A stretch of DNA of 64,000 bases. Source: Patescibacteria group bacterium (GTDB lineage Bacteria > Patescibacteriota > Patescibacteriia > GWA2-46-9). Positions 1 to 64,000 of this stretch are shown here, piece by piece (position 1 is the stretch's first letter; the number at the start of each line of letters is the position of its first letter). The position numbers were made by a program, and so were the translations under genes. Where the stretch lies: positions 26,172 to 90,171 of the forward strand of contig JBAYUF010000003.1 in the NCBI GenBank assembly GCA_041675205.1, given 5' to 3'. The notes below the pieces were generated by a model, which made no database searches, was not told where the DNA came from, and worked only from the letters and a program-made list of their open reading frames with translations.

Positions 1-494
1 TTTTTGAAAGCGATTTTACCGGCCTTCAGTTCCGTGACCGCTTTTCCAACGTTCTTTGTAACCGTTTCGTTTTTTGGCGAAGGCATGAGACCGCGAGGGC
101 CAAGGATTTTGGCAATTGCGGCTAGTTGCGCCATTATGTCTGGCGTCGCAACAGCAACGTCGAAATCACACTTGCCGGTGGTGCGGATGGTGTCGATGAG
201 GTCTTTGGCGCCAACAATGTCTGCGCCAGCTTGCTTGGCCGCCAATTCTGATTCACCTTCGGCGAAAACAGCCACTCGTTTCGTTTTTCCAGTGCTGTGC
301 GGCAACGTTACCGTGCCACGAACCTGTTGGTCACCCTGTTTGGTGTCAACACTAAGTCGCACGTGAACTTCCACTGATTCAGTGAACTTGGCTTGGCCAA
401 GTGTCTTCAAGAGCTCAATAGCTTCTGTTGGCTGATAAGGTCGTTTTTCAACCTTCTTTACGTTCTGCTGGTGTCGCTTGCCTTTTGTGGCCAT
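1..494 (-). CDS. rplA: 50S ribosomal protein L1 (partial; C-terminus lies beyond window start)
   Basis: Reverse-strand translation from ATG at 494 gives MATKGKRHQQNVKKVEKRPYQPTEAIELLK...VRGTVTLPHSTGKTKRVAVFAEGE..., a typical L1 sequence; lies directly downstream of rplK on the same strand. Not in the ORF track because it runs off the window. Confidence 0.85.
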   Translation of the reverse strand, partial: MATKGKRHQQNVKKVEKRPYQPTEAIELLKTLGQAKFTESVEVHVRLSVDTKQGDQQVRGTVTLPHSTGKTKRVAVFAEGESELAAKQAGADIVGAKDLIDTIRTTGKCDFDVAVATPDIMAQLAAIAKILGPRGLMPSPKNETVTKNVGKAVTELKAGKIAFK

Positions 495-550
495 AAAATA
501 GAGGTTAGTGGTACAAACGTTCTAAATGAACTCCCACGATTAATGATTTG

Positions 551-973
551 TTACTCGACGGTAATGCCCATTTGTCGGGCTGTGCCTTGAATAGTGTTCA
601 TGGCTGATTCAATACTGGTGGTATTGAGGTCGCTCATTTTCTTTTCAGCAATTTCTCTTAGTTGCGCCTTGCTAATCTTACCCACCTTCTCTTGCAGTGG
701 CTTGCCAGAACCCTTCGCCACGCCGGCTGCTTTTTTGATTAACACCGAAGCAGGGGATGTCTTTAAGATGAAGGTGTAGGTTCGATCCTCGAAAACAGTA
801 ATTTCGACTGGGGTAACATCGTCACCGCGATCTTGGGTCGCTGCGTTAAATTTGGTACAGAATTCTTGGATGTTGACACCATGCTGACCAAGCGCCGGAC
901 CAACTGGTGGAGCGGGGTTGGCCTTACCAGCGGTGATTTGCAGCTTGATAATTGTCTTAATCTTCTTTGCCAT
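551..973 (-). CDS. rplK: 50S ribosomal protein L11
   Basis: [39 protein letters not shown]... is canonical L11; nusG-rplK-rplA order. Confidence 0.92.
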
Positions 974-994
974 AGTGATGTTAAATACGGGTGA

Positions 995-1540
995 TTACAC
1001 TTTTTGGATTTGGAGGAAGTCTAACTCGACGGGGGTTTCTCGGCCGAACATTGAAACGAGCACCCGTACTTTTCCACGAATATCGTCAACGCTGGCCACT
1101 TTTCCTTCAAAGTCTTTGAACGGCCCGTCGGTTATTTTTACCGCTGTATCGGGCGTAACGTCGATGGTATATTTTGGCTCTTCAATACCCATTCTCTTTT
1201 GTATTCCTTTCACCTCTTCTTCAGACAACGCGGTTGGCGTGGTGCCAGTACCAATAAACCCGGTGACGTTTGGTGTGTTACGAACAACGTACCAAGAATC
1301 ATCTGTGACCATCATTTCAACAAGCACATACCCCGGGAAAATCTTTTCAGTCACCACCCGTCGACGACCGTTTCGGATTTTAATTTTTTTCTCAGTCGGA
1401 ATCAGTATGTTGAAGATTTTGTCTTCAAGCCCCAAGGTTTCGACCCGTTGCTTTAAATTTCTTTCAACGTTCTCTTCATACCCTGAATAGGTGTGCAGTA
1501 CGTACCATCGTCGCCCTTGGTCGCCAATCTGCTTTGTCAT
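995..1540 (-). CDS. nusG: transcription termination/antitermination factor NusG
   Basis: RWYVLHTYSGYEENV...KIFPGYVLVEM... NGN and KOW motifs; sits between secE and rplK. Confidence 0.9.
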   Translation of the reverse strand: MTKQIGDQGRRWYVLHTYSGYEENVERNLKQRVETLGLEDKIFNILIPTEKKIKIRNGRRRVVTEKIFPGYVLVEMMVTDDSWYVVRNTPNVTGFIGTGTTPTALSEEEVKGIQKRMGIEEPKYTIDVTPDTAVKITDGPFKDFEGKVASVDDIRGKVRVLVSMFGRETPVELDFLQIQKV

Positions 1541-1542
1541 AT

Positions 1543-1725
1543 TTACAACAGCCGAGCTAAGCCCAGGGTGAGTAGGTAATCAACGATACCAAAGAACACT
1601 GCCACAATGGCGCTTACTGCCACAACGAGGAGTGCGTGTTGGGTGGCGACAGCTCGAGTTGGCCAGGTGACCTTTTTGAGCTCCATCCACGATGTTTTGA
1701 AGTAATTGATGATAGGATTTGTCAT
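1543..1725 (-). CDS. secE: preprotein translocase subunit SecE
   Basis: 60-aa single-TM protein immediately upstream of nusG (conserved secE-nusG arrangement); WPTR motif. Confidence 0.7.
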   Translation of the reverse strand: MTNPIINYFKTSWMELKKVTWPTRAVATQHALLVVAVSAIVAVFFGIVDYLLTLGLARLL

Positions 1726-1736
1726 CGAATTGTTCG

Positions 1737-1763
1737 GATTTTAAAACCCCCCGAAACGGGGGT
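1737..1763 (-). terminator. putative intrinsic terminator/attenuator between gyrB and secE
   Basis: GC hairpin CCCCCC-GAAA-CGGGGG (1746-1761) followed on the minus strand by a TTTTAAAA tract. Confidence 0.45.
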
Positions 1764-1827
1764 TCATTCACGACTCTACCAGATGTTCTTGCCTTTGGCA
1801 AGCGTATGCCGCTCACTGCTAAAATGT

Positions 1828-4854
<3,027 letters not shown>

Positions 4855-4857
4855 ACT

Positions 4858-5988
4858 ATGTTAGGTGCGTTTCGCGGTCGGGTTGGAAAGTTTGATTGGT
4901 TTTTGGCCTTAGGAATCGTTATTTTGTTAGCGGTGAGTTTGGTTACGCTCTACAGCATCGGTGCGGCACGGTCCGATGGTGATTTTGCTGTTTTCACAAA
5001 GCAGCTCTGGGTGGCGGTTCTCGGCCTCGGTATTTTTATTATTTTGAGTGCGTTTGATTTTCAACTTTGGCAGTGGTTGAGTCGTTGGACATTTTTGGCA
5101 ACAGTACTGCTGTTGTTTTCTACGCTCATTTTTGGCCGCGTTATTAACGGTACGCGTGGTTGGTTGAGTGTAGCCGGATTGCAATTTCAGCCAGTAGAGA
5201 TAGCCAAGTTTGCGGCCGTGCTGGCGCTGGCAAGTTTTTTTTCTCTGCGAGCACGGGAACTTAACCGCACCCGAAATCTTTTACAAAGCGTCACGTTGAT
5301 TGGGCTACTCGTTGTACCTGTTCTTTTGCAACCAGATTTTGGTTCGGCGGCTGTGCTTTTGTCTTTGTGGGTCGGCACGGTACTCGTGATTGGGGTTAAG
5401 CGTCGTTACCTTGTTACGTTAGTTACCGTTAGCGCTGTTATTTTTGGAATTGCCTGGTTCTTTTTATTTGTCCCGTACCAGCGCGATCGTATTCGAACTT
5501 TTTTTGCGCCTAATGCCGATACCGCTGCTAGCTATAACGTTCGTCAAGCGACGATAGCTGTTGGCTCTGGTCAAGTGTTTGGTCGGGGATTAGGGCAAGG
5601 GTCACAGAGTCAGTTGAAATTTTTGCCCGAGGTGGAAACCGACTTCATATTTGCCGCTGTCGCCGAGCAGCTCGGTTTCGCCGGCGTCGTAGTTGTTTTC
5701 GGCTTAATGGGTTTGATATTTTTTCGCCTCTACATTTTACTCAATCGCTGCCAAGACTGGTTTGGCGCCTTCTTTGTTTTGGGGGTACTGGTGCTTTTAA
5801 CCACGGAAGTTTTTGTGAATGCGGGTATGTCTATGGGGCTTATGCCAGTTGTCGGTATTCCCTTCCCATTACTCTCGGCCGGCGGGAGCGCTTTACTCGT
5901 TCATCTGGCGCTATTTGGTGTGGTGGAGAGTATTGCCCGCAGGGAAGGTTCACGAGGGTATCAAGTTTCCCAAGTGGCGTTAGGTTGA
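4858..5988 (+). CDS. SEDS-family peptidoglycan glycosyltransferase (FtsW/RodA)
   Basis: Multi-TM protein with GRGLGQGSQSQLKFLPEVETDFIFAAVAEQLGF... characteristic of FtsW/RodA. Confidence 0.8.
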   Translation: MLGAFRGRVGKFDWFLALGIVILLAVSLVTLYSIGAARSDGDFAVFTKQLWVAVLGLGIFIILSAFDFQLWQWLSRWTFLATVLLLFSTLIFGRVINGTRGWLSVAGLQFQPVEIAKFAAVLALASFFSLRARELNRTRNLLQSVTLIGLLVVPVLLQPDFGSAAVLLSLWVGTVLVIGVKRRYLVTLVTVSAVIFGIAWFFLFVPYQRDRIRTFFAPNADTAASYNVRQATIAVGSGQVFGRGLGQGSQSQLKFLPEVETDFIFAAVAEQLGFAGVVVVFGLMGLIFFRLYILLNRCQDWFGAFFVLGVLVLLTTEVFVNAGMSMGLMPVVGIPFPLLSAGGSALLVHLALFGVVESIARREGSRGYQVSQVALG

Positions 5989-6023
5989 CAGTAAAGTTCA
6001 CATTCGCTAGGCTTTTCGCAACT

Positions 6024-6183
6024 ATGATTATTCGCTTCCAAAATAATTTGCTTCTTAGTCTTCCTCTTCCTCTTACCCTTACCCAGGGTGGAGTGTTGAA
6101 TGGTGTGTAACTTTATTTAAAAGTACCTACCCTTCAGCCCTTCACCACGCGTGAGGGGCTGATTTGTATCCGGAAGGTTTTTT
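6024..6183 (+). promoter_or_regulatory. candidate leuA leader: 28-codon leucine-rich leader peptide (6024-6110) plus attenuator-like hairpins (6136-6183)
   Basis: ATG at 6024 encodes MIIRFQNNLLLSLPLPLTLTQGGVLNGV (8 Leu, 7 of them CTT/TTG within 11 codons). Downstream is a 12-bp stem AGCCCTTCACC/GGTGAGGGGCT, an overlapping alternative pairing CCTTC...GAAGG followed by TTTTTT, then leuA at 6245. Confidence 0.45.
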
Positions 6184-6244
6184 CACAATTGAGCAGTGAG
6201 CACAGGACCATCTGTGAAACAGGTGGTGAGGGAGAGGAAGGAAC

Positions 6245-7861
6245 ATGATTGAAGTGGAACAGAGTCAAGATTACGTTCGGATTTTCGATACTACCTTGCG
6301 TGACGGCGAACAGGCGCCGGGCTGCACCATGGGTGCGCAGGAAAAGGTGCGGATGGCTGCGGTCATCGCCGACTTGGGGGTCAGCGTCATTGAGGCGGGG
6401 TTTGCGGCCGCGCGGGCTGGTGAACCCGAAGCGATTCGGGCAGTGGTTGCGGCAGTGGGTCGTGAATCTAACAGCCCCGTCATTTTGAGCCTGGCTCGGA
6501 CACGTCGAGATGACATCGATATGGCCCTTGCAGCGGTCAAAGATGCTGCGCATCCTGGAATTCACCTCTTCATTGCCACGTCGGAACTTCATCTGCGGGA
6601 GAAGTTGGTCATCCCGTTTGAGGAGGCACTTTCGCAGATGGTCGAGGCAGTGGAGTACGCCAAGCAATTTGTGGGGCACATCGAGGTCTCGGCGGAAGAT
6701 GCGACGAGAACTTCGCCGGATCGTCTGGTGGAATTCTACAAGGCACTGATTCGGGCTGGGGCTACGGTGTGCAACGTTCCCGACACGACCGGCTACGCCA
6801 CCGTGGACGACTACCGGGCGCTTTTTCGGAACTTGCTTCAGCAAGCCCGGGTTTGCGCGTGCAACAAGCGGCGACCATGTCATCACGTGACATGGAGTGC
6901 CCACGTTCATGACGACCTCGGCTTGGCAGTGGCGAAAAGTTTGGCGGCTGTTCAAGGTGGTGCACGCCAGGTCGAGTGTACGCTGCTCGGGATTGGTGAG
7001 CGGTGTGGCAACACTGCGCTTGAGGAAGTGGTGATGGCGCTTGATACGAGACAAGATCGGTTCGGTATCGCCACGCACGTTCATACCACGGGTTTGTGGC
7101 GAGCCTGTCAGGAACTGTCGCAAACCATCGGTTTTCCAATACCCATGAACAAGCCGGTTGTGGGGGCTAACGCCTTCGCGCACGAGGCTGGCATTCACCA
7201 AGATGGTGTTTTGGCAAATCGGGCGACGTACGAAATCATGTCGCCAGCCCGCATCGGTCGGCCCATCGATGAGCTCGTTCTGGGTAAGCACTCGGGTCGG
7301 AAAGGAATCAATGACAGGTTGCGAGCCTTGGGGGTCGACCTGGACGGCGTCGACATGAATTTGGTACTCGAAAGATTCAAGGCGTTGGCCGAAGCAAAAC
7401 GCGGGAGTCATGGCATCGACGACGCTGAGTTGTTGGCGCTACTGGTTGGTCCGAGCGATTGTGAGCGTTTTGTTCTGCGGTCTGCTTTTGGCAGTACTGC
7501 CTTGAACTCTGCGCACCGATCGCCGACGGCTCATGTGTTTTTGGTTGTCAATGGCCAAGAGCATGACCTTGAGCGAGACGGCGACGGCATCATCGATGCG
7601 GCTTTTGCGGCGGTTCAGGACATTACGCACTTGGATCCGCAACTGCTGGATTTTCAACTGCGTACGATTGGTCGGGCCACCGACGCCATGGGTCAAGCCG
7701 TGGTTGTACTTAAGTTGGATGGCACAGTCGTGCGAGGTGTGGGAGTTCATACTGACGTGACGATGGCTGCTTTGGAGGCCTATGTCAGCGGCTTGAACAA
7801 GCTCGAGCGGTTGCGTGAGTTTCGGGCGACGAATGGTCAGGTAACAGAACCGACGCCGTAG
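6245..7861 (+). CDS. leuA: 2-isopropylmalate synthase (LeuA family, with C-terminal regulatory domain)
   Basis: VRIFDTTLRDGEQAPG and HVHDDLGLAVAKSLAAVQGGARQVECTLLGIGERCGN motifs; 538 aa including a LeuA-type C-terminal domain; markedly GC-rich (~60%). Confidence 0.85.
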   Translation: MIEVEQSQDYVRIFDTTLRDGEQAPGCTMGAQEKVRMAAVIADLGVSVIEAGFAAARAGEPEAIRAVVAAVGRESNSPVILSLARTRRDDIDMALAAVKDAAHPGIHLFIATSELHLREKLVIPFEEALSQMVEAVEYAKQFVGHIEVSAEDATRTSPDRLVEFYKALIRAGATVCNVPDTTGYATVDDYRALFRNLLQQARVCACNKRRPCHHVTWSAHVHDDLGLAVAKSLAAVQGGARQVECTLLGIGERCGNTALEEVVMALDTRQDRFGIATHVHTTGLWRACQELSQTIGFPIPMNKPVVGANAFAHEAGIHQDGVLANRATYEIMSPARIGRPIDELVLGKHSGRKGINDRLRALGVDLDGVDMNLVLERFKALAEAKRGSHGIDDAELLALLVGPSDCERFVLRSAFGSTALNSAHRSPTAHVFLVVNGQEHDLERDGDGIIDAAFAAVQDITHLDPQLLDFQLRTIGRATDAMGQAVVVLKLDGTVVRGVGVHTDVTMAALEAYVSGLNKLERLREFRATNGQVTEPTP

Positions 7862-7896
7862 GAGGACGGCGTTAACCGAGAGGGGATTTGAAACAT

Positions 7897-7926
7897 CGGG
7901 GCAGGCTACAGCTGTAGCCTGCCCCG
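7897..7926 (+). terminator. putative terminator hairpin after leuA
   Basis: Perfect inverted repeat CGGGGCAGGCTACAG/CTGTAGCCTGCCCCG followed by AATTCGTTATCTT (weak T tract). Confidence 0.45.
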
Positions 7927-7981
7927 AATTCGTTATCTTGACACCTCACGAGTCCGCTGGTACGGTAGGTCAGTACTTTAT

Positions 7982-8317
7982 ATGCCCATGCACGATTTAG
8001 AGCGGCCGTTCTTTCATGAGGGATTTCGCCTCATGGCTCGCTGTCCTCTGTGTCAAACTCGGTATCAACCGAGCGCCGCAAAGGTGATTGCCGAGCGAGA
8101 AGACGCCTACCTTCTGCACGTGCCGTGCGTAAAGTGCAAAAGTGCCGTTGTGGCATTGATATTCGCAAATATGTTCGGTGTTAATTCAGTCGGTGTTCTG
8201 ACGGATCTAACGAGCGATGAAGTGCTCACGACCGATTCTCAGGCAGTATCCGCTGATGACGTCCTCGCTCTGTATGAGGCAACTACTGGTGGCTCTCTCG
8301 TTAGTCTTGTAACGTAA
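7982..8317 (+). CDS. hypothetical zinc-ribbon protein
   Basis: 111 aa with CPLC...CVKC cysteine pairs; no other recognisable motif. Confidence 0.4.
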   Translation: MPMHDLERPFFHEGFRLMARCPLCQTRYQPSAAKVIAEREDAYLLHVPCVKCKSAVVALIFANMFGVNSVGVLTDLTSDEVLTTDSQAVSADDVLALYEATTGGSLVSLVT

Positions 8318-8324
8318 TTAATTT

Positions 8325-8987
8325 ATGGCAACACGGCAGACATTGTCCGTCCGCACTCGGACGGTTTTTGGTAAAAAGAATGCAGACCTCCGCACCTCGG
8401 GGGTTATTCCTGGTGTTATATATGGACAAGGTGCTGAAGCGGTTAGCGTTTCTGTTACTCGCAGCGTATTTGAAAAGCTTTTTACTGCCGCCGGAGAGAG
8501 CACGTTGATTGACTTAGTCATTGATGAACAGTCGCCAACGGTTGCGCTTATTCATGATGTGCAGCGTGATCCATTGCGTGGTGAATTGGCGCACTTTGAT
8601 TTGTACCGAGTGAACATGAACAAAGCCATTACCGTTACCGTTCCCTTGGTCTTGGTCGGTGAAGCGCCGGTTGTAAAGTCTCAGGGCGCGGTTTTGGTTC
8701 GTGCCATCGACCACGTGAGCGTATCTTGTCTTCCGGCTGATTTGATTCACGAGTTAACCATTGATCTCGGTGGGCTGACCGCCATTGATGACGCTATTCG
8801 TATTGGTACGATTGTTCCGCCGAGTGGCGTCACCATTGAGGGGGACCCTGAAGCGGTTGTCGTTACCGTGCAAGCGCCGAGAGCTGAAGAAGTGGTTGTG
8901 GCAGCTCCAGAAGCCGATGTTACAAAAGTTGAAGTTGAGAAGAAAGGGAAACAAGAAACTGACACTGCCGAGGCAGCGAAGAGTTAA
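8325..8987 (+). CDS. rplY: 50S ribosomal protein L25 / general stress protein Ctc
   Basis: N-terminal L25 domain (MATRQTLSVRTRTVFGKKNADLRTSGVIPGVIYG) plus Ctc-type C-terminal extension. Confidence 0.8.
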   Translation: MATRQTLSVRTRTVFGKKNADLRTSGVIPGVIYGQGAEAVSVSVTRSVFEKLFTAAGESTLIDLVIDEQSPTVALIHDVQRDPLRGELAHFDLYRVNMNKAITVTVPLVLVGEAPVVKSQGAVLVRAIDHVSVSCLPADLIHELTIDLGGLTAIDDAIRIGTIVPPSGVTIEGDPEAVVVTVQAPRAEEVVVAAPEADVTKVEVEKKGKQETDTAEAAKS

Positions 8988-9006
8988 TCCAATAGTTTTC
9001 TTTCCT

Positions 9007-9040
9007 GAAATACTCCTCGACAATTGTCGAGGAGTATTTC
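9007..9040. terminator. bidirectional terminator between convergent rplY and prmC
   Basis: Perfect palindrome GAAATACTCCTCGACA-ATTG-TCGAGGAGTATTTC with T/A tracts on both sides. Confidence 0.6.
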
Positions 9041-9903
9041 TATACAGTAAAAATAACGTAGCGCTTGTATCCCTCCGCATCGCGCTTTACGTTAACAGTA
9101 GCGGTTGGAAAAGTTCGTACAATCAGTCGAGCCAGCGCACCGGTATTGCAAGCGTCAGCTTCCCAACAAGCCCACAATCTTTGTGGCGATGACACGTTTC
9201 GTTTTGCGAGCATAGCGACAAGCCGTCGATAGTAATAGAGCCCGTCGTGGCCAGCAACAAGCGCTCGACGTGGCTCAAAACGTCGAACACTTTTTGGTGC
9301 GTTTACGTAGTCATACTTTGGGAGGTAGGGGAGATTTGCAAGGAGTATTAGGCCGTCCGCTTTATCAGCCGCCGTACCACGGAGCGGCGCGATTAGGTCG
9401 CCGAATAGCCACGTTACGCTCGGTACAGTATGTCGACGAGCATTTTTCTTTGCCACGAGTAGTGCGGCTCGGGAAGCGTCAATGCCGTAGCAGGGGACAG
9501 CAGTGCCGACAGTTGCCGCTATGGAAATAATAATATTTCCACTACCGGTTCCGATATCGATAATTGGTGTGCCTGTTGGGGCAGCGTTGCAAAATGTTAA
9601 TCCTTGCTCGACCAAAAATTCGGTTCCCGGTCGTGGAATAAGCACGCGAGAAGTTACCAGGAAGTTTCGATCACAAAAAATACGTTCACCCAAAAGGTAG
9701 GCCATTGGCTTTCCTCGTCGGTATTGCCAGCAGTGCCACACAAACTGCACTAGTTGGCTGCGTGTCAGTTGCAGCTCAGGGTAGGCGACAATTGCAATGG
9801 TGTCTCGATGAAGCGCAGCGGCGAGCAGCGTCGTTGCATCGGCATGGGGGACACCAAGGCGCTTTGCTAGTTTATAGCAGTTATGTACGTTCGCGCTTGG
9901 CAC
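9040..9903 (-). CDS. prmC: release factor glutamine methyltransferase PrmC (HemK)
   Basis: DIGTGSGNIII SAM-binding motif and NLPY (NPPY-like) motif; overlaps prfA end by 23 nt (prfA-prmC operon). Confidence 0.8.
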   Translation of the reverse strand: MPSANVHNCYKLAKRLGVPHADATTLLAAALHRDTIAIVAYPELQLTRSQLVQFVWHCWQYRRGKPMAYLLGERIFCDRNFLVTSRVLIPRPGTEFLVEQGLTFCNAAPTGTPIIDIGTGSGNIIISIAATVGTAVPCYGIDASRAALLVAKKNARRHTVPSVTWLFGDLIAPLRGTAADKADGLILLANLPYLPKYDYVNAPKSVRRFEPRRALVAGHDGLYYYRRLVAMLAKRNVSSPQRLWACWEADACNTGALARLIVRTFPTATVNVKRDAEGYKRYVIFTV

Positions 9904-10942
9904 GTTCTACTATTTTGAGTTGATCAATAATGTCGTCTAAGTTGCCATCGAGTATGCGCTGGACGCCGTTGAAATTATCGCTGAGTCGATGGTCGGTCAC
10001 TCTATCTTGGGGAACGTTGTAGGTGCGAATTTTTTCTGAGCGTTCGCCAGTGCCGACCTGTTCTTTTCTAGCGCTGGCCTCGGCCATTTGCTGCCGCGTG
10101 CTTTCAGCGGCAAAAAGTCGAGCTCGGAGTACTTCCATAGCCTTAATCTTATTTTGCTGAAAGTTTCGTTCATCTTGGCACTGCACCACAATGCCCGATG
10201 GTCGGTGCAGGATACGGATGGCTGAGTAGGTTGTGTTAACAGATTGTCCGCCATGGCCACCAGCCGTCGACGCTTTAATGTCTAAATCTTTTGGGTCAAT
10301 CGTTATATCAATTTCGTCAGCTTCGGCCATCACCGCCACCGTGGCGGTGGAGGTATGAATACGACCACTTTTCTCGGTGTCAGGGACCCGTTGTACTCGA
10401 TGGACCCCGCTTTCGAATTTTAATCGGCTATACACACGCTCACCTTCGATAGCAAAAATGACTTCTTTGTAGCCGCCAATGCCCGTGCTGCTGGAACTGA
10501 GCAGTCTGGTGCGCCAGTTGTGTGTTTCCGCATAGCGGTTGTACATGCGCAACAATTCACCAGCAAATAAGCCGGCCTCGTCACCACCGGCCGCCGCTCG
10601 AATTTCGATAATTGTGTTTTTATTATCTCTCGGGTCGGCCGGGTGGAGATACTCGTCGAGCGCCAAGAGCGCCGCCGCTTGTTTTATTTTCAATTCTTCA
10701 ACTTCAATTTCGGCTATGTTACGCAATTCCGCGTCTTCGTCGCGAATGAGTGTCTCAGCTTCGGCTAGTCTTTGTGTCAACGTGTGAGCGGTTGTGAAGA
10801 GGGCAAGGCCTCGGGTAACCTCACGATGTTCTTCAGAGGCTCGTCTGAGCGCCACAGAATTGCCGGCCGTGCTGAGCTCAGCCAGTTCGTTTTCGAGCGT
10901 AATGAGTCGCTCGCGGAGTTGTTGTTCTTGAGGCGCGTTCAC
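9881..10942 (-). CDS. prfA: peptide chain release factor 1
   Basis: GGQ motif (GGHGGQSVNTTYSAIRILHRPSGIVVQCQDERNFQQNK) and RF1-type RVQRVPDTE tripeptide region. Confidence 0.85.
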   Translation of the reverse strand: MNAPQEQQLRERLITLENELAELSTAGNSVALRRASEEHREVTRGLALFTTAHTLTQRLAEAETLIRDEDAELRNIAEIEVEELKIKQAAALLALDEYLHPADPRDNKNTIIEIRAAAGGDEAGLFAGELLRMYNRYAETHNWRTRLLSSSSTGIGGYKEVIFAIEGERVYSRLKFESGVHRVQRVPDTEKSGRIHTSTATVAVMAEADEIDITIDPKDLDIKASTAGGHGGQSVNTTYSAIRILHRPSGIVVQCQDERNFQQNKIKAMEVLRARLFAAESTRQQMAEASARKEQVGTGERSEKIRTYNVPQDRVTDHRLSDNFNGVQRILDGNLDDIIDQLKIVERAKRERT

Positions 10943-10978
10943 GGTTGCGACGTGCGGCAGCCAGTTGCGCTGACCAAT

Positions 10979-11308
10979 CTACTTGGCCGCGCTCGTTCGC
11001 TTCTTTGCCAGGACTGTTTTTGGTGATTCGTCTACCTTACGTTGTCGTTTACCGGAACGAAGGGTGCGCTTGGTTTTTCGACCAACTTTACCGACCGCTG
11101 CTGTTGATTGCGCATCAATTCTCTTTTGGAACCTGTCGACCCGTCGGGCAGTGTCCACCAGCTTCTGCTTACCGGTGTAGAAAGGGTGGCAGTTACTGCA
11201 AAGTTCAACTTGTAACGTTTGTGCTGTCGCGCCAATGGTAAACGTATTACCGCAAACGCAGGTAACCGTTGCTTCTGGATAGTATGTTGGATGAATCTTT
11301 GGTTTCAT
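10979..11308 (-). CDS. rpmE: 50S ribosomal protein L31 with long basic C-terminal extension
   Basis: [30 protein letters not shown]...[13 protein letters not shown]; start set at ATG complement 11306-11308; ~40-aa K/R-rich tail beyond the usual L31 length. Confidence 0.8.
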
Positions 11309-11506
11309 AAGGTATATCTTAATGTGGAGCGATAATACCAAAGTGCTTAGTAATTGGCAAGTTTTGGTACGGAACGAGGTCTCGGTCATCAGACTTGCCA
11401 AGTTTTCGGCACTTTGGTAGGATATTTGCGCTTGCAGTACTCGGTAAAAGCCGCGTCGCGGCATTTTTATTCATCAAGCGTTTTCGCATTTTCCTTTCCG
11501 CTACGT

Positions 11507-12256
11507 ATGTCACAAACCATCACCAATAAGAAATCTGGTTCGCCAACCCTCCTCGAGCTGTTAAAGGCCGGGGTTCATTTTGGTCATCTCACCTCAAAGT
11601 GGCACCCAAAAATGGCACCCTTTATATTTTCTTCCCGACAAGGTGTCCACATTATCAATCTAGAAGCCACGCAGCAGCAGCTCGCCAAGGCGCTCGATTT
11701 TATTCGAGAAACTGTTGCCAAAGGGGGATCCATACTATTTGTCGGCACGAAGAAGCAAATTCAGGATTACGTAAAAGAAGCCGCCTCATCAGTTAATATG
11801 CCGTACGTTCATGACCGCTGGATTGGTGGCATGCTCACGAACTTTGCTGTTATCGGGAAAATGATTGCGCGCCACAAGGAGCTTGGTCGTTTGCTTGGCG
11901 AAAATGGGTTTGCTGATAACACGAAGAAAGAGCGACTCGAACGACAGCGAGAGTATGCCCGACTGGAAGGCGTTATTGGTGGTATTTCAAACCTGGAGCG
12001 TTTGCCAGAAGCTATTTTCCTCATCGACGTTCGTCGTGAGCGAACGGCTGTACATGAGGCGACTCGCGTTGGTGTCCCGATTGTGGCCCTTTGCGACACA
12101 AACGTGAACCCTGGAACCGTGCAGTACCCAATTCCAGCCAACGATGATGGGGTTAGTGCCTTGAAGTTAATGATTGATCAGGCGGTTGATGCTATTCGTG
12201 ACGGTATCGCTGAAAGAGGCACCAGAATTGCCACGGCTGCAGCTGCGAAAGAATAA
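11507..12256 (+). CDS. rpsB: 30S ribosomal protein S2
   Basis: LLKAGVHFGHLTSKWHPKMAPFIF...HIINLEAT... start at ATG 11507 (MSQTITNKK), not the upstream ORF-track M. Confidence 0.9.
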   Translation: MSQTITNKKSGSPTLLELLKAGVHFGHLTSKWHPKMAPFIFSSRQGVHIINLEATQQQLAKALDFIRETVAKGGSILFVGTKKQIQDYVKEAASSVNMPYVHDRWIGGMLTNFAVIGKMIARHKELGRLLGENGFADNTKKERLERQREYARLEGVIGGISNLERLPEAIFLIDVRRERTAVHEATRVGVPIVALCDTNVNPGTVQYPIPANDDGVSALKLMIDQAVDAIRDGIAERGTRIATAAAAKE

Positions 12257-12300
12257 GTGTTCGTTCGGAGTAGTGGGTTAGTACTCTTTTTAATTTTTGT

Positions 12301-13916
<1,616 letters not shown>

Positions 13917-13937
13917 AGAGAACTGCGCTTGTTGCCA

Positions 13938-13969
13938 TCCGCTCCCGAGTTCTCGGGGCGGATTTTTTG
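13938..13969 (+). terminator. intrinsic terminator/attenuator between gap and pgk
   Basis: CCGCTCCCGAG-TT-CTCGGGGCGG hairpin followed by ATTTTTT; a TGnTACAAT-like -10 follows before pgk. Confidence 0.55.
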
Positions 13970-14004
13970 CTGCCGAGAGAACCCCTTGTGCTACAATGGT
14001 TTAA

Positions 14005-15228
14005 ATGAAAAGGTCGTTACCGACAATAACCGATGATGCAAAGCTGGCTGGACGGCGAGTGTTGGTTCGCATCGCCGCCGACGTTCCTCTGGTTGGTAAT
14101 CGGGTGACCGACGATTCGAGATTACGTGAAGCATTGCCGACCGTTGTTCGGTTACTGCGGGCAAATGCGAAAGTTATTCTTCTTGGTCACCTCGGTCGAC
14201 CGAAAGGTCGTGTACAGTCGGCCTTATCGCTTAAGCCAGTGGCAGAGCGACTACGGCAACTTTTACCTTCAGACGTGGGCGACGTTACGTTTGTCAGTAG
14301 TTGGAATCACCCCACGGTTGAAACGGCAGTGCGTCGACTTCGCAATAGAAATATTCTTTTTTTAGAAAATTTGCGCTTTCTCAAAGGCGAGGAAGCAAAT
14401 GATAAAGGCTTGGCCAAGTGGTTAGCGACTCTTGGAGACGTGTATGTGAATGAGTGCATATCAAACTCGCATCGCGCACACGCATCTATTGCCGGCGTGC
14501 CAAAATATATACCTCACTATATCGGCTGGGAGTTTGCGAAAGAACTTAACGCATTGCAGGATGTAGCCGCCAAACCGACACAACCGTTCGTTTTGCTGAT
14601 TGGTGGGGTAAAAGTTGAGGACAAAGTACCAATGCTTGTGCAGCTAGCAGCCGAGGCCAAAGCAATACTCGTTGGTGGCGCGGTGGCGAATACCTGTTTG
14701 CGACTGCGAGGCGTCGGTATTGGAAAATCTGCTTTTCTTTCTCGGCCGCCCCGTGCCTTGAAGTCAGTCTTATTGAAGCGAGTACGGTATGCGGGCGTAC
14801 GGGGTGCATTGTTGCAGGTCCCGCTTGATGTTGTTGTGGCTAAGCGAAGCAATGGTCCGTATCGTTTGGTTCGTTTTGCTCGCGGAGAGACCGTTGCCCC
14901 TACGGAAACCATTTTTGACATTGGACCAGAGACGACACGACTGTATGCGACGTTTATTAAAAAGGCCGAGACGATACTTTGGAACGGTCCGTTGGGTATG
15001 GTTGAAGTGCCCCCCTTTGATCAAGGCACAAAAGCTATTGCCCGGTTAGTCGCCGGTCGCTCTCGAGGATTAGCGTACGGTGTGGTTGGTGGTGGTGACA
15101 CGGTTGGCCTGTTTGATCAGCTTGGTATTCGTGGTGATCTTGATTACTGTTCAACGGCAGGGGGCGCCATGCTGACCTACTTAGCGAACAAACCTCTTCC
15201 GGGCTTAGTGGCTCTTGGAGTAAAGTAA
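14005..15228 (+). CDS. pgk: phosphoglycerate kinase
   Basis: Typical PGK N-terminus (RVLVRIAADVPL...ILLGHLGRPKG) and C-terminal GGGD...TAGGAML motifs. Confidence 0.9.
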   Translation: MKRSLPTITDDAKLAGRRVLVRIAADVPLVGNRVTDDSRLREALPTVVRLLRANAKVILLGHLGRPKGRVQSALSLKPVAERLRQLLPSDVGDVTFVSSWNHPTVETAVRRLRNRNILFLENLRFLKGEEANDKGLAKWLATLGDVYVNECISNSHRAHASIAGVPKYIPHYIGWEFAKELNALQDVAAKPTQPFVLLIGGVKVEDKVPMLVQLAAEAKAILVGGAVANTCLRLRGVGIGKSAFLSRPPRALKSVLLKRVRYAGVRGALLQVPLDVVVAKRSNGPYRLVRFARGETVAPTETIFDIGPETTRLYATFIKKAETILWNGPLGMVEVPPFDQGTKAIARLVAGRSRGLAYGVVGGGDTVGLFDQLGIRGDLDYCSTAGGAMLTYLANKPLPGLVALGVK

Positions 15229-15232
15229 GTCT

Positions 15233-16432
15233 ATGGATATTTTTGGTATTCGGCGACTCTCAGCGCATCCTGTTTTTACCGTGGACCATACTGACGGCGT
15301 TACTGTGGTGGCCGAGACGTTGGTTGGTCACCGTGGCGTCGCCGTAGTTGCGTTGCCGCACCATGTTGCGGTTGACATAGCGAATAGCATAAATAAGACA
15401 TTTCATAATGGGCTCTTGGGTTGTAACGCTACTGACCAGACTGCGGTTGACGATAGACTTACCGCTGTGCGCTCATCTCTGAAACAGACAACGCCACTCT
15501 CGGTTACCAGGGCAATTTCCACAGCCATTGCTCGAGCTGGTGCCAACGCGACTGGCCGTGAATTGGCAGCGCATTTGCGAGAATTTGCGCCATTCGCGGG
15601 ACCGGGTTGGCATGCGCCAACACCTGTCTTTGATGCCTTTGGGCAAGGTGAAGTCGGTGGTTTAGTGACCTTTGCAATTAATCCACGCCCGGCCCGCGGT
15701 GCGCGTCGTTCGATTTCACAACTATTAACCGCCGGTCGTCGTCTGTTTACTTTTTTACCACGATCACTGCACAGTATTGGGCACGTGCCTGTGGTGAGTT
15801 CGACGGGCGGTTGGCATACCCCCGACATTGGGGTACGCGACGCGCTCGATGCCTTGGTGCTCGCTCGACATACGGCTGGCATCGATGAAGCTGATATTCG
15901 TTTTGGTCTGCGGCGAGAACCGCACATATTTTTTGCACCTCATTTGGGCGTTCTGCAATCGGGGAATAACGACCAGCTAGTACTCGATACGGGGGCTTTA
16001 GGGGCGGCGTACGGTGAACTTGCTCGTCGGTATCCACTGGGCATGCTGGAAGACCCATTTCGTACGGACAGTTGGGAGCAGTGGCGAAGCGGTCGACAGC
16101 AGTTACCGAATACACAATTTATGGCTGACCGGGCGGTATCGTTGAGCGACACGGCGTTGGTGGCGGCGGCGACGAGCGATGCAATTCATGGCGTCGTTGT
16201 GAACATGGACTTGGCGCCAACACTTTCTGACGCTGTGCGTTTTGCTGTTCGTGCCAAAGGGGCTGGCCTTGATCGTTTAGTTGCCGCCGCAACTGACAGC
16301 ACTGATCCTGTCGCGGTTGATGTCGCGGTGGCCATTGGCGCTGAGTATATTCGTCTCGGCACCACCAGTCGCTTTGAACATGTTGGTCAGTACAATCGCT
16401 TAAACGAATTGGCGGTGTCACTTGGTTTATGA
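15233..16432 (+). CDS. enolase-like protein, highly divergent with substituted catalytic/metal residues (possible pseudoenzyme)
   Basis: Occupies the enolase position of a gap-pgk-X-gpmI operon. Clear enolase-like blocks (LVLDTGA, GMLEDPFRTDSWEQW, C-terminal YIRLGTTSRFEHVGQYNRLNELAVSLG). However, the SHRSGETED block reads AATDSTDPV, KVNQIG reads VVNMDL, and GDEGG reads SSTGG. GC is higher than the neighbouring genes. Confidence 0.6.
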   Translation: MDIFGIRRLSAHPVFTVDHTDGVTVVAETLVGHRGVAVVALPHHVAVDIANSINKTFHNGLLGCNATDQTAVDDRLTAVRSSLKQTTPLSVTRAISTAIARAGANATGRELAAHLREFAPFAGPGWHAPTPVFDAFGQGEVGGLVTFAINPRPARGARRSISQLLTAGRRLFTFLPRSLHSIGHVPVVSSTGGWHTPDIGVRDALDALVLARHTAGIDEADIRFGLRREPHIFFAPHLGVLQSGNNDQLVLDTGALGAAYGELARRYPLGMLEDPFRTDSWEQWRSGRQQLPNTQFMADRAVSLSDTALVAAATSDAIHGVVVNMDLAPTLSDAVRFAVRAKGAGLDRLVAAATDSTDPVAVDVAVAIGAEYIRLGTTSRFEHVGQYNRLNELAVSLGL

Positions 16433-17955
16433 TTGCTCGACAGCCGTTCGTTTTAGTAATCCTCGATGGGTGGGGTATTGCACCAGCCGGGCCGGGGAAC
16501 GCTATCGCCCTTGCTCATAAGCCAACCTATGATGCGCTTATTGAGCGTTATCCAGCAACGACAGTTACCGCTTCGGGGGACGCAGTTGGTTTGTTACACA
16601 ATGCGGCTGGAAACTCCGAAGCTGGTCACATGAATCTTGGTGGTGGTCGAATTGTGAAGCAGCAAGTGCGTATTATTTCTGACGCTATTGAAGATGGTTC
16701 TTTTTTTACTAATCCAGCGTTTTCTTCCTTGCTTCATCATGTTACAAGCGGCACGCGCCGAGTGCATTTGATGGGATTGTTATCAAGTGACCAAAGCCCG
16801 CATAGCCATCCGTCGCACCTGGTGGCACTCCGACAGTTATGCCGTGATGCGGGTGTTTCCGTTTTTTTTCATCTCTTTACAGATGGCCGCGATTCGTCGC
16901 CGCGCGCCGCAGCAGATTTTTTGAATGCGTTTGACCTGCACCCCAGTGAGCGCATTGCTTCGATTTGTGGGCGAGCGTATGCAATGGATCGTAAGAATGA
17001 TTGGTCGAGAACAGCAGCTGCGTACAACATGCTCGTCGATGGTCGCGGTGCACAGGCCGACAGCGCAGCCTCGGCAATTGCCGCAGCGTACGCGCGCGGT
17101 GAAACAGACGAGTTTATTACGCCGACAGTTATCGACGTCGACGGTTGCGTTCAAGACGGAGATGGGGTGCTGTTTTTTAATTTTCGAGCCGATCGGGCTC
17201 GACAATTAACAAAAGCGTTTGTGCAACCTGACTTTGAAGTAAAAAACCAGCCGGCCTTTGCCCGACGTCTACTTGCCAACCTGGCGTTCGTTACGCTGAC
17301 TGATTATGGCCCTGAACTGACGAAGGTGAAGTTTGGTTATCCTGAAATCACCGTGGCCGAGAGTTTGCCTTTTGCGCTGCAGTTACTACGGCAGTGTTAT
17401 ATTGGAGAGAGTGAAAAATTTGCCCACGTGACCTACTTTTTTAATGGTGGCCATGCTGGCCCGGTTGCTGGTGAAGAGCGTATTCGCATTTCTTCGCCTG
17501 ACGTCTTGCATTACGATACAGCGCCAGATATGGCTGCGGTAGAAATTACCGACGCAGTTTTGTCATCAATCGCTACAGAAAAAACTGAGTTCATTGTTGT
17601 TAATTTTGCGAACGCCGATATGCTGGGGCATACGGAAAACATAGCCGCGGCGGTGCGTGGGGTGGAATGTATTGATCGGTGTCTCGGGAGAATAGTGAAC
17701 GCTGCTTTAAAAAAACACGGAACAGTTCTTATTACCGCTGACCATGGTAATGCTGAAATCATGCGCACTCCTGACGGTCAACCATTCACCGAACATACCA
17801 CTTCGCCAGTACCTTGCATTGTCGTGAGTGAGCAGCTGCGAGCGAATCGCCAATCACTTCGGCCTGGCATTCTCGCTGATATTGCGCCGACAGTTCTTGA
17901 GCTTCTGCGCCTACCTAAGCCAGAGGGCATGACCGGTACGTCGCTTATTAGCTAA
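16429..17955 (+). CDS. gpmI: 2,3-bisphosphoglycerate-independent phosphoglycerate mutase
   Basis: VLVILDGWG...SGDAVGL...SEAGHMNLG... iPGM motifs; ATGA overlap with upstream gene. Confidence 0.9.
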   Translation: MIARQPFVLVILDGWGIAPAGPGNAIALAHKPTYDALIERYPATTVTASGDAVGLLHNAAGNSEAGHMNLGGGRIVKQQVRIISDAIEDGSFFTNPAFSSLLHHVTSGTRRVHLMGLLSSDQSPHSHPSHLVALRQLCRDAGVSVFFHLFTDGRDSSPRAAADFLNAFDLHPSERIASICGRAYAMDRKNDWSRTAAAYNMLVDGRGAQADSAASAIAAAYARGETDEFITPTVIDVDGCVQDGDGVLFFNFRADRARQLTKAFVQPDFEVKNQPAFARRLLANLAFVTLTDYGPELTKVKFGYPEITVAESLPFALQLLRQCYIGESEKFAHVTYFFNGGHAGPVAGEERIRISSPDVLHYDTAPDMAAVEITDAVLSSIATEKTEFIVVNFANADMLGHTENIAAAVRGVECIDRCLGRIVNAALKKHGTVLITADHGNAEIMRTPDGQPFTEHTTSPVPCIVVSEQLRANRQSLRPGILADIAPTVLELLRLPKPEGMTGTSLIS

Positions 17956-17958
17956 CCC

Positions 17959-18813
17959 ATGCCTGAACTTCCTGAGGTTGAAACGCTTCGTTGCGATCTG
18001 TCACGACGGATTATCGGCGAAGTAATTGAGAGTGTTTCTGTCGGTAATAGGAAAATGGTTTCGCCAGCCAAATCTTTCTCCCGCTTACTGAAAGGTCAGC
18101 GTATTACGGCGGTCAACCGGCGCGGTAAGCTGCTCATACTAGACGTAGCGAGTGGGTTGCGGCTGCATGTACATTTGAAAATGACCGGTCAGTTGGTGTA
18201 TCGCAGAGGACGGGTGCTCGTTGTTGGCGGACATGCCATTCTCGGCGCGACAGCGGTTCCGAATTCGTATACCCAGTTACTGTTTCGGTTTCGGAATAAG
18301 GGCGAGCTCTATTTTAATGACCAGCGGCAGTTCGGGTATGCAAAAATACTCACCCTAGCCGCCTCTGACGAGGTAGTACAACGTTTTGGCCCTGAACCGC
18401 TAGCCAAAAATTTCACCCGAGCGCGTTTGACGTCGCAGCTTGCAAGACGTTCTCGTACGTCACTTAAAGCTGCCCTTTTAGATCAATCGGTTCTGGCTGG
18501 TGTTGGAAATATTTATGCGGACGAAATATGCTTTCGAGCGGGTCTTCGACCCGAACGTCAAGTCCAGTCACTAACGCAGAACGACCAGCAGCGCTTGTGG
18601 CGTAGCATTCGTGCAATTCTTCAGCGCAGCGTTCGACTACGGGGGACAATGCGAAGTACGTATCGGAGAGATGATGCTCGTGATGGGCGATATTGGCCAT
18701 ACATCGCAGTGTATGGCCGAGGCGGAAAACCGTGTCGAAATTGTGGCACCCCACTTGAACGGTTTCGAGTGGCCGGTAGGGGAACCGTGTGCTGCCCGAT
18801 ATGCCAGCGATGA
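17959..18813 (+). CDS. mutM: formamidopyrimidine-DNA glycosylase
   Basis: MPELPEVE N-terminus and C-terminal CRNCGTPL...CCPICQ zinc finger. Confidence 0.85.
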   Translation: MPELPEVETLRCDLSRRIIGEVIESVSVGNRKMVSPAKSFSRLLKGQRITAVNRRGKLLILDVASGLRLHVHLKMTGQLVYRRGRVLVVGGHAILGATAVPNSYTQLLFRFRNKGELYFNDQRQFGYAKILTLAASDEVVQRFGPEPLAKNFTRARLTSQLARRSRTSLKAALLDQSVLAGVGNIYADEICFRAGLRPERQVQSLTQNDQQRLWRSIRAILQRSVRLRGTMRSTYRRDDARDGRYWPYIAVYGRGGKPCRNCGTPLERFRVAGRGTVCCPICQR

Positions 18814-18835
18814 GTGGGTGTGATAGGATAGGGCA

Positions 18836-19522
18836 ATGAAGACAAATAAAGTTGCGATTTTTGATATTGACGGAACAATTTTTCGTTCCAGTCTTCTGAT
18901 TGAGTTTAACAAAGGATTGGTTCGGGCTGGCGTATTGCCACAAAAATCGACGGTAGAAATTCTTGACGCGTATGAAGCGTGGGTTGAACGACGCGGCTCC
19001 TATGACGACTATATCAGCCAGGTGGTCGCCATGCATGCCCGATATATACGCGGGACCGAGCAGCGATATGTCGCCGCTGTTGCTGATCTTGTTTTTTTGC
19101 GTCATCGAAATCGCGTGTACCGCTATACACGGGATTTAGTGCACAGGCTGGCGCCAACGCACTCGCTTTTGGCTATCTCGGGTTCACCCGCAGAAATGGT
19201 GCAACCTTTCGGTCACTACTTTGGCTTTGATAAAACATGGGGCACTGTTTATGAAGTTGATACGGCTGGTCGATATACCGGTCAGGTTTTGGATCGTCGT
19301 TCAGTAGACGATAAGGAAAAGATTTTGAGGGAATACTTAGCGGAGGCTGGTTTATCGCTCGATGATTCTTGGGGCGTGGGAGACACTGAAACCGACGTGA
19401 GTTTCTTGTCTGTTGTTACCCATCCGATTGCTTTTAATCCTACGTCAGGATTACGTGAACAGGCGAAGTCTCATTCGTGGCCAGTGATTGTGGAGCGGAA
19501 AGACGTTATTTATGAGATTTAA
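18836..19522 (+). CDS. HAD-superfamily hydrolase
   Basis: VAIFDIDGTIF motif I and GVGDTETD motif IV. Confidence 0.6.
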   Translation: MKTNKVAIFDIDGTIFRSSLLIEFNKGLVRAGVLPQKSTVEILDAYEAWVERRGSYDDYISQVVAMHARYIRGTEQRYVAAVADLVFLRHRNRVYRYTRDLVHRLAPTHSLLAISGSPAEMVQPFGHYFGFDKTWGTVYEVDTAGRYTGQVLDRRSVDDKEKILREYLAEAGLSLDDSWGVGDTETDVSFLSVVTHPIAFNPTSGLREQAKSHSWPVIVERKDVIYEI

Positions 19523-19569
19523 ACTGAACCGTTGACGGAAGACCACAATTTCGTTACTTTCTACTCACT

Positions 19570-20133
19570 ATGAGCGAAATAAAACCCTGGAAAATTTTGC
19601 AGTCAGACTACGTTGTTGAGAATGAAAAGTATCGATTACGCAAAGACATTTGTCAGGTACCCGATGGCACTATTATTCAAGATTATTTTGTTCGCGAAGA
19701 GCCGGACGCGGTTATTATGTGTTGCGTCACGAAAGACAATAACGTTGTGCTCGTCCGACAGTATCGTCATGGTCTTGGTGCCACGACGTTAGAGTTTCCC
19801 GGCGGATATATTAGTCGGCATGATATCAATGCTGTTGAGGCCATGCGACGCGAGTTGATGGAGGAAACAGGTTTTTCTGTTGATCGTGTCGAGCCGCTTG
19901 GCACATTTATATTGGCGCCGTCAACGGCCGCGGCTAAAGTGACGGTGTATTTAGGAACTGACGGAGAACGTATTACTGCGCCGCAGTATATTCCGGATGA
20001 ACATACCGAGGTAGAGCTGGTAACGGTCGCCGCACTGCCCGAGTTACTTAAGAACCCGGATTTTGTGAGTATGGTACACGTTGCAGCGTTATCACTAGCG
20101 CTCAGCGCGCTCGGCGGTCACGACAAACAGTAA
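19570..20133 (+). CDS. NUDIX hydrolase (ADP-ribose pyrophosphatase-like)
   Basis: Nudix box EFPGGYISRHDINAVEAMRRELMEETGF. Confidence 0.7.
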   Translation: MSEIKPWKILQSDYVVENEKYRLRKDICQVPDGTIIQDYFVREEPDAVIMCCVTKDNNVVLVRQYRHGLGATTLEFPGGYISRHDINAVEAMRRELMEETGFSVDRVEPLGTFILAPSTAAAKVTVYLGTDGERITAPQYIPDEHTEVELVTVAALPELLKNPDFVSMVHVAALSLALSALGGHDKQ

Positions 20134-20135
20134 CC

Positions 20136-21173
20136 ATGAAGACGGCTCGGTCTTTTTCTTTATTTTTTCTTGCGGTAGGCGCATTGGTATTTGCGCTTCT
20201 TTTGTATCTCGGTAACTTTACTAATACGTTGTTGCGTCCAGCGGGGAATGGTGAAGCGACAGTTATGGTCGCAATTCCCTCGGGCAGTAGTTTGAGAACA
20301 ATTAGCGATACACTGGCACGGTCAGGTGTTGTTACCAATCCACGTGCTTTTCAAGTCTATGTGTGGCTACGTGGTTGGTCGAAATCAATTAAAGCAGGGG
20401 AGTACGAACTACCACGAAACCTTAATGTACGGGAACTTGCCTACGTGCTTCTCGATGGTAACCCAACGTTCAATGAGCGAACCATCACGGTGATTGAAGG
20501 ATGGACGGTCAGTGAGGTAGCGCACTACTTGGCGACGCAAGGGGTCGTTAATGAGGACGATTTTTTAAAAGCGGTGAATCGCCAAGCGGCGCACGCCACC
20601 GTGTCTGTTATGTCGGACAAACCGGCCAGTGCTTCACTTGAAGGCTATCTTTTTCCAGATAGTTATCGAATTTATAAAGGGGCAAGTGCAGACGAGGTAA
20701 TTGCTAAGATGCTCAGCACGCTAGATCAAAAGTTCACGTCTGAAATGCGCGAAGCGGTTGCGGCTCGTGGCGGCACGGTATATGAAACGTTAATTTTGGC
20801 GAGTATTTTAGAACGAGAAATAAAACATCAGGAAGATTTACCACGCGCGGCCGGAGTGTTTATGAACCGGCTAGCCGCCGGTGAATTATTACAATCAGAC
20901 GCGACGCTTAACTATGTGTTGCCTGAGAACGAACGTTCCGAGCGCCTAAGCCTCGAGCAAGTTGGGGCGACGTCTCCGTATAATACCTATCGTAATCCCG
21001 GATTGCCACCAACACCCATTAGCAATCCAGGTCTTGCCGCTATTCGGGCCGCCGTGTATCCCGCCACAACAAAAGAGTGGTACTTTTTGACAGACAAATC
21101 AGGGGTAACGCATTTTGCTGAAACATACGCTGAGCACCTAGCAAATAAGCGTCAGTATTTTAACGGACAGTAA
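20136..21173 (+). CDS. mltG: endolytic murein transglycosylase MltG (YceG-like)
   Basis: N-terminal TM, YceG-like core (KAGEYELPRNLNVRELAYVLLDG ... GLPPTPISNPG). Confidence 0.8.
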   Translation: MKTARSFSLFFLAVGALVFALLLYLGNFTNTLLRPAGNGEATVMVAIPSGSSLRTISDTLARSGVVTNPRAFQVYVWLRGWSKSIKAGEYELPRNLNVRELAYVLLDGNPTFNERTITVIEGWTVSEVAHYLATQGVVNEDDFLKAVNRQAAHATVSVMSDKPASASLEGYLFPDSYRIYKGASADEVIAKMLSTLDQKFTSEMREAVAARGGTVYETLILASILEREIKHQEDLPRAAGVFMNRLAAGELLQSDATLNYVLPENERSERLSLEQVGATSPYNTYRNPGLPPTPISNPGLAAIRAAVYPATTKEWYFLTDKSGVTHFAETYAEHLANKRQYFNGQ

Positions 21174-21178
21174 GCACT

Positions 21179-21856
21179 ATGAATAACTGGAGTGTCATTT
21201 CTCTTGGTGGTTCGATTATAGTTCCAGATGCTATTTCGGTTAGCTTCCTTCGACGGTTTCGCACATTACTCTTGTCATTTCCGAGTCGTCGATTCGCTAT
21301 AATTTGTGGCGGTGGTAATACCAATCGGATCTATAACGCAGCCGCGAAAGCAATAGGTAAACCAACTGACGACGACCTTGATTGGATTGGGATTCGGTCA
21401 TTAACGTTGAATGCCGAATTGCTGCGGTCAGCCTTTGGTTCACAAGCGTATGCAAGCGTAATCGCGAATCCAGCGGACTTGAAGCAACTGCCGAAAGAGC
21501 GAATTATCATCGGCGCGGCGTATAAGCCAGGTTGTTCGTCTGATCTTGATGCCGTGCTGTGGGCCAAGCGACTTCAGTCGAAGCTGGTTTTGAACCTTTC
21601 TAACATCACGCATGTCTATAGTGCTGATCCGAAACGCGATAAGTCGGCCGTACCGCTGTCAAAACTTTCTTGGCCGGCGTACCGTCGCATTGTGGGAAAC
21701 CATTGGACGCCACGCCTTAATTCGCCATTTGATCCAAAAGCCGCCGCCTTAGCAGAGAAACTGGGTATAGCGGCCAATATTATGGATGGCCGAAAGCTAG
21801 TAAACGTGCGTCGCGCTATACAAGGCAAATCTTTCGTTGGTACTCGTTTGGGGTAG
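21179..21856 (+). CDS. pyrH: UMP kinase
   Basis: Amino-acid-kinase fold: ISLGGS, ICGGGNTNR (GGGN) and YSADPKRDKSA blocks align with PyrH. Confidence 0.65.
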   Translation: MNNWSVISLGGSIIVPDAISVSFLRRFRTLLLSFPSRRFAIICGGGNTNRIYNAAAKAIGKPTDDDLDWIGIRSLTLNAELLRSAFGSQAYASVIANPADLKQLPKERIIIGAAYKPGCSSDLDAVLWAKRLQSKLVLNLSNITHVYSADPKRDKSAVPLSKLSWPAYRRIVGNHWTPRLNSPFDPKAAALAEKLGIAANIMDGRKLVNVRRAIQGKSFVGTRLG

Positions 21857-22014
21857 TATATTGACAGTTTTCACAGCGTCATCTATTCTAGCTCAGTAGC
21901 CAGAGACCGTAGGTATCCATCAAGGATTTAAGCCGATAAGGGCCTACCGAGGCAGATCCGTACGAACTGTACGGCACCTCAGCAGCGGCTAATCCGTTGT
22001 TTTTTTATACCATT
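21857..22014 (+). promoter_or_regulatory. possible rplJ leader (L10(L12)4 autoregulatory region)
   Basis: 158-nt untranslated, hairpin-rich region between pyrH and rplJ in the position of the conserved L10 leader; homology not verifiable by eye. Confidence 0.3.
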
Positions 22015-22548
22015 ATGCCAAAAACACGAGAAAAAAAGCACGAAGAAATTGAAGCTTTAGTTGCCGAAGCGCAAAAGGCCAAGGGTGTTGTATTTGCAAA
22101 CTTTGCCGGTCTGACTGTCGGCGAGGTGAGCGCGCTACGACGAGAGTGCCAAGTTAAGGGCGTTACGTATCTCGTTGCTAAAAAGACGCTCCTCAAAAGG
22201 GCTTTCGAAGCGGTTGGCATAACGGCTGATCCAAAACAAATTCAGGGTAACGTTGCCGTGATTTTTGGTTCCGAGGATGAGCTTGCCCCAGCAAAAGTTA
22301 TTAGCGGTTTTGCGAAGACGCACGATAAGCTTCAGTTTTCTGGTGGTCTGATGTCGACGCCAAGTGGCTGGCATCTTTTGTCAGTTGCCGACGTAAAAGG
22401 TTTGGCCATGTTGCCAAGCAAAGAAGAGCTTATTGCTAAGCTGGTTGGTTCACTGGCGGCGCCATTACGTGGCACCTTGGGTGTTTTGTCTGGTCCTAGC
22501 CGGTCACTCGTGCAAGTGCTTTCGGCAATTGCGCAGACCAAATCATAA
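22015..22548 (+). CDS. rplJ: 50S ribosomal protein L10
   Basis: MPKTREKKHEEIEALVAEAQKAKGVVFANFAGLTV...; start at ATG 22015. Confidence 0.85.
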   Translation: MPKTREKKHEEIEALVAEAQKAKGVVFANFAGLTVGEVSALRRECQVKGVTYLVAKKTLLKRAFEAVGITADPKQIQGNVAVIFGSEDELAPAKVISGFAKTHDKLQFSGGLMSTPSGWHLLSVADVKGLAMLPSKEELIAKLVGSLAAPLRGTLGVLSGPSRSLVQVLSAIAQTKS

Positions 22549-22581
22549 TTTGTCATTACTTTATTTACTTTCTGTAAAAAT

Positions 22582-22998
22582 ATGTCTGAAGAAACCGCAA
22601 AGGATTCAGAGGTCGAAGTTCCCGCGAAGTTTAAAGAGTTCGTAGAAACGATTTCCGGTATGTCGGTTATCGACCTTGCGGAACTCGTGAAGATTTTAGA
22701 GAAGAAGTTCGGTGTGTCTTCGGCTGCCCCAATGATGATGGCGGGTGCGGCTGCTCCCGCTGCAGCTGACGCTGGGGATGATGCACCAGCAACGGTAAAC
22801 ATTGAACTCACTGAAGCTGGTACGAACAAAATCGGCGTTATTAAAGTGGTTCGAGAGATTACAGAGAAGGGCCTCAAGGAGGCAAAGGACCTCGTTGATG
22901 GTGCGCCACAGATTGTTAAGGAAGGTGTGCCGAAGGCTGAAGCCGACGTTATTAAGAAGAAAATTGAAGAGGCAGGCGGTAAGGTTACGTACAAGTAA
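22582..22998 (+). CDS. rplL: 50S ribosomal protein L7/L12
   Basis: Ala/Gly hinge, C-terminal [27 protein letters not shown]...EAGGKV. Confidence 0.9.
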
Positions 22999-23011
22999 AA
23001 GGATTTTTCCA

Positions 23012-23047
23012 ATAAAAAGAACCCCGACTTGTCGGGGTTCTTTTTAT
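23012..23047. terminator. bidirectional intrinsic terminator (after rplL and after the convergent 23047-25185 gene)
   Basis: GAACCCCGAC-TT-GTCGGGGTTC stem flanked by AAAAA on the left and TTTTT on the right. Confidence 0.75.
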
Positions 23048-25185
23048 TATTGTCCCAGTGGCACTTCTAAAATAGTTGAGTCGCTGAGAAGGTATAGCGT
23101 ACGACCGTCGTTTGAAATACTGAAATCACGAATCTCTCTGTCCGCTAAAGCGTACTGATGAAGTAATTTTCCTGAAGATTTTTCCCAAATTACAATACGG
23201 TGTTGGCTTGCATCAAGCGCGTAGAGGTATGGTGATTGTGCTCGGCCAATAAGTTTTTTGAAATCTCCGCTGGCATCTACCGGCGCGTTAGCAATCCAGG
23301 TATCACGAGCGCCGGCGGAGAAACGAATGATGCTGCCAGAACGACTTAGTACATACACCGAACCATCAACCACTATTCCTGAGGCGTTAGCCACTTCCGC
23401 CGGTGCGGTACCAGAGAGCCACGGCGCCGGACTGCCGAAGCCGCTCGATGAGTTAGTAAATCGGTAAATTTGTTTTTCACTTGGAACAACAGCGTAGAGC
23501 CGCCCGTTATAGAATGCAACATCGATACTGTTTGGAAACGTCGCTGTAAAAGGTATAGCGGTTAACGTGTTTGTTTCTGAAGAAAAAGTTGCGAGACCCG
23601 GACCGTCTGTCATGAGAATAATACCCTCAGCGTCATCAAGTTTTACGGAACGCACTGAAGGAACATTTACAGAAGTGACTGGTAATTTGGTGAGGACGCC
23701 GTTTGTAAAACCAGCCACGGCATTGTCGGATTGAAAAACATAGAGCGAATCTTTGCTGGCTACTATACCGATGGGTGCCGCGAGCATCGTGGCAGGTATG
23801 GCGGCGATGGTTTTGGCGTCTGAGATAATTGTTACTTTGGCAATTCGTTCGCGGATACTTTTAAGTTGCGCTTCGAGCACCGCTCGCTCTTCACGTTGAC
23901 GCGTGGTGCGTTGTGGGTAATTGGTAATGAGCGTCGTCGCCTCTGCGATAAGTTGAGCAGCAGAAGTGTCGTCGCCAAAGATGATGCTTGATTCGGCGCG
24001 ATCAAGTTTGTCCTGGGCACTAGTAATAAGCTCATTATTTTGCGTTATGGTCTGCTGGCGAGTTTGTCTGTCAGCCAAGTACACCAATGTTTGACTAAAG
24101 AGGTAGGCAAAGAGAAGCGCGATAATCAGTAAGCGTTGGCTACGGCGGGGGAGTTGTGAAAGGTGATGCGAAATCTTTTTCATGAGCGCGTTCCAGCGGT
24201 CAGTCGTTATTCGCGGTTGTGAAATAGTTGGAATGGTTTTGCCACGAATTCTGTCCGGTATGGTAACGAGTAAAACCATGCTGTGTATGACAGCACCAGC
24301 TACGAGACGCAATGTCTGGCCAATCTGTTCACTCGCGGCTTGCGGTAGTCCTGGCCGCTTTCGTAGTACACCCTTTAAGGTTGAAATTGCTGGATACCCC
24401 TCCGGCGCTAAAAGGGTTGCCGTTGTTTGCCGTTGCTGTTCCAACGATGCCATTGAGGCAGTGACGCCCGTTTTACCAGCTGCCACTGGCAGTGTTTCAC
24501 CGATACGTAAGAGCAGCGCGCCAAAACCCATGCGCCCGTGAAGACTCATTAATGCTTGCTCAAGGACGGCCCTGGCCCCGTCGATTGGTTCATCAGCAAT
24601 AATATTTTCGATACGGGGTAAACCCAATGCGTCTAGTATTGATTCAGTTGTCATAAATAAGGTGTCGCCCTTACTGCCAGTACCACTTACAATACTGGCG
24701 GTGGCCAGCCCGGTATCCTTTTCCATTTTGCTTTTCCCCGTTGCAGTAACGGGAACCCAACGGAAGTGGCGACTGCCATCAGTTGACGTATGGCCATGCA
24801 ATAGGTAGCCAGCAATGTCACCGCGGTGGGTTAGGTGAATGTGCGTGTCATTTACCGCGCCAAGACAAAAAGATACGTCGTCATATTTTACTGACTTTGT
24901 TTCAAGCAGTAGTTGGCGTAACTTTTTGACCAAACGTTGCCGAGTCGCGGCCAATGCCCGGTCAACCGTTGCTGCGGGCTTGGCAGATTCTTCAGCAAAC
25001 ATGCGAACAGTAAAATCAATGAGGCCACGCACCCATTGAACAAGAGGTTCGATTTCATTTACCTTAATCAGAACAAAGAACGTCAGCTCACCGCCGTCGT
25101 TTTTTGCTGCCAGTGTTACCTTTCCTACGACGGTATCAAGTGCCGTCTTGGGGGCTACAAGAATTGTATTTTTTGTGTACGCCAT
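23047..25185 (-). CDS. membrane protein: N-terminal PP2C-like cytoplasmic domain, one TM helix, C-terminal beta-propeller-like repeat domain
   Basis: 712 aa. N-terminal region carries PP2C-like blocks (FCLGAVNDTHIHLTHRGDIAGYLL ... TGSKGDTLFMTTESILDALG), a central hydrophobic helix (LLIIALLFAYLFSQTLVYL), and a C-terminal half with repeated Y/F-x-x-x-G-x-hydrophobic strand motifs. Confidence 0.5.
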   Translation of the reverse strand: MAYTKNTILVAPKTALDTVVGKVTLAAKNDGGELTFFVLIKVNEIEPLVQWVRGLIDFTVRMFAEESAKPAATVDRALAATRQRLVKKLRQLLLETKSVKYDDVSFCLGAVNDTHIHLTHRGDIAGYLLHGHTSTDGSRHFRWVPVTATGKSKMEKDTGLATASIVSGTGSKGDTLFMTTESILDALGLPRIENIIADEPIDGARAVLEQALMSLHGRMGFGALLLRIGETLPVAAGKTGVTASMASLEQQRQTTATLLAPEGYPAISTLKGVLRKRPGLPQAASEQIGQTLRLVAGAVIHSMVLLVTIPDRIRGKTIPTISQPRITTDRWNALMKKISHHLSQLPRRSQRLLIIALLFAYLFSQTLVYLADRQTRQQTITQNNELITSAQDKLDRAESSIIFGDDTSAAQLIAEATTLITNYPQRTTRQREERAVLEAQLKSIRERIAKVTIISDAKTIAAIPATMLAAPIGIVASKDSLYVFQSDNAVAGFTNGVLTKLPVTSVNVPSVRSVKLDDAEGIILMTDGPGLATFSSETNTLTAIPFTATFPNSIDVAFYNGRLYAVVPSEKQIYRFTNSSSGFGSPAPWLSGTAPAEVANASGIVVDGSVYVLSRSGSIIRFSAGARDTWIANAPVDASGDFKKLIGRAQSPYLYALDASQHRIVIWEKSSGKLLHQYALADREIRDFSISNDGRTLYLLSDSTILEVPLGQ

Positions 25186-25247
25186 GATTGCTCTCGCATG
25201 CTGTGCTGTAGTATACTACAGCACGGTACTTATCACAGCTATATCGT

Positions 25248-25865
25248 ATGCCAACTGTTGAGCACATCATGGGGTCCAGGGAGTCGTTACGACTCCTGAA
25301 ATTTTTTTTATTTCATCCCGAGGAGACCTTTACCTTCGCCCAGTTGCGTCGTCGCATGGGTGCGTCCTCGCTCAGGGATCGTCGTACGCTCAGAGTCATG
25401 GTGGTTATGAAAGCTATTATTCAAGAGGGACTTGGTGAAGCTGCTACCTTCCGAGTGAATACTGATTGGCTCCTGTATCCCGAATTTCGAGCATTGTTTG
25501 TGAAGGCGCAATTACTGGTCGAGCGAGATCTCATCGACCGTTTGCAGCGTTCAGGTGCCGTTAGCCTCCTTATCTTGGCAGGGTTATTCGTGGGCGACCC
25601 GGCCGCCGCGACCGATATTTTAATTGTTGGTCGAGTAAATACCCGTTCGGCCGCACGGTATCTCCGGGCATTCGAACAAGATATTGGTCGTGAATTAAAC
25701 TACACAATTCTTTCCGTTGCGGAGTTTAAGTATAGAAAAAACGTTGGTGATCGATTTCTCTATGCAATTCTAGAGAAGCCACATCTGGTGGTGGTTGACG
25801 CGATTGAGCGACCGATAGCAAAGAAAGTAGTTGCGAAACATGGTAGTCGGAAGCGAAAAAAGTGA
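25248..25865 (+). CDS. hypothetical protein
   Basis: 205 aa, basic C-terminus, no clear motif; divergent from the upstream minus-strand gene. Confidence 0.35.
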   Translation: MPTVEHIMGSRESLRLLKFFLFHPEETFTFAQLRRRMGASSLRDRRTLRVMVVMKAIIQEGLGEAATFRVNTDWLLYPEFRALFVKAQLLVERDLIDRLQRSGAVSLLILAGLFVGDPAAATDILIVGRVNTRSAARYLRAFEQDIGRELNYTILSVAEFKYRKNVGDRFLYAILEKPHLVVVDAIERPIAKKVVAKHGSRKRKK

Positions 25866-26241
25866 ACGGTGGCTGGTGCTTGAGCCTATTGACGACGGGA
25901 GCATCAGGGTCATGGCAGTTGCGGGTGAGGTTGTACGAGAGGTAGCCCTATTTGATCGGCTTCGTTTACGGCAGGTTGGATTATCCAATCTTATATTTGA
26001 GTGTAAAGCGCAATCAGCAAGTGCTACGGTCGGTTTGGCTTTAGTAAACGGTACAGGTTCCTTCACTAGCGCCAGATTGGCAGCGGCGGTCATGAATACT
26101 GCTCATTTCCTTGAAGGTCTTCCGATAGCACTTGCTAAAAAGCGTGCGGCCTCGTATCGAATTCGTGCTGTCAGCGTTGTGCGGCCGCTGTATAGTCGGC
26201 CAGCGAACATTACAAAAGCAAAGAAAAAACTCCATTTTTGA
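25831..26241 (+). CDS. hypothetical protein (weak resemblance to TsaB/YeaZ N-terminal fold)
   Basis: 136 aa; the GLALVNGTGSFTSARLAAAVMNT segment loosely resembles the GPGSFTGVRIG block of TsaB; too short for a full TsaB; overlaps the previous ORF. Confidence 0.3.
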   Translation: MRNMVVGSEKSERWLVLEPIDDGSIRVMAVAGEVVREVALFDRLRLRQVGLSNLIFECKAQSASATVGLALVNGTGSFTSARLAAAVMNTAHFLEGLPIALAKKRAASYRIRAVSVVRPLYSRPANITKAKKKLHF

Positions 26242-26265
26242 GGTGTCTTCTTCGTTTATAGTACT

Positions 26266-26288
26266 AACCCCCGATAGGGGGCTTTTTT
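26266..26288 (+). terminator. intrinsic terminator
   Basis: CCCCC-GATA-GGGGG hairpin followed by CTTTTTT. Confidence 0.65.
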
Positions 26289-26429
26289 GTAACAAGATTT
26301 GTTACTCCTGTGGTTGACGCTTGCGCTATCGTGGTGTAAAATGGTGTTAAAGTGGTTTGAAGTGGAAAAGAGTGGGGATAACTCTATTAAACTGTGGAGA
26401 AGATAAAGAAAGTAAAAGCAGCTGCCGTC

Positions 26430-26861
26430 ATGTTCCTCGGTGAGTACCAGCATGTGCTGGACGAAAAGGGGAGAGTGGCGCTACCCGTTAAGTTTCGAAC
26501 CCGATTACACGCGGGAGCGGTGGTGACGCGCGGCCTCGACAACTGCCTTTTTATTTATCCAGTAGCTGAGTGGCGGGTTTTAGCAGACCGTTTAGCAGCA
26601 TTGCCAATCGCGCAGGCCAACACGCGTGCCTTCGCTCGATTAATGCTCGCCGGGGCGATGGAAACAAATGTCGATAAGCAAGGAAGGATGATGGTGCCTG
26701 ACTATCTTCGCAGCTATGCGGGTCTGAATCGTAAGGTTGTCGTTGCTGGCCTTTATAACCGATTAGAATTGTGGAGTAGTGACGCCTGGGCACGGTATCG
26801 GTCTGGCACAGAAGAGAACAGTGTAGCTATTGCTGAGGCAATGAATAACGTGAACCTATAA
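26430..26861 (+). CDS. mraZ: transcriptional regulator MraZ
   Basis: MFLGEYQHVLDEKGRVALPVKFR and second SpoVT/AbrB-like repeat; first gene of the division-and-cell-wall cluster. Confidence 0.85.
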   Translation: MFLGEYQHVLDEKGRVALPVKFRTRLHAGAVVTRGLDNCLFIYPVAEWRVLADRLAALPIAQANTRAFARLMLAGAMETNVDKQGRMMVPDYLRSYAGLNRKVVVAGLYNRLELWSSDAWARYRSGTEENSVAIAEAMNNVNL

Positions 26862-26868
26862 GTATGGT

Positions 26869-27780
26869 ATGGAGCGTACTCATAACCCCGTTCTACTATC
26901 GGAAGTACTGCGCGAGTTGGATCTCAGTGCAAATGATACGATTGTCGATGCTACGTTTGGGGGCGGTGGGCACACTCGAGCACTGCTTGAGGCAACGCAG
27001 CCAAATGGCATTGTTTTTGCTTTTGATAGAGACCCACAAGCAATTGCAGCAGCAGCTTCGCTTGCTCGGGTTCATCCTTTCAACGCAAATTTTGACGCCA
27101 TGGAGAAGCTCATCCGACGGGATTATCCCAAGGCAGTTATTAATGGCGTTCTCTTCGATTTCGGTATCTCTTCCTTACAGCTTGCCGATTCATCGCTTGG
27201 ACTCAGTTTTCAGTCCGACGTCCCGCTGGACATGCGGCTTGACCGATCAGGCGCTATGACGGCCGCCACCTATCTGAATGGTGTTTCGGAAGTCGAACTG
27301 GCTGATGCCATTTTTGCGTACGGCGAAGAGCGTGCGTCGAGAAGAATTGCTAAAGCTATTGTACTGGCTCGTCGACAAGCGAAGCTTGAAACCACCGGGC
27401 AATTGGTGCGCATTATAGAAACAGTATTACCACGACGAGGTCGACTACATCCGGCAACAAAGACGTTTCAAGCCATTCGCATTGTGGTGAACGACGAACT
27501 TGGTGCTATTGCCCGCGGTATTACCGCGGCACGTAATTTGCTCACGGTGGGTGGGAGAATCGTAGCAATTTCATTTCACTCGCTTGAAGATCGTATTGTA
27601 AAAAATACGTTCCGTGCCGCTGCTATGGAGTGCAGTTGTCCGAAGGGTGCGTCATGTTCGTGCCCGAATGGTCGTTGGCGGCTTTTGACCAAGAAGCCAA
27701 TCGTTCCAAGTCGAACTGAACAAAAACAAAACCCTCGAGCTCGCAGTGCGAAGCTTCGAGTTATCGAAAAAATCGTATGA
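26869..27780 (+). CDS. rsmH: 16S rRNA (cytosine1402-N4)-methyltransferase
   Basis: HNPVLLSEVLREL...VDATFGGGGHT... Confidence 0.9.
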   Translation: MERTHNPVLLSEVLRELDLSANDTIVDATFGGGGHTRALLEATQPNGIVFAFDRDPQAIAAAASLARVHPFNANFDAMEKLIRRDYPKAVINGVLFDFGISSLQLADSSLGLSFQSDVPLDMRLDRSGAMTAATYLNGVSEVELADAIFAYGEERASRRIAKAIVLARRQAKLETTGQLVRIIETVLPRRGRLHPATKTFQAIRIVVNDELGAIARGITAARNLLTVGGRIVAISFHSLEDRIVKNTFRAAAMECSCPKGASCSCPNGRWRLLTKKPIVPSRTEQKQNPRARSAKLRVIEKIV

Positions 27781-28097
27781 TGCATCGTCAGCGCGTTATG
27801 TCGGTTCCATCAACTCAGAGGTATAGTCGCGTGGTCACCGTTGCGCTTGCTGCAAGTTGCGCTGGTTTTTTTGCGTTATATATAGTACTCGCGAATCATG
27901 TTTCAACACGAGGGTATGAATTAGCACGGGTCCAAGCACGGGTCGAGGCTGAACAGTCGACTTTAGAAACGGTTCAATTAGAAATTTCAGCGGCCAAAGC
28001 TTTAAATCGTATCGAGGCTGAAGCCGTCTCGCTTTCCCTCGCCCCGGTTGGAGCGGCTGAGTACGGTAGTGCGGCGACCGCTGTTGCAACTCGGTAG
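27777..28097 (+). CDS. cell division protein FtsL-like
   Basis: 106 aa, single TM followed by a coiled coil, positioned between rsmH and ftsI. Confidence 0.5.
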   Translation: MMHRQRVMSVPSTQRYSRVVTVALAASCAGFFALYIVLANHVSTRGYELARVQARVEAEQSTLETVQLEISAAKALNRIEAEAVSLSLAPVGAAEYGSAATAVATR

Positions 28098-28100
28098 GGT

Positions 28101-29858
28101 ATGAGCTGGGCCGGGTATGAGCAGGCGCCCAAAAAAAGCGGAACGAATGAGGTAGTGAGTCACGGACGTTGGAGAATAGTAAAGCTATGCATTTGCTTCG
28201 CTTTGGTAAGTATTTCATTTCGTCTTTGGCACTTGCAGGTGCGAGGGCACGATGCCTACGCACAGCAAGCCGTTGATCAGCAGACCGCCTATCAGTTGCT
28301 GACGCCGGAACGGGGAATCATATATGCTTCGGACAGTGCTGGAAAAGGAGATGTCGTGCCAATTGCTGTCAATCGCGACGCCTTTTTTGTATACGCTGAG
28401 CCGAAAAAAATTGAAGATGTTGCCGCGGCGGTTGGTGCGCTTGCACCACTCATTGGGAAAGATCCAGAGGTGCTTCGAAAGCAACTCGACCAGCCACAGG
28501 ACCCTTTCGAACCATTACTACATCGTGCGCCTAGTGAAGTTGCTGCGGCTGTTCGCGCCCTAGAAATGCCGGGCATTGGACTCATTACAGAACGTGAGCG
28601 TTTTTATCCTGGGAATAACATTGCGAGCCATGTCCTTGGGTTTGTGAGCTATCGCAATGATCGTCTGGTGGGTCAGTACGGGATTGAGGGTTCCATGAAT
28701 GGTACGTTGGTCGGCGTGTCTGGCAGTGCAGACGCTGAACGTACGACCGGTGGCGTTCTCATTGCGCTTGGAGACAATGACACTGTGGCGGCGCAAAACG
28801 GCAGCGATGTTGTTCTGACGATTGATTGGACGCTCGAGTACAAAGCGTGCCGCTTGCTTGAAGATTGGGTGCGGGCACACGGGGCGAGTAGCGGCAGCCT
28901 CATTGTGATGAACCCAAAGACCGGCGCAATACTGGCCATGTGTGGTGCGCCTGATTTCAATCCAAATATTTACGGAGAGACAGAGCGCATTGTTGATTTT
29001 AACAACCCATCCATATTTTTAGATTACGAGCCGGGTTCCATTATGAAGCCACTAACGATGGCGGCGGCACTCGATCAGCAAAAAGTTTCACCCACCACCA
29101 CTTATACCGACACGGGAGAGGTAAAAATTGGTTCAAAAACGATTCGGAACTCTGACAATAAAGCCAATGGTTTACAGACCATGACAGATGTTTTAACAAA
29201 GTCACTCAATACGGGCGCCATATACTCGATGCGACAAGTGGGGGTAGAGGTTTTTAGAAAATATTTAGTTGATTTCGGCTTTTCAGTGCCAACGGGAATT
29301 GAGTTACCTGGTGAAGCGACGGGCGACATTAGAAGTTTGCGAAGTGATAATGAAATTTATGGGGCGACAGCCTCATTCGGTCAAGGAATAACCACGACGC
29401 CGCTCCAAATGGTGACGGCATACGCGGCCATTGCGAACGGGGGCGAACTCATGCGCCCGTACATCATAAAAGAAATTCGGCAGAAAAATGGTACTGTAAT
29501 TGAAACGAAGCCGACGGCTATTCGTCGTGTTATTCGAGAGCGTACGGCGGCGCTACTCTCTGGGATGCTTGTTACGGTCATTGATTCTGGTCATGGTAAG
29601 CGAGCCGGGGTAGCCGGTTACACGTTGGCAGGGAAAACGGGTACGGCAGAAATTGCGAGTCGCAATGGAGGCTATGAGGCCGGGGCGACCATTGGTTCTT
29701 TTGTTGGGTTCGGCCCGGTTCGCGACCCGCAGTTCGCTATGATTGTTCGAGTCGACAGACCTAAGGATGTTCAGTATGCCGAATCTTCAGCCGCGCCACT
29801 GTTTGGTCAAGTAGCAAAATTTTTACTACAGTATTATGAAATTCCACCGGACCGTTAA
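28101..29858 (+). CDS. ftsI: peptidoglycan D,D-transpeptidase (PBP2/FtsI class)
   Basis: N-terminal TM and dimerisation domain, SIMKP (SxxK), SLN (SxN), KTGTAE (KTG) motifs. Confidence 0.85.
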   Translation: MSWAGYEQAPKKSGTNEVVSHGRWRIVKLCICFALVSISFRLWHLQVRGHDAYAQQAVDQQTAYQLLTPERGIIYASDSAGKGDVVPIAVNRDAFFVYAEPKKIEDVAAAVGALAPLIGKDPEVLRKQLDQPQDPFEPLLHRAPSEVAAAVRALEMPGIGLITERERFYPGNNIASHVLGFVSYRNDRLVGQYGIEGSMNGTLVGVSGSADAERTTGGVLIALGDNDTVAAQNGSDVVLTIDWTLEYKACRLLEDWVRAHGASSGSLIVMNPKTGAILAMCGAPDFNPNIYGETERIVDFNNPSIFLDYEPGSIMKPLTMAAALDQQKVSPTTTYTDTGEVKIGSKTIRNSDNKANGLQTMTDVLTKSLNTGAIYSMRQVGVEVFRKYLVDFGFSVPTGIELPGEATGDIRSLRSDNEIYGATASFGQGITTTPLQMVTAYAAIANGGELMRPYIIKEIRQKNGTVIETKPTAIRRVIRERTAALLSGMLVTVIDSGHGKRAGVAGYTLAGKTGTAEIASRNGGYEAGATIGSFVGFGPVRDPQFAMIVRVDRPKDVQYAESSAAPLFGQVAKFLLQYYEIPPDR

Positions 29859-29861
29859 TAT

Positions 29862-31157
29862 ATGAGAAGAATTCTTCAAGCCTTGCTGTACGTTTTAGCC
29901 GCTGCCACCCTTCGGCGACATGCAACGGTTGTTATCGGTGTTACTGGTTCAGTTGGTAAAACAACGACTAAAGATAGTGCGGCTATTGTGCTCGCAACGA
30001 AGTATCGGGTACGCGCCAGTGCGAAAAGTTATAACAATGAGTTTGGCTTGCCGCTCACAATTTTGGGCGAAGATAGCCCTGGCGGTTCGCTGGTTGGTTG
30101 GGTCGCACTCATTGTTCGCTCCAGTGCTCGACTTCTGTACTACCGTCGCCGTTCGTATCCGGAGGTATTGCTACTCGAGATGGGAGCTGATCATCCGGGG
30201 GACCTTGCGAAACTAACAGCCCTGGCTCGTCCGAAGATTTCCGTCGTGACCGCTATAGCTTCGGCGCATTTAGAATTTTTTACTTCGCTTGAAGAAGTTG
30301 CAAAAGAGAAGCGGACGTTATTTACTGTTCTAGCAAAAAATGGGGTAGCAATTATGAATGCCGATGATCCACTAGTAGCGGCGAGCGTGGTGCCAGACGG
30401 GGTTCGGGTACTCAGTTATGGCTTTTCTACGTGCGACGTTCGGGCGCATGATGTGGCAACAACCTTTGAGCGGACAGGTGAAACAGGGACGTCGGTGCAA
30501 GTAGTTACGAGTTTCAAGGTAACGACTGGCGGCTCGACTGTGCCGGTGCACCTCTATGGGCTCATGGGTGTTCCGGCTGTTACCTCGGCCTTGGCGGCTA
30601 TAGCCATTGGGGTCGCAATGGACGTTACGGTTGTGGATGCCGCACATGCGCTAGCAGGTTACCAAGGAACCCCGGGCCGACTACGATTACTGCCAGGGGT
30701 TCGCGGTACGACACTCATTGATGACAGCTATAATGCTTCACCAAAAGCGGCCTTAGCTGCAGTGGATGTCTTAGCGTCAGTGCCGATTGTTGCCGGTCAG
30801 TGGCGCTGGGCAGTGCTTGGCAGTATGGCTGAACTGGGGTCAGACACAGAAAGCGGCCACACTTCGGTTGGGGAGTATATAGTACAGCGCGGCATAAGTG
30901 GTCTGGTTACTGTTGGCGAACGAGCTCGCATTATAGCCCAAGCGGCACGTAAGGCTGGCATGGATCCACACATGATTTTCTCATTTGCTAAGTCCACAGA
31001 AGCCGGCCAGTTTTTACAGGACAGACTGCAGACCGGCGACATAGTACTCGTGAAAGGTTCACAAATCATGCGCATGGAGCACGTCGTGAAGGAATTATTA
31101 GCGGAGCCGCTTCGTGCTGAAGAGTTGCTAGTACGGCAAAGTCCAGAGTGGCAATAA
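29862..31157 (+). CDS. murF: UDP-N-acetylmuramoyl-tripeptide--D-alanyl-D-alanine ligase
   Basis: VIGVTGSVGKTTTKD P-loop and Mur ligase middle/C-terminal blocks. Confidence 0.8.
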   Translation: MRRILQALLYVLAAATLRRHATVVIGVTGSVGKTTTKDSAAIVLATKYRVRASAKSYNNEFGLPLTILGEDSPGGSLVGWVALIVRSSARLLYYRRRSYPEVLLLEMGADHPGDLAKLTALARPKISVVTAIASAHLEFFTSLEEVAKEKRTLFTVLAKNGVAIMNADDPLVAASVVPDGVRVLSYGFSTCDVRAHDVATTFERTGETGTSVQVVTSFKVTTGGSTVPVHLYGLMGVPAVTSALAAIAIGVAMDVTVVDAAHALAGYQGTPGRLRLLPGVRGTTLIDDSYNASPKAALAAVDVLASVPIVAGQWRWAVLGSMAELGSDTESGHTSVGEYIVQRGISGLVTVGERARIIAQAARKAGMDPHMIFSFAKSTEAGQFLQDRLQTGDIVLVKGSQIMRMEHVVKELLAEPLRAEELLVRQSPEWQ

Positions 31158-31199
31158 CGTTGACGGAACTCACAAAAGCCGATACCTTTCCGCCATTGT

Positions 31200-31274
31200 G
31201 CCGCGTTCGTCTAATGGTTAGGACACCGCGTTCTCAACGCGGTAATACGGGTTCGATTCCCGTACGCGGTACCA
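31200..31274 (+). tRNA. tRNA-Glu (anticodon CTC)
   Basis: Hand-folded cloverleaf. Acceptor GCCGCGT/ACGCGGT, D-arm GTCT-AATGGTTA-GGAC, anticodon arm CCGCG-TTCTCAA-CGCGG (CTC at 31233-31235), T-arm ACGGG-TTCGATT-CCCGT, discriminator A and encoded CCA. Confidence 0.8.
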
Positions 31275-31278
31275 AAAA

Positions 31279-31312
31279 GTTTCTGACCCATTTTGGGTCG
31301 GAAACTTTTTTT
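31279..31312 (+). terminator. intrinsic terminator after tRNA-Glu
   Basis: 11-bp stem GTTTCTGACCC/GGGTCGGAAAC with ATTTT loop followed by TTTTTTTG. Confidence 0.7.
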
Positions 31313-31320
31313 GTCGCTGA

Positions 31321-31334
31321 AGGGAATCGAACCC
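31321..31334 (-). repeat. inverted 14-nt copy of the tRNA-Glu T-arm (CGGGTTCGATTCCC)
   Basis: GGGAATCGAACCCG on the plus strand is the exact reverse complement of 31248-31261 inside tRNA-Glu; no complete tRNA can be folded around it. Confidence 0.7.
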
Positions 31335-31412
31335 GGGAAAGGGGTCGGGGAAACGGTAGTTTCCCCGCAGCGGAATTATTCAAACCGAGGGGTTTGAAAG
31401 AGGAGCCTCGGC

Positions 31413-31460
31413 GACGAGGGTTCTAGAAGCGAAGCCGAGTCAGACTCGGCGAAGCGACGG
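31413..31460 (+). repeat. short structured repeat family A, copy 1
   Basis: GACGAGGGTTCTAGAAGCGAAGCCGAGTCAGACTCGGCGAAGCG recurs at 31724-31769; it contains a 7-bp hairpin GCCGAGT-CAG-ACTCGGC. Copy 2 has GCCAAGT/ACTTGGC, i.e. compensatory G>A and C>T changes that keep the pairing. Confidence 0.7.
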
Positions 31461-31479
31461 ATTCCCGTACGCGGTACCA
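31460..31479 (+). repeat. perfect 20-bp direct duplication of the tRNA-Glu 3' end (att-like)
   Basis: GATTCCCGTACGCGGTACCA is identical to 31255-31274 (T-loop half, acceptor 3' strand, discriminator and CCA). Confidence 0.85.
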
Positions 31480-31514
31480 ACAAAAATCCGAGCCCATCTG
31501 GGCTGGGATTTTTG
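31480..31514. terminator. terminator-like hairpin with flanking A/T tracts
   Basis: AAAAATCCGAGCCC-ATCT-GGGCTGGGATTTTTGTT. Confidence 0.4.
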
Positions 31515-31597
31515 TTGTGTATGGAGCGACCCCGACCACGACGTGCGTCGGGGTACGCGGCCAGTATCCTGATGTTTATCTAGCGTATCCCGTGAAG

Positions 31598-31640
31598 CCT
31601 TGGCGAAACGGGATAGCGGTAAAGAACTTTCCGCTCGATG
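31598..31640 (+). repeat. short repeat family C, copy 1
   Basis: CTTGGCGAAACGGGATAGCGGTAAAGAACTTTCCGCTCGATGG recurs with a few changes at 31757-31800, there fused directly to family A copy 2. Confidence 0.6.
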
Positions 31641-31723
31641 GGGAAAGTTATTTTGTTCAATCGGCATGTCCTGCCAGCGAGTGAAATGGGAAAGGTCATA
31701 AAGAGGAGTCCGCCCTGACGGAC

Positions 31724-31800
31724 GACGAGGGTTCTAGAAGCGAAGCCAAGTCAGACTTGGCGAAACGGGATAGCGGTAGAAAACGTTCCGTTCGACGCAG
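31724..31800 (+). repeat. repeat family A copy 2 fused to family C copy 2
   Basis: See copies 1 at 31413-31460 and 31598-31640; both copies of family A are preceded by AAAGAGGAG. Confidence 0.6.
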
Positions 31801-31946
31801 ATTTATTATGTTGAGATTAGCACCTGGCTTAAGTTTTAGTATCGTTTTAACTATGTTTCAATGTACTAGTACGATGAATATACTGAGAATTCTATTTTGT
31901 GAATACGCCATTGACAGTCACTATTTTTTAGGCTAAAGAAAGGTGT

Positions 31947-40694: not shown

Positions 40695-41213
40695 ATGCTC
40701 GAAGCGATTCAAAGTATAAATTGGTCCGTACCAAGTTGGGATTTATTTATTGCCTTATTTTTTGTTGCGTCTGTTTTTTTCTACAGTTTCCATGTCGGCC
40801 GAGATCGACTGGTTGTTTTGCTCATTGCAACCTATATGGCGTTGGCTGTAGCCAATGCTGCGTCGCAATTTGGCGTATTGGTGTCGTTGACGTCAGCCGC
40901 TGAGGCGCACGTTTCGTTTCAATTGTCGGCATTTTTAGGAGTTTTTCTTTTTATATTTGTAACCCTATCGAGTAGCGTCTTGCTTAACGCTCTAACCGCT
41001 GGTTTGCAGGGTTCGTGGTGGCAGGTGCTCATATTTGGCATGCTACAAGCCGGGCTATTCATGAGTATCATCCTATCCCTTTTACCAACCGACCTTCTGG
41101 CTTCGTTGTCGCCAGTAACGAGAGACTTGCTCGTGAGCGGACAAGCACGATTCGTGTGGGTCACCGTACCTATTGTTGCCCTCGTACTTTTTGAGCGTCG
41201 TTCAAAGAGCTAG
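40695..41213 (+). CDS. hypothetical integral membrane protein
   Basis: 172 aa, ~5 predicted TM helices. Confidence 0.4.
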   Translation: MLEAIQSINWSVPSWDLFIALFFVASVFFYSFHVGRDRLVVLLIATYMALAVANAASQFGVLVSLTSAAEAHVSFQLSAFLGVFLFIFVTLSSSVLLNALTAGLQGSWWQVLIFGMLQAGLFMSIILSLLPTDLLASLSPVTRDLLVSGQARFVWVTVPIVALVLFERRSKS

Positions 41214-41214
41214 C

Positions 41215-42612
41215 ATGCAGGTGCTTCGTCTTTACGATTCACTCAGTCGTCGCAAAAAGGTTTTTAAGCCCATTCGGCGACGGGTCGGGCTTTATACGTG
41301 TGGTCCCACGGTGTACGACTACGCGCATATAGGTAATTTTCGAACATTTGTTTTTTATGACATCGTGCGAAGAACACTTCGTCACCTTGGATATCCGGTG
41401 CAGCACGTCATGAATATTACTGACGTTGGACACTTAGCAGCTGACTCGGATTTCGGTGAGGAAAAAATGGCCGCTGCGGCTCTTAGAGAGCGAAAAAATG
41501 CTTGGGACGTAGCCAAGGCATACACAAAAAGTTTTCTCGAAGATGCGGCCAAGCTTAATGTGTTACCCGCCAACAAACTGCCTCGGGCGACAGAGCACAT
41601 TCCCGAGCAAGTGGCGCTTATCAAAGAGTTAGAACGTAAGGGATTTACGTACAGAACAAGTGACGGCATTTATTTTGATACAGCAAAATTTCCGAAGTAC
41701 GGTCGTCTGTCTGGTCAAACACTCAAAGACAAAGTAGGCGGTAAGCGAGTCGCTATTGGCGACAAGCGTCAGGCAAGTGATTTTGCGCTTTGGAAATTTT
41801 CACCAACCGGGGTGAAGCGAGATATGGAATGGCCAAGCCCATGGGGCAAGGGTTTTCCTGGTTGGCACATCGAGTGTTCGGCTATGAGCCGGAAGTACTT
41901 ACGGCAACCGTTCGATATTCATTCTGGGGGGGTAGATCATTTGGCAGTGCATCACGAAAATGAGATTGCTCAATCCGAGGCAGCCTACGGTAAGCCGTTG
42001 GCAAACTATTGGTTGCACGGTGAATTTTTAATTGTTAAGCAAGCACGTGGTGGCTTTAAGCGTATGGGAAAATCAGAGGGGAACCTCATGACAGTTTCTG
42101 ATGTAGCGACAACGTATAACGTTGACCCATTGGCACTCCGATACCTTTTTTTGCAGACCCATTACAGAAAGCCTTTGCAGTTTGATTCGTCCGCTCTCTT
42201 GGCAGCGAATCAGGCGTTAGTACGACTTCGGGAACACGTTGCTCGACTACCACGGGCTACGCGTATTGGTGTGCCGCAAATTGAAAGTGCATTTGCGGCA
42301 GCTATAGCGAACGATTTTGACATTCCAAAAGCGCTCGCCATTGTTTGGCAATTAGTGCGCACGACAAAGAAGTACGAGGGTGCGGCAGTGCGGCGGTCGT
42401 TACGTTCATTCGATACTGTCTTAGGGCTTGGCATTGAAACTGCTCGGACAGTTTCGACTATTCCGGATACCGTGCAGCAGCTGGCGAGCGAGCGAGAAAA
42501 AGCGCGAAAAGAGAAGCGGTGGGCCGACGCAGACAGCGCACGGGATGAGGCTCAGCGGTTGGGGTATCGCATTGAAGATACTCCAAGCGGCCCACAGATA
42601 AAAAAAATATAA
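41215..42612 (+). CDS. cysS: cysteine--tRNA ligase
   Basis: CGPTVYDYAHIGN (HIGH region) and RMGKSEGN (KMSKS); start at ATG 41215 (MQVLRLYDSL). Confidence 0.85.
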   Translation: MQVLRLYDSLSRRKKVFKPIRRRVGLYTCGPTVYDYAHIGNFRTFVFYDIVRRTLRHLGYPVQHVMNITDVGHLAADSDFGEEKMAAAALRERKNAWDVAKAYTKSFLEDAAKLNVLPANKLPRATEHIPEQVALIKELERKGFTYRTSDGIYFDTAKFPKYGRLSGQTLKDKVGGKRVAIGDKRQASDFALWKFSPTGVKRDMEWPSPWGKGFPGWHIECSAMSRKYLRQPFDIHSGGVDHLAVHHENEIAQSEAAYGKPLANYWLHGEFLIVKQARGGFKRMGKSEGNLMTVSDVATTYNVDPLALRYLFLQTHYRKPLQFDSSALLAANQALVRLREHVARLPRATRIGVPQIESAFAAAIANDFDIPKALAIVWQLVRTTKKYEGAAVRRSLRSFDTVLGLGIETARTVSTIPDTVQQLASEREKARKEKRWADADSARDEAQRLGYRIEDTPSGPQIKKI

Positions 42613-42615
42613 GGT

Positions 42616-43083
42616 ATGGCTACACCAGAAATTAAAAGAGAATACACGGCAACCCCCGAGCAAGAGTTCAGTGAAACTGCTCCGCAAACTATTCCGAGAA
42701 CCGCAGTACCCGATAGCGCTGAGCCCGTGGCGCGCGCGGTGCCGCAACCGGTGTTGGTGCCAATTGTTTCCCCCCTTCAATCAGCACCAAAAAGTCAGAC
42801 ACTGCAAGAGATAGAAACGATTATGGCCGAAGATTTGGCGGGCATATACGCTTCACTTGATGCACCAACCAGAAGCGCCTTAAGGGTGTCTGGAGAGCAG
42901 GCAGCATTGAAGATTAGCATTCTTTTGCAATCAGCCAGTTCGCAATTAATTAAAATTATCAAAATCATTCGCGATTGGTTGCGAACCATTCCGGGCATTA
43001 GCTGGGCTTTTATTGAGCAGGAAACAAAAGTGAAAACAGGTAAGCTTTTGCGTCTTACCGATAAGCACGATAGGTATGAGTAG
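42616..43083 (+). CDS. hypothetical protein
   Basis: 155 aa, Pro/Ala-rich N-terminus; no motif recognised. Confidence 0.35.
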   Translation: MATPEIKREYTATPEQEFSETAPQTIPRTAVPDSAEPVARAVPQPVLVPIVSPLQSAPKSQTLQEIETIMAEDLAGIYASLDAPTRSALRVSGEQAALKISILLQSASSQLIKIIKIIRDWLRTIPGISWAFIEQETKVKTGKLLRLTDKHDRYE

Positions 43084-45607
43084 CTTCCTCCCAGCAGTGC
43101 CAAGTATAAACGAACTCACCGCCACAGTGCTCGTGTGGGGTATGATTAGCGCCGCGACGGCCCTTCTTTTTCTTTTCGTACTCTACGTATTTTATCGCCG
43201 TTTGTATCATACTGGTGCATCGTTTAACAAGGTAACCTTACTCATTACCGTACCAAAGCGTAGTCAGCAGCAAGATGAAGACAGTACGATTGAAAAAATC
43301 CGTCAGCAGATAGCCGTAGCGGAAACATTTTTTGCGGCGATTGCGGGGCTTCGAGCGGACAGAAGCGTTAGTTCCTATGTACTTGGTCGTCGTGACCATC
43401 TGTCTTTGGAACTCGTTGCTTCACAAGGCCTTCTCTCTTTTTACATTGTCGTGCCAGCGTCACTTCGTCGTTATGTTGAACAGCAAATTCATGCGCAATA
43501 TCCTGATGCCAATATTGACGTCGTCATTGAGCCAAACATTTTTTTATCACATGGCGTGGTTCGAGCTGCTGGGCTGCGTTTTCGTCGTTCGTTTATGTTT
43601 CCATTGCGTACGTATAATGATATAGAAACAGACCCCTTAGCGGCTGTAACGAACGCATTTAGTCGGGTGGGTACGAATGGTGCTGCGTTGCAAATAGTTA
43701 TTCGCTCTGCCAAGCGACGATGGCATAGGTTTGGGCAGCGAACGGCAGCTGAATTTCATCAGGGTCACTCATTCCGCGAAGCATATGCCCGTGGTCAGCG
43801 AAGCACCTTTATGCGTGGCGTGTCAGCCTTTATGCGGGCATTTCATAATCAAGCGATGCCAAAACAGCCAGCGGCACAAGCCGAGCAGGTACGGCCACAT
43901 CAACTGTCGGCCCTCGAGCAAGAGATGGCTAAACGGGTTGAACAAAAGACAAGTAAGGCTGGCGTTGAGGCGAACATTCGTATAGTGGTCTCGGCCAGTA
44001 CTGAACATGATGCCGATAGAATGCTTGATAATATGGTGCAAACGTTCAGTCAGTATAACCTTTACCAGTACGGTAACAGTTTCGTTCCCGTGCGAGTCCG
44101 CCGGCAAGTGGCATTCATACGGCGGTTTATCCATCGTCAATTTGTTCGTCGCAATTCGGTAATTCTGAACACGGAAGAGCTCGCCAGTCTATTTCATTTT
44201 CCATTGCCCTCGACCGAGACGCCGAATATTCGTTGGTTGCGTTCAAAGAAAGCCCCGCCGCCAAATGAGTTGCCTGACGAAGGCATAGTGTTGGGTGTCA
44301 ATCGATATCGCGGCGTAGATCGCGTTGTTCATTTTGACCCGGCCGATCGTCGTCGGCACTGCTACATTATTGGTACCACCGGCTCCGGAAAATCAGTGCT
44401 GATGGGGGAGATGGCCAAGCAAGATATTAAGGCCGGGCACGGGGTTTGTATTATTGATCCGCACGGCTCATTGGTTGAAGAAATACTTGAGAGTATACCG
44501 CCGGAGCGAGCCAAAGACGTCATTTATTTTGATCCGTCAGATACTGATCGGCCACTCGGGCTGAACATGCTCGAAGCCACGACGCCAGCCGAAATGGATT
44601 TTGCGACACAGGAAATGATTGCCATTTTCTACAAGCTGGTGAGCGACCCTTCAATGATTGGTCCAATGTTCGAACATAACATGCGTAACGCCATGCTAAC
44701 GCTTATGGCTGACCCGTCGGCACCAGGGACGCTTGTGGAGATTCCCCGCATGTTCACTGACACTGAATTTCAGCGTCGTAAGGTAAAAAATCTAACTGAT
44801 CCGATAGTCAAAGCCTTTTGGGAACAAGAAATGGCCAAGACGTCAGACTTTCACAAATCGGAAATGCTTGGGTATCTCATTTCAAAAGTTGGTCGATTCA
44901 TCGAGAATGCCATGATGCGAAACATCATTGGTCAGCCGAATTCGGCTTTTGATTTCCGTCGCGTTATGGATGAGAAGAAGATTTTTCTTGTGAATCTTTC
45001 AAAAGGAAAAATTGGAGAAATGAATGCGAATTTATTGGGCCTTATTATTGTTTCTAAGCTGCAAATGGCCGCGCTGTCTCGGGCTGACTCTCCGGCCGAT
45101 TCATTTCCCGACTTTTATCTTTACATCGATGAATTTCAGAACTTCATCACGGATTCGATTGCGACGATTCTTTCTGAAGCTCGAAAGTACAAGCTCAACC
45201 TTGTTATGGCGCACCAGTACGTTGGTCAACTCGTCCAAGGACAGGATACAAAAATTCGCGATGCGGTATTGGGGAATGTGGGTACGATAATTAGTTTTCG
45301 GGTGGGCGTTGAAGATGCTGAGGTTTTGGCCAAAGAGTTTGCTCCGGTCTTTAGTGAGTACGACCTGATTAATGTTGATCGTTATCACGCCTACGTTCGA
45401 CTATTGGTCCACAATAGTGTCACCCGGCCGTTCGACATAGACACCTATCCGCCAACTATTGGTTCTGCCGAACGGGCACTTTTACTTCGTGAAGCATCAC
45501 GGCTTCGCTACGGTAAAGATCGGCAGTCGGTTGAGAATGACATTCTTCTGAGAAGTAAAATTGGCCAGCTGGGTGTTACAAATGCGGTCGACGGGCCAGC
45601 ACGATAG
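43076..45607 (+). CDS. membrane-anchored VirD4/TraG/TraD-like (DUF87-type) P-loop ATPase
   Basis: N-terminal TM helix; Walker A YIIGTTGSGKSV, DPHG, Walker B LYIDEFQNF, plus blocks typical of type IV coupling / HerA-FtsK-like ATPases. Confidence 0.5.
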   Translation: MSSFLPAVPSINELTATVLVWGMISAATALLFLFVLYVFYRRLYHTGASFNKVTLLITVPKRSQQQDEDSTIEKIRQQIAVAETFFAAIAGLRADRSVSSYVLGRRDHLSLELVASQGLLSFYIVVPASLRRYVEQQIHAQYPDANIDVVIEPNIFLSHGVVRAAGLRFRRSFMFPLRTYNDIETDPLAAVTNAFSRVGTNGAALQIVIRSAKRRWHRFGQRTAAEFHQGHSFREAYARGQRSTFMRGVSAFMRAFHNQAMPKQPAAQAEQVRPHQLSALEQEMAKRVEQKTSKAGVEANIRIVVSASTEHDADRMLDNMVQTFSQYNLYQYGNSFVPVRVRRQVAFIRRFIHRQFVRRNSVILNTEELASLFHFPLPSTETPNIRWLRSKKAPPPNELPDEGIVLGVNRYRGVDRVVHFDPADRRRHCYIIGTTGSGKSVLMGEMAKQDIKAGHGVCIIDPHGSLVEEILESIPPERAKDVIYFDPSDTDRPLGLNMLEATTPAEMDFATQEMIAIFYKLVSDPSMIGPMFEHNMRNAMLTLMADPSAPGTLVEIPRMFTDTEFQRRKVKNLTDPIVKAFWEQEMAKTSDFHKSEMLGYLISKVGRFIENAMMRNIIGQPNSAFDFRRVMDEKKIFLVNLSKGKIGEMNANLLGLIIVSKLQMAALSRADSPADSFPDFYLYIDEFQNFITDSIATILSEARKYKLNLVMAHQYVGQLVQGQDTKIRDAVLGNVGTIISFRVGVEDAEVLAKEFAPVFSEYDLINVDRYHAYVRLLVHNSVTRPFDIDTYPPTIGSAERALLLREASRLRYGKDRQSVENDILLRSKIGQLGVTNAVDGPAR

Positions 45608-45706
45608 TTGAAAACTTTTTGTTAGAACACAAAACACGCTAGACGCAAGTTTATTGGGTCGCTATACTGAATGAGTGCGTAAAAGTGTCTGTCCAAAAAA
45701 AGAAAA

Positions 45707-46312
45707 ATGCAAAACGAACAAGATATAAATATAATTACCCCGACGGATGTTCTAGAGGATGAACCCTCGAATACAAAACACATTGTTGACGCCAAGGTTG
45801 CTTTGGCGCATCAGTTGCTTGAAGAGGCAGTTACATTACTTGAAAGAGTTCGTCGGTTGCTTAATATGGAAACGGTTGCGGCTAGTGGAGAGGGTGAGGA
45901 AGAGGTACTAGAAGATGATGACGAAGCGGGTGAAGGTCGTGTTGTTGAGGGTATCTTTGACGGACAACGGATGATTGGTCCCGACGGTCGTCACTATTCA
46001 GTGCCGGCCAATTATGCCTCTAAGTCTAAGCTTATTGAGGGCGATCTGCTGAAGTTAGTCATTACGGCTCGTGGCGCATTCGTTTATAAACAGATTGGTC
46101 CGTCACCCAGGCGACGACTACTCGGACTACTCGAGCATTCAACAACAGGCAGTGACTGGTGCATTAATGTGAGTGGCCGACGATATCACGCGTTGACTGC
46201 GAGTGTTACTTTCTTCCGAGGTCGTGAGGGCGACGAAGCAGTTATACTGGTGCCAGAGGGTGGTGAAAGTAAATGGGCGGCAATTGAAAATATTATTCAC
46301 GATCGGGGTTAG
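45707..46312 (+). CDS. hypothetical protein
   Basis: 201 aa with an acidic linker (EGEEEVLEDDDEAGEG); no motif recognised. Confidence 0.35.
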   Translation: MQNEQDINIITPTDVLEDEPSNTKHIVDAKVALAHQLLEEAVTLLERVRRLLNMETVAASGEGEEEVLEDDDEAGEGRVVEGIFDGQRMIGPDGRHYSVPANYASKSKLIEGDLLKLVITARGAFVYKQIGPSPRRRLLGLLEHSTTGSDWCINVSGRRYHALTASVTFFRGREGDEAVILVPEGGESKWAAIENIIHDRG

Positions 46313-46369
46313 TTTTGTTGGTATTCTGCCATTGAGCCTAAGGCTGTTTTGCGGTACGCTGCAGTAACT

Positions 46370-47851
46370 ATGCCAAGCGCACTCTATCAAAAATACCGCC
46401 CTAAGACCTGGCAAGACGTTACGAGCCAGCAGCATATTAAAACCACCCTTCAGCACGAGATTGAGCGAGACACCATAGCGAATAGCTATCTGTTCGTTGG
46501 TCCTCGAGGTGTTGGAAAAACAACTGTCGCCCGTCTTTTTGCAAAAGCTATAAATTGTACGGCTCGCGCTAAGGGCAGTGCCGAGCCATGTTTGCAGTGT
46601 CAAAGTTGTTTGAAAATTGAAGCACGCCAGTCACTTGATATTATTGAAATTGATGCCGCCTCGCATACAGGCGTTGATCATGTCCGTGAGCACATTATTG
46701 CTTCGGCCGAAGTTCATGCCGGTCACGGGGCCTATCGGGTTTTTGTGATTGATGAAGTGCACATGCTTTCGACCGCGGCCTTCAACGCCATGTTGAAGTT
46801 GATTGAAGAACCGCCACAGCATGTTGTTTTTATACTCGCCACAACCGAGGTACATAAAGTACCGCAAACTATAATTTCTCGCTGCCAGCGTTTTGATTTT
46901 AAACGCATTAGTGCCTCAGGGGTTCGAGATAGGTTGCGTCGTCTGGTGGACGCTGAACGGGCAAACGTTGCCGCTGATGTACTCGCCGCCATTGCGCTGG
47001 CGGCTGATGGTTCGCTTCGAGATGCGGAAAGTATGCTCGGTCAAGTGCTGGCGCTCGGCGAAGCCGAAATCACCATGGAGGAAGCGTCGCTGGTTATTCC
47101 TCGGGCGGTCATTAGTGAAGCTGCCGGTATGGCTGGGTCAATGCTGCGCGGTGCCGGTGGTGAGGCCATTGTGCGTATGCAGCAGCAAATTGATGCGGGT
47201 ATTTCAGTGCCGGTACTTATGGACGAAAGTGTTCGTTGGCTTCGGACGTTACTGCTCATTCGAGCCAATGACCGGCCAGACTTATTTATGCAGGACGTAT
47301 TGGGAGAGCTTTTTGAAACAGCTCTAGAACAGTCTCGAGCCGTGTCAGCAACGAATCTTATGTCGGCGCTCGACATTTTTATTCGTCGCCGGCAACTACT
47401 TGGTCAGGGCCCCGTCGAGCAATTACAAATGGAACTTGCGATTTTAGAGGTAGCTGAACGTATTGGCGTACGTGATGAGTCTCCGAGAGTACAAGGCAGT
47501 TCAAGTACGGCTTTACCGGAACCCGAGATAGCGTCGCAGGAAGTGAAGCCGTCAAAACCAGAAGTACGTGAGGCGTCTGAGGTCGTCGATGTCGCCCCTA
47601 TTGCCGGCCGATGGCAGGAGTTCGTGTCGCATGTGGCGGAAAAAAATCGTTCTCTTTCGTATGTGCTGGCAGCGGCGGTGCCGCTTGGGGTGAGCGGTAA
47701 TCGGCTCGCCATAGGCGTGCAGTATCCGTTTCATGTGGATAGACTAACAGAATCAAAAAATAGAGCTATTTTGACAGAGGCGGCTGGTTCTTTTTTTGGA
47801 ACAGCATATTTATTAGATATTAGTATCGTGAGTGCTGCACTATCGGTTTGA
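46370..47851 (+). CDS. dnaX: DNA polymerase III subunit gamma/tau
   Basis: YRPKTWQDV...GPRGVGKTT Walker A, zinc module CTARAKGSAEPCLQCQSC, SRC motif (TIISRCQRF); start at ATG 46370. Confidence 0.85.
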   Translation: MPSALYQKYRPKTWQDVTSQQHIKTTLQHEIERDTIANSYLFVGPRGVGKTTVARLFAKAINCTARAKGSAEPCLQCQSCLKIEARQSLDIIEIDAASHTGVDHVREHIIASAEVHAGHGAYRVFVIDEVHMLSTAAFNAMLKLIEEPPQHVVFILATTEVHKVPQTIISRCQRFDFKRISASGVRDRLRRLVDAERANVAADVLAAIALAADGSLRDAESMLGQVLALGEAEITMEEASLVIPRAVISEAAGMAGSMLRGAGGEAIVRMQQQIDAGISVPVLMDESVRWLRTLLLIRANDRPDLFMQDVLGELFETALEQSRAVSATNLMSALDIFIRRRQLLGQGPVEQLQMELAILEVAERIGVRDESPRVQGSSSTALPEPEIASQEVKPSKPEVREASEVVDVAPIAGRWQEFVSHVAEKNRSLSYVLAAAVPLGVSGNRLAIGVQYPFHVDRLTESKNRAILTEAAGSFFGTAYLLDISIVSAALSV

Positions 47852-47904
47852 CGCGTTTGCTCATTCTCCGTATGCTTTCTGAACTTATGGTTTGCGGGCA
47901 GTGC

Positions 47905-47975
47905 TGCCGGGTCGTCTAACGGTAGGACGCTTGGTTCTGGCCCAAGTAATCGGGGTTCGAAACCCTGCCCGGCAG
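47905..47975 (+). tRNA. tRNA-Gln (anticodon CTG)
   Basis: Hand-folded cloverleaf. Acceptor TGCCGGG/CCCGGCA, 3-bp D stem GTC/GAC with 9-nt loop (as in known tRNA-Gln), anticodon arm CTTGG-TTCTGGC-CCAAG (CTG at 47937-47939), T-arm CGGGG-TTCGAAA-CCCTG, discriminator G; CCA not encoded. Confidence 0.75.
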
Positions 47976-48012
47976 CAGTGCTCGTAAGTCGTATTTTTAA
48001 CCACATTATAGT

Positions 48013-48087
48013 ATGGGTGGAAACAGCGCCAAACGCGCTCGCCAAAAGCAGAACAAAAAGCAGGCGAAGCGTGACAAGCGGAAGTAA
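48013..48087 (+). CDS. possible 24-aa highly basic peptide (MGGNSAKRARQKQNKKQAKRDKRK)
   Basis: ATG...TAA ORF ending 3 nt before the metK start; 50% Lys/Arg; no obvious Shine-Dalgarno. Confidence 0.2.
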   Translation: MGGNSAKRARQKQNKKQAKRDKRK

Positions 48088-48090
48088 ATA

Positions 48091-49131
48091 ATGTTTGACT
48101 GGCGTACTATGTACACTGTTGAGAGTGTACGGGCTGGGCATCCAGATAAGGTCTGTGACCAAATATCTGATGCAATTCTTGATGCCTGTTTGGCACAAGA
48201 TCCATTGAGTCGAGTAGCCGTGGAGGCTTTTGGTGGCCACGGCATTATTATAATTGGTGGTGAAATAACAACCGCTGGTTACGTTGATGTTCGCAATGTG
48301 GCGTCTGCGGTCATGGCGCGGATTGGTTATAAAGAAAATATTGGTGTCGTTTCAAATATCGTTGCTCAGTCACCTGAAATTGGGGCTGGCGTAGATCAGG
48401 GTGGCGCTGGGGATCAAGGTATCATGTATGGGTATGCGACTCGGGAAACAGAACTCTATTTACCAAAGGGTGTCGCACTGGTTCATGAAATAGTGAAGCG
48501 CATTGATGCGGTGCATGATTCGGGTGCGCTGCCCTGGCTCCGGCCCGATGGCAAAGCGCAGGTCACCATTTCTGCCGGTGCGGTTGCCACGGTAGTCGTG
48601 AGTGTTCAACATACTGACGTACAGCTAGACGTTATTTCGAAGGGTATTCGTGAGCACGTGCTCGCACCCCTCAATATAGAAGCAGGTACCGTACTGATTA
48701 ATCCAGCCGGGCCATTTACCCAGGGTGGTTTTTCTGCCGATACTGGTCTCACGGGGCGAAAAATTATGGTTGATACGTACGGTGGCTTGGTGCCGCATGG
48801 TGGCGGGTGTTTTTCGGGGAAGGATGCGACGAAGGTTGATCGCTCGGGCGCTTACATGGCGCGATTTGCCGCCAAAAATATAGTTGCGAGCGGTTTGACT
48901 GAGGAGTGTTTAGTTTCCGTTGCGTATGCAATAGGTAAGGCTGAACCGGTCATGTTGTGTGCAACAACGGGGGACGGAAAAGATATATCCACAGCGCTGC
49001 GTAGTTTTGATTTTCGACCAGCGGCGATTATTGAACGGTTGGATTTACGTCGGCCAATTTTTGAAAAAACTGCCGTCTATGGTCATTTCGGCAGAGTTGC
49101 CACATGGGAAGAAATACAGCCACTGCCGTAG
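48091..49131 (+). CDS. metK: S-adenosylmethionine synthase
   Basis: GHPDKVCDQISDAILDA, GAGDQGIMYGYA, DTYGG, GGGCFSGKDATKVDRSGAY. Confidence 0.9.
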   Translation: MFDWRTMYTVESVRAGHPDKVCDQISDAILDACLAQDPLSRVAVEAFGGHGIIIIGGEITTAGYVDVRNVASAVMARIGYKENIGVVSNIVAQSPEIGAGVDQGGAGDQGIMYGYATRETELYLPKGVALVHEIVKRIDAVHDSGALPWLRPDGKAQVTISAGAVATVVVSVQHTDVQLDVISKGIREHVLAPLNIEAGTVLINPAGPFTQGGFSADTGLTGRKIMVDTYGGLVPHGGGCFSGKDATKVDRSGAYMARFAAKNIVASGLTEECLVSVAYAIGKAEPVMLCATTGDGKDISTALRSFDFRPAAIIERLDLRRPIFEKTAVYGHFGRVATWEEIQPLP

Positions 49132-49949
49132 TTCCGACGCAAAAAACTATTCTCGCCTTGCAACGTAAAATTTTACGTTGGTATGCTATTCATGGTCGAC
49201 ACGATTTGCCCTGGCGAGTTCGAAGAACACCCTACCGTGTACTTGTGGCTGAAATTATGCTGCAGCAGACCCAAGTAAGTCGTGTGCTGCCAAAATATGA
49301 AAAGTTTCTAGGACAATTTCCAAGCTTTAAGGCCTTGGCGGCTGCAAACCCTGCTACGGTTCTTCGTTTGTGGTCGGGCTTAGGATACAATCGCCGCGCA
49401 TTACAACTGTTGGCGTGTGCTAAACGGGTTTGCCAAGAGCACAGAGGTAGATTGCCAGAGGACCATAAAACGCTCCGCAGCCTTCCTGGAATTGGTGAGT
49501 ATACTGCTCGGGCGGTAAATGTTTTTTCTCGTAACAGTGCAGCGCCGTGCATCGATACGAATGTTCGTCGGGTGATTCTGTCTGAGTTAAGTTTGTCAAA
49601 GACCATGCCAGTAGGGGAACTAACCGTAGTCGCTCGACGTTTAGTACCAAAAGAAAAATCATGGTTATGGCATAGTGCACTCATGGATTATGGTGCCGCT
49701 GTTTCTACCGCACGAGCGACTGGCATTTCGCCGAAGGTCAAGCAGACGCCGTTCAAGGGCTCCGTTCGAGAAGTGCGAGGTAAAGTTCTTCGGTATCTTT
49801 TAGAACAACGGGCAGAACAGTCGATGAAAGTATTGCGGGTCGTTACCGGCGCAGAAACCCAGGTACTGCAAAAAGTTTTACTCACGTTAACGCGTGAGGG
49901 TTTTATACAGAAACGGCGAGCGGGGTATCAAATAGTAGCAGCACCGTAG
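49104..49949 (+). CDS. HhH-GPD DNA glycosylase (MutY/Nth family)
   Basis: LPWR...PYRVLVAEIMLQQTQV...LPGIGEYTARAV helix-hairpin-helix block. Confidence 0.7.
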   Translation: MGRNTATAVVPTQKTILALQRKILRWYAIHGRHDLPWRVRRTPYRVLVAEIMLQQTQVSRVLPKYEKFLGQFPSFKALAAANPATVLRLWSGLGYNRRALQLLACAKRVCQEHRGRLPEDHKTLRSLPGIGEYTARAVNVFSRNSAAPCIDTNVRRVILSELSLSKTMPVGELTVVARRLVPKEKSWLWHSALMDYGAAVSTARATGISPKVKQTPFKGSVREVRGKVLRYLLEQRAEQSMKVLRVVTGAETQVLQKVLLTLTREGFIQKRRAGYQIVAAP

Positions 49950-49984
49950 CCTTTGATACGTAGATTTGCTACCATTCTTTCACT

Positions 49985-50443
49985 ATGATAAATCGACACT
50001 ATCTCATAATCGGCGGAATCGTCATTGCGGCGCTTGTCGGCGTTCGCTTACTTAGCGGTGCCTTGCGGCAGGAATCTTATTCATCCAATGTTTCAAAAAT
50101 TACTATGCGGGAAGAAAATACAGAAAAATTAGGAATAGAGACATTGACCGAGGGTAACGGCGCTGTAGCCGTGTCAGGGAATCGGGTAGCCGTGCATTAC
50201 ACTGGCTGGTTGGTGGATGGCACAAAGTTTGATTCAAGCGTAGACAGGGGTACTCCGTTCACGTTTACCTTGGGGGCCGGTCAAGTTATTGCTGGTTGGG
50301 ATCAGGGGGTGGTGGGAATGAAGGTTGGCGAAAAACGACGATTGACCATTCCTTCGCTCCTCGGGTATGGCGCATCAGGTGTTGGGCCAATTCCGCCAAA
50401 TGCCACGCTCGTTTTTGAGGTTGAACTTTTGGCTATCAATTAA
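49985..50443 (+). CDS. FKBP-type peptidyl-prolyl cis-trans isomerase
   Basis: [16 protein letters not shown]...[27 protein letters not shown]...LVFEVELL. Confidence 0.8.
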
Positions 50444-50446
50444 CGT

Positions 50447-50776
50447 ATGACGTTTGACGAGTACGCCACTGAAGCCGCCAAGACTGCACTGTATGTTAAT
50501 GCTGGAAATAATGTAATTTATCCAGTCCTTGGTTTGGCGAGTGAGGCGGGTGAAGTGGCGGGTATTGTAAAAAAGGTACTTCGTGACGACGGTGGTGTAT
50601 TCAGTGATGACCGCAAGAAAAAATTAGAAGCGGAGCTCGGAGATGTGCTTTGGTACGTGGCTCGGGTAGCGGCTGAAATGGATTTATCGCTCGACGCTGT
50701 TGCAAAACAAAACATTCAGAAGCTGGCGTCTCGCCAAGAGCGCGGGGTGCTGCAGGGTAGTGGCGATAATCGATAA
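50447..50776 (+). CDS. MazG-like nucleotide pyrophosphohydrolase (small single-domain form)
   Basis: EAGEVAG...ELGDVLWYVARVAAEM MazG/EE-xx-E motifs. Confidence 0.6.
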   Translation: MTFDEYATEAAKTALYVNAGNNVIYPVLGLASEAGEVAGIVKKVLRDDGGVFSDDRKKKLEAELGDVLWYVARVAAEMDLSLDAVAKQNIQKLASRQERGVLQGSGDNR

Positions 50777-50779
50777 TAT

Positions 50780-51526
50780 ATGACAGACCAAACACAGATG
50801 ACCAAAAGTGAACGTCGACGTCTGCGGCAAGAGGAGTTACAAAAACAGCGGGCGGCCTACAGTGCAAATGGCACACTGCGCCGAATAGGCGTGTGGTCAT
50901 TTGTTGTAATCATACTTGTTGGTAGCGTGTGGGCCTTGTCTCGCTATGGTAGTACCGGCTCAAGCGGTACGGCGGGATACGTCGCCGGAGCAGATGAAGT
51001 AACGCCAACTGATCATCTCCTTGGTAACCCGGACGCCGCCGTAACGTTGGTTGAGTACAGTGATTTTCAATGTCCGGCATGCGCCAGCTATCACCCGATT
51101 GTAAAACAGATTATGGAGACGTATGGCGACCGAGTGCGATTTGTCTATCGTCATTATCCGCTTCGTCAAATTCATCCGAACGCCGTGCTCGCTTCCTCTG
51201 CTGCAGAAGCGGCGAGTGAGCAAGGAAAATTTTGGGAAATGCATGACCTGCTATTTGCTCGGCAACGAAGTTGGTCTGATGATATCAATGCCAAGGGAAC
51301 ATTTTCGGATTACGCCGAAGAGCTTGGTTTAAATAAAGACACTTTTTTGGCGGCTATGAGTGGCGACGTGATTGCGGACCGGATAGCGACGGATGAAGCC
51401 AGTGGCAATCGTTTAGGTATTGCTGGTACACCAACGTTTTTTTTGAATGGCGAAAAGTTATCGGTCGGGGCGACGTTTGAGCAATTTGCAGCACAACTTG
51501 ACGAGAAGTTGAATGCCCAACCATAA
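50780..51526 (+). CDS. DsbA-family thiol:disulfide oxidoreductase (membrane-anchored)
   Basis: N-terminal TM; thioredoxin-fold CxxC (FQCPACASYHP). Confidence 0.7.
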   Translation: MTDQTQMTKSERRRLRQEELQKQRAAYSANGTLRRIGVWSFVVIILVGSVWALSRYGSTGSSGTAGYVAGADEVTPTDHLLGNPDAAVTLVEYSDFQCPACASYHPIVKQIMETYGDRVRFVYRHYPLRQIHPNAVLASSAAEAASEQGKFWEMHDLLFARQRSWSDDINAKGTFSDYAEELGLNKDTFLAAMSGDVIADRIATDEASGNRLGIAGTPTFFLNGEKLSVGATFEQFAAQLDEKLNAQP

Positions 51527-51947
51527 TCGATTTTCATTCGCTTATATTTTCATTGGGTTCCTTGGTTTTTTGGATGCCAGCTACTTAGCTATCGAACACT
51601 ATCGTGGCCTGGTGCCAACCTGCGGGTTCATTCAAGGTTGTGACGTTGTCACCACAAGCAGTTTTTCAGTTCTGTATGGCGTGCCGCTGGCGTATTTGGG
51701 CGTCGTATACTATTTAACCGTGCTTCTTTTGGGAGTGGCAAGTTTTGATTTTAAAGACGAACGATTGTTCTGGCTTTTAACTGCCTTATCGGTAATTGGC
51801 TTTGGTGCTTCGCTGGGGTTTGTTTACCTGCAGCTTTTTGTACTCAAAGCCATTTGCATTTATTGTATGGGGTCAGCGGTAACTTCGACAGCACTATTTA
51901 TTACTTCACTAACATGGTACTGGTCACAACGGGTGCAAAATAGTTAA
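51513..51947 (+). CDS. vitamin K epoxide reductase (VKOR) family protein
   Basis: 4-TM protein with loop cysteines (CGFIQGC) and active-site CIYC. Confidence 0.7.
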   Translation: MPNHNRFSFAYIFIGFLGFLDASYLAIEHYRGLVPTCGFIQGCDVVTTSSFSVLYGVPLAYLGVVYYLTVLLLGVASFDFKDERLFWLLTALSVIGFGASLGFVYLQLFVLKAICIYCMGSAVTSTALFITSLTWYWSQRVQNS

Positions 51948-51957
51948 TTGAATTCGC

Positions 51958-52503
51958 ATGCATCCGATTGAGGCGCAAGTAGCGGAATATTTCAGCAAAG
52001 GCAAAAGAGCTCGTCCAGCGCTCACGTTAGCCATGGTGCTTGATACGGCTGGTGAACGAATACTGCTTGGCTTAAAAAAACGTAAGCTGGGTGCTGGTTA
52101 CTACAATGGATTCGGCGGTGTGGTCGAAGTTGGTGAATCAGTTGAAGACGCAGCGAAACGTGAACTTTTTGAAGAAAGTGGGTTAACGTATCAGACGGGT
52201 CATTACAGCGGGTTACTCGAAATTGTGTATAAGGATTGGAACGAGAGAATTTTTATTTACATTTTTACTGTTACCGCAACAACAGGGGAACCAATAGAAA
52301 CTGAGGAAATGACACCGGCCTGGTTTCCACTTACCGCCATTCCGTATCCGCAAATGTGGCCAGACGATCATTTTTGGCTGCCGTTACTGCTCGTTGGTCA
52401 GGAGTTTCATGTTCGCTGTACGTACGAGAAGGGATTATTTGAGACACCACAGCTATGTTTAATTTCAAGTCATGCGCCAGTGTTGCCAGCGGTTTCACCC
52501 TAA
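51958..52503 (+). CDS. NUDIX hydrolase (MutT/NUDT1-like)
   Basis: Nudix box GGVVEVGESVEDAAKRELFEESGL. Confidence 0.7.
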   Translation: MHPIEAQVAEYFSKGKRARPALTLAMVLDTAGERILLGLKKRKLGAGYYNGFGGVVEVGESVEDAAKRELFEESGLTYQTGHYSGLLEIVYKDWNERIFIYIFTVTATTGEPIETEEMTPAWFPLTAIPYPQMWPDDHFWLPLLLVGQEFHVRCTYEKGLFETPQLCLISSHAPVLPAVSP

Positions 52504-52561
52504 CGTACACTCTGTAAAATCAAATCTCGTCGTTAAAGTTAATTTTTTCTTCTTTTTCTCT

Positions 52562-52632
52562 CGGGGTATGGGGTAGTGGTAGCCCGCGTGCATGGGGTGC
52601 ATGTAGTGGCGGTTCGATTCCGCCTACCCCGA
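52562..52632 (+). tRNA. tRNA-Pro (anticodon GGG)
   Basis: Hand-folded: acceptor CGGGGTA/TACCCCG, D stem GGGT/GCCC with 7-nt loop, anticodon arm CGTGC-ATGGGGT-GCATG (GGG, G37), T-arm GGCGG-TTCGATT-CCGCC, discriminator A. Confidence 0.75.
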
Positions 52633-52682
52633 AAGAAAGTGTGGAATGACAGAAGTTATTTTATAGTTACTTCATAATACGT

Positions 52683-53378
52683 ATGCCCACTACAACTTCA
52701 CCACTTCACCACGTCGGCTTCATCATGGATGGCAATAGGCGATGGGCGAAAGCTGCGGGTTTACCAACACTAGAGGGTCATCGCCGTGGCTATGAAAAGT
52801 TGAAGGAGGTTGCCCGTTGGTGCGCCGAGCTCGCCATACCACAGGTAACAGTGTACGCATTCTCGACAGAAAATTGGAATCGAGAAAAAAATGAGGTTGC
52901 GTATTTGATGCAACTCCTTGAGCGGGCGATTAAAAACGAAGTAGCAGAAATTCAAGCTTCCGGGTATGCAGTAAAGGTTATTGGGTCAATTGATGCCCTG
53001 TCGCCTGCTTTGGCTGAGGCGTGCCATGCGGTAAATAGTAATCAGTTGCAAAATAGTAAGGGAACGCTTTACTTAGCCATAAATTATGGTGGCCGCACAG
53101 AGATACTCGACGCCACCCGGCAATTACTACGGCAGGCAGTCCCTCCCGAAACAGTAACGCCGGAGCTGTTTTCGTCGATCCTGTACGCCCCAGAAGCGAG
53201 CTCCGTGGATCTTGTTATTCGCACCGGCGGAGAGCATCGGTTGTCTAATTTTTTGCTTTGGCAAGCGGCGTACGCAGAAATTTTTGTGTCAGATACGCAC
53301 TGGCCGGCTTTGACGAAAGATGAATTTACATCAATAATTTCATGGTACAGCAATCGTCAACGTCGGTTTGGTAAATAG
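52683..53378 (+). CDS. uppS: undecaprenyl diphosphate synthase
   Basis: HVGFIMDGNRRWAK and RTGGEHRLSNFLLWQAAYAE. Confidence 0.9.
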   Translation: MPTTTSPLHHVGFIMDGNRRWAKAAGLPTLEGHRRGYEKLKEVARWCAELAIPQVTVYAFSTENWNREKNEVAYLMQLLERAIKNEVAEIQASGYAVKVIGSIDALSPALAEACHAVNSNQLQNSKGTLYLAINYGGRTEILDATRQLLRQAVPPETVTPELFSSILYAPEASSVDLVIRTGGEHRLSNFLLWQAAYAEIFVSDTHWPALTKDEFTSIISWYSNRQRRFGK

Positions 53379-53407
53379 AGAAGCCATTATTTATTTTTTC
53401 ATTTCTT

Positions 53408-53788
53408 ATGATACAAAAGAATCATGACCTCGCAGTGCTTCTGGTTCGCGTCACTGTTGGAGCCGTCTTTATTGCGCACGGTGTTCAAAAATTGGGAGCA
53501 CTTGGAATGGTTGGAGGGTTTTTTACGAGTCTTGGGCTGCCAGCCGTTTTGGCAACAGTTGTGGCGGTGGTTGAAGTCGCTGCGGGTGTCGCGGTGCTGC
53601 TTGGTATTGCAACACGGATTGCAGCTCTTGGTATAGCGGTAATAATGGTCGGCGCAATATTTTTTGTTAAATTTTCGCTCGGTTTCCTTGGTGGCTACGA
53701 GTTTGAGCTTGTTTTGCTTCTCATCGCTTTGTCCCTTGTCGCCTCCGGACCTGGCAGGTATAGCGTAATGCCGAACAGTACTTTATAA
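53408..53788 (+). CDS. DoxX-family membrane protein
   Basis: 4-TM protein with LLRVTVGAVFIAHGVQK motif. Confidence 0.7.
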   Translation: MIQKNHDLAVLLVRVTVGAVFIAHGVQKLGALGMVGGFFTSLGLPAVLATVVAVVEVAAGVAVLLGIATRIAALGIAVIMVGAIFFVKFSLGFLGGYEFELVLLLIALSLVASGPGRYSVMPNSTL

Positions 53789-53796
53789 GTAAACGT

Positions 53797-53830
53797 TTAA
53801 TTTAAAACAACAGCCCCGACTTTTGTCGGG
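53797..53830. terminator. terminator-like hairpin after doxX
   Basis: CAGCCCCGAC-TTTT-GTCGGGGCTG with an A-rich tract upstream (T tract on the minus strand). Confidence 0.4.
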
Positions 53831-54012
53831 GCTGTTGCGGTACTCTGCGTTCTAGTCTTCTGAACCTTCTGTGTCACCCATGCTTTCCCCGCTATCGCAG
53901 GTGCAAGGGTCGTTGCCGCAGACTGGACATGAGTCCATAGGAAGCGGTTAGGTGAGTAAGTAGTGAAATTATAATAGCCCGTGTAAAAATCGCAATAGGG
54001 TATACTTGAGGT

Positions 54013-54741
54013 ATGGAAAAGAAACAACAATTACAATGGCAAATTGATAAGGTTGTATATTGGGGTGCGTCGTTGGTTGGAGATGGCTCAATGCGTCTTG
54101 GTGGCACAGACCGCATGGGTGTAGAGCAATGTCGTCGTCTTTACTTTGAGAAAGTTGGATTATCCAATACGGGCATGGTGGCTGCATCGTTAGTTCACGG
54201 TGCGAGTGTGCATGTAGCGACAGCGTCTGACGCTGGTAAGGTGATAGCAGATGTTGATGCCTTGGTTACAAGAACGCCGCAGCTTACCTTAAGCATTACT
54301 TTTGCAGATTGTCTGCCAGTGTATATTGCGGACAGTAAGGCGCGGGTGGTTGCGGTGCTTCACGCTGGCTGGCGTGGTCTTGCGGCTGGTGTGGTTATGG
54401 CAACCGTTCGCGCCTGCACAGACCTGGTCAGCAGTAAAGCAAGCGAACTAGAAGCCTATATTGGCCCCGCAATATGTGCCGAGCATTACAGTGTTGGTAT
54501 GGATGTTGCCAAAACGTTCAGTCATTACAATGGTGCCGTTCGGAAAGATAAAAATGGCGGTCAGCAACTTGACCTCATAAACGTAGCGAAGCAGCAATTA
54601 CAAGCCTCAGGCCTCGCCGATAGCAGTATAACGTCGGCCGGTATCTGCACCTATGAAACGGCCACATATTTTTCTAATCGAAGAGATAAACCCCGCGAGA
54701 TTGAGGCTCAAGTGGCCTACATTGGCTTGCGCAAGCAGTAG
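54013..54741 (+). CDS. pgeF: YfiH/PgeF (DUF152) family purine nucleoside phosphorylase / peptidoglycan editing factor
   Basis: FADCLPVYI and LHAGWRG motifs. Confidence 0.75.
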   Translation: MEKKQQLQWQIDKVVYWGASLVGDGSMRLGGTDRMGVEQCRRLYFEKVGLSNTGMVAASLVHGASVHVATASDAGKVIADVDALVTRTPQLTLSITFADCLPVYIADSKARVVAVLHAGWRGLAAGVVMATVRACTDLVSSKASELEAYIGPAICAEHYSVGMDVAKTFSHYNGAVRKDKNGGQQLDLINVAKQQLQASGLADSSITSAGICTYETATYFSNRRDKPREIEAQVAYIGLRKQ

Positions 54742-54763
54742 ACTGACGATATCATTACCGCAT

Positions 54764-54973
54764 ATGGGATTATTTGATCAGATGAAAATGGCAAAAGAGC
54801 TCATGGCAAACATGAGCCCACAGGAGATAGAGCGTTTAACGTCTCAGGCGAGTACCATGAAGGAGGCGCTTCAGGAACAGATTGAAGCGGCAGTAGCCGC
54901 CGAAATAAGTAAGCGTCAGCTCATCACTCGGCAAGAGGTGGAACAAATGCTTAACGCCATTCGCGAAAACTAA
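54764..54973 (+). CDS. small hypothetical protein (69 aa, helical)
   Basis: MGLFDQMKMAKELMANM... start chosen to avoid overlap with pgeF. Confidence 0.3.
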   Translation: MGLFDQMKMAKELMANMSPQEIERLTSQASTMKEALQEQIEAAVAAEISKRQLITRQEVEQMLNAIREN

Positions 54974-54996
54974 TCATTGCTATTTAATAAATTTGT

Positions 54997-55644
54997 ATGA
55001 ATAAAGTATTTCTCGCACTGACGTTCTTTTTGTTACTGCCCAGTATGGCGGTGGCAAAACAAAACGAAAATGAACGTTTTGATGCCTCAAAACCTCGAGC
55101 CCTTGAGCAGCGTTTGGAAAATCATCGGCGTACGCTGAACGACGACGTTAGTAAAGCCAGGCTTGAGGTTAAAGATTTACGCGAGAAGCAACGGGAGGAA
55201 TTAAAGGAAAAAGTTGAGGGGTTGCGTGACGCACGAAAGAAAGCCGCCGTTGAACGTATCGCAGCGAATTTAGATAGAGCGAACGAAAAAGCTGTCGAGC
55301 GGTATGGTGAAGCATTGGATAGACTGGATCTGGTCATTGCGAAAATCGAAAAGCGGATTAGCGATCTTTCTGCAAAGGGTGTGGTCGTTACAGAAGTAAC
55401 TACCTTACTTACCGCAGCAAAAGCAAAAATTGTTGCTGCCAGAAGCGCCCTGGTGACGCAGTCGGCAAAAACGTACCCACTTACCATTACAACTGAAGAA
55501 AATTTGGGCGTAACGGTAGCGGCAGCTCGTCAGACCCTTCACAGTGACTTAAAGGTAGTGCAAGAAGCAGTAGTCGCCGCTCGGGAAAGTTTGACAAGCG
55601 TGCTATCAGCATTGCGATTACTTACCACTGAAACGAACGAATAA
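54997..55644 (+). CDS. secreted coiled-coil protein
   Basis: Signal peptide MNKVFLALTFFLLLPSMAVA, then a charged helical protein. Confidence 0.45.
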   Translation: MNKVFLALTFFLLLPSMAVAKQNENERFDASKPRALEQRLENHRRTLNDDVSKARLEVKDLREKQREELKEKVEGLRDARKKAAVERIAANLDRANEKAVERYGEALDRLDLVIAKIEKRISDLSAKGVVVTEVTTLLTAAKAKIVAARSALVTQSAKTYPLTITTEENLGVTVAAARQTLHSDLKVVQEAVVAARESLTSVLSALRLLTTETNE

Positions 55645-55646
55645 GT

Positions 55647-55907
55647 ATGTCGAGAAAAATAATTATTAGCCTCGTCGTTTTTGTTGCGCTCATTTCAGCC
55701 ACGGTGTACCTACAGCAAAAGAAGGCGCTAGCGCCATCCGTATCCAATGAAATTTCAGAAAGTACCACCGAAGACGTACAGGCGGTAGATGAAAGTAAGA
55801 CAACAATCGAAGATATTGATGCTGACCTTTCAGAGGTGCCGAACGATTCGCCTGATACCTTTATGGTGGATATAGACGAAGACGTTGTTCTTTTGCAAGA
55901 AAATTAA
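55647..55907 (+). CDS. small membrane-anchored acidic protein
   Basis: N-terminal TM then an acidic tail (EDIDADLSEVPNDSPD). Confidence 0.35.
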   Translation: MSRKIIISLVVFVALISATVYLQQKKALAPSVSNEISESTTEDVQAVDESKTTIEDIDADLSEVPNDSPDTFMVDIDEDVVLLQEN

Positions 55908-55941
55908 AAATGGCGGCCTGGCCGCATAAAAATAAAAAATC

Positions 55942-56619
55942 ATGGACGCTCTGACATTCGCTTCTGCTCCAAAACATAGCCTATCGAACGAAGATAGATT
56001 AAAACGGATTACCGAGGAATTTCGAGAAGGGTTTACCCTTGCCGAAACCATTCAGCGTGGCGTAACAATATTTGGCTCGGCCAGGGTTAAGCCGGGTGAG
56101 CCAAGCTATAATCAGGCACGGCAATTGGGTTTTTCTTTGGCTAAGGATGGGTACACTATTATTACAGGTGGTGGCCCTGGCATCATGGAGGCGGCAAATC
56201 GTGGTGCGCGAGAGGCGGGTGGTCGTACGGTTTCTTTTAATATCGACCTCATCAAGGAGCAGGGAAATGCTTACGTAGATGCGTCGGTAACCTCGTACTA
56301 TTTTTTTGTTCGGAAGGTTATGTTGGCCAGCGCCGCGCATGCCTATGTTTTTTTCCCTGGCGGCTTTGGTACCCTTGATGAGTTCTTTGAGATTTCAACG
56401 CTCATTGATACGCATAAGTTGCATGAGGATGTTCCAATGGTGCTGATGGATAAAGAGTATTGGGAGCCATTACTGCGTTGGCTTCGTACAACGGTTGTCG
56501 AACGGTATCATAGTGTAACGCCTGCCGAGTTCCGCATGTGGCGACTGGCAGAAAATGTGGCTGACGCGGTCGATGTGGTGAAGCAATGCAGTGGTCGGAT
56601 GGGGGTCTGTAGGTATTAA
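55942..56619 (+). CDS. LOG-family (TIGR00730) nucleotide-binding protein
   Basis: GVTIFGSARVKPGEPSY, ITGGGPGIMEAANRGA and FPGGFGTLDEFFE motifs. Confidence 0.75.
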   Translation: MDALTFASAPKHSLSNEDRLKRITEEFREGFTLAETIQRGVTIFGSARVKPGEPSYNQARQLGFSLAKDGYTIITGGGPGIMEAANRGAREAGGRTVSFNIDLIKEQGNAYVDASVTSYYFFVRKVMLASAAHAYVFFPGGFGTLDEFFEISTLIDTHKLHEDVPMVLMDKEYWEPLLRWLRTTVVERYHSVTPAEFRMWRLAENVADAVDVVKQCSGRMGVCRY

Positions 56620-56629
56620 TAATCAAACC

Positions 56630-57475
56630 GTGAAGCGAAACGGCTACACCTTAGTTGAGCTCATCATCGGCACCAGTATCATGCTGCTGCTTTCAAGTGT
56701 GGCGTATAGCAGTTTTCGAGGGCTCGAGTTTCGACTTCGGCTTGAATCGACTGCCCAGAATATAATGCGGACACTTGAAGAAGCACAGACTCGAACGATT
56801 GCCGCTCGTAGCGACACTAATTACGGTGTCCATTTTGATGCTACTTCGTATACGTTGTTTCCAGGTGGCACGTACGCTGTCGGTGCGGTTGGTAACGAGG
56901 TACATGAACTACCGAGCGGTGTGGCCATGGCGGTCAGTATTGGTGATGGTAGCGATGTCGTATTTGAACGTGTTCGTGGTGTTGCCAGTGCGAGTGGAAC
57001 AGTAATTGTTTCCCTCACGAGTGATCCTACGCTGACCCGCACGGTGGTCATTAATCTTTTGGCGCCAGCACAGTTGTCATCTGCCGTAGCGCCGATAAAT
57101 ACTCGCCTTGTTGATACCCGCCACGTCGATTTTAATTTGGGCTGGGGTATTCAGTCTGCTACGACGTTACGTCTCGTTTTTCATAATCCACCCAGTGCGG
57201 ATGTTACGGAAGACATCCCCATGGCTAGCTACCGAGCATCGGATTCCACGTCGTTTGATTGGTCAGGAGTAGTGGGCGTGAATGGGGACAATCAAACAAT
57301 GCGCATTCATACGCACACCATGACGCCTACTACTACGGTACTCAGTGTTCATCGTGATAGACGTTTTAACACGAAAGCTGTGGACATTTTGATAGATGGA
57401 CAAGCTATTGCGTCCTTTGCTGCAGACGGCACCTTAACGACGCAAGGCAGCGGTGGTGTGTCGACAGTCCAATGA
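56630..57475 (+). CDS. type IV pilin-like (prepilin-type) protein
   Basis: GTG start gives MKRNG|YTLVELIIGTSIM (class III signal, G-Y-x-x-x-E); 5' end overlaps the LOG gene slightly. Confidence 0.65.
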   Translation: MKRNGYTLVELIIGTSIMLLLSSVAYSSFRGLEFRLRLESTAQNIMRTLEEAQTRTIAARSDTNYGVHFDATSYTLFPGGTYAVGAVGNEVHELPSGVAMAVSIGDGSDVVFERVRGVASASGTVIVSLTSDPTLTRTVVINLLAPAQLSSAVAPINTRLVDTRHVDFNLGWGIQSATTLRLVFHNPPSADVTEDIPMASYRASDSTSFDWSGVVGVNGDNQTMRIHTHTMTPTTTVLSVHRDRRFNTKAVDILIDGQAIASFAADGTLTTQGSGGVSTVQ

Positions 57476-57963
57476 GTATGTTTAAAAAAGAACATCGTCG
57501 CGGCTTCGGTATTCTAGAAATTTTAATCGTTGCCGGGATTGTGGCGCTCATTATCCCGAGCATGTTTCAATTTGGTTTTTTTATGACTGCCGCAATGAAT
57601 CGGCGCAGTAATGTTGTTGAAGCCACGTATATAGCGGAAGAAGGAATTGAAGCTATTCGTACTATCCGCGATCGTGGCTGGTCGACAGAAATATTTCCAC
57701 TTGCCAATGGAACCGTCTACTATCCAGTCATTCAGAATAATAATTGGACCGTGACGACGACAAACCCCGGGCCAGTCCAGGGAATATATACGAGAACAGT
57801 AACCTTCGCAGCTGTTCAACGCGATGGCAGCGACAATATCACCAGCAGTGGAGCAACTGACTCGAAAACACGACTCGTTACTGCTGTCGTGTCATGGAGT
57901 GATGCCGGGCAGGCGCGAGCAGTGACACTGGAAACCTACATAACTGATTTTAAAGGTAATTAA
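57472..57963 (+). CDS. type IV pilin-like / pseudopilin
   Basis: MSMFKKEHRRG|FGILEILIVAGIVALI prepilin N-terminus. Confidence 0.55.
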   Translation: MSMFKKEHRRGFGILEILIVAGIVALIIPSMFQFGFFMTAAMNRRSNVVEATYIAEEGIEAIRTIRDRGWSTEIFPLANGTVYYPVIQNNNWTVTTTNPGPVQGIYTRTVTFAAVQRDGSDNITSSGATDSKTRLVTAVVSWSDAGQARAVTLETYITDFKGN

Positions 57964-58002
57964 ATGTTGCGTTCTGCGCCGAAGCGTAAGTCGAAGACCA
58001 CC

Positions 58003-58521
58003 ATGAATCGCACGGGTTTCTCCCTGGTTGAATTAATTGTCTATATCGGGCTTTTGGTGGCGGTCGTTGGTCTTATTACGCAGCTCACCGGGCAACTGCT
58101 AACGGTATTGCGCACGACTGAAGCGACAGAGGCTGTTATAGGGAGCACTCGTAATGCCATGGATGTAATAGCGCAAGAAATACGTCATAGTGACAGCGTG
58201 TACACACCAACGTCACTCTTTGCGGCTACGAACGGACAGTTAAGTTTAGAGACTCTGCGAGATGCGCCAGACGGAGAAACAGTGACCTACGTTGATATCT
58301 ATGTAGATTCCGGAGCGCTATACTTGAAGCGAGAAGGTGAAACAGCCGAGCGTCTAACAGCGGCGGGCGTGACAGTTACGCAGTTTGAACTCATGCACCT
58401 TAATCAATTAAGTATTCCGGCCGTGCGCATAAGTATCGTTGCAACTGCCGGAAGTGGAGTAACCGGTGCTTTACGACCATTCACACTTACGTCCACCGTA
58501 GCGCTGCGCTCCTATGATTAA
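58003..58521 (+). CDS. type IV pilin-like / pseudopilin
   Basis: MNRTG|FSLVELIVYIGLL prepilin N-terminus (start at internal ATG 58003 of ORF 57964-58521). Confidence 0.6.
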   Translation: MNRTGFSLVELIVYIGLLVAVVGLITQLTGQLLTVLRTTEATEAVIGSTRNAMDVIAQEIRHSDSVYTPTSLFAATNGQLSLETLRDAPDGETVTYVDIYVDSGALYLKREGETAERLTAAGVTVTQFELMHLNQLSIPAVRISIVATAGSGVTGALRPFTLTSTVALRSYD

Positions 58522-60274
58522 TATCATTTCGCGGACACATTTTCCCAAAGGTCAGGCGGCAATTATTGGTGCCATTCTGGCTTTTGTTGTCAGTTCTTCA
58601 GTTGTTGCGTCCGTTGGCGACACGGTAATTCGTAGACTGCATTCTATTGAAGACGTACCAGCCTCACTGCAAAGTTACTATGCCGCCGAGTCGGGTGTGG
58701 AGGATGCTTTACTTCGTCTTATCGACGTTGACTACACCGTACCCGACAATTATTCTGTAACCGTAAATGGGGCAAGCGCCGTCGTCACGATTGATCAATC
58801 GGGGAATTCTGTCACGGTGCGAGCGGCGGGAGACAATAATGACCGAGCCCGAACTGTTGAGGCCTCCCTTACGGCGAACTCGGCTGGTGCTAGTTTTAGC
58901 TATGGTATTCAAGTGGGCGACGGGGGACTGACGATGCGAGATAACTCTGTTGTTTATGGCAATGTGTATTCTAACGGCAGCGTTGTTGGGACGAATCACG
59001 CCACAATAACTGGTGACGTTATTGTGGCCACGGGTACACCAAGCACAGCCGACGCCGAGTATACCTTCGCAAACGCTGATCACTCACTTTCAACGGCCAG
59101 TGCAACTCGAGCAGCGGCTCAGTCGTTTCGACCCGCTACTTCCGGACTACTCACACAGGTTGCTGTTAATATAGCGAAAGTTGGCACGCCGACTGACAAT
59201 TTGAGATTACGGATAGCTACTGATAACAGCAATAAACCGTCCGGTACAGTACTCGCGCTTGTGCAAGTTCCGGCGGCTGTGGTTGGTACAACTGCATCAT
59301 GGATAACGCTCGGCATTGACGATCCACCCACTTTGACGGCAGGTACTAGGTATTGGCTTGACCTTGATACCGGTACGAGTTCACCGAATAATTATTGGAA
59401 GTGGCGTAAAGACACCAGCGACGCATACCCGAACGAAACAGCCAAGACCGCCTCGAGCTGCTGTTCGAATGGAACAAGCTGGTCGAACATGAATGCCGAT
59501 CTAGATTTCAGAACTTGGGTTGGTGGTTCGCCAACCAGAATTGAAGGCATGATCATTGGTGACGCGACAAGCGGTAGTGGTCGAGCCAATACATTTGTCG
59601 AGAGCACTATACACGGTTCACCCTGCCCCAATGCGTATTGCATTACAGATTCACCTACCCCAAGTCAAATGCCAATTTCTGAGGGGCTTATTCAAGATTG
59701 GCGAGATCAAGCCGAGGCTGGTGGAACGTGCGCGCCACCCGTTTGCGACAGCAATGGTAATCTGGAGATATCTGGTCAAGGGAACACCGTCACTATTGGT
59801 CCTTTGAAAATTGATGGCGATCTAACCATAACGAACTATGGGGAACTGGTTCTCACTGGCACGGTATGGGTAACGGGGAATATTGATTTCAATAATCATT
59901 GTTCAGTCCGGCTTGATGAAGGCTACGGCGTTGGCTCAGGGGTCATACTCGCCAGTGGTTGGATTGATGCCGCGAATCACTGCAGTTTTAGTGGCTCAGG
60001 TGAAGCGGGTAGTTATCCACTTGTCATTACGACCTATGCTGATACTGATGAACTGGCCATCGATCTCAATAATAATTCCAGCGGTGTTATCTTCTACGCC
60101 AGCGCCGGAACAATAGAAATAAGTAACGGCTCCGCGGCTAATAGTTTGGTTGGTTATGCAATTAGTATTAAAAATAACGCCACTATTACCTATGATTCCG
60201 GATTACTTGACATGAACTTTACGAATGGCCCAACTGGTGGGTGGACGATTAACTCATGGAAAGAAGTTGAGTGA
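58514..60274 (+). CDS. large pilus-associated protein (PilX/PilY-like) with N-terminal membrane anchor
   Basis: 586 aa, N-terminal hydrophobic segment, Gly/Asn/Thr-rich beta-type sequence; follows three pilin genes. Confidence 0.4.
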   Translation: MINIISRTHFPKGQAAIIGAILAFVVSSSVVASVGDTVIRRLHSIEDVPASLQSYYAAESGVEDALLRLIDVDYTVPDNYSVTVNGASAVVTIDQSGNSVTVRAAGDNNDRARTVEASLTANSAGASFSYGIQVGDGGLTMRDNSVVYGNVYSNGSVVGTNHATITGDVIVATGTPSTADAEYTFANADHSLSTASATRAAAQSFRPATSGLLTQVAVNIAKVGTPTDNLRLRIATDNSNKPSGTVLALVQVPAAVVGTTASWITLGIDDPPTLTAGTRYWLDLDTGTSSPNNYWKWRKDTSDAYPNETAKTASSCCSNGTSWSNMNADLDFRTWVGGSPTRIEGMIIGDATSGSGRANTFVESTIHGSPCPNAYCITDSPTPSQMPISEGLIQDWRDQAEAGGTCAPPVCDSNGNLEISGQGNTVTIGPLKIDGDLTITNYGELVLTGTVWVTGNIDFNNHCSVRLDEGYGVGSGVILASGWIDAANHCSFSGSGEAGSYPLVITTYADTDELAIDLNNNSSGVIFYASAGTIEISNGSAANSLVGYAISIKNNATITYDSGLLDMNFTNGPTGGWTINSWKEVE

Positions 60275-60339
60275 TTTTTCCCGTTCAGGTACGTCGTGAA
60301 TAGTGGCGGTAGGATCTTTAAATATGGTATAGTAGTGCC

Positions 60340-60555
60340 ATGTTTTCCTTTTTTCAATCATTTCATAGCCGAGTTTCAAGACTCGATTTTTGGGACATTA
60401 AATTAGTAGGCACCGCTGGTCTCCTAGTTGGTTTTTTGCTGGGGCGATTTTGGCCAGCGTTGTTGGATGTGAGTCCATGGTGGTGGCTGACGTTGTTTCT
60501 TCTGGTAGTTGCGAGGCCAACGTATCACTACTGGATTGAATCAAGTCAGTCGTAG
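60340..60555 (+). CDS. small membrane protein
   Basis: 71 aa, two hydrophobic segments. Confidence 0.3.
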   Translation: MFSFFQSFHSRVSRLDFWDIKLVGTAGLLVGFLLGRFWPALLDVSPWWWLTLFLLVVARPTYHYWIESSQS

Positions 60556-60565
60556 TATTCGCACA

Positions 60566-63500
60566 TGAATCAGAACGGGTCAGTAACACAAGAAGTACTG
60601 AGCGGGTGGCAGCAATTGCTGGAACACCCGGTTCGTATGGGCATCCTTTTGGGGGTGCTCATCGTCGGTATTTTTTTAAACGGGGTTCCCTTTAGTCGTG
60701 GTGGCGCTCCGTCGACGTTTATTCAGAGCAGTTGGACTGGTGGTGTGCGGGCTTCAGAAATTACAGGCGGGAACAGCTCAACCACGTATGCGTCAGTAAC
60801 GAATCTGACTGCCGCGGCAAACGTACAACTTACTTCAAGTGGTGGCAGTCGTACACACACAACTCAGGCAGATTTTGACGGAACGAAAACTGGCACAACA
60901 GTTCTGAGTGGCGGATCAGTTGTACTTGATGGCGATACTTCGTGGGTGAATAAAAGTTTTCCGGCGGGCGTTACGCTTGGAGACGGGGCGACAATGGCCG
61001 CTGCACCGTGCAGCAATAACGCCGGCGTTTCAAATTGTCTCTATGTCTTCATTGGTGGGCTCTCTAAAACTCTTTTGAAGTACGACACCATCACTGCTTC
61101 TTTTCCAGCGGCGCAGCCGCCTAGTTTTGGTGTCGGAAGCAACACGAATCCTGTAGGGGTCACCCTTGGTGCCACTATGACCTATGTGCGTGTTGGCAAT
61201 AATGATTTCATCTACGCCAGTAATGGGGGTGGTAACCTTTATCGCTATCTCATCGGTGGGAGCACGTGGGAGAAAATGAAAAACCCGAATAGGCAAGTGT
61301 CGCGTGGAGGCAGTTATGTTTGGAATCAGGGTACGAAGATTTATCACATCAGTGGTGGTAACACGAACAATTTTGAAGTGTATAACACCGCGACGGATAA
61401 TTGGTCGAATCTTACTGGCCCTGGCGGTGGTCTATTAATTCCCGACGGAAGTACTGCCGCTTTTAATCCGATAGATGGGTACCTGTACGTAGCGCTTGGC
61501 GGAACGCAGCGAGTGTATCGCTATAACCAGAGTGTTTGGGATAGTGGCTATGCAACGGCACCCCATGTTTTTAATGTCGGCAGCAGCATGGCGGTTGCTG
61601 ATAATTTTTCCGGTGGCAATCCAAGTAAACTAGTGTTCACACTTTCTGGGGGAACAGCGTCGACCAGTAACGCTCTTGCCATGAGGAACGCCTCTCAAAC
61701 TTGGGTGTCTGCCGGTCCGGTGCTCGGCGCCTCTAACGGTGGAGCGTTGGCCTACACTTCGTCAGCACGAACATTCTTTGCCTTTAAGGGTACGGGGGCA
61801 ACGACATTTCAACAGCTGAAAGTTGTTCCGTCGTCTGCTACATACACCTCGAAATCGATTGATTTTGGAGCACCGCAAGCGTATACAACGGTCAATCTTG
61901 ATATAACCGGTACGGGGGTTACAACTACGTTTGAAATACAAGGAAGCATAGACAACACGAGCTGGACTGCGTATAAGAATATCCCACTAGCAGCAGGTAT
62001 AAGTGGTTCGATTGCCGTTACCGAAACACAAGGTTATCGCTACCTTCGATATCGCATAACGTTGACCCCTGATCTGACCACGACCATTACGCCAGCATTT
62101 GAGGTGCAACGAGTGGCCTTGAACTATGCCGGTTATCAACTGGCAGGCTCGCTTGTTTCTACACCGTATAAAATGGGTGTCGCCACCGACGCGCCTGCTA
62201 TTAAAAGTATTGCGTGGCTAGAATCTATCCCTGCAGCCAGTGCTTCTAGGGTCGGTTTACAGCTGCGCACGAAGGCTGGCGCAACTTTTGGTAGTGACGA
62301 GTGGTATGGTCCAACGAACGAATCGGGACAGATATTTTACTCCACTGATCCGTCGTGCCAGCGCAACGCCTCGGGAGCGGCCTACCGAGTTACTTGCACA
62401 GTCCAACCATCGAGCCGACTAAATGATACTGGGGTAACGCACTTCCAATATAATTTACTACTGGAGTCAGATGGTAAAACGACGCCGACCGTTACAAGTG
62501 TCGAAGTAACCTATGGTACCAACTCATCGCCAACGGTTACTGTAAAGAGCGCCAGCCAGGACAGCAGTGGTACGTTTACGGTTGAATATACTGTTACTGA
62601 CGACGACGAGAGTGCATTTGATGTGGGCTTGTTTTACGACAGAGGTATAACGCTACTTGGTCAGACGGACGCCGCTTCCGGTGTAATCACTGTGGCAAGT
62701 GAGACAAGCTTAGCAGCCATAATGCCGAATGAAGGGGTTATCGCTATAGGGGACGAACAAATTGTCTACGAGGGCATAAGTGGCAACTCATTTCTGACAA
62801 GTGAATCAAATCGAGGTAGTTTCCAAACAACTCCCGCAGAGCATGCCAAGGATGAAATAGTCTGGATTCGGGCGGCAGACCAGCAAATGTCTAATCGTGG
62901 GCTGAATGTGATTGTGGCCGCAACCGGAAACGTAGGTGCCAGTGGAGCACTTTGTGCAAAACAAACAACGTGCACTAAATCTATTTCTTGGGTTCCAAAA
63001 ACTGATGTGGTTGGCGAAGCCTATGCGTCTTCTTCTAATATGCTCCGGGTGCTCATTAACGACATACAAGCAACCCGTAATGTTGGTAGCGCCGAACTTG
63101 CTTCTTCCATTACGCTCGATACAAAAGCCCCTGTACTTGTTGCTGATTCAATTACTTTAGTTGGTTCCAGTGTGTCCACAACAACAACAGGTTTTAAAAC
63201 TAATAGCCAAAATGTTTTATTGGCGATTTTGCCGCCTGACTCAACAGGGGATAACAGTGCGAGTCTCAATAAGTACTCGATTTGCGTTGATACACCAAGT
63301 AATCAAACGTGCGGCACACCATTAGCTTCTGTATTGCGAAGTGGTAGCTTACTTTGGTCTCAAGCCGTTAGCTTTTCTACGAACACCTCTTGCCCGGGTG
63401 GGGCTGATGCTGGTGCAGGGTGTCGCGCGTGGACGTTACCGACAACGGGTTATGTAACCATTCATATGGCGGCGATTGATGACGTTGGCAACATTCGAGG

Positions 63501-64000
63501 TAAACGGGAAAAGAGCATTATGGTTGACAAGACCGCACCGCCCTCAATTGCTCAATTTGCGGGGCAGGACGCGTCGAACAACAGCGTTGGTAAACTCATC
63601 TATCTTAGTTGGCAGGCCTTACAGGCAAGTGCGGTTCAAGACGCCTCAGGCGGAAGCGATTTCACTGAGTTTCAGATTTATCGAAACAATCTTTCTGGCT
63701 GCGCAACCCCAGCAACATTTTGTCTGTTGACGACGCTTACCAGTTTGAACGCGACCAGTCACGCCGATTCAAATAATCTTGATGCTAATACTTCATATCA
63801 ATACAAAATTCTTGCTACTGACAACATCGGTAACGTTTCTTCCACCTTAGCCGCCGCACCAACCACAGCGCCCATCACACCAAATCCAACCGGGCTCGAG
63901 GTACCTCCGCCACCCGTCATTTCAAGCGCGCAAGTTGTTTCTTTTTCTACGAATTCAGCAGTTATTAGTTGGAGTACGGGAACAACAGACGCCGACGCAA
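60566..64000 (+). CDS. giant cell-surface protein (partial, >1140 aa; 3' end beyond window) with beta-propeller/Kelch-like and Ig/FN3-like repeats
   Basis: ATG at 60566 opens a frame with no stop through to 64000, hand-translated: MNQNGSVTQEVLSGWQQLLEHPVRMGILLGVLIVGIFLNG... It is absent from the ORF track because it has no stop inside the window. N-terminal TM followed by Gly/Thr/Ser/Asn-rich beta-repeat sequence (e.g. IYHISGGNTNNFEVYNTATDNWS). Confidence 0.6.

Follow-up and report, generated by a model that had tools for sequence, protein, structure and literature searches.

A putative ribosome-mediated leucine attenuator ahead of a lone leuA gene in Patescibacteria

Patescibacteria, or CPR bacteria, are thought to lack most amino acid biosynthesis and to employ very little gene regulation. 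The 64-kb stretch of DNA analysed here (the window), which derives from a Patescibacteria MAG, carries a leuA cassette between ftsW and rplY, raising the question of whether a single biosynthetic gene in such a genome is placed under the control of leucine supply. An earlier note, made from the sequence, interpreted a leucine-rich ORF and hairpins ahead of leuA as the textbook layout of ribosome-mediated attenuation known from leu operons. Comparative evidence bears out the core of this idea, although not the roles given to the hairpins. Taken together, comparison of related loci, covariation and folding make it likely that a ribosome-mediated, leucine-responsive attenuator controls a monocistronic leuA cassette (Table 1). 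The cassette occurs in five CPR genomes and represents a known type of control that is apparently unreported in this group: literature searches, of incomplete coverage, returned no report of leader-peptide attenuation in CPR bacteria, and nothing relevant on isopropylmalate synthase, leucine or attenuation in Patescibacteria, CPR or Uhrbacteria.

Table 1. Features of the leuA cassette and its downstream boundary (positions in the window)
Feature	Position	Strand	Description
Promoter-like site	5985..6013	+	TTGACA 5985-5990, 17-nt spacer, TAGGCT 6008-6013; putative function, judged from sequence
Leader ORF	6024..6110	+	28 codons, MIIRFQNNLLLSLPLPLTLTQGGVLNGV
Leu-codon run	6048..6080	+	codons 9-19: TTG CTT CTT agt CTT cct CTT cct CTT acc CTT; proposed stalling site
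Antiterminator helix	6087..6146	+	24 pairs, dG -26.5 kcal/mol
Intrinsic terminator (predicted)	6134..6169	+	hairpin 6134-6162, then UUUGUAU 6163-6169
Post-terminator segment	6170..6195	+	CCGGAAGG, TTTTTT (6178-6183) and CACAATTGAGCA
Purine-rich tract	6222..6244	+	GGTGGTGAGGGAGAGGAAGGAAC; contains leuA Shine-Dalgarno sequence
leuA	6245..7861	+	538 aa, divergent, predicted 2-isopropylmalate synthase, C-terminal LeuA_dimer regulatory domain
Hairpin 3' of leuA	7896..7927	+	14 bp, GC-rich, weak U tail
Second promoter-like site	7938-7966	+	TTGACA-N17-TACGGT, ahead of hypothetical gene and rplY

The gene order ftsW-[leader]-leuA-hypothetical-rplY is shared by the window, L003, L012/L013 (Ca. Uhrbacteria), L010 and L015, and our comparative set consisted of five independent leuA leaders from these loci (window, L003, L012, L010 and L015), which are mutually related. 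The neighbours named in the earlier note were recovered, with FtsW/RodA upstream of leuA and a hypothetical protein followed by L25 (rplY) downstream. The description of leuA as a gene standing alone also held, as no leuB, leuC, leuD or ilv gene was found among the genes of the 64-kb window, which belongs to a 180-kb contig, and of about 8 kb beyond its start. In the window and its four relatives, the parts of the cassette follow one another in the same order: a TTGACA-N17-TAnnnT promoter-like site, a Leu-rich ORF, a long helix that is built from the 3' end of this ORF and tipped by the stop codon, a hairpin with a U tract that re-employs the 3' arm of the long helix, and a purine tract that includes the leuA ribosome-binding site. 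The hairpin 3' of leuA probably ends the leuA unit, and the promoter-like site beyond it matches a site found after ftsW in L016, a syntenic relative in which the insertion site is empty. A covariance model made from the element core (R1) scored 78-107 bits in all five genomes that carry the leuA leader. Applied to the window and to nine loci, the model revealed no second copy in the window, and the weak extra matches were terminators or reverse strands.

The TTGACA hexamer of the first promoter-like site overlaps the ftsW stop codon, and the leader ATG lies 10 nt past the -10 box, which implies a very short or absent 5' UTR. A consensus promoter scan had omitted this site because its -10 hexamer matches at only three of six positions. 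TTGACA/C-N17-TAnnnT is also present 10-15 nt ahead of the leader ATG in L003, L012, L010 and L015, and the pattern fits with one position off in L014 and in the non-CPR locus L017. No Shine-Dalgarno sequence was identified upstream of the leader ORF, and its translation would hence depend on a putative near-leaderless start.

The ORF has the extent and product given in the earlier note, and its leucine content was also described correctly (eight Leu, seven of them within 11 codons, encoded only by six CTT and two TTG). The six frames of the window contain 317 ATG ORFs of 20-40 aa, and no other packs seven or more Leu into 11 codons. CTT is not a rare Leu codon and is instead the commonest in the genome (22.5%). 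Conservation in relatives, named earlier as a check on the leader, proved extensive: ORF, Leu run and switch are all kept in four diverged relatives, whose homologous leaders comprise 25-26 codons with 6-10 Leu and share the same end point in the RNA structure (leader peptides of the five genomes: MIIRFQNNLLLSLPLPLTLTQGGVLNGV, MTYDKLQLSLGLLLLTLSRGGVLNGA, MKFYQSTISLLLPLLTPTRGGELSRA, MYRLQSLTLLPLSLLTPRKGEELSCA and MHKLSNNLLLLNLLLLTKDGELTCA). The Leu run is preserved across these leaders with different codons (CTT, CTC, CTA, CTG, TTA and TTG), and Leu makes up 41 of the 131 leader codons compared with 9.4% of the proteome. Moreover, start and stop of the ORF are held in fixed register to the promoter-like site and the helix in the five genomes, plus L014 and L017, and the N-terminal codons vary.

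Downstream of the Leu run, the RNA can adopt two mutually exclusive helices. This much had been recognized in the earlier note, but the hairpin at 6134-6162 has the features of the terminator, and its competitor is the upstream helix at 6087-6146 and not a downstream GAAGG. The claimed 12-bp hairpin is present, with arms slightly different from those originally typed: the actual sequence is AGCCCTTCAC-CACGC-GTGAGGGGCT (terminator hairpin arms: UCAGCCCUUCAC-CACGC-GUGAGGGGCUGA), forming 12 pairs, including one G-U, around a 5-nt loop with a dG of -20.9 kcal/mol. It starts 24-26 nt after the stop codon rather than 70 nt beyond the ORF. A hairpin (-14.1 to -23.3 kcal/mol) with a U tract occupies the equivalent place in all five genomes, and while the U tract of the window is imperfect, canonical U runs (U6 tracts) are found in L012, L010 and L015. 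Across the alignment, 83% of the terminator cells are paired, compared with at most 62% when the structure is slid, and five pairs are changed on both sides, even with L003 and L015 misregistered by one column.

The competing antiterminator is formed from the coding sequence itself. Its 5' arm (6087-6114) coincides with the last eight leader codons, with the UAA stop (6108-6110) in the apical stem, and its 3' arm (6120-6146) shares 6133-6146 with the 5' arm of the terminator. RNAalifold returned this helix, unprompted, as the consensus of six sequences. In the antiterminator, 91.4% of cells are paired, compared with 35-50% when slid, and five pairs are changed on both sides. Its dG ranges from -25.2 to -28.6 kcal/mol across the five leuA leaders, and a U·C mismatch occurs in the window and L003.

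Beyond the terminator, the TTTTTT reported at 6178-6183 was found there, and the GAAGG preceding it lies at 6173-6177, not at 6172-6176. Pairing of this GAAGG with CCTTC (6139-6143), the alternative structure put forward in the earlier note, is feasible in the window and was rejected as unconserved: GAAAG in L003 produces a C·A mismatch, and CCGGAAGG, an insert specific to the window and L003, is missing from L012, L010 and L015. The post-terminator segment as a whole is nearly identical in L003, a motif resembling ACAAYTGA is found again in L012 and L010, and the segment is possibly a second termination point. Separately, we considered a second small ORF running from TTG at 6190 to the ATGA of leuA; in L003, this TTG and leuA share a reading frame, and hence there is no conserved separate ORF starting at 6190.

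A hairpin with a T tract located 3' of a gene would by default be read as a terminator, and short ORFs are frequent (317 of 20-40 aa in the window). The structure could accordingly be read as non-regulatory, with the hairpin and T tract terminating ftsW, the ORF present by chance, and leuA equipped with an ordinary strong ribosome-binding site. The comparative data already contradict this explanation, which we find scarcely credible. In all loci, ftsW and the ORF are separated by a promoter-like TTGACA-N17-TAnnnT. In L010, an extra gene separates ftsW from the leader, and the element travels with leuA, following a different gene, whereas in the empty-site locus L016 no such element follows ftsW and the element model gives no match. 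The element core is about 90% identical between the window and L003, compared with only 63-70% nucleotide identity for coding genes (FtsW proteins are 56-79% identical among the loci). In addition, the antiterminator covaries, and the Leu density of the ORF sets it apart from all other short ORFs counted.

The existence of a conserved, structured 5' RNA (fold z-score -4.1) with a terminator/antiterminator pair might instead indicate an RNA that senses a ligand or tRNA, such as a riboswitch or T-box, rather than a ribosome. We judge this to be very unlikely. A cmscan of 5800-8400 with E up to 10 recovered no T-box, Leu_leader or riboswitch (no RF00512, leu/phe leader or RF00230) and only spurious miRNA/sRNA models, and an Rfam search of the whole window at gathering thresholds yielded only three tRNAs. 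The RNA lacks specifier-loop and T-box sequences, its helices are simple stems with no conserved unpaired cores, and a directly sensing RNA would leave the conserved ORF with its Leu run unexplained. A search of genome and metagenome contigs with the pattern CCCTTCAGCCC-N(8-30)-GGGCTGATTTG matched only unrelated terminators (Clostridiales, Desulfogranum and bioreactor contigs).

Under the favoured explanation, attenuation by a translating ribosome, transcription would begin a few nucleotides ahead of the leader ATG. When leucine is plentiful, the ribosome would advance to the stop codon, which sits at the antiterminator tip, and mask the antiterminator 5' arm, allowing 6134-6145 to pair with 6151-6162, and transcription would stop. 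When Leu-tRNA is scarce, the ribosome would stall within the Leu run before reaching the antiterminator 5' arm, the antiterminator would form once 6120-6146 emerges, and the polymerase would continue into leuA. In the five genomes, the Leu run ends 6-13 nt ahead of the antiterminator 5' arm and the stop codon lies 21-30 nt ahead of the terminator 5' arm, a spacing compatible with this model in each of them. Constrained folding of L012, L010 and L015 gave 0 terminator pairs with the ribosome at the first Leu codon of the run, and 11-14 with the ribosome at the stop codon. For the nascent RNA of the window and L003, on the other hand, the terminator persists in the equilibrium fold at every ribosome position, and formation of the terminator hairpin leaves region 1 able to pair with the inner part of region 2. 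Hence, a transcriptional switch in the window must be kinetic, or weak.

Several properties are shared with the enterobacterial leuL (RF00512), trp, his, thr and ilv attenuators, namely a short ORF carrying a series of codons for the pathway amino acid, a terminator hairpin with a U tract ahead of the first structural gene, and an alternative helix that uses a terminator strand, and here too the position of the ribosome would select the helix. Nonetheless, the leader has no sequence or structure match to RF00512 and employs three strands (antiterminator and terminator) instead of the four-strand 1:2/2:3/3:4 arrangement. A classical four-strand model with a 3:4 terminator was rejected, as no strand complementary to 6151-6162 exists downstream. 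A stalled ribosome here would leave the antiterminator free, whereas in classical attenuators it covers strand 1 and thereby frees strand 2. Unlike leuL, the leader lacks a Shine-Dalgarno sequence, is probably near-leaderless and uses the common CTT in place of a rare codon, and a single gene would be controlled compared with leuABCD in the enterobacterial leu operon. In Corynebacterium glutamicum, the leuA leader peptide cg4015, which has consecutive Leu codons, has been read as an attenuator (PMC4046766). By its published description, cg4015, like similar actinobacterial leaders, shares with the window a small consecutive-Leu peptide before a stand-alone leuA.

The earlier anatomy overlooked a further pairing, between the Leu run and the leuA ribosome-binding site. 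In the MFE structure, a base stem (6060-6072:6229-6241) joins the CU-rich core of the Leu run to the purine tract, and we propose that this core may double as an anti-Shine-Dalgarno strand. The duplex between the Leu run and leuA -40..+3 reaches -29.9 kcal/mol, compared with -8.5 ± 3.65 (minimum -17.6) for 59 other gene starts, and is the strongest among locus genes in each of the five genomes (-29.9, -26.7, -17.6, -31.8 and -15.4 kcal/mol; means -6 to -13). In the window, the modelled probability that leuA -15..-5 is unpaired is 0.01 without a ribosome, 0.21-0.54 with the A site on codons 11-19, and about 0 with the ribosome at the stop codon. A modelled ribosome covering the Leu run specifically opens the leuA ribosome-binding site in four of the five genomes, the exception being L003. 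As a second layer of control in the full-length RNA, pairing of 6060-6072 with 6229-6241 would thus hide the ribosome-binding site, and efficient leuA translation would take place only while a ribosome occupies the Leu run.

In translational attenuation of erm and cat genes, a ribosome stalled on the leader ORF disrupts a helix that hides the downstream ribosome-binding site. A stalled ribosome would likewise free a hidden site here (modelled P(unpaired) in the window rising from 0.01 to about 0.5). The signal for erm/cat is an antibiotic with the nascent peptide, whereas a shortage of charged tRNA-Leu is proposed here, and, unlike in erm/cat, the strand that pairs with the hidden site consists of the regulatory codons themselves.

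A Leu-codon ORF with a base stem to the Shine-Dalgarno sequence also characterizes the actinobacterial LEU element upstream of leuA (Seliverstov et al. 2005, PMC1262725). According to work cited there, Leu-codon mutations in the Streptomyces leuA leader did not act as classical attenuation, which is why the authors favoured protein binding. As judged from its published description, and in a different host phylum, the LEU element shares with the window the upstream Leu-run ORF and a compact structure closed by the base stem between Leu run and leuA Shine-Dalgarno sequence. That element has been described as a pseudoknot or an alternative hairpin that lacks an obvious terminator, in contrast to the covarying antiterminator/terminator with U tract found here. 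These parallels raise the possibility of a riboregulator that functions without leader translation, in which a protein or other factor would bind the RNA and control translation of leuA, with the Leu-rich ORF a by-product of the CU strand. Indeed, a CU-rich strand selected for pairing yields Leu, Pro or Ser codons, and part of the Leu enrichment could therefore be a by-product. Such a riboregulator would agree with the strong and specific base stem in all five genomes, with the binding preferred for the LEU element, with the missing Shine-Dalgarno sequence of the leader, and with a window terminator that forms at equilibrium irrespective of the ribosome. We nonetheless consider it unlikely, as the ORF is kept open in fixed register in the five genomes, L014 and L017 with variable N-terminal codons, and as the leaders include TTA, TTG and CTG codons that are useless for purine pairing (e.g., TTA TTA TTA in L015 and CTG CTG in L017). 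The covarying terminator/antiterminator pair is absent from the LEU element, and no candidate regulator is encoded nearby.

With ribosome-mediated attenuation as the preferred explanation, the origin of the cassette can be considered. The earlier note had described leuA as GC-rich and suggested horizontal transfer, perhaps together with its leader. Its composition agrees: GC content is 0.576 compared with 0.496 ± 0.020 for other window genes, GC3 is 0.622 compared with 0.462 ± 0.036 (rank 1/60), and leuA is a GC3 outlier in every host genome. Foreign GC3 in all hosts, the empty site in L016 and the Leu leader of the non-CPR locus L017 are consistent with transfer, and leuA was probably acquired horizontally, possibly with the leader arriving along with the gene. 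In L017, a LeuA that is 77% identical to the L015 LeuA is preceded by a distinct Leu leader (MVSYVYKALAGLLLLRCPSGVSPVV), by a hairpin whose apex carries the stop codon and by a terminator, and the element covariance model R1 does not match this non-CPR leader. The nearest named relatives of LeuA are from Limnocylindrales and Binatia, not Actinobacteria, and several non-CPR LeuAs have roughly 70-77% identity. A neighbour-joining tree placed the five CPR LeuAs in one clade in 0/100 bootstraps, but the branch of the window and L003 is very long, and the topology is hence trusted in neither direction. Probably, a cassette comprising promoter, leader, leuA and terminal hairpin entered the locus downstream of ftsW, ahead of the native promoter that serves the hypothetical gene and rplY, and the donor would have been a GC-rich non-CPR lineage already using a Leu leader.

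The encoded protein is a full-length LeuA, as the earlier note had claimed, with HMGL-like, HCS_D2 and LeuA_dimer domains. Its best model match is 2-isopropylmalate synthase, by a narrow margin (NF002086, 552.1 bits; cut-off 532), and it falls under the TIGR00973 cut-off (511 compared with 598.7), whereas the LeuAs of L012 and L015 pass both. The window LeuA deviates at 42 of 188 near-invariant columns, and 3RMJ is the closest solved structure. It carries a CxC...PC(H/E)H insert that may bind metal. With regard to its role, the remaining pathway may be encoded elsewhere in the genomes; alternatively, the cell and a host may exchange 2-isopropylmalate or a related product of this divergent enzyme.

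If the attenuator operates as proposed, a conserved switch responding to tRNA-Leu charging would imply that transcription and translation are coupled in CPR cells, that these cells monitor their own leucine supply, and that one acquired biosynthetic enzyme merits tight regulation. The element would also offer a clean natural case of regulatory leader codons that themselves hide a ribosome-binding site, bridging classical attenuators and the unexplained actinobacterial LEU element. A broader and tentative possibility, which we consider rather doubtful as a whole, is that Uhrbacteria-related genomes use a modular scaffold with a near-absent 5' UTR, in which one set of promoter, leader ORF, antiterminator and terminator would be combined with different leader peptides to regulate different acquired metabolic genes. 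In the leuA version, the codons would act as the anti-Shine-Dalgarno strand, control of transcription and translation would be coupled, and the lone, divergent LeuA, of foreign composition in all hosts, might have a role outside a complete de novo leucine pathway, e.g., metabolite hand-off with a host cell. In L014, a non-Leu leader is found ahead of an AstE/AspA-family gene.

Upstream of leuA, the ORF at 6024-6110 carries eight Leu codons (six CTT and two TTG). Among 317 short ATG ORFs across the six frames of the window, no other one reaches seven Leu in 11 codons. CTT is not a rare codon here, being used more often for Leu in this genome than any other. The closest LeuA, P0002, is 67% identical and encoded on contig L003, where the gene order is also ftsW-leuA-hypothetical-rplY, and an FtsW search, with locus look-up of FtsW relatives, recovered three further genomes with leuA at this site (see table). 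FtsW identities among these genomes (55-80%) and those of L25 (42-78%), together with coding DNA that is 63-70% identical between the window and L003, indicate that the genomes sharing the site are deeply diverged. An ATG ORF of 25-28 codons was found in all five leuA loci. The encoded peptides vary freely at their N-termini but retain the Leu run, for which all six Leu codons are used. Leucine accounts for 41 of 131 leader codons, compared with 9.4% of the proteome, and these Leu codons are biased toward CTY (26/41 vs 41% expected, P = 0.003). No Shine-Dalgarno (SD) sequence was present upstream of any of the five leaders. In each locus, a TTGACA/C-N17-TAnnnT promoter-like site starts at the end of the upstream gene, and its -10 hexamer is followed 10-15 nt later by the leader ATG; we therefore infer that the leader 5' UTR is very short or absent.

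The region at 6000-6250 folds far better than shuffled sequences (z = -4.1). No Rfam family, Leu_leader and T-box among those searched, matched it at E values up to 10. Two helices were identified. One is long and interrupted (24 pairs, dG -26.5), and its 5' arm comprises the last approximately eight leader codons, with the stop codon paired at the apex. It forms in every relative (dG -25.2 to -28.6 for the five leuA leaders, and -21.7 in L014, a relative without leuA), and was returned unprompted as the RNAalifold consensus. On the leader alignment (A3), 91.4% of cells are paired vs 35-50% with slid partners, and five pairs are changed on both sides (e.g., A-U/U-A, A-U/C-G, and U-A/C-G). The second is a 12-pair hairpin (dG -20.9), whose 5' arm is contained in the 3' arm of the long helix. 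It is 83% paired vs at most 62% when slid, with five compensatory pairs despite a one-column misregister of two rows, and is followed in every locus by a U tract (UUUGUAU in the window and L003, canonical U runs in L012, L010, and L015). The shared arm, the U tract, and the covariation of both helices point to the hairpin as a predicted terminator and the long helix as its predicted antiterminator.

On checking, the Leu-rich ORF, hairpin, and T6 run described in an earlier note on this sequence were all present. The hairpin starts approximately 25 nt past the leader stop codon rather than 70 nt beyond the ORF. That note had also proposed an alternative pairing of CCTTC with GAAGG, placed at 6172-6176 (actually 6173-6177). 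This pairing is not conserved in relatives and was rejected as the competing fold; the long helix is the predicted competitor instead. Elsewhere in this region, an ACAAYTGA-like motif is conserved 15-25 nt past the terminator in the window, L003, L012, and L010, and the adjacent CCGGAAGG-TTTTTT is near-identical in the window and L003, despite their coding DNA matching at only 63-70%.

Across the five loci, 6-13 nt separate the end of the Leu run from the antiterminator 5' arm, and 21-30 nt separate the leader stop codon from the terminator 5' arm. Ribosome stalling near the start of the Leu run would leave the antiterminator 5' arm free, such that the antiterminator could form and polymerase read through, while a ribosome arriving at the stop codon would cover this arm and allow the terminator to form. 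Constrained folding reproduced exactly this switch in L012, L010, and L015 (0 terminator pairs with the ribosome at the first Leu codon of the run, 11-14 at the stop codon). Our main reservation concerns the window and L003, where the modelled equilibrium fold contains the terminator at whatever ribosome position. Both have a more GC-rich hairpin and a U·C mismatch in the antiterminator, and pairing between the antiterminator 5' arm side (region 1) and the inner portion of the 3' arm side (region 2) is compatible with the formed hairpin. Based on these models, the transcriptional decision in the window's genome must be kinetic, with the antiterminator forming first, or else this arm is weak.

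A second, translational arm is predicted from the full-length minimum free energy structures, in all five of which the CU-rich Leu-codon run is paired with a purine-rich tract bearing the leuA ribosome-binding site. Duplex energies relative to other gene starts (see table) show this complementarity to be specific. Partition-function modelling gave the ribosome-binding site of the window a P(unpaired) of 0.01 without a ribosome, which rose to 0.21-0.54 when codons 11-19 occupied the A site and returned to ~0 once the ribosome was placed at the stop codon. Similar results were obtained for L012, L010, and L015 (0.24 rising to 0.5-0.7), and the site in L003 was not opened by the modelled ribosome. 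The two arms are predicted to work in the same direction, seemingly with different relative weights in different lineages.

Control of leu genes by leader-peptide attenuation is textbook biology. Also known already, from the actinobacterial LEU element, is a base stem that pairs Leu codons with the leuA SD; the leader ORF of this element bears a run of Leu codons (PMC1262725). Going by its published description, the structure here resembles the LEU element in both features, but differs in having a terminator/antiterminator pair as its interior. What appears to be new is a sequence family of the leu leader-peptide attenuator kind that lacks an Rfam match and is predicted to join both layers, transcriptional and translational, in control of a lone foreign leuA. 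In the literature searched, we found no report of attenuation in the CPR phylum, and the relevance of the family lies chiefly in its implications for CPR physiology.

Features of the leuA leader, its cassette, and surrounding loci (positions without a locus name are those of the window)
Feature	Locus	Position	Detail
Leader peptide	Window		MIIRFQNNLLLSLPLPLTLTQGGVLNGV
Leader peptide	L003		MTYDKLQLSLGLLLLTLSRGGVLNGA
Leader peptide	L012		MKFYQSTISLLLPLLTPTRGGELSRA
Leader peptide	L010		MYRLQSLTLLPLSLLTPRKGEELSCA
Leader peptide	L015		MHKLSNNLLLLNLLLLTKDGELTCA
Predicted antiterminator	Window	6087-6114 with 6120-6146	
Predicted terminator	Window	6134-6162	
ACAAYTGA-like motif	Window	6185-6192	
Leu run/ribosome-binding site pairing	Window	6060-6072 with 6229-6241	CUUCCUCUUCCUC with GAGGGAGAGGAAG
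Leu-run duplex with leuA start	Window		-29.9 kcal/mol; other starts mean -8.5 ± 3.65, minimum -17.6, n = 59
Leu-run duplex with leuA start	L003		-26.7 kcal/mol; below all other gene starts in locus
Leu-run duplex with leuA start	L012		-17.6 kcal/mol; below all other gene starts in locus
Leu-run duplex with leuA start	L010		-31.8 kcal/mol; below all other gene starts in locus
Leu-run duplex with leuA start	L015		-15.4 kcal/mol; below all other gene starts in locus
LeuA with insert and substitutions	Window	6245-7861	Residues ~200-256
LeuA with insert and substitutions	L003	2263-3894	
Cassette promoter-like site	Window	5985-6013	5' bound; overlaps ftsW stop codon
14-bp hairpin	Window	7896-7927	3' bound of cassette
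Second promoter-like site	Window	7938-7966	TTGACA-N17-TACGGT; matches site after ftsW in empty-site L016
Promoter-like site	L016	~6148-6176	
ftsW-rplY site	L012/L013		Ca. Uhrbacteria CG10, GCA_002793855.1; leuA
ftsW-rplY site	L010		leuA; extra gene between ftsW and leader
ftsW-rplY site	L015		leuA
ftsW-rplY site	L016		Empty: ftsW, then directly hypothetical gene and rplY
ftsW-rplY site	L014		Genes other than leuA
Attenuator scaffold	L014	5135-5289	
Terminator-like hairpin	Window	8342-8365	CCGTCCGCACTCGGACGG + TTTTTGG
Transposase ORF	Window	32820-34151	
Coupling-protein-like ORF	Window	43076-45607	
Gene-poor stretch	Window	60300-64000	

The window's leuA, described as GC-rich in the earlier note, is compositionally atypical (GC3 0.622, the highest of 60 genes; 0.462 ± 0.036 in the other 59). 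The GC3 of leuA exceeds that of neighbouring genes in all five hosts (0.60-0.71 vs 0.34-0.50), despite the deep divergence of these hosts, which may reflect either repeated gene replacement or composition being maintained. LeuAs of L012, L010, and L015 share 68-77% identity with LeuAs named Limnocylindrales or Binatia, and are less similar to each other (63-73%). One of these named relatives, P0098, comes from a non-CPR organism with 63% GC (L017; order ilvN-ilvC-psd-pssA-[gap]-leuA-truA), in which the gap before leuA contains an ORF, MVSYVYKALAGLLLLRCPSGVSPVV, that is near-leaderless, a long hairpin whose apex holds the stop codon, and a canonical terminator; a search of this leader with the covariance model built from the leader core (R1) gave no match. 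Based on this kinship and the L017 leader, we tentatively infer that a leuA controlled by a Leu leader was transferred as a unit and diverged afterwards. A neighbour-joining tree of LeuA neither supported nor excluded a single acquisition, for which the common synteny and homologous leader argue.

At the same site in L014, an attenuator scaffold matching R1 (50.9 bits, E 3e-7; antiterminator -21.7 kcal/mol, hairpin plus U6) encodes a leader peptide that is not Leu-rich, MNNQIQNLWFNLYLFVSRRVDG, and precedes an AstE/AspA-family gene (only 31.7 bits with the aspartoacylase model), suggesting a modular scaffold that also serves other genes. TTGACA-N17-TAnnnT promoter-like sites also recur at gene-cluster boundaries in the window and L016, suggesting that this CPR lineage has strong -35 boxes of the sigma-70 type.

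The window LeuA narrowly passes NF002086 (552 vs 532) and fails TIGR00973, while those of L012 and L015 pass both. Of 188 columns conserved at ≥97%, there are 42 at which the window and L003 proteins depart from 41 relatives (e.g., HxHND to HxHDD, AN to AK, and TINGIGER to TLLGIGER), and both carry a Cys-rich insert of 9-10 residues just N-terminal of the HxH motif (CACNKRRPCHH and CRCWDKRVPCEH, respectively). These changes may reflect altered specificity or a new metal site. Residues that we take to be the metal ligands (D20, H220, H222, and N256, the last 34 residues after the second His) are kept in both. We consider the window protein probably active as a LeuA-family synthase, with somewhat uncertain specificity; that the Leu leader has been retained argues for a role still linked to leucine.

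An independent Logan assembly (L002) contains an identical copy of the region (0 mismatches). The window contains typical CPR housekeeping genes (secE-nusG-rplKA, gyrB, ftsW/rodA, rplY, prmC, prfA, rpmE, rpsB, tsf, glycolysis genes, mraZ-mraW-ftsI-mur, hrcA-grpE-dnaK-dnaJ, cysS, metK, and others), and leuB, leuC, leuD, and ilv genes were found neither in the window nor in ~8 kb upstream of it. Rfam searching of the whole window at the gathering threshold identified three tRNAs and no other family. A terminator-like hairpin lies ~20 nt inside the rplY 5' end. The window also encodes an IS110/IS116/IS902-family transposase domain (PF02371, E 5.6e-7), preceded by a stretch (~31.3-32.8 kb) without any ORF of at least 100 aa, and an 843-aa protein with type IV secretion coupling-protein domains (TrwB/TraG/VirD4-like), which adjoins cysS amid housekeeping genes. 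The final 3.7 kb is unusually gene-poor for a streamlined genome, with no Rfam match at the gathering threshold, no ORF of at least 100 aa on the + strand, and a single one on the - strand (61030-61347).

Follow-up and report, generated by a model that had tools for sequence, protein, structure and literature searches.

A candidate pseudo-enolase in the glycolytic gene block of Patescibacteria

Enolase (EC 4.2.1.11) is among the most conserved enzymes in biology, and a homologue is usually assumed to be active. To abstract the C2 proton, the enzyme relies on a Lys as base, a Glu as acid and a pair of Mg2+ ions. Inactive enolase-like proteins are known from eukaryotes, as in the case of Arabidopsis ENO3/ENOc, which was reported to be without activity; such proteins are extra paralogues found beside active enolases in large genomes. 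The enolase fold has also been repeatedly used as a catalysis-independent protein-binding platform, as in the E. coli RNase E degradosome (2FYM/5OHG), in Csm/AcrIIIA2/enolase (9NO4) and in RibD-enolase (9NO2), and these scaffold enolases stay catalytically active. In Methanococci and Thermococci, enolase paralogues that kept the ancestral gene context, next to ribosomal protein S2 genes, and underwent accelerated evolution (arCOG01169/arCOG01170) are described by Makarova, Wolf and Koonin 2015 (PMC4390880), who proposed for them a merely ancillary function outside glycolysis, a second copy having been demonstrated in the same genome.

The gene described here, hereafter X, has something in common with each of these systems. 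With the canonical bacterial enzyme (TIGR01060; PF03952 + PF00113; E. coli Eno, 6D3Q and 1E9I; yeast ENO1) it shares the fold (TM about 0.86-0.89) and a location adjoining gpmI in the glycolytic block. As in pseudoenzymes and in the inactive enolase-like proteins of eukaryotes, catalytic residues have been lost from X while the fold is kept and the gene is retained by selection; unlike the eukaryotic proteins, X stands in the one enolase slot visible in an ultra-small genome, and its positional orthologues are conserved in several deep lineages. A role of the kind played by the scaffold enolases is proposed for X, which, unlike them, is predicted to be inactive; 9NO4 and 9NO2 were among its fold matches. 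As in the archaeal paralogues, the ancestral context is kept and evolution is accelerated, with rpsB-tsf located just upstream of gap-pgk-X. The archaeal case comes from another domain of life and concerns another operon, and the accessible text of PMC4390880 reports no loss of catalytic residues in that branch. In contrast to the second copy demonstrated there, no second enolase was found by tblastn within the window, the whole 64-kb stretch of DNA analysed here.

An enolase homologue between pgk and gpmI

X is carried by a tiny-genome groundwater bacterium of the Patescibacteria, in a block of glycolytic genes organized as follows.

12903..13916, + strand: gap (GAPDH), which opens the glycolytic block and appears intact
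14005..15228, + strand: pgk (phosphoglycerate kinase), apparently intact
15233..16432, + strand: X, enolase-fold protein with a degenerate active site, candidate pseudo-enolase; 399 aa, ATG start
16429..17955, + strand: gpmI (cofactor-independent phosphoglycerate mutase), to all appearances catalytically intact by its Pfam domains and motifs

The neighbours were identified by their Pfam domains (Gp_dh_N/C for gap; PGK, 362 bits, for pgk; Metalloenzyme and iPGM_N for gpmI). X starts 4 nt past the pgk stop codon, and its placement between pgk and gpmI, with an ATGA in which the TGA of X overlaps the ATG of gpmI, was as the first-pass annotation had described it. Promoter and terminator scans returned background (12 sites versus 10.8 expected, and 19 versus 14.5) and carry no information on operon structure. 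The window also harbors peptidoglycan genes, namely ftsW, a PBP, a Mur ligase and uppS. The GC excess pointed out earlier is real, at 54.8% for X compared to 49.7% for the window, and is borne by the first and second codon positions (66% and 50%, respectively). Since GC3 (47.8%) is like that of the neighbours, the excess reflects an Ala/Gly/Arg/Pro-rich composition rather than a foreign origin, and horizontal transfer was rejected as its source. The pI of X and its orthologues ranges from 6.1 to 9.1 and is not diagnostic, some canonical CPR enolases being likewise basic.

X is a true enolase homologue. Pfam Enolase_C scored 53.6 bits on the protein (E 2.7e-14, above the cutoff of 21.5), whereas Enolase_N (23.7 bits) fell below its cutoff of 35 and TIGR01060, at 79.1 bits, reached about a quarter of its cutoff of 300. 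The best PDB match by sequence was yeast enolase (E 5e-19). An AlphaFold2 model (pLDDT 91.1, pTM 0.91) predicts the two-domain enolase fold, with an N-terminal capping domain and a C-terminal beta-beta-alpha-alpha(beta-alpha)6 barrel; the top 50 Foldseek matches of this model in the PDB were all enolases (TMq 0.83-0.89, 18-22% identity), E. coli enolase aligning with a TM of about 0.87 at about 20% identity. Blocks common to X and the canonical enzyme comprise DQxxVD, an S-x-A helix, RYP...EDPF, GT(L/V)S and the C-terminal GAEY..G....E..AKYNRLLEL. Two of the family blocks originally cited in support of homology, the C-terminal block and LEDPF...W, do align, but the third, LVLDTGA, is a variable loop devoid of diagnostic value. 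A frameshift or sequencing artefact, which had been named as a possible refutation, is absent, as judged from the full-length, single-frame alignment of X and the confident model. X is identical to NCBI MFA7286481.1 ('hypothetical protein WC052_02365', Patescibacteria group bacterium; ENA ERZ27247358, contig k141_2283382; P0160 in our set). Its orthologues are named 'Enolase' in UniProt and IMG, a name that the NCBI pipeline does not give to X, and literature searches on pseudoenolases and inactive bacterial enolases yielded no description of it.

Seven more positional orthologues of X, from four more lineages, were found in the slot pgk-X-(gpmI)-fpg of other Patescibacteria, including Ca. Uhrbacteria, whose orthologue is A0A2M8LE27. 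The order rpsB-tsf-gap-pgk-X-(gpmI)-fpg-HAD-NUDIX-yceG-pyrH is common to the window, to Ca. Uhrbacteria CG10_..._48_11 (L001-4/L008), to L009, to L005/L016/L021 and to clade B (L007, L013, L014 and L023). X follows closely on pgk in each of the five lineages, which suggests that X is made in step with PGK. In another CPR contig (L010/L011), a canonical enolase with 10/10 core residues (P0010) lies immediately upstream of gpmI. By position, X is the orthologue of the resident enolase. The eight orthologues formed an exclusive clade in a neighbour-joining tree, to which long-branch attraction may contribute in part. True orthologues were recovered by exhaustive HMMER search, word-indexed homology searches giving almost only distant canonical enolases. 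A contig search of genomes returned no match with the X protein alone and two species only with the alignment, and a metagenome search brought no further orthologous lineage. Two further matches, L019 and L020, are distant and enolase-like, at 22-24% identity. One entry of the protein set, P0158, is P0008 read from an upstream start codon.

Active-site residues and selection

The catalytic segments of X were aligned to canonical enolases by phmmer and MAFFT, and residues are numbered below after yeast ENO1 when referring to the canonical enzyme. The alignments define the following features.

approx. 15350..15367, + strand: deletion of lid loop L1 (SGASTG, S39 and the next ~17-25 residues), at residues ~40-45 of X (LPHHVA); gaps at yeast 37-45
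15572..15610, + strand: inter-domain linker motif HLREFAPFAGPGW (residues 114-126), a candidate new interaction surface
15668..15715, + strand: T146...INPRPARGARRSI (residues 146-161) in place of QEFMIxPxGAxxFxEA; E168 replaced by T146
15797..15811, + strand: SSTGG (residues 189-193) in place of GDEGG; the general acid E211 replaced by T191
15911..15913, + strand: R227 in place of metal ligand D246, which is Asp in the other seven orthologues
16049..16054, + strand: E273-D274, equivalent to E295-D296; retained in X, and in 3/8 and 4/8 orthologues, respectively
16127..16129, + strand: D299, equivalent to metal ligand D320; retained in X, and in 3/8 orthologues
16202..16204, + strand: N324 in place of the catalytic base K345
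16283..16291, + strand: A351-A352-A353 in place of S372-H373-R374; catalytic His and phosphate-binding Arg lost
16352..16354, + strand: R374 in place of K396

Both alignments bore out the three catalytic losses initially reported, that of the His (SHRSGET reading AAATDST, with H373 replaced by Ala and R374 lost), that of the Lys (LLKVNQ reading VVVNMD, K345 to Asn) and that of the acid/base Glu (GDEGG reading SSTGG, E211 to Thr), and profile mapping located none of the three residues at a shifted position. X harbors three lysines in total, none of which aligns to the active site. The damage extends further than first described: E168 is replaced by Thr, D246 by Arg and K396 by Arg, the S39 lid loop and its flank are deleted, and so is H159. 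S375 is replaced by Ala, and R374 stands opposite a gap or an Ala, depending on the alignment. The mobile lid loop L1, whose S39 binds the second Mg2+, and the H159-bearing loop L2 are both alignment gaps in X, and the set of three carboxylates that bind the conformational Mg2+ (D246, E295 and D320) is incomplete. In all, two of the ten core catalytic or metal residues are kept. These are E295 and D320; both belong to the trio of Mg(I) ligands, and their survival counts as evidence against an inactive X. Compared to the canonical enzyme, X lacks the base, the acid, the His and the second Lys of the active site, as well as the Arg that binds phosphate, the lid loop and one of the metal ligands; it is about 25-30 residues shorter and has gained two segments, HLRxFAPFxGPGW and NxRxxRGxxR.

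The degeneracy is shared by relatives. When conservation of the substitutions was checked as the first-pass annotation had proposed, all eight orthologues proved degenerate, partly at different sites. E168, E211, H373, R374, S39 and Q167 are kept in none of the eight, K396 in one, K345 in two, and E295 and D320 in three each; the only residue of the ancestral pocket lining that is conserved across the orthologues, D246, is lost in X itself. That catalytic losses differ among positional orthologues points to relaxed constraint on the active site rather than to a re-engineered site. A set of 68 canonical enolases has 63 columns with at least 90% identity; X retains 23 of these, and the four closest orthologues share only 14, none of them catalytic, metal-binding or substrate-binding.

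What the closest orthologues do share lies in part in the gained segments. Eleven of the 13 positions of the linker motif, which is absent from canonical enolases, are identical in the four closest orthologues, as are N150, R152, G156 and R159 of the Arg-rich segment; H114, R116, W126, N150, R152 and R159 are invariant in these four, and R348 and E371 in 8/8. The clade-A motifs are not common to clade B, however, no one new site was found in all orthologues, and most of the conserved residues are structural ones, kept for this reason in canonical enolases too. The linker and the Arg-rich segment may together form a new interaction surface, and we take both to be surface-exposed and away from the old pocket on the basis of enolase topology rather than of the model coordinates.

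The coding sequence of X is under purifying selection and is not decaying. Reading frames are intact and full-length in all five lineages, between which housekeeping proteins are only 44-71% identical. The L007/L023 pair yielded a dN/dS of 0.13 for X (dS 1.05), compared to 0.026 for pgk; this sole clean value comes from the more distant clade B, synonymous sites being saturated in all clade-A comparisons, including every one with the gene of the window. Between L003 and L009, for instance, pN was 0.32 and pS saturated at 0.80. Identical DNA precluded dN/dS estimates among L001-L004 and among L005, L006 and L021. Between lineages, X is 34% identical, compared to 69-71% for gap, 46-52% for pgk and 55% for gpmI. 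X therefore diverges more rapidly than the genes around it, being together with prmC the fastest-evolving of the block, and yet remains constrained.

Competing explanations for a degenerate enolase

We consider X to be, probably, a pseudo-enolase that has kept the fold, lost catalysis and been retained for a non-catalytic role, co-expressed with PGK. Three features of a pseudoenzyme were found in X, namely a fold and homology shared with the enzyme, loss of essential residues with no conserved replacement, and purifying selection. The first-pass annotation had hesitated between extreme divergence and a non-catalytic or retargeted paralog; the degenerate site, the purifying selection and the unshifted losses favour the non-catalytic reading, but by position X is the orthologue of the resident enolase, and the evidence does not support the term 'paralog'. 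That X is a pseudogene in decay, or a product of misassembly or of a frameshift, is effectively refuted: the rapid evolution of X would suit such a reading, but the intact frames in five lineages, a dN/dS of 0.13 with pN well below pS elsewhere, the confident fold prediction and the independent assembly of the sequence in NCBI, ENA and JGI records do not. Very improbable too is an extraordinarily divergent but functional enolase. The gene is in the right operon position and translationally coupled to gpmI, E295 and D320 are retained, and two databases call the orthologues 'Enolase'; against this, K345, E211, E168, H373, K396, R374, D246, S39 and H159 are missing with no nearby substitute in a protein of three lysines, the known mechanism needs the Lys base, the Glu acid and both Mg2+ ions, the orthologues vary freely at catalytic sites, NCBI withholds the name and the TIGR01060 score is far below cutoff. 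A barrel that runs another reaction or accepts another substrate by means of new residues, such as H114, R116, R152, R159 and R348, is unlikely. Purifying selection and the clade-specific invariant polar residues listed above are compatible with such an enzyme, and catalytic residues can migrate, according to a pseudoenzyme review (PMC10211241). However, no ancestral-pocket position other than D246, lost in X, is conserved in the eight orthologues, the three carboxylate metal ligands on barrel strands that are the hallmark of the enolase superfamily are not maintained, and the clade-A motifs are missing from clade B, leaving no common new site among residues that are for the most part structural in canonical enolases as well.

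The fate of gpmI bears on what became of the pathway around X. In the window, gpmI is intact (396 bits to 1EJJ), with all of its motifs present (ILDGWG, GNSEAGH, DGRD, GRAYAMDR, FRADRA, EKFAHVT, ADMLGH, ADHGN and EHTT). In L005/L016/L021 no gpmI lies between X and fpg, and in L013 the gene is reduced to a stub of 272 aa that has lost the iPGM_N domain, in which S62 is replaced by Tyr, H407 by Ser, D444 by Ser and H462 by Asn, and which, from these substitutions, appears to be catalytically dead. The role of X is thus probably independent of gpmI, which is intact in the window but has disappeared from one sister lineage and survives as no more than a dead stub in another. An intact gpmI translationally coupled to X is, on the other hand, what would be expected if 2-phosphoglycerate were still passed on, and argues against the pseudoenzyme reading. 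It would also make sense if a second, canonical enolase encoded elsewhere, arisen by duplication or horizontal acquisition, consumed this 2-phosphoglycerate in glycolysis while the copy in the slot evolved fast towards an ancillary role. This possibility, which we consider less likely than not, likewise makes X non-catalytic and differs in leaving lower glycolysis intact. MurA requires PEP and, with peptidoglycan genes in the window, the cell needs a PEP source. The scenario is the one proposed for Methanococci and Thermococci (PMC4390880), where the context-retaining copy is the fast-evolving one. Speaking against it are the failure of tblastn to find a second enolase in the 64-kb window, the loss or gutting of gpmI in two sister lineages, which fits dismantling rather than maintenance of lower glycolysis, the patchy distribution or absence of enolase in Parcubacteria (PMC4508563; PMC7304191), and the rarity with which streamlined genomes keep redundant copies.

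A probable scaffold role and a possible dismantling of lower glycolysis

Under the pseudo-enolase reading, X would descend from an enolase gene that ancestrally adjoined gpmI within a gap-pgk-eno-gpmI block. The catalytic apparatus of this enolase would have been lost, and its fold kept, in a deep lineage of Patescibacteria (Uhrbacteria-like Parcubacteria). From its residues, X is predicted to be unable to dehydrate 2-phosphoglycerate to PEP, and it may have been retained for a non-catalytic job of the enolase scaffold, most likely the binding or scaffolding of a partner. Gene adjacency by itself suggests PGK as a candidate for this partnership.

More tentatively, X could be the sole enolase homologue of its host. 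A deep branch of the Patescibacteria would then have abandoned the step from 2-phosphoglycerate to PEP, with gpmI following at different speeds, and enolase, accompanied in one clade by a gutted iPGM, would have been kept as a non-catalytic subunit co-expressed with PGK. The loci line up in an apparent series that begins with a canonical eno-gpmI pair, continues with a dead eno beside a live gpmI and then a dead eno whose gpmI has disappeared, and ends with a dead eno next to a dead gpmI stub, consistent with a stepwise dismantling of lower glycolysis. If X is the sole homologue, core glycolytic enzymes would have been converted to structural or regulatory parts in ultra-small cells.

A conserved, selected and, to judge from its residues, catalytically gutted enolase at the ancestral glycolytic location in several deep lineages of the CPR has direct relevance to the 'patchy' distribution of enolase reported for CPR and Parcubacteria. 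Metabolic reconstructions are misled both ways. The 'Enolase' label in UniProt and IMG overstates glycolysis, and the TIGR01060 threshold of 215 bits used in one survey (PMC7304191) would call enolase absent and miss the protein that persists. X suggests that a catalysis-independent scaffold function of enolase is worth keeping under extreme streamlining, and provides the long discussion of enolase moonlighting with a concrete case that can be tested.

An enolase-fold ORF between pgk and gpmI

The enolase-fold ORF (hereafter X) is an intact reading frame of 399 amino acids, flanked by two glycolytic genes and with a GAPDH gene, identified by Pfam, in its neighborhood:

14005..15228, pgk (PGK, Pfam, 362 bits), its stop 4 nt before the X start
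15233..16432 (+), X
16429..17955, gpmI (iPGM, with the Pfam domains Metalloenzyme and iPGM_N)

As the first-pass annotation had described, the TGA of X overlaps the ATG of gpmI. X matched Pfam Enolase_C with 53.6 bits (E 2.7e-14), Enolase_N with 23.7 bits, under the cutoff of 35, and TIGR01060 'eno' with 79 bits (cutoff 300); its best match among solved structures was yeast enolase (E 5e-19). On the strength of these matches, X is a real, very weak enolase homologue. An AlphaFold2 model built from a 131-sequence alignment reached a pLDDT of 91.1 and a pTM of 0.91, and its best PDB neighbors were enolases throughout (TM 0.83-0.89), at identities of only 18-22%. Since the model is confident and its neighbors are all enolases, the predicted fold of X is that of enolase and its reading frame is sound. 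The GC-richness that had been noted for the gene was borne out (54.8% vs 49.7% for the window). The excess sits in codon positions 1 and 2, GC3 (47.8%) being like that of the neighbors, and thus reflects amino acid composition; a foreign origin of X was rejected on this ground. X has a near-neutral pI of 6.8. The window's PGK, Fpg, FtsW and PyrH are all strongly basic, PGK having a calculated pI of 10.2.

The protein identical to X is NCBI MFA7286481.1, a 'hypothetical protein' on a 180 kb contig of a Patescibacteria-group MAG. Searched exhaustively with HMMER, 1.8 billion representatives yielded only a handful of relatives nearer to X than ordinary enolases, and the contigs fetched for the nearest of them revealed positional orthologues. 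Three further lineages carry the block L25 / prmC-prfA-rpmE / rpsB-tsf-gap-pgk-X-gpmI-fpg-HAD-NUDIX-yceG-pyrH:

Ca. Uhrbacteria
a second Patescibacteria MAG (L009)
a Kabuno-type freshwater lineage (L005/6/16/21), gpmI missing from its slot

The same order, as pgk-X-(gpmI remnant)-fpg, was found in a more distant second group, clade B (P0017, P0027, P0140 and P0157; contigs fetched for the last three: L013/L014, L023 and L007). In another CPR contig, a canonical enolase with 10/10 core residues (P0010) lies directly upstream of gpmI, so X is taken to descend from the resident enolase and not from an inserted gene. The eight degenerate proteins formed an exclusive clade in a neighbor-joining tree, a grouping subject to the caveat of long-branch attraction.

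Active site of X and of its orthologues

X was mapped to yeast ENO1 numbering by two MAFFT alignments and a phmmer alignment, which agreed, using an ENO1 reference sequence that we take to be correct (12/12 reference residues at the expected numbers).

Table. Active-site positions (yeast ENO1 numbering): state in X; orthologues keeping the residue (n = 8, X included)
S39 (lid loop): deleted; 0/8
H159: deleted
Q167: 0/8
E168: T; 0/8
E211: T; 0/8
D246: R; 7/8, X being the exception
E295: kept; 3/8
D320: kept; 3/8
K345: N; 2/8
H373: A; 0/8
R374: lost; 0/8
K396: R; 1/8

Two of the ten core residues (catalytic and metal positions) are kept by X, as are 23 of the 63 columns showing 90% identity or more among 68 canonical enolases. 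All the substitutions listed in the first-pass annotation are correct by these alignments, and the actual damage is larger, extending to E168, D246, K396, the lid loop with S39 and H159. Of the eight residues it had singled out for mapping (E168, E211, K345, H373, K396, D246, E295 and D320), only E295 and D320 are retained. A frameshift, which it had entertained, does not explain the divergence. Nor is there a 'shifted' catalytic Lys, since the lysines of X number just three, all aligning away from the pocket. The second of its two readings, that of X as a non-catalytic enolase-fold paralog kept in the glycolytic operon, is supported as regards non-catalytic and retained; X is a positional orthologue and not a demonstrated paralogue.

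The losses common to the orthologues suggest that inactivation happened long ago. The ligands that remain have been eroded differently from lineage to lineage, as expected if constraint on a dead pocket had relaxed; this pattern argues against a re-engineered active site. Only 14 of the 63 columns highly conserved in canonical enolases are shared by the four closest orthologues, and these 14 include no catalytic or ligand-binding position. The least derived orthologue, P0008, retains H159, GG156-157, D320-D321 and R405, and resembles canonical enolases (33-34%) as closely as it does its own orthologues. Conservation specific to the clade has also arisen. R348 and E371 are present in 8/8 orthologues, and R405 is replaced by H in 7/8; the four closest orthologues share the motif HLRxFAPFxGPGW in the inter-domain linker, and N150, R152, G156 and R159 in the stretch standing in place of the E168 strand.

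A set of 142 enolase-like sequences, all full-length, was made up of the query, its best matches and added orthologues; only 68 of them keep 10/10 core residues, and 26 keep at most five. Among the low scorers are P0011, P0037, P0038, P0051, P0063, P0086, P0092, P0115, P0125, P0126 and P0130, and P0011 (5/10) lies in a PGM-PGI-PPDK-eno block (L012). Degenerate enolases may be recurrent in metagenomic lineages outside the X clade. A coherent subgroup (P0001-P0006, P0022, P0030, P0059, P0071, P0081, P0091, P0113, P0152 and P0155) carries paired E168->D and H373->A substitutions (motifs QDF..., SARSGET), the other eight core residues being intact.

Selection on X and the fate of gpmI

The X ORF is intact in 5/5 lineages whose housekeeping proteins are merely 44-71% identical. 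Between the clade B contigs L007 and L023, dN/dS was 0.13 for X (dS 1.05) and 0.026 for the adjacent pgk fragment. Between a Ca. Uhrbacteria locus and the second Patescibacteria MAG (L003/L009), pS was saturated at 0.80 and pN was 0.32 for X, compared to 0.15 for gap, 0.21 for pgk, 0.24 for gpmI and 0.38 for prmC. X is clearly under constraint, though evolving at two to five times the rate of its glycolytic neighbors. A pseudogene is ruled out by the five intact ORFs, the dN/dS of 0.13 and a pN well below pS.

The gpmI of the window scored 396 bits to the B. stearothermophilus iPGM 1EJJ, with the catalytic Ser, metal motifs and substrate motifs all found, and looks fully functional. No gpmI lies between X and fpg in the P0008 lineage, where the order is pgk-X-fpg (L005:9969-11280; L016; L021:6736-8047). 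In clade B, gpmI is a 272-aa stub devoid of the whole iPGM_N phosphotransferase domain (L013:3233-4051; L014:1844-2662; partial copies at L007:2436-3044 and L023:1761-2054), in which substitutions have removed the catalytic Ser62 and several of the metal ligands (S62->Y, H407->S, D444->S, H462->N). The stub is under purifying selection (dN/dS ~0.09 over the N-terminal 98 codons, L007/L023) and looks like a second retained pseudoenzyme adjoining the pseudo-enolase. The series from canonical eno-gpmI, through dead eno with live gpmI (the window) and dead eno without gpmI, to dead eno with a dead gpmI stub looks like a stepwise dismantling of lower glycolysis with the enolase-fold protein retained throughout. 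X appears independent of gpmI; its only constant partner is pgk, with 1-4 nt between the pgk stop and the X start in all lineages. P0008 fits this spacing only with an upstream ATG (MRVTDIRYL...), in agreement with the other orthologues and 4 nt past the pgk stop; its called start is probably 9 codons too short.

Other features of the window were as follows:

6245-7861 (+), LeuA/homocitrate-synthase-like gene (HMGL-like + HCS_D2 + LeuA_dimer)
23047-25185 (-), 712-aa ORF
32820-34151 (+), IS110/IS116-family transposase-like ORF (weak Transposase_20 match)
43076-45607 (+), TrwB/TraG-like type IV coupling-protein ATPase, 843 aa
56591-60274 (+), four consecutive ORFs (294, 163, 185 and 586 aa)

The LeuA-like gene, an amino-acid biosynthesis type of enzyme unusual for a CPR genome, is a compositional outlier (GC 57.6%, GC3 62% vs ~46% in neighbors) that is still syntenic in the Uhrbacteria and P0008-lineage loci. 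The transposase-like ORF and the ATPase suggest mobile-element or DNA-uptake content downstream of the division/cell-wall cluster. The 712-aa ORF and the four-ORF run, uncharacterized CPR proteins, had no Pfam match at E<=1e-5.

Proposed role of X and the source of PEP

Catalysis by enolase depends on a Lys base, a Glu acid and two Mg2+; X would be unable to catalyze 2-PG dehydration, and, judging from its sequence, is very probably not a working enolase. That it is a pseudo-enolase we consider likely. X has probably been retained for a non-catalytic role in binding or scaffolding and would be made together with PGK, with the new linker motif and the new Arg-rich motif as the candidate interaction surface. 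The enolase fold is known to act as a platform for binding other proteins, and complexes of enolase with RNase E, Csm/AcrIIIA2 and RibD, found among the fold matches to the X model, illustrate the kind of role proposed here.

A canonical enolase elsewhere in the genome alongside X is a live possibility; none lies within the 64-kb window. MurA uses PEP and peptidoglycan genes are present in the window, so the cell needs some PEP source. A precedent for two copies, and the closest concept to X, is the archaeal in-situ paralogue hypothesis, in which a fast-evolving enolase copy keeps its context and a second copy is presumed to serve glycolysis (PMC4390880). A true loss of the enolase step is favored, in contrast, by the fact that gpmI has decayed in sister lineages and by the patchy distribution of enolase reported in Parcubacteria (PMC4508563; PMC7304191).

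Database annotations conflict, with 'Enolase' in UniProt and IMG for the orthologues and 'hypothetical protein' in NCBI for X. X belongs to the enolase fold family by homology but fails the defining catalytic features of phosphopyruvate hydratase, and so should not be filed as one. Our literature search turned up no bacterial or CPR enolase described as both conserved and catalytically dead. We regard X as a pseudoenzyme derived from enolase. The CPR metabolic survey that called enolase by TIGR01060 at 215 bits (PMC7304191) would, with X at 79 bits, have scored enolase as absent here.

Follow-up and report, generated by a model that had tools for sequence, protein, structure and literature searches.

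The locus lies in a 64,000-nucleotide stretch of a Patescibacteria genome (GenBank assembly GCA_041675205.1, contig JBAYUF010000003.1, positions 26,172 to 90,171 of the forward strand), the whole of which we refer to as the window. Here murF is followed by a complete tRNA-Glu(CTC) gene, behind which lies a series of repeats and hairpins (Table 1). As the initial annotation of this DNA had reported, the last 20 nucleotides of the tRNA (GATTCCCGTACGCGGTACCA) recur exactly downstream; we found exactly two occurrences in the window, one at the end of the gene (X1) and one distal to it (X2), and no match in 100 shuffles. The same annotation had noticed a 14-nt inverted copy of the T-arm at 31321-31334, which is real and forms part of a 30-nt inverted repeat (31248-31277 and 31306-31335, 77% complementary) centered on the terminator hairpin of the tRNA. 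This hairpin, T1, is the center of a long palindrome made by the tRNA end and its inverted copy, which we term the 5′ arm. The stretches of tRNA end plus hairpin on the T1 and T2 sides form a 57-nt direct repeat that is 74% identical. T1 is a strong terminator that separates tRNA-Glu from the module described below, and no promoter for this module was found in the window. Inspection of open reading frames between the two tRNA-end copies revealed none with integrase features, in agreement with the absence of an integrase noted initially.

Table 1. Features downstream of murF in the window (positions count from the first letter of the window).
Feature	Position	Strand	Basis
Host gene tRNA-Glu(CTC), complete, CCA encoded	31200-31274	+	ARAGORN; Rfam tRNA 66.2 bits
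X1, copied end of the host gene (tRNA nt 57-76)	31255-31274	+	exact 20-mer twice in the window, 0 expected
T1, terminator-like hairpin of the tRNA, 17-nt arms plus T-run	31274-31310	.	inverted-repeat search; identical in L007
5′ arm, inverted copy of tRNA nt ~50-76	31306-31335	+	inverted repeat, fold, P1 covariation over 103 copies
Module core	31335-31459	+	R1 match, fold
X2, distal direct copy of the tRNA end, 3′ strand of P1	31460-31479	+	exact repeat and fold
T2, second terminator-like hairpin, diverged copy of T1	31478-31517	.	inverted- and direct-repeat search
Reduced copy: hairpin TATCCCGT / ACGGGATA around GAAGCC..UUGGCGAA, then family C copy 1 (31596-31638)	31586-31638	+	repeat search, alignment
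Degenerate second module copy	31664-31795	+	alignment, direct repeats
TIGR array: ACG-N10-TG spacer chain, four per 152-nt period	31961-32690		
TIGR-Tas effector ORF	32820-34151		NCBIfam NF052498 (TIGR_Tas_endo), 115.6 bits against a cut-off of 100
Further TIGR unit	34183-34286		ACG-N10-TG regex at 34193

The sequence from 31306 to 31483 is one complete copy of a conserved element, hereafter the module. Covariance model R1 matches it over 31312-31483 with 118.8 bits (E = 2.4e-30), and its fold has a minimum free energy of -77.4 kcal/mol (z = -4.88). In this fold GUCGC (31313-31317) and GGGAAUC (31322-31328) of the 5′ arm are predicted to pair with X2 in a closing helix, P1, which would leave U-A-C-C-A at X2 unpaired as a 3′ overhang resembling an acceptor end. 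The core begins with GGGAAAGGGGUC, followed by hairpin h1 (31346-31367), GCGGAAUUAUU, hairpin h2 (31379-31398) and AAAGAGGAG (31397-31405); a variable region then carries hairpin h3 (31406-31419), the first copy of a repeat termed family A (31412-31456) and hairpin h4 (31434-31450), and the core ends in GCGAAGC-GACG. A long-range stem (GTCGCT/AGCGAC) in the window was discarded because it is not kept in other lineages. ARAGORN and Rfam identified tRNA-Glu and nothing at 31306-31483 on either strand; these negative results, and a G.U bias that favors the plus strand, led us to reject a tmRNA or a minus-strand tRNA-like gene. Against Rfam 15 the core had no match at E ≤ 10 in the window or at E ≤ 1 in five loci and, since it is also too small, we rejected a group I intron or a known ribozyme. 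Full-text literature searches found no described element of the Patescibacteria (CPR) like the module, and the element is apparently undescribed.

Two incomplete copies follow. The repeats that the initial annotation had called families A and C both exist, with their coordinates shifted by 1-5 nt: family A occupies 31412-31456 and 31723-31767 (93% identical, 0 expected), and family C 31596-31638 and 31753-31795 (88% identical). The degenerate copy runs from a decayed core through AAAGAGGAG (31700-31708), a hairpin (31709-31722) and family A copy 2 with its hairpin h4′ (31745-31761) to family C copy 2, which stands at the X2 position; R1 gave no match to this copy at E ≤ 1. Because family C copy 1 lies upstream of the degenerate copy and copy 2 at its end, we read family C as its flanking repeat. 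In the reduced copy, the short closing hairpin TATCCCGT/ACGGGATA is kept in a related locus, L007, and the enclosed GAAGCC..UUGGCGAA corresponds to the end of the variable region, the h4 loop being absent. Family A copy 1 represents an insert specific to this lineage, placed in the module's variable hairpin. As reported initially, AAAGAGGAG precedes both family A copies, at 31397 and 31700, and h4 (GCCGAGT-CAG-ACTCGGC) and h4′ (GCCAAGT-CAG-ACTTGGC) differ by a true double compensatory change. That change is one case of family-wide covariation in this hairpin (helix 7), which bears out the earlier proposal of selection on its RNA structure.

The layout of the window recurs in L007, whose MurF is 90% identical to that of the window. 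Identity between the two is ~98% from the end of murF to 31479 and collapses directly after. The exception is a 20-nt indel, h4, which is missing from L007 and is bounded by a GCGAAGC repeat; differences in T2 are compensating changes. Homologous modules lie behind tRNA-Glu in L021, L025, L026, L028 and L064, and R1 matches seven murF-linked loci, each directly 3′ of tRNA-Glu(CTC). In distant loci (MurF 41-46% identical) the tRNA-Glu sequences differ, and a homologous segment of ~120 nt is kept that ends in a copy of each locus's own tRNA from the T-loop to the 3′ end. In L021 a C-to-T change in the distal copy is compensated by a G-to-A change in the 5′ arm while the tRNA keeps its C, and the 5′ arm and distal copy therefore pair with each other as P1. 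Comparison with relatives, which had been suggested as a way to find an empty site, was successful: L018 and L016, close relatives of the occupied L021, are empty, and L021 has an insertion of ~140 nt, made up of 5′ arm, core and distal copy, that separates the native tRNA flank from yidC. The distal copy of L084 is unlike that locus's own tRNA and instead agrees with the tRNA-Glu allele of L013, which speaks for horizontal arrival; these two loci have their arms in common and carry different cores. Other core families with the same architecture are found behind tRNA-Glu in L013, L041, L049, L060 and L084, so that the principle is broader than this one core.

We scanned GTDB species genomes with a degenerate 29-nt core pattern and obtained at least 120 matching stretches, nearly all of them in Patescibacteria (CPR) and spread over many classes, whereas 2.9 million viral contigs gave no match. 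Among the matches listed, R1 accounts for 103 in 100 CPR genome stretches, and exact-pattern matches alone reach up to six loci per MAG. The core is always oriented as its host gene is. Among the matches listed, a same-strand tRNA lies upstream of 53 of 123 copies and no copy lies behind an opposite-strand tRNA (0/123), while five of the 123 immediately precede a complete tRNA. Of the 53 copies, 42 end in a match of at least 14/17 nt to the end of the upstream tRNA, with 15 isotypes represented. Other hosts are the tmRNA gene (L122) and protein genes, repeatedly rpsI and gyrB, where the duplicate covers the final 16-93 nt, stop codon included, with an inverted copy ahead of the core.

Copies occur in two settings. 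In the first, the core is armless and lies exactly between two tRNA genes; it starts 2 nt after the upstream tRNA and ends 0 nt before the next one in L110, L125 and L163, and abuts a tRNA 5′ end directly in L127 and L152. In the second, it stands behind one tRNA, tmRNA or protein gene, with an inverted copy of the last 13-93 nt of that gene on one side and a direct copy on the other; the two copies pair and so close the core. The flanking direct repeat measures 13-93 nt (median 21.5) and often includes the host terminator; its left boundary varies between tRNA nt 49 and 60, with no conserved U at this boundary among the copies compared. In 71 of 79 copies the inverted repeat extends beyond the left limit of the direct repeat by 6 nt or more, and the element ends in G (...GACG). 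A retroviral-type primer-binding site, a 20-nt complement of a tRNA 3′ end on the minus strand, was rejected because the copies span 13-93 nt and include protein-gene ends. The segment 31306-31483 is a complete member of a phylum-wide family of small structured Patescibacteria modules.

The initial annotation had interpreted the locus as an integration-site scar. A classical scar (or CIME) would mean that an integrase-borne island at the 3′ end of tRNA-Glu had been nearly all deleted, leaving attL, attR and 186 bp of junk. The direct repeat on which this interpretation was built is real, and tRNA-Glu(CTC) does attract insertions in relatives, in line with the proposed recombination hot spot: in L008, inverted repeats of ~130 bp at tRNA-Glu enclose a large serine recombinase, and L033 and L023 have tRNA duplicates of at least 53 nt, the displaced copy in L023 being a foreign allele. 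Insertion of DNA flanked by a duplicated tRNA 3′ end is thus upheld, but not the view that attL and attR of a decayed integrase-borne island remain here. The 186-bp interval makes up a complete, conserved element, ~98% identical in L007 and homologous in loci at 41-46% MurF identity, and conservation of the duplicated segment in related genomes was what the annotation itself had named as speaking against a scar. Moreover, the matches listed include more than 100 copies of this core behind other genes, the interval has neither an integrase ORF nor a remnant of one, the boundary and length of the repeat vary, unlike a fixed crossover, and the repeat is always accompanied by an inverted copy of the gene end. 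The lack of matches in viral contigs further opposes a scar and led us to reject a phage or plasmid attP. We consider the scar reading already largely refuted and extremely improbable.

The core is ~90 nt long and is conserved phylum-wide as three hairpins on a junction, in the order 5′-GGGAAAGGGGUCGG, hairpin 1, GYGGAAAUAUU, hairpin 2, AAGGAG, variable hairpin, GACG-3′. Over the 103 R1 matches, standard pairs fill 92.8% of pair cells compared to 76.1% in shuffles, double changes occur at 33 of 34 pairs and P1 is 79-89% paired with all six pair types, figures that lean somewhat towards structure because the alignment was fitted to the R1 model. The covariation score was 0.328, compared to 0.107 for shuffled and at most 0.072 for slid alignments, and none of 500 shuffles reached the observed values. 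On the gene-sense strand there were 108 G.U-type cells versus 44 of A.C type. Compensatory pair changes together with this G.U strand asymmetry characterize the core as a putative structured non-coding RNA.

A structure of this kind might serve its host as a cis-acting RNA switch, in which the 5′ arm would pair either with the real gene end or with X2 as a decoy and the core would act as sensor domain; pairing with the real gene end would block tRNA maturation or the mRNA 3′ end. A multi-stem junction with a variable P1 is like riboswitch aptamers, covariation is strong and conservation phylum-wide, orientation is strictly that of the host gene, and in 71 of 79 copies the real gene end is the better partner of the 5′ arm, because the inverted repeat reaches past the left boundary of the duplicate. 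However, the armless inter-tRNA form would be unable to switch, a terminator usually lies ahead of the arm, and presence is patchy with empty sites in close relatives. We therefore view a host-serving switch as distinctly unlikely.

Comparison of copies bears on how the module spreads. Median core identity was 0.85 within a genome, where several pairs reach 0.96-0.99, versus 0.77 between genomes. In three within-genome pairs, the stretch in common runs from GGGAAGGGGTC to ...GACG, and the arms bear no relation to each other. Neither a circular nor an excised form of the module was observed. Near-identical cores with unrelated arms fit transposition of the core with target-derived arms, and also gene conversion limited to the core. 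In copies behind protein genes, X1 and X2 differ at 10, 5 and 56 sites at the first, second and third codon position, mostly without amino-acid change. This skew towards third positions (79%; P = 1.4e-8 compared to a neutral distal copy) shows that the distal copy is not in neutral decay. A simple copy-and-decay model does not predict the codon pattern, and target-site duplication followed by neutral decay was rejected by the codon-position test. Either recombination repeatedly replaces the distal copy of protein genes with functional alleles from empty-site strains, or it is itself used.

Use of the distal copy would be expected of an intron-like or excisable element, with the segment from X1 through the core removed as RNA (by a ribozyme, or by nucleases and a ligase) or as DNA (by recombination between the duplicates). 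X2 would then be the working gene end, and the unprocessed gene would still work through X1. Such removal is consistent with the largely synonymous X1/X2 differences, by which X2 behaves as coding sequence, with the complementarity of the 5′ arm to continuous host sequence across the left boundary, like an internal guide sequence, and with the 3′-terminal G. By contrast, the ~90-nt core has no group I features and no Rfam match, the boundary lacks a conserved U and is variable in position, the armless tRNA-flanked copies do not fit, and recombination with functional empty-site alleles accounts for the synonymous pattern as well. Altogether, we judge an excisable element to be quite improbable. 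A related reading is that the module is an RNA-structured mobile element of a new kind, which pairs with the host-gene end to select or enter its site or to allow intron-like removal. This is unlikely in our estimation, while fitting the purifying selection on the distal copy of protein-gene ends; under it, the distal duplicate would function as the end of the gene, and the element could colonize essential genes (tRNA, tmRNA, housekeeping) at no cost.

Downstream of the module copies lies a locus that had been annotated as an array with an IS110 transposase gene, both assigned, together with the repeats, to a recombination hot spot or accessory island. The ORF scores as a TIGR-Tas effector and stays under the IS110 thresholds (NF033542, 43.5 bits, cut-off 140), with 9mty as its best relative among solved structures, and the array is a TIGR array. 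Homologues of the ORF all come from CPR bacteria, with arrays likewise present. Stem-loop TIGR arrays and a CPR TasR clade have been described (Faure et al. 2025, PMC12045711), and the window locus agrees with this description. A regex for ACG-N10-TG units found none in 31275-31930; the only units lie at 31970 and beyond and at 34193. Since this periodicity is absent before 31970, we rejected families A and C as TIGR units. Family C and the first TIGR unit have only the GGCGAAACG motif in common. A tblastn search with 40 Tas homologues gave no match in any of ~200 module or murF loci, R1 had no match in Tas loci L002-L004, and no module was present in five Tas loci. Given that TIGR-Tas and the module do not co-occur elsewhere, we rejected a functional link between the two. 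The TIGR-Tas locus is a separate, already known kind of system, unrelated to the module.

Another reading is that the module is a guide RNA whose arms would direct a core-bound protein to the host gene end, each arm being complementary to one DNA strand or the 5′ arm being antisense to RNA. A conserved scaffold with locus-specific arms of at least 13 nt would suit a guide, and the arms match opposite strands, recalling TIGR tandem spacers and bridge RNA loops (PMC12045711), with a TIGR-Tas locus adjoining in the window. Yet Tas homologues and modules are each absent from the other's loci in the searches above, 31275-31930 has no ACG-N10-TG periodicity, armless copies exist, and self-targeting of essential genes would need explaining. 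A guide function is accordingly very improbable.

We favor, with a probability of roughly 0.6, an explanation that combines a structured module, arms derived from the host gene, a small RNA and non-autonomous spread. The description of the module is well supported; transcription, function and the mechanism of insertion we infer from it. The core would be transcribed as a small RNA. Flanking tRNAs, where present, would set the ends of the core RNA through RNase P and RNase Z, a role that would fall to the closing helix in copies that lack them. Behind a tRNA, the helix would resemble an acceptor minihelix, with the discriminator-CCA of that tRNA at its end. The module would spread as a non-autonomous insertion element, with its arms made from the target. 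That the inverted repeat reaches further left than the direct repeat and is centered on the terminator suggests fold-back copying of the arm from the host, and in our model the arms would arise most simply by fold-back and template switching at the host terminator. Once made, they might provide homology for transfer to the same gene in other lineages.

CPR genomes are tiny and hold very little non-coding DNA, yet they keep several ~90-nt copies next to their most essential genes. If the core is a small RNA, it would be an abundant, phylum-specific RNA missed by current annotation; if the module is a mobile element, its closing stem built from inverted and direct copies of the host end would imply a mode of insertion matching no described family that we found. 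The coding-type constraint on a spare gene end suggests functional entanglement of host gene and element. In practice, covariance model R1 annotates regions that are otherwise misread as tRNA integration scars or pseudo-tRNAs.

Several known systems resemble the module in part. Like att scars and CIMEs, it lies between direct repeats of a gene's 3′ end (tRNA, tmRNA or conserved gene), leaves the host gene intact and can carry a foreign allele as distal copy (L084, L023). Unlike them, it has no integrase or remnant and contains a conserved ~90-nt folded core, its repeat varies in boundary and length, an inverted gene-end copy is always present, and one core stands behind many genes per genome. 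Group I introns of Patescibacteria tRNA genes share with it the phylum, the association with tRNAs, host complementarity across the boundary and a 3′-terminal G, whereas the module is less than half the minimal intron size, has no Rfam Intron_gpI match and leaves a complete host gene upstream. TIGR units and IS110 bridge RNAs likewise place a variable palindromic closing stem around conserved RNA elements and have two segments that match opposite strands of one DNA site, and a TIGR-Tas locus adjoins in the window. The module differs from TIGR units in lacking a box C - spacer - box D periodicity and in having its variable parts outside the stem, and it is not linked to tas or IS110 genes in other genomes.

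Short, non-coding, structured, multi-copy sequences just behind genes are also typical of MITEs and REP/BIME-type repeats (Correia, ERIC), and, as in these, near-identical copies occur within a genome. In contrast to MITEs, the terminal inverted repeats of the module are not common to its copies and are instead the end of each host gene, and its duplication of 13-93 nt is variable rather than a short target-site duplication of fixed length. Finally, small RNAs can be punctuated by tRNAs, as in plant tRNA-snoRNA dicistrons, and archaeal C/D sRNAs occur at ORF 3′ ends. Compared to these, the core has no box C/D, other known sRNA signature or internal variable guide, and most copies are closed by arms rather than flanked by tRNAs. 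Like them, however, it lies exactly between two tRNA genes in several operons, where the enzymes of tRNA processing would consequently release it.

The array and gene downstream of tRNA-Glu, which the initial annotation had read as an array accompanied by an IS110 gene, proved instead to be a TIGR-Tas locus: the 443-aa Tas protein scores 115.6 bits against NF052498 (cut-off, 100 bits), and upstream of it lie about 17 spacers of ten nucleotides in the pattern ACG-N10-TG, with four spacers held in each 152-nt period. The extra TIGR unit has its hairpins in common with unit 4 of the array (32416-32520), with spacers that differ between the two. Ahead of the array, the AT-rich stretch contains TTGACA at 31911-31916 and may serve as the promoter or leader of the array. 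Immediately before the first TIGR unit, at 31936-31961, we found a third 'AAAGAAAGG + hairpin' motif; the module copies carry a similar one, AAAGAGGAG + hairpin. At another Tas locus (L002, 4391-6000), the stem-loop array starts about 60 nt past a tRNA-Leu gene and is broken by three terminator-like hairpins (CCCGGG..CCCGGGCTTTTT).

Features of the TIGR-Tas locus and of the module (window coordinates)
Feature	Position	Location	Description
TIGR-Tas locus	31961-34286		array + Tas protein + downstream unit
Extra TIGR unit	34183-34286	downstream of Tas protein	single unit
AT-rich stretch	31889-31945	directly 5' of first TIGR unit	
GCGAAGC	31429-31435 and 31449-31455	one copy each side of module hairpin h4	duplicated

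Several other kinds of sequence occupy the site behind tRNA-Glu in the genomes compared. Elements of about 100-200 nt at L013 (2009-2190), L060, L041, L049 and L084 have the layout of the module but unrelated cores: a terminator, an inverted T-arm (GGAGAATCGAAC), the core, a copy running from the T-loop to the 3' end, and a second terminator. L013 and L084 have arms in common but not cores, and the L013 element and the module end in the same 3' terminus, AAGGAGCGAAGCGACG. A small insertion of another kind (L033, 6864-6981; L023, 7174-7300) comprises a conserved segment of about 65 nt that contains two hairpins and, after it, a tRNA-Glu 3' duplicate of at least 53 nt; the displaced tRNA-Glu copy in L023 is a different allele, carrying the flank of that allele. 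Tandem units of about 115 nt (TCGCGTTAAACGCGA...GCGACGTTAAACGTCGC...terminator) lie 3' of tRNA-Glu in L090 (6442-6620) and L091 (1757-1930) and are a further repeat type at this site. Partial, differing tRNA 3' ends, GGGTTCAAATCCCGGTGGCGGTA and CCGGTTCAAATCCGATTGGGGCTGCCA, stand in tandem right behind the gene in L054 (6348-6470), and in L010 (7357-7382) an inverted acceptor/T-arm-like sequence follows tRNA-Glu and a terminator, with neither core nor distal copy. Adjoining the tRNA-Glu(CTC) 3' end in an Uhrbacteria-like relative (L008, 8414-10260) is an element of about 1.8 kb, bounded by inverted repeats of about 130 bp, whose encoded protein, 528 aa long, is a large serine recombinase (Resolvase, Recombinase, Zn_ribbon_recom).

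Within the module family, many tRNA-linked members (L104, L130, L167, L175, L102 and others) show regular changes in the T-loop portion of their distal copy, TTCGAAT becoming TGAGATT and TTCAAAT becoming TGAAATT. Such a T-loop facing the 5' arm TTCGAAC would produce tandem G.A mismatches. Most family members also carry GCGAAGC immediately ahead of the terminal GACG; in DNA form, GCGAAGC is a mini-hairpin of unusual stability.
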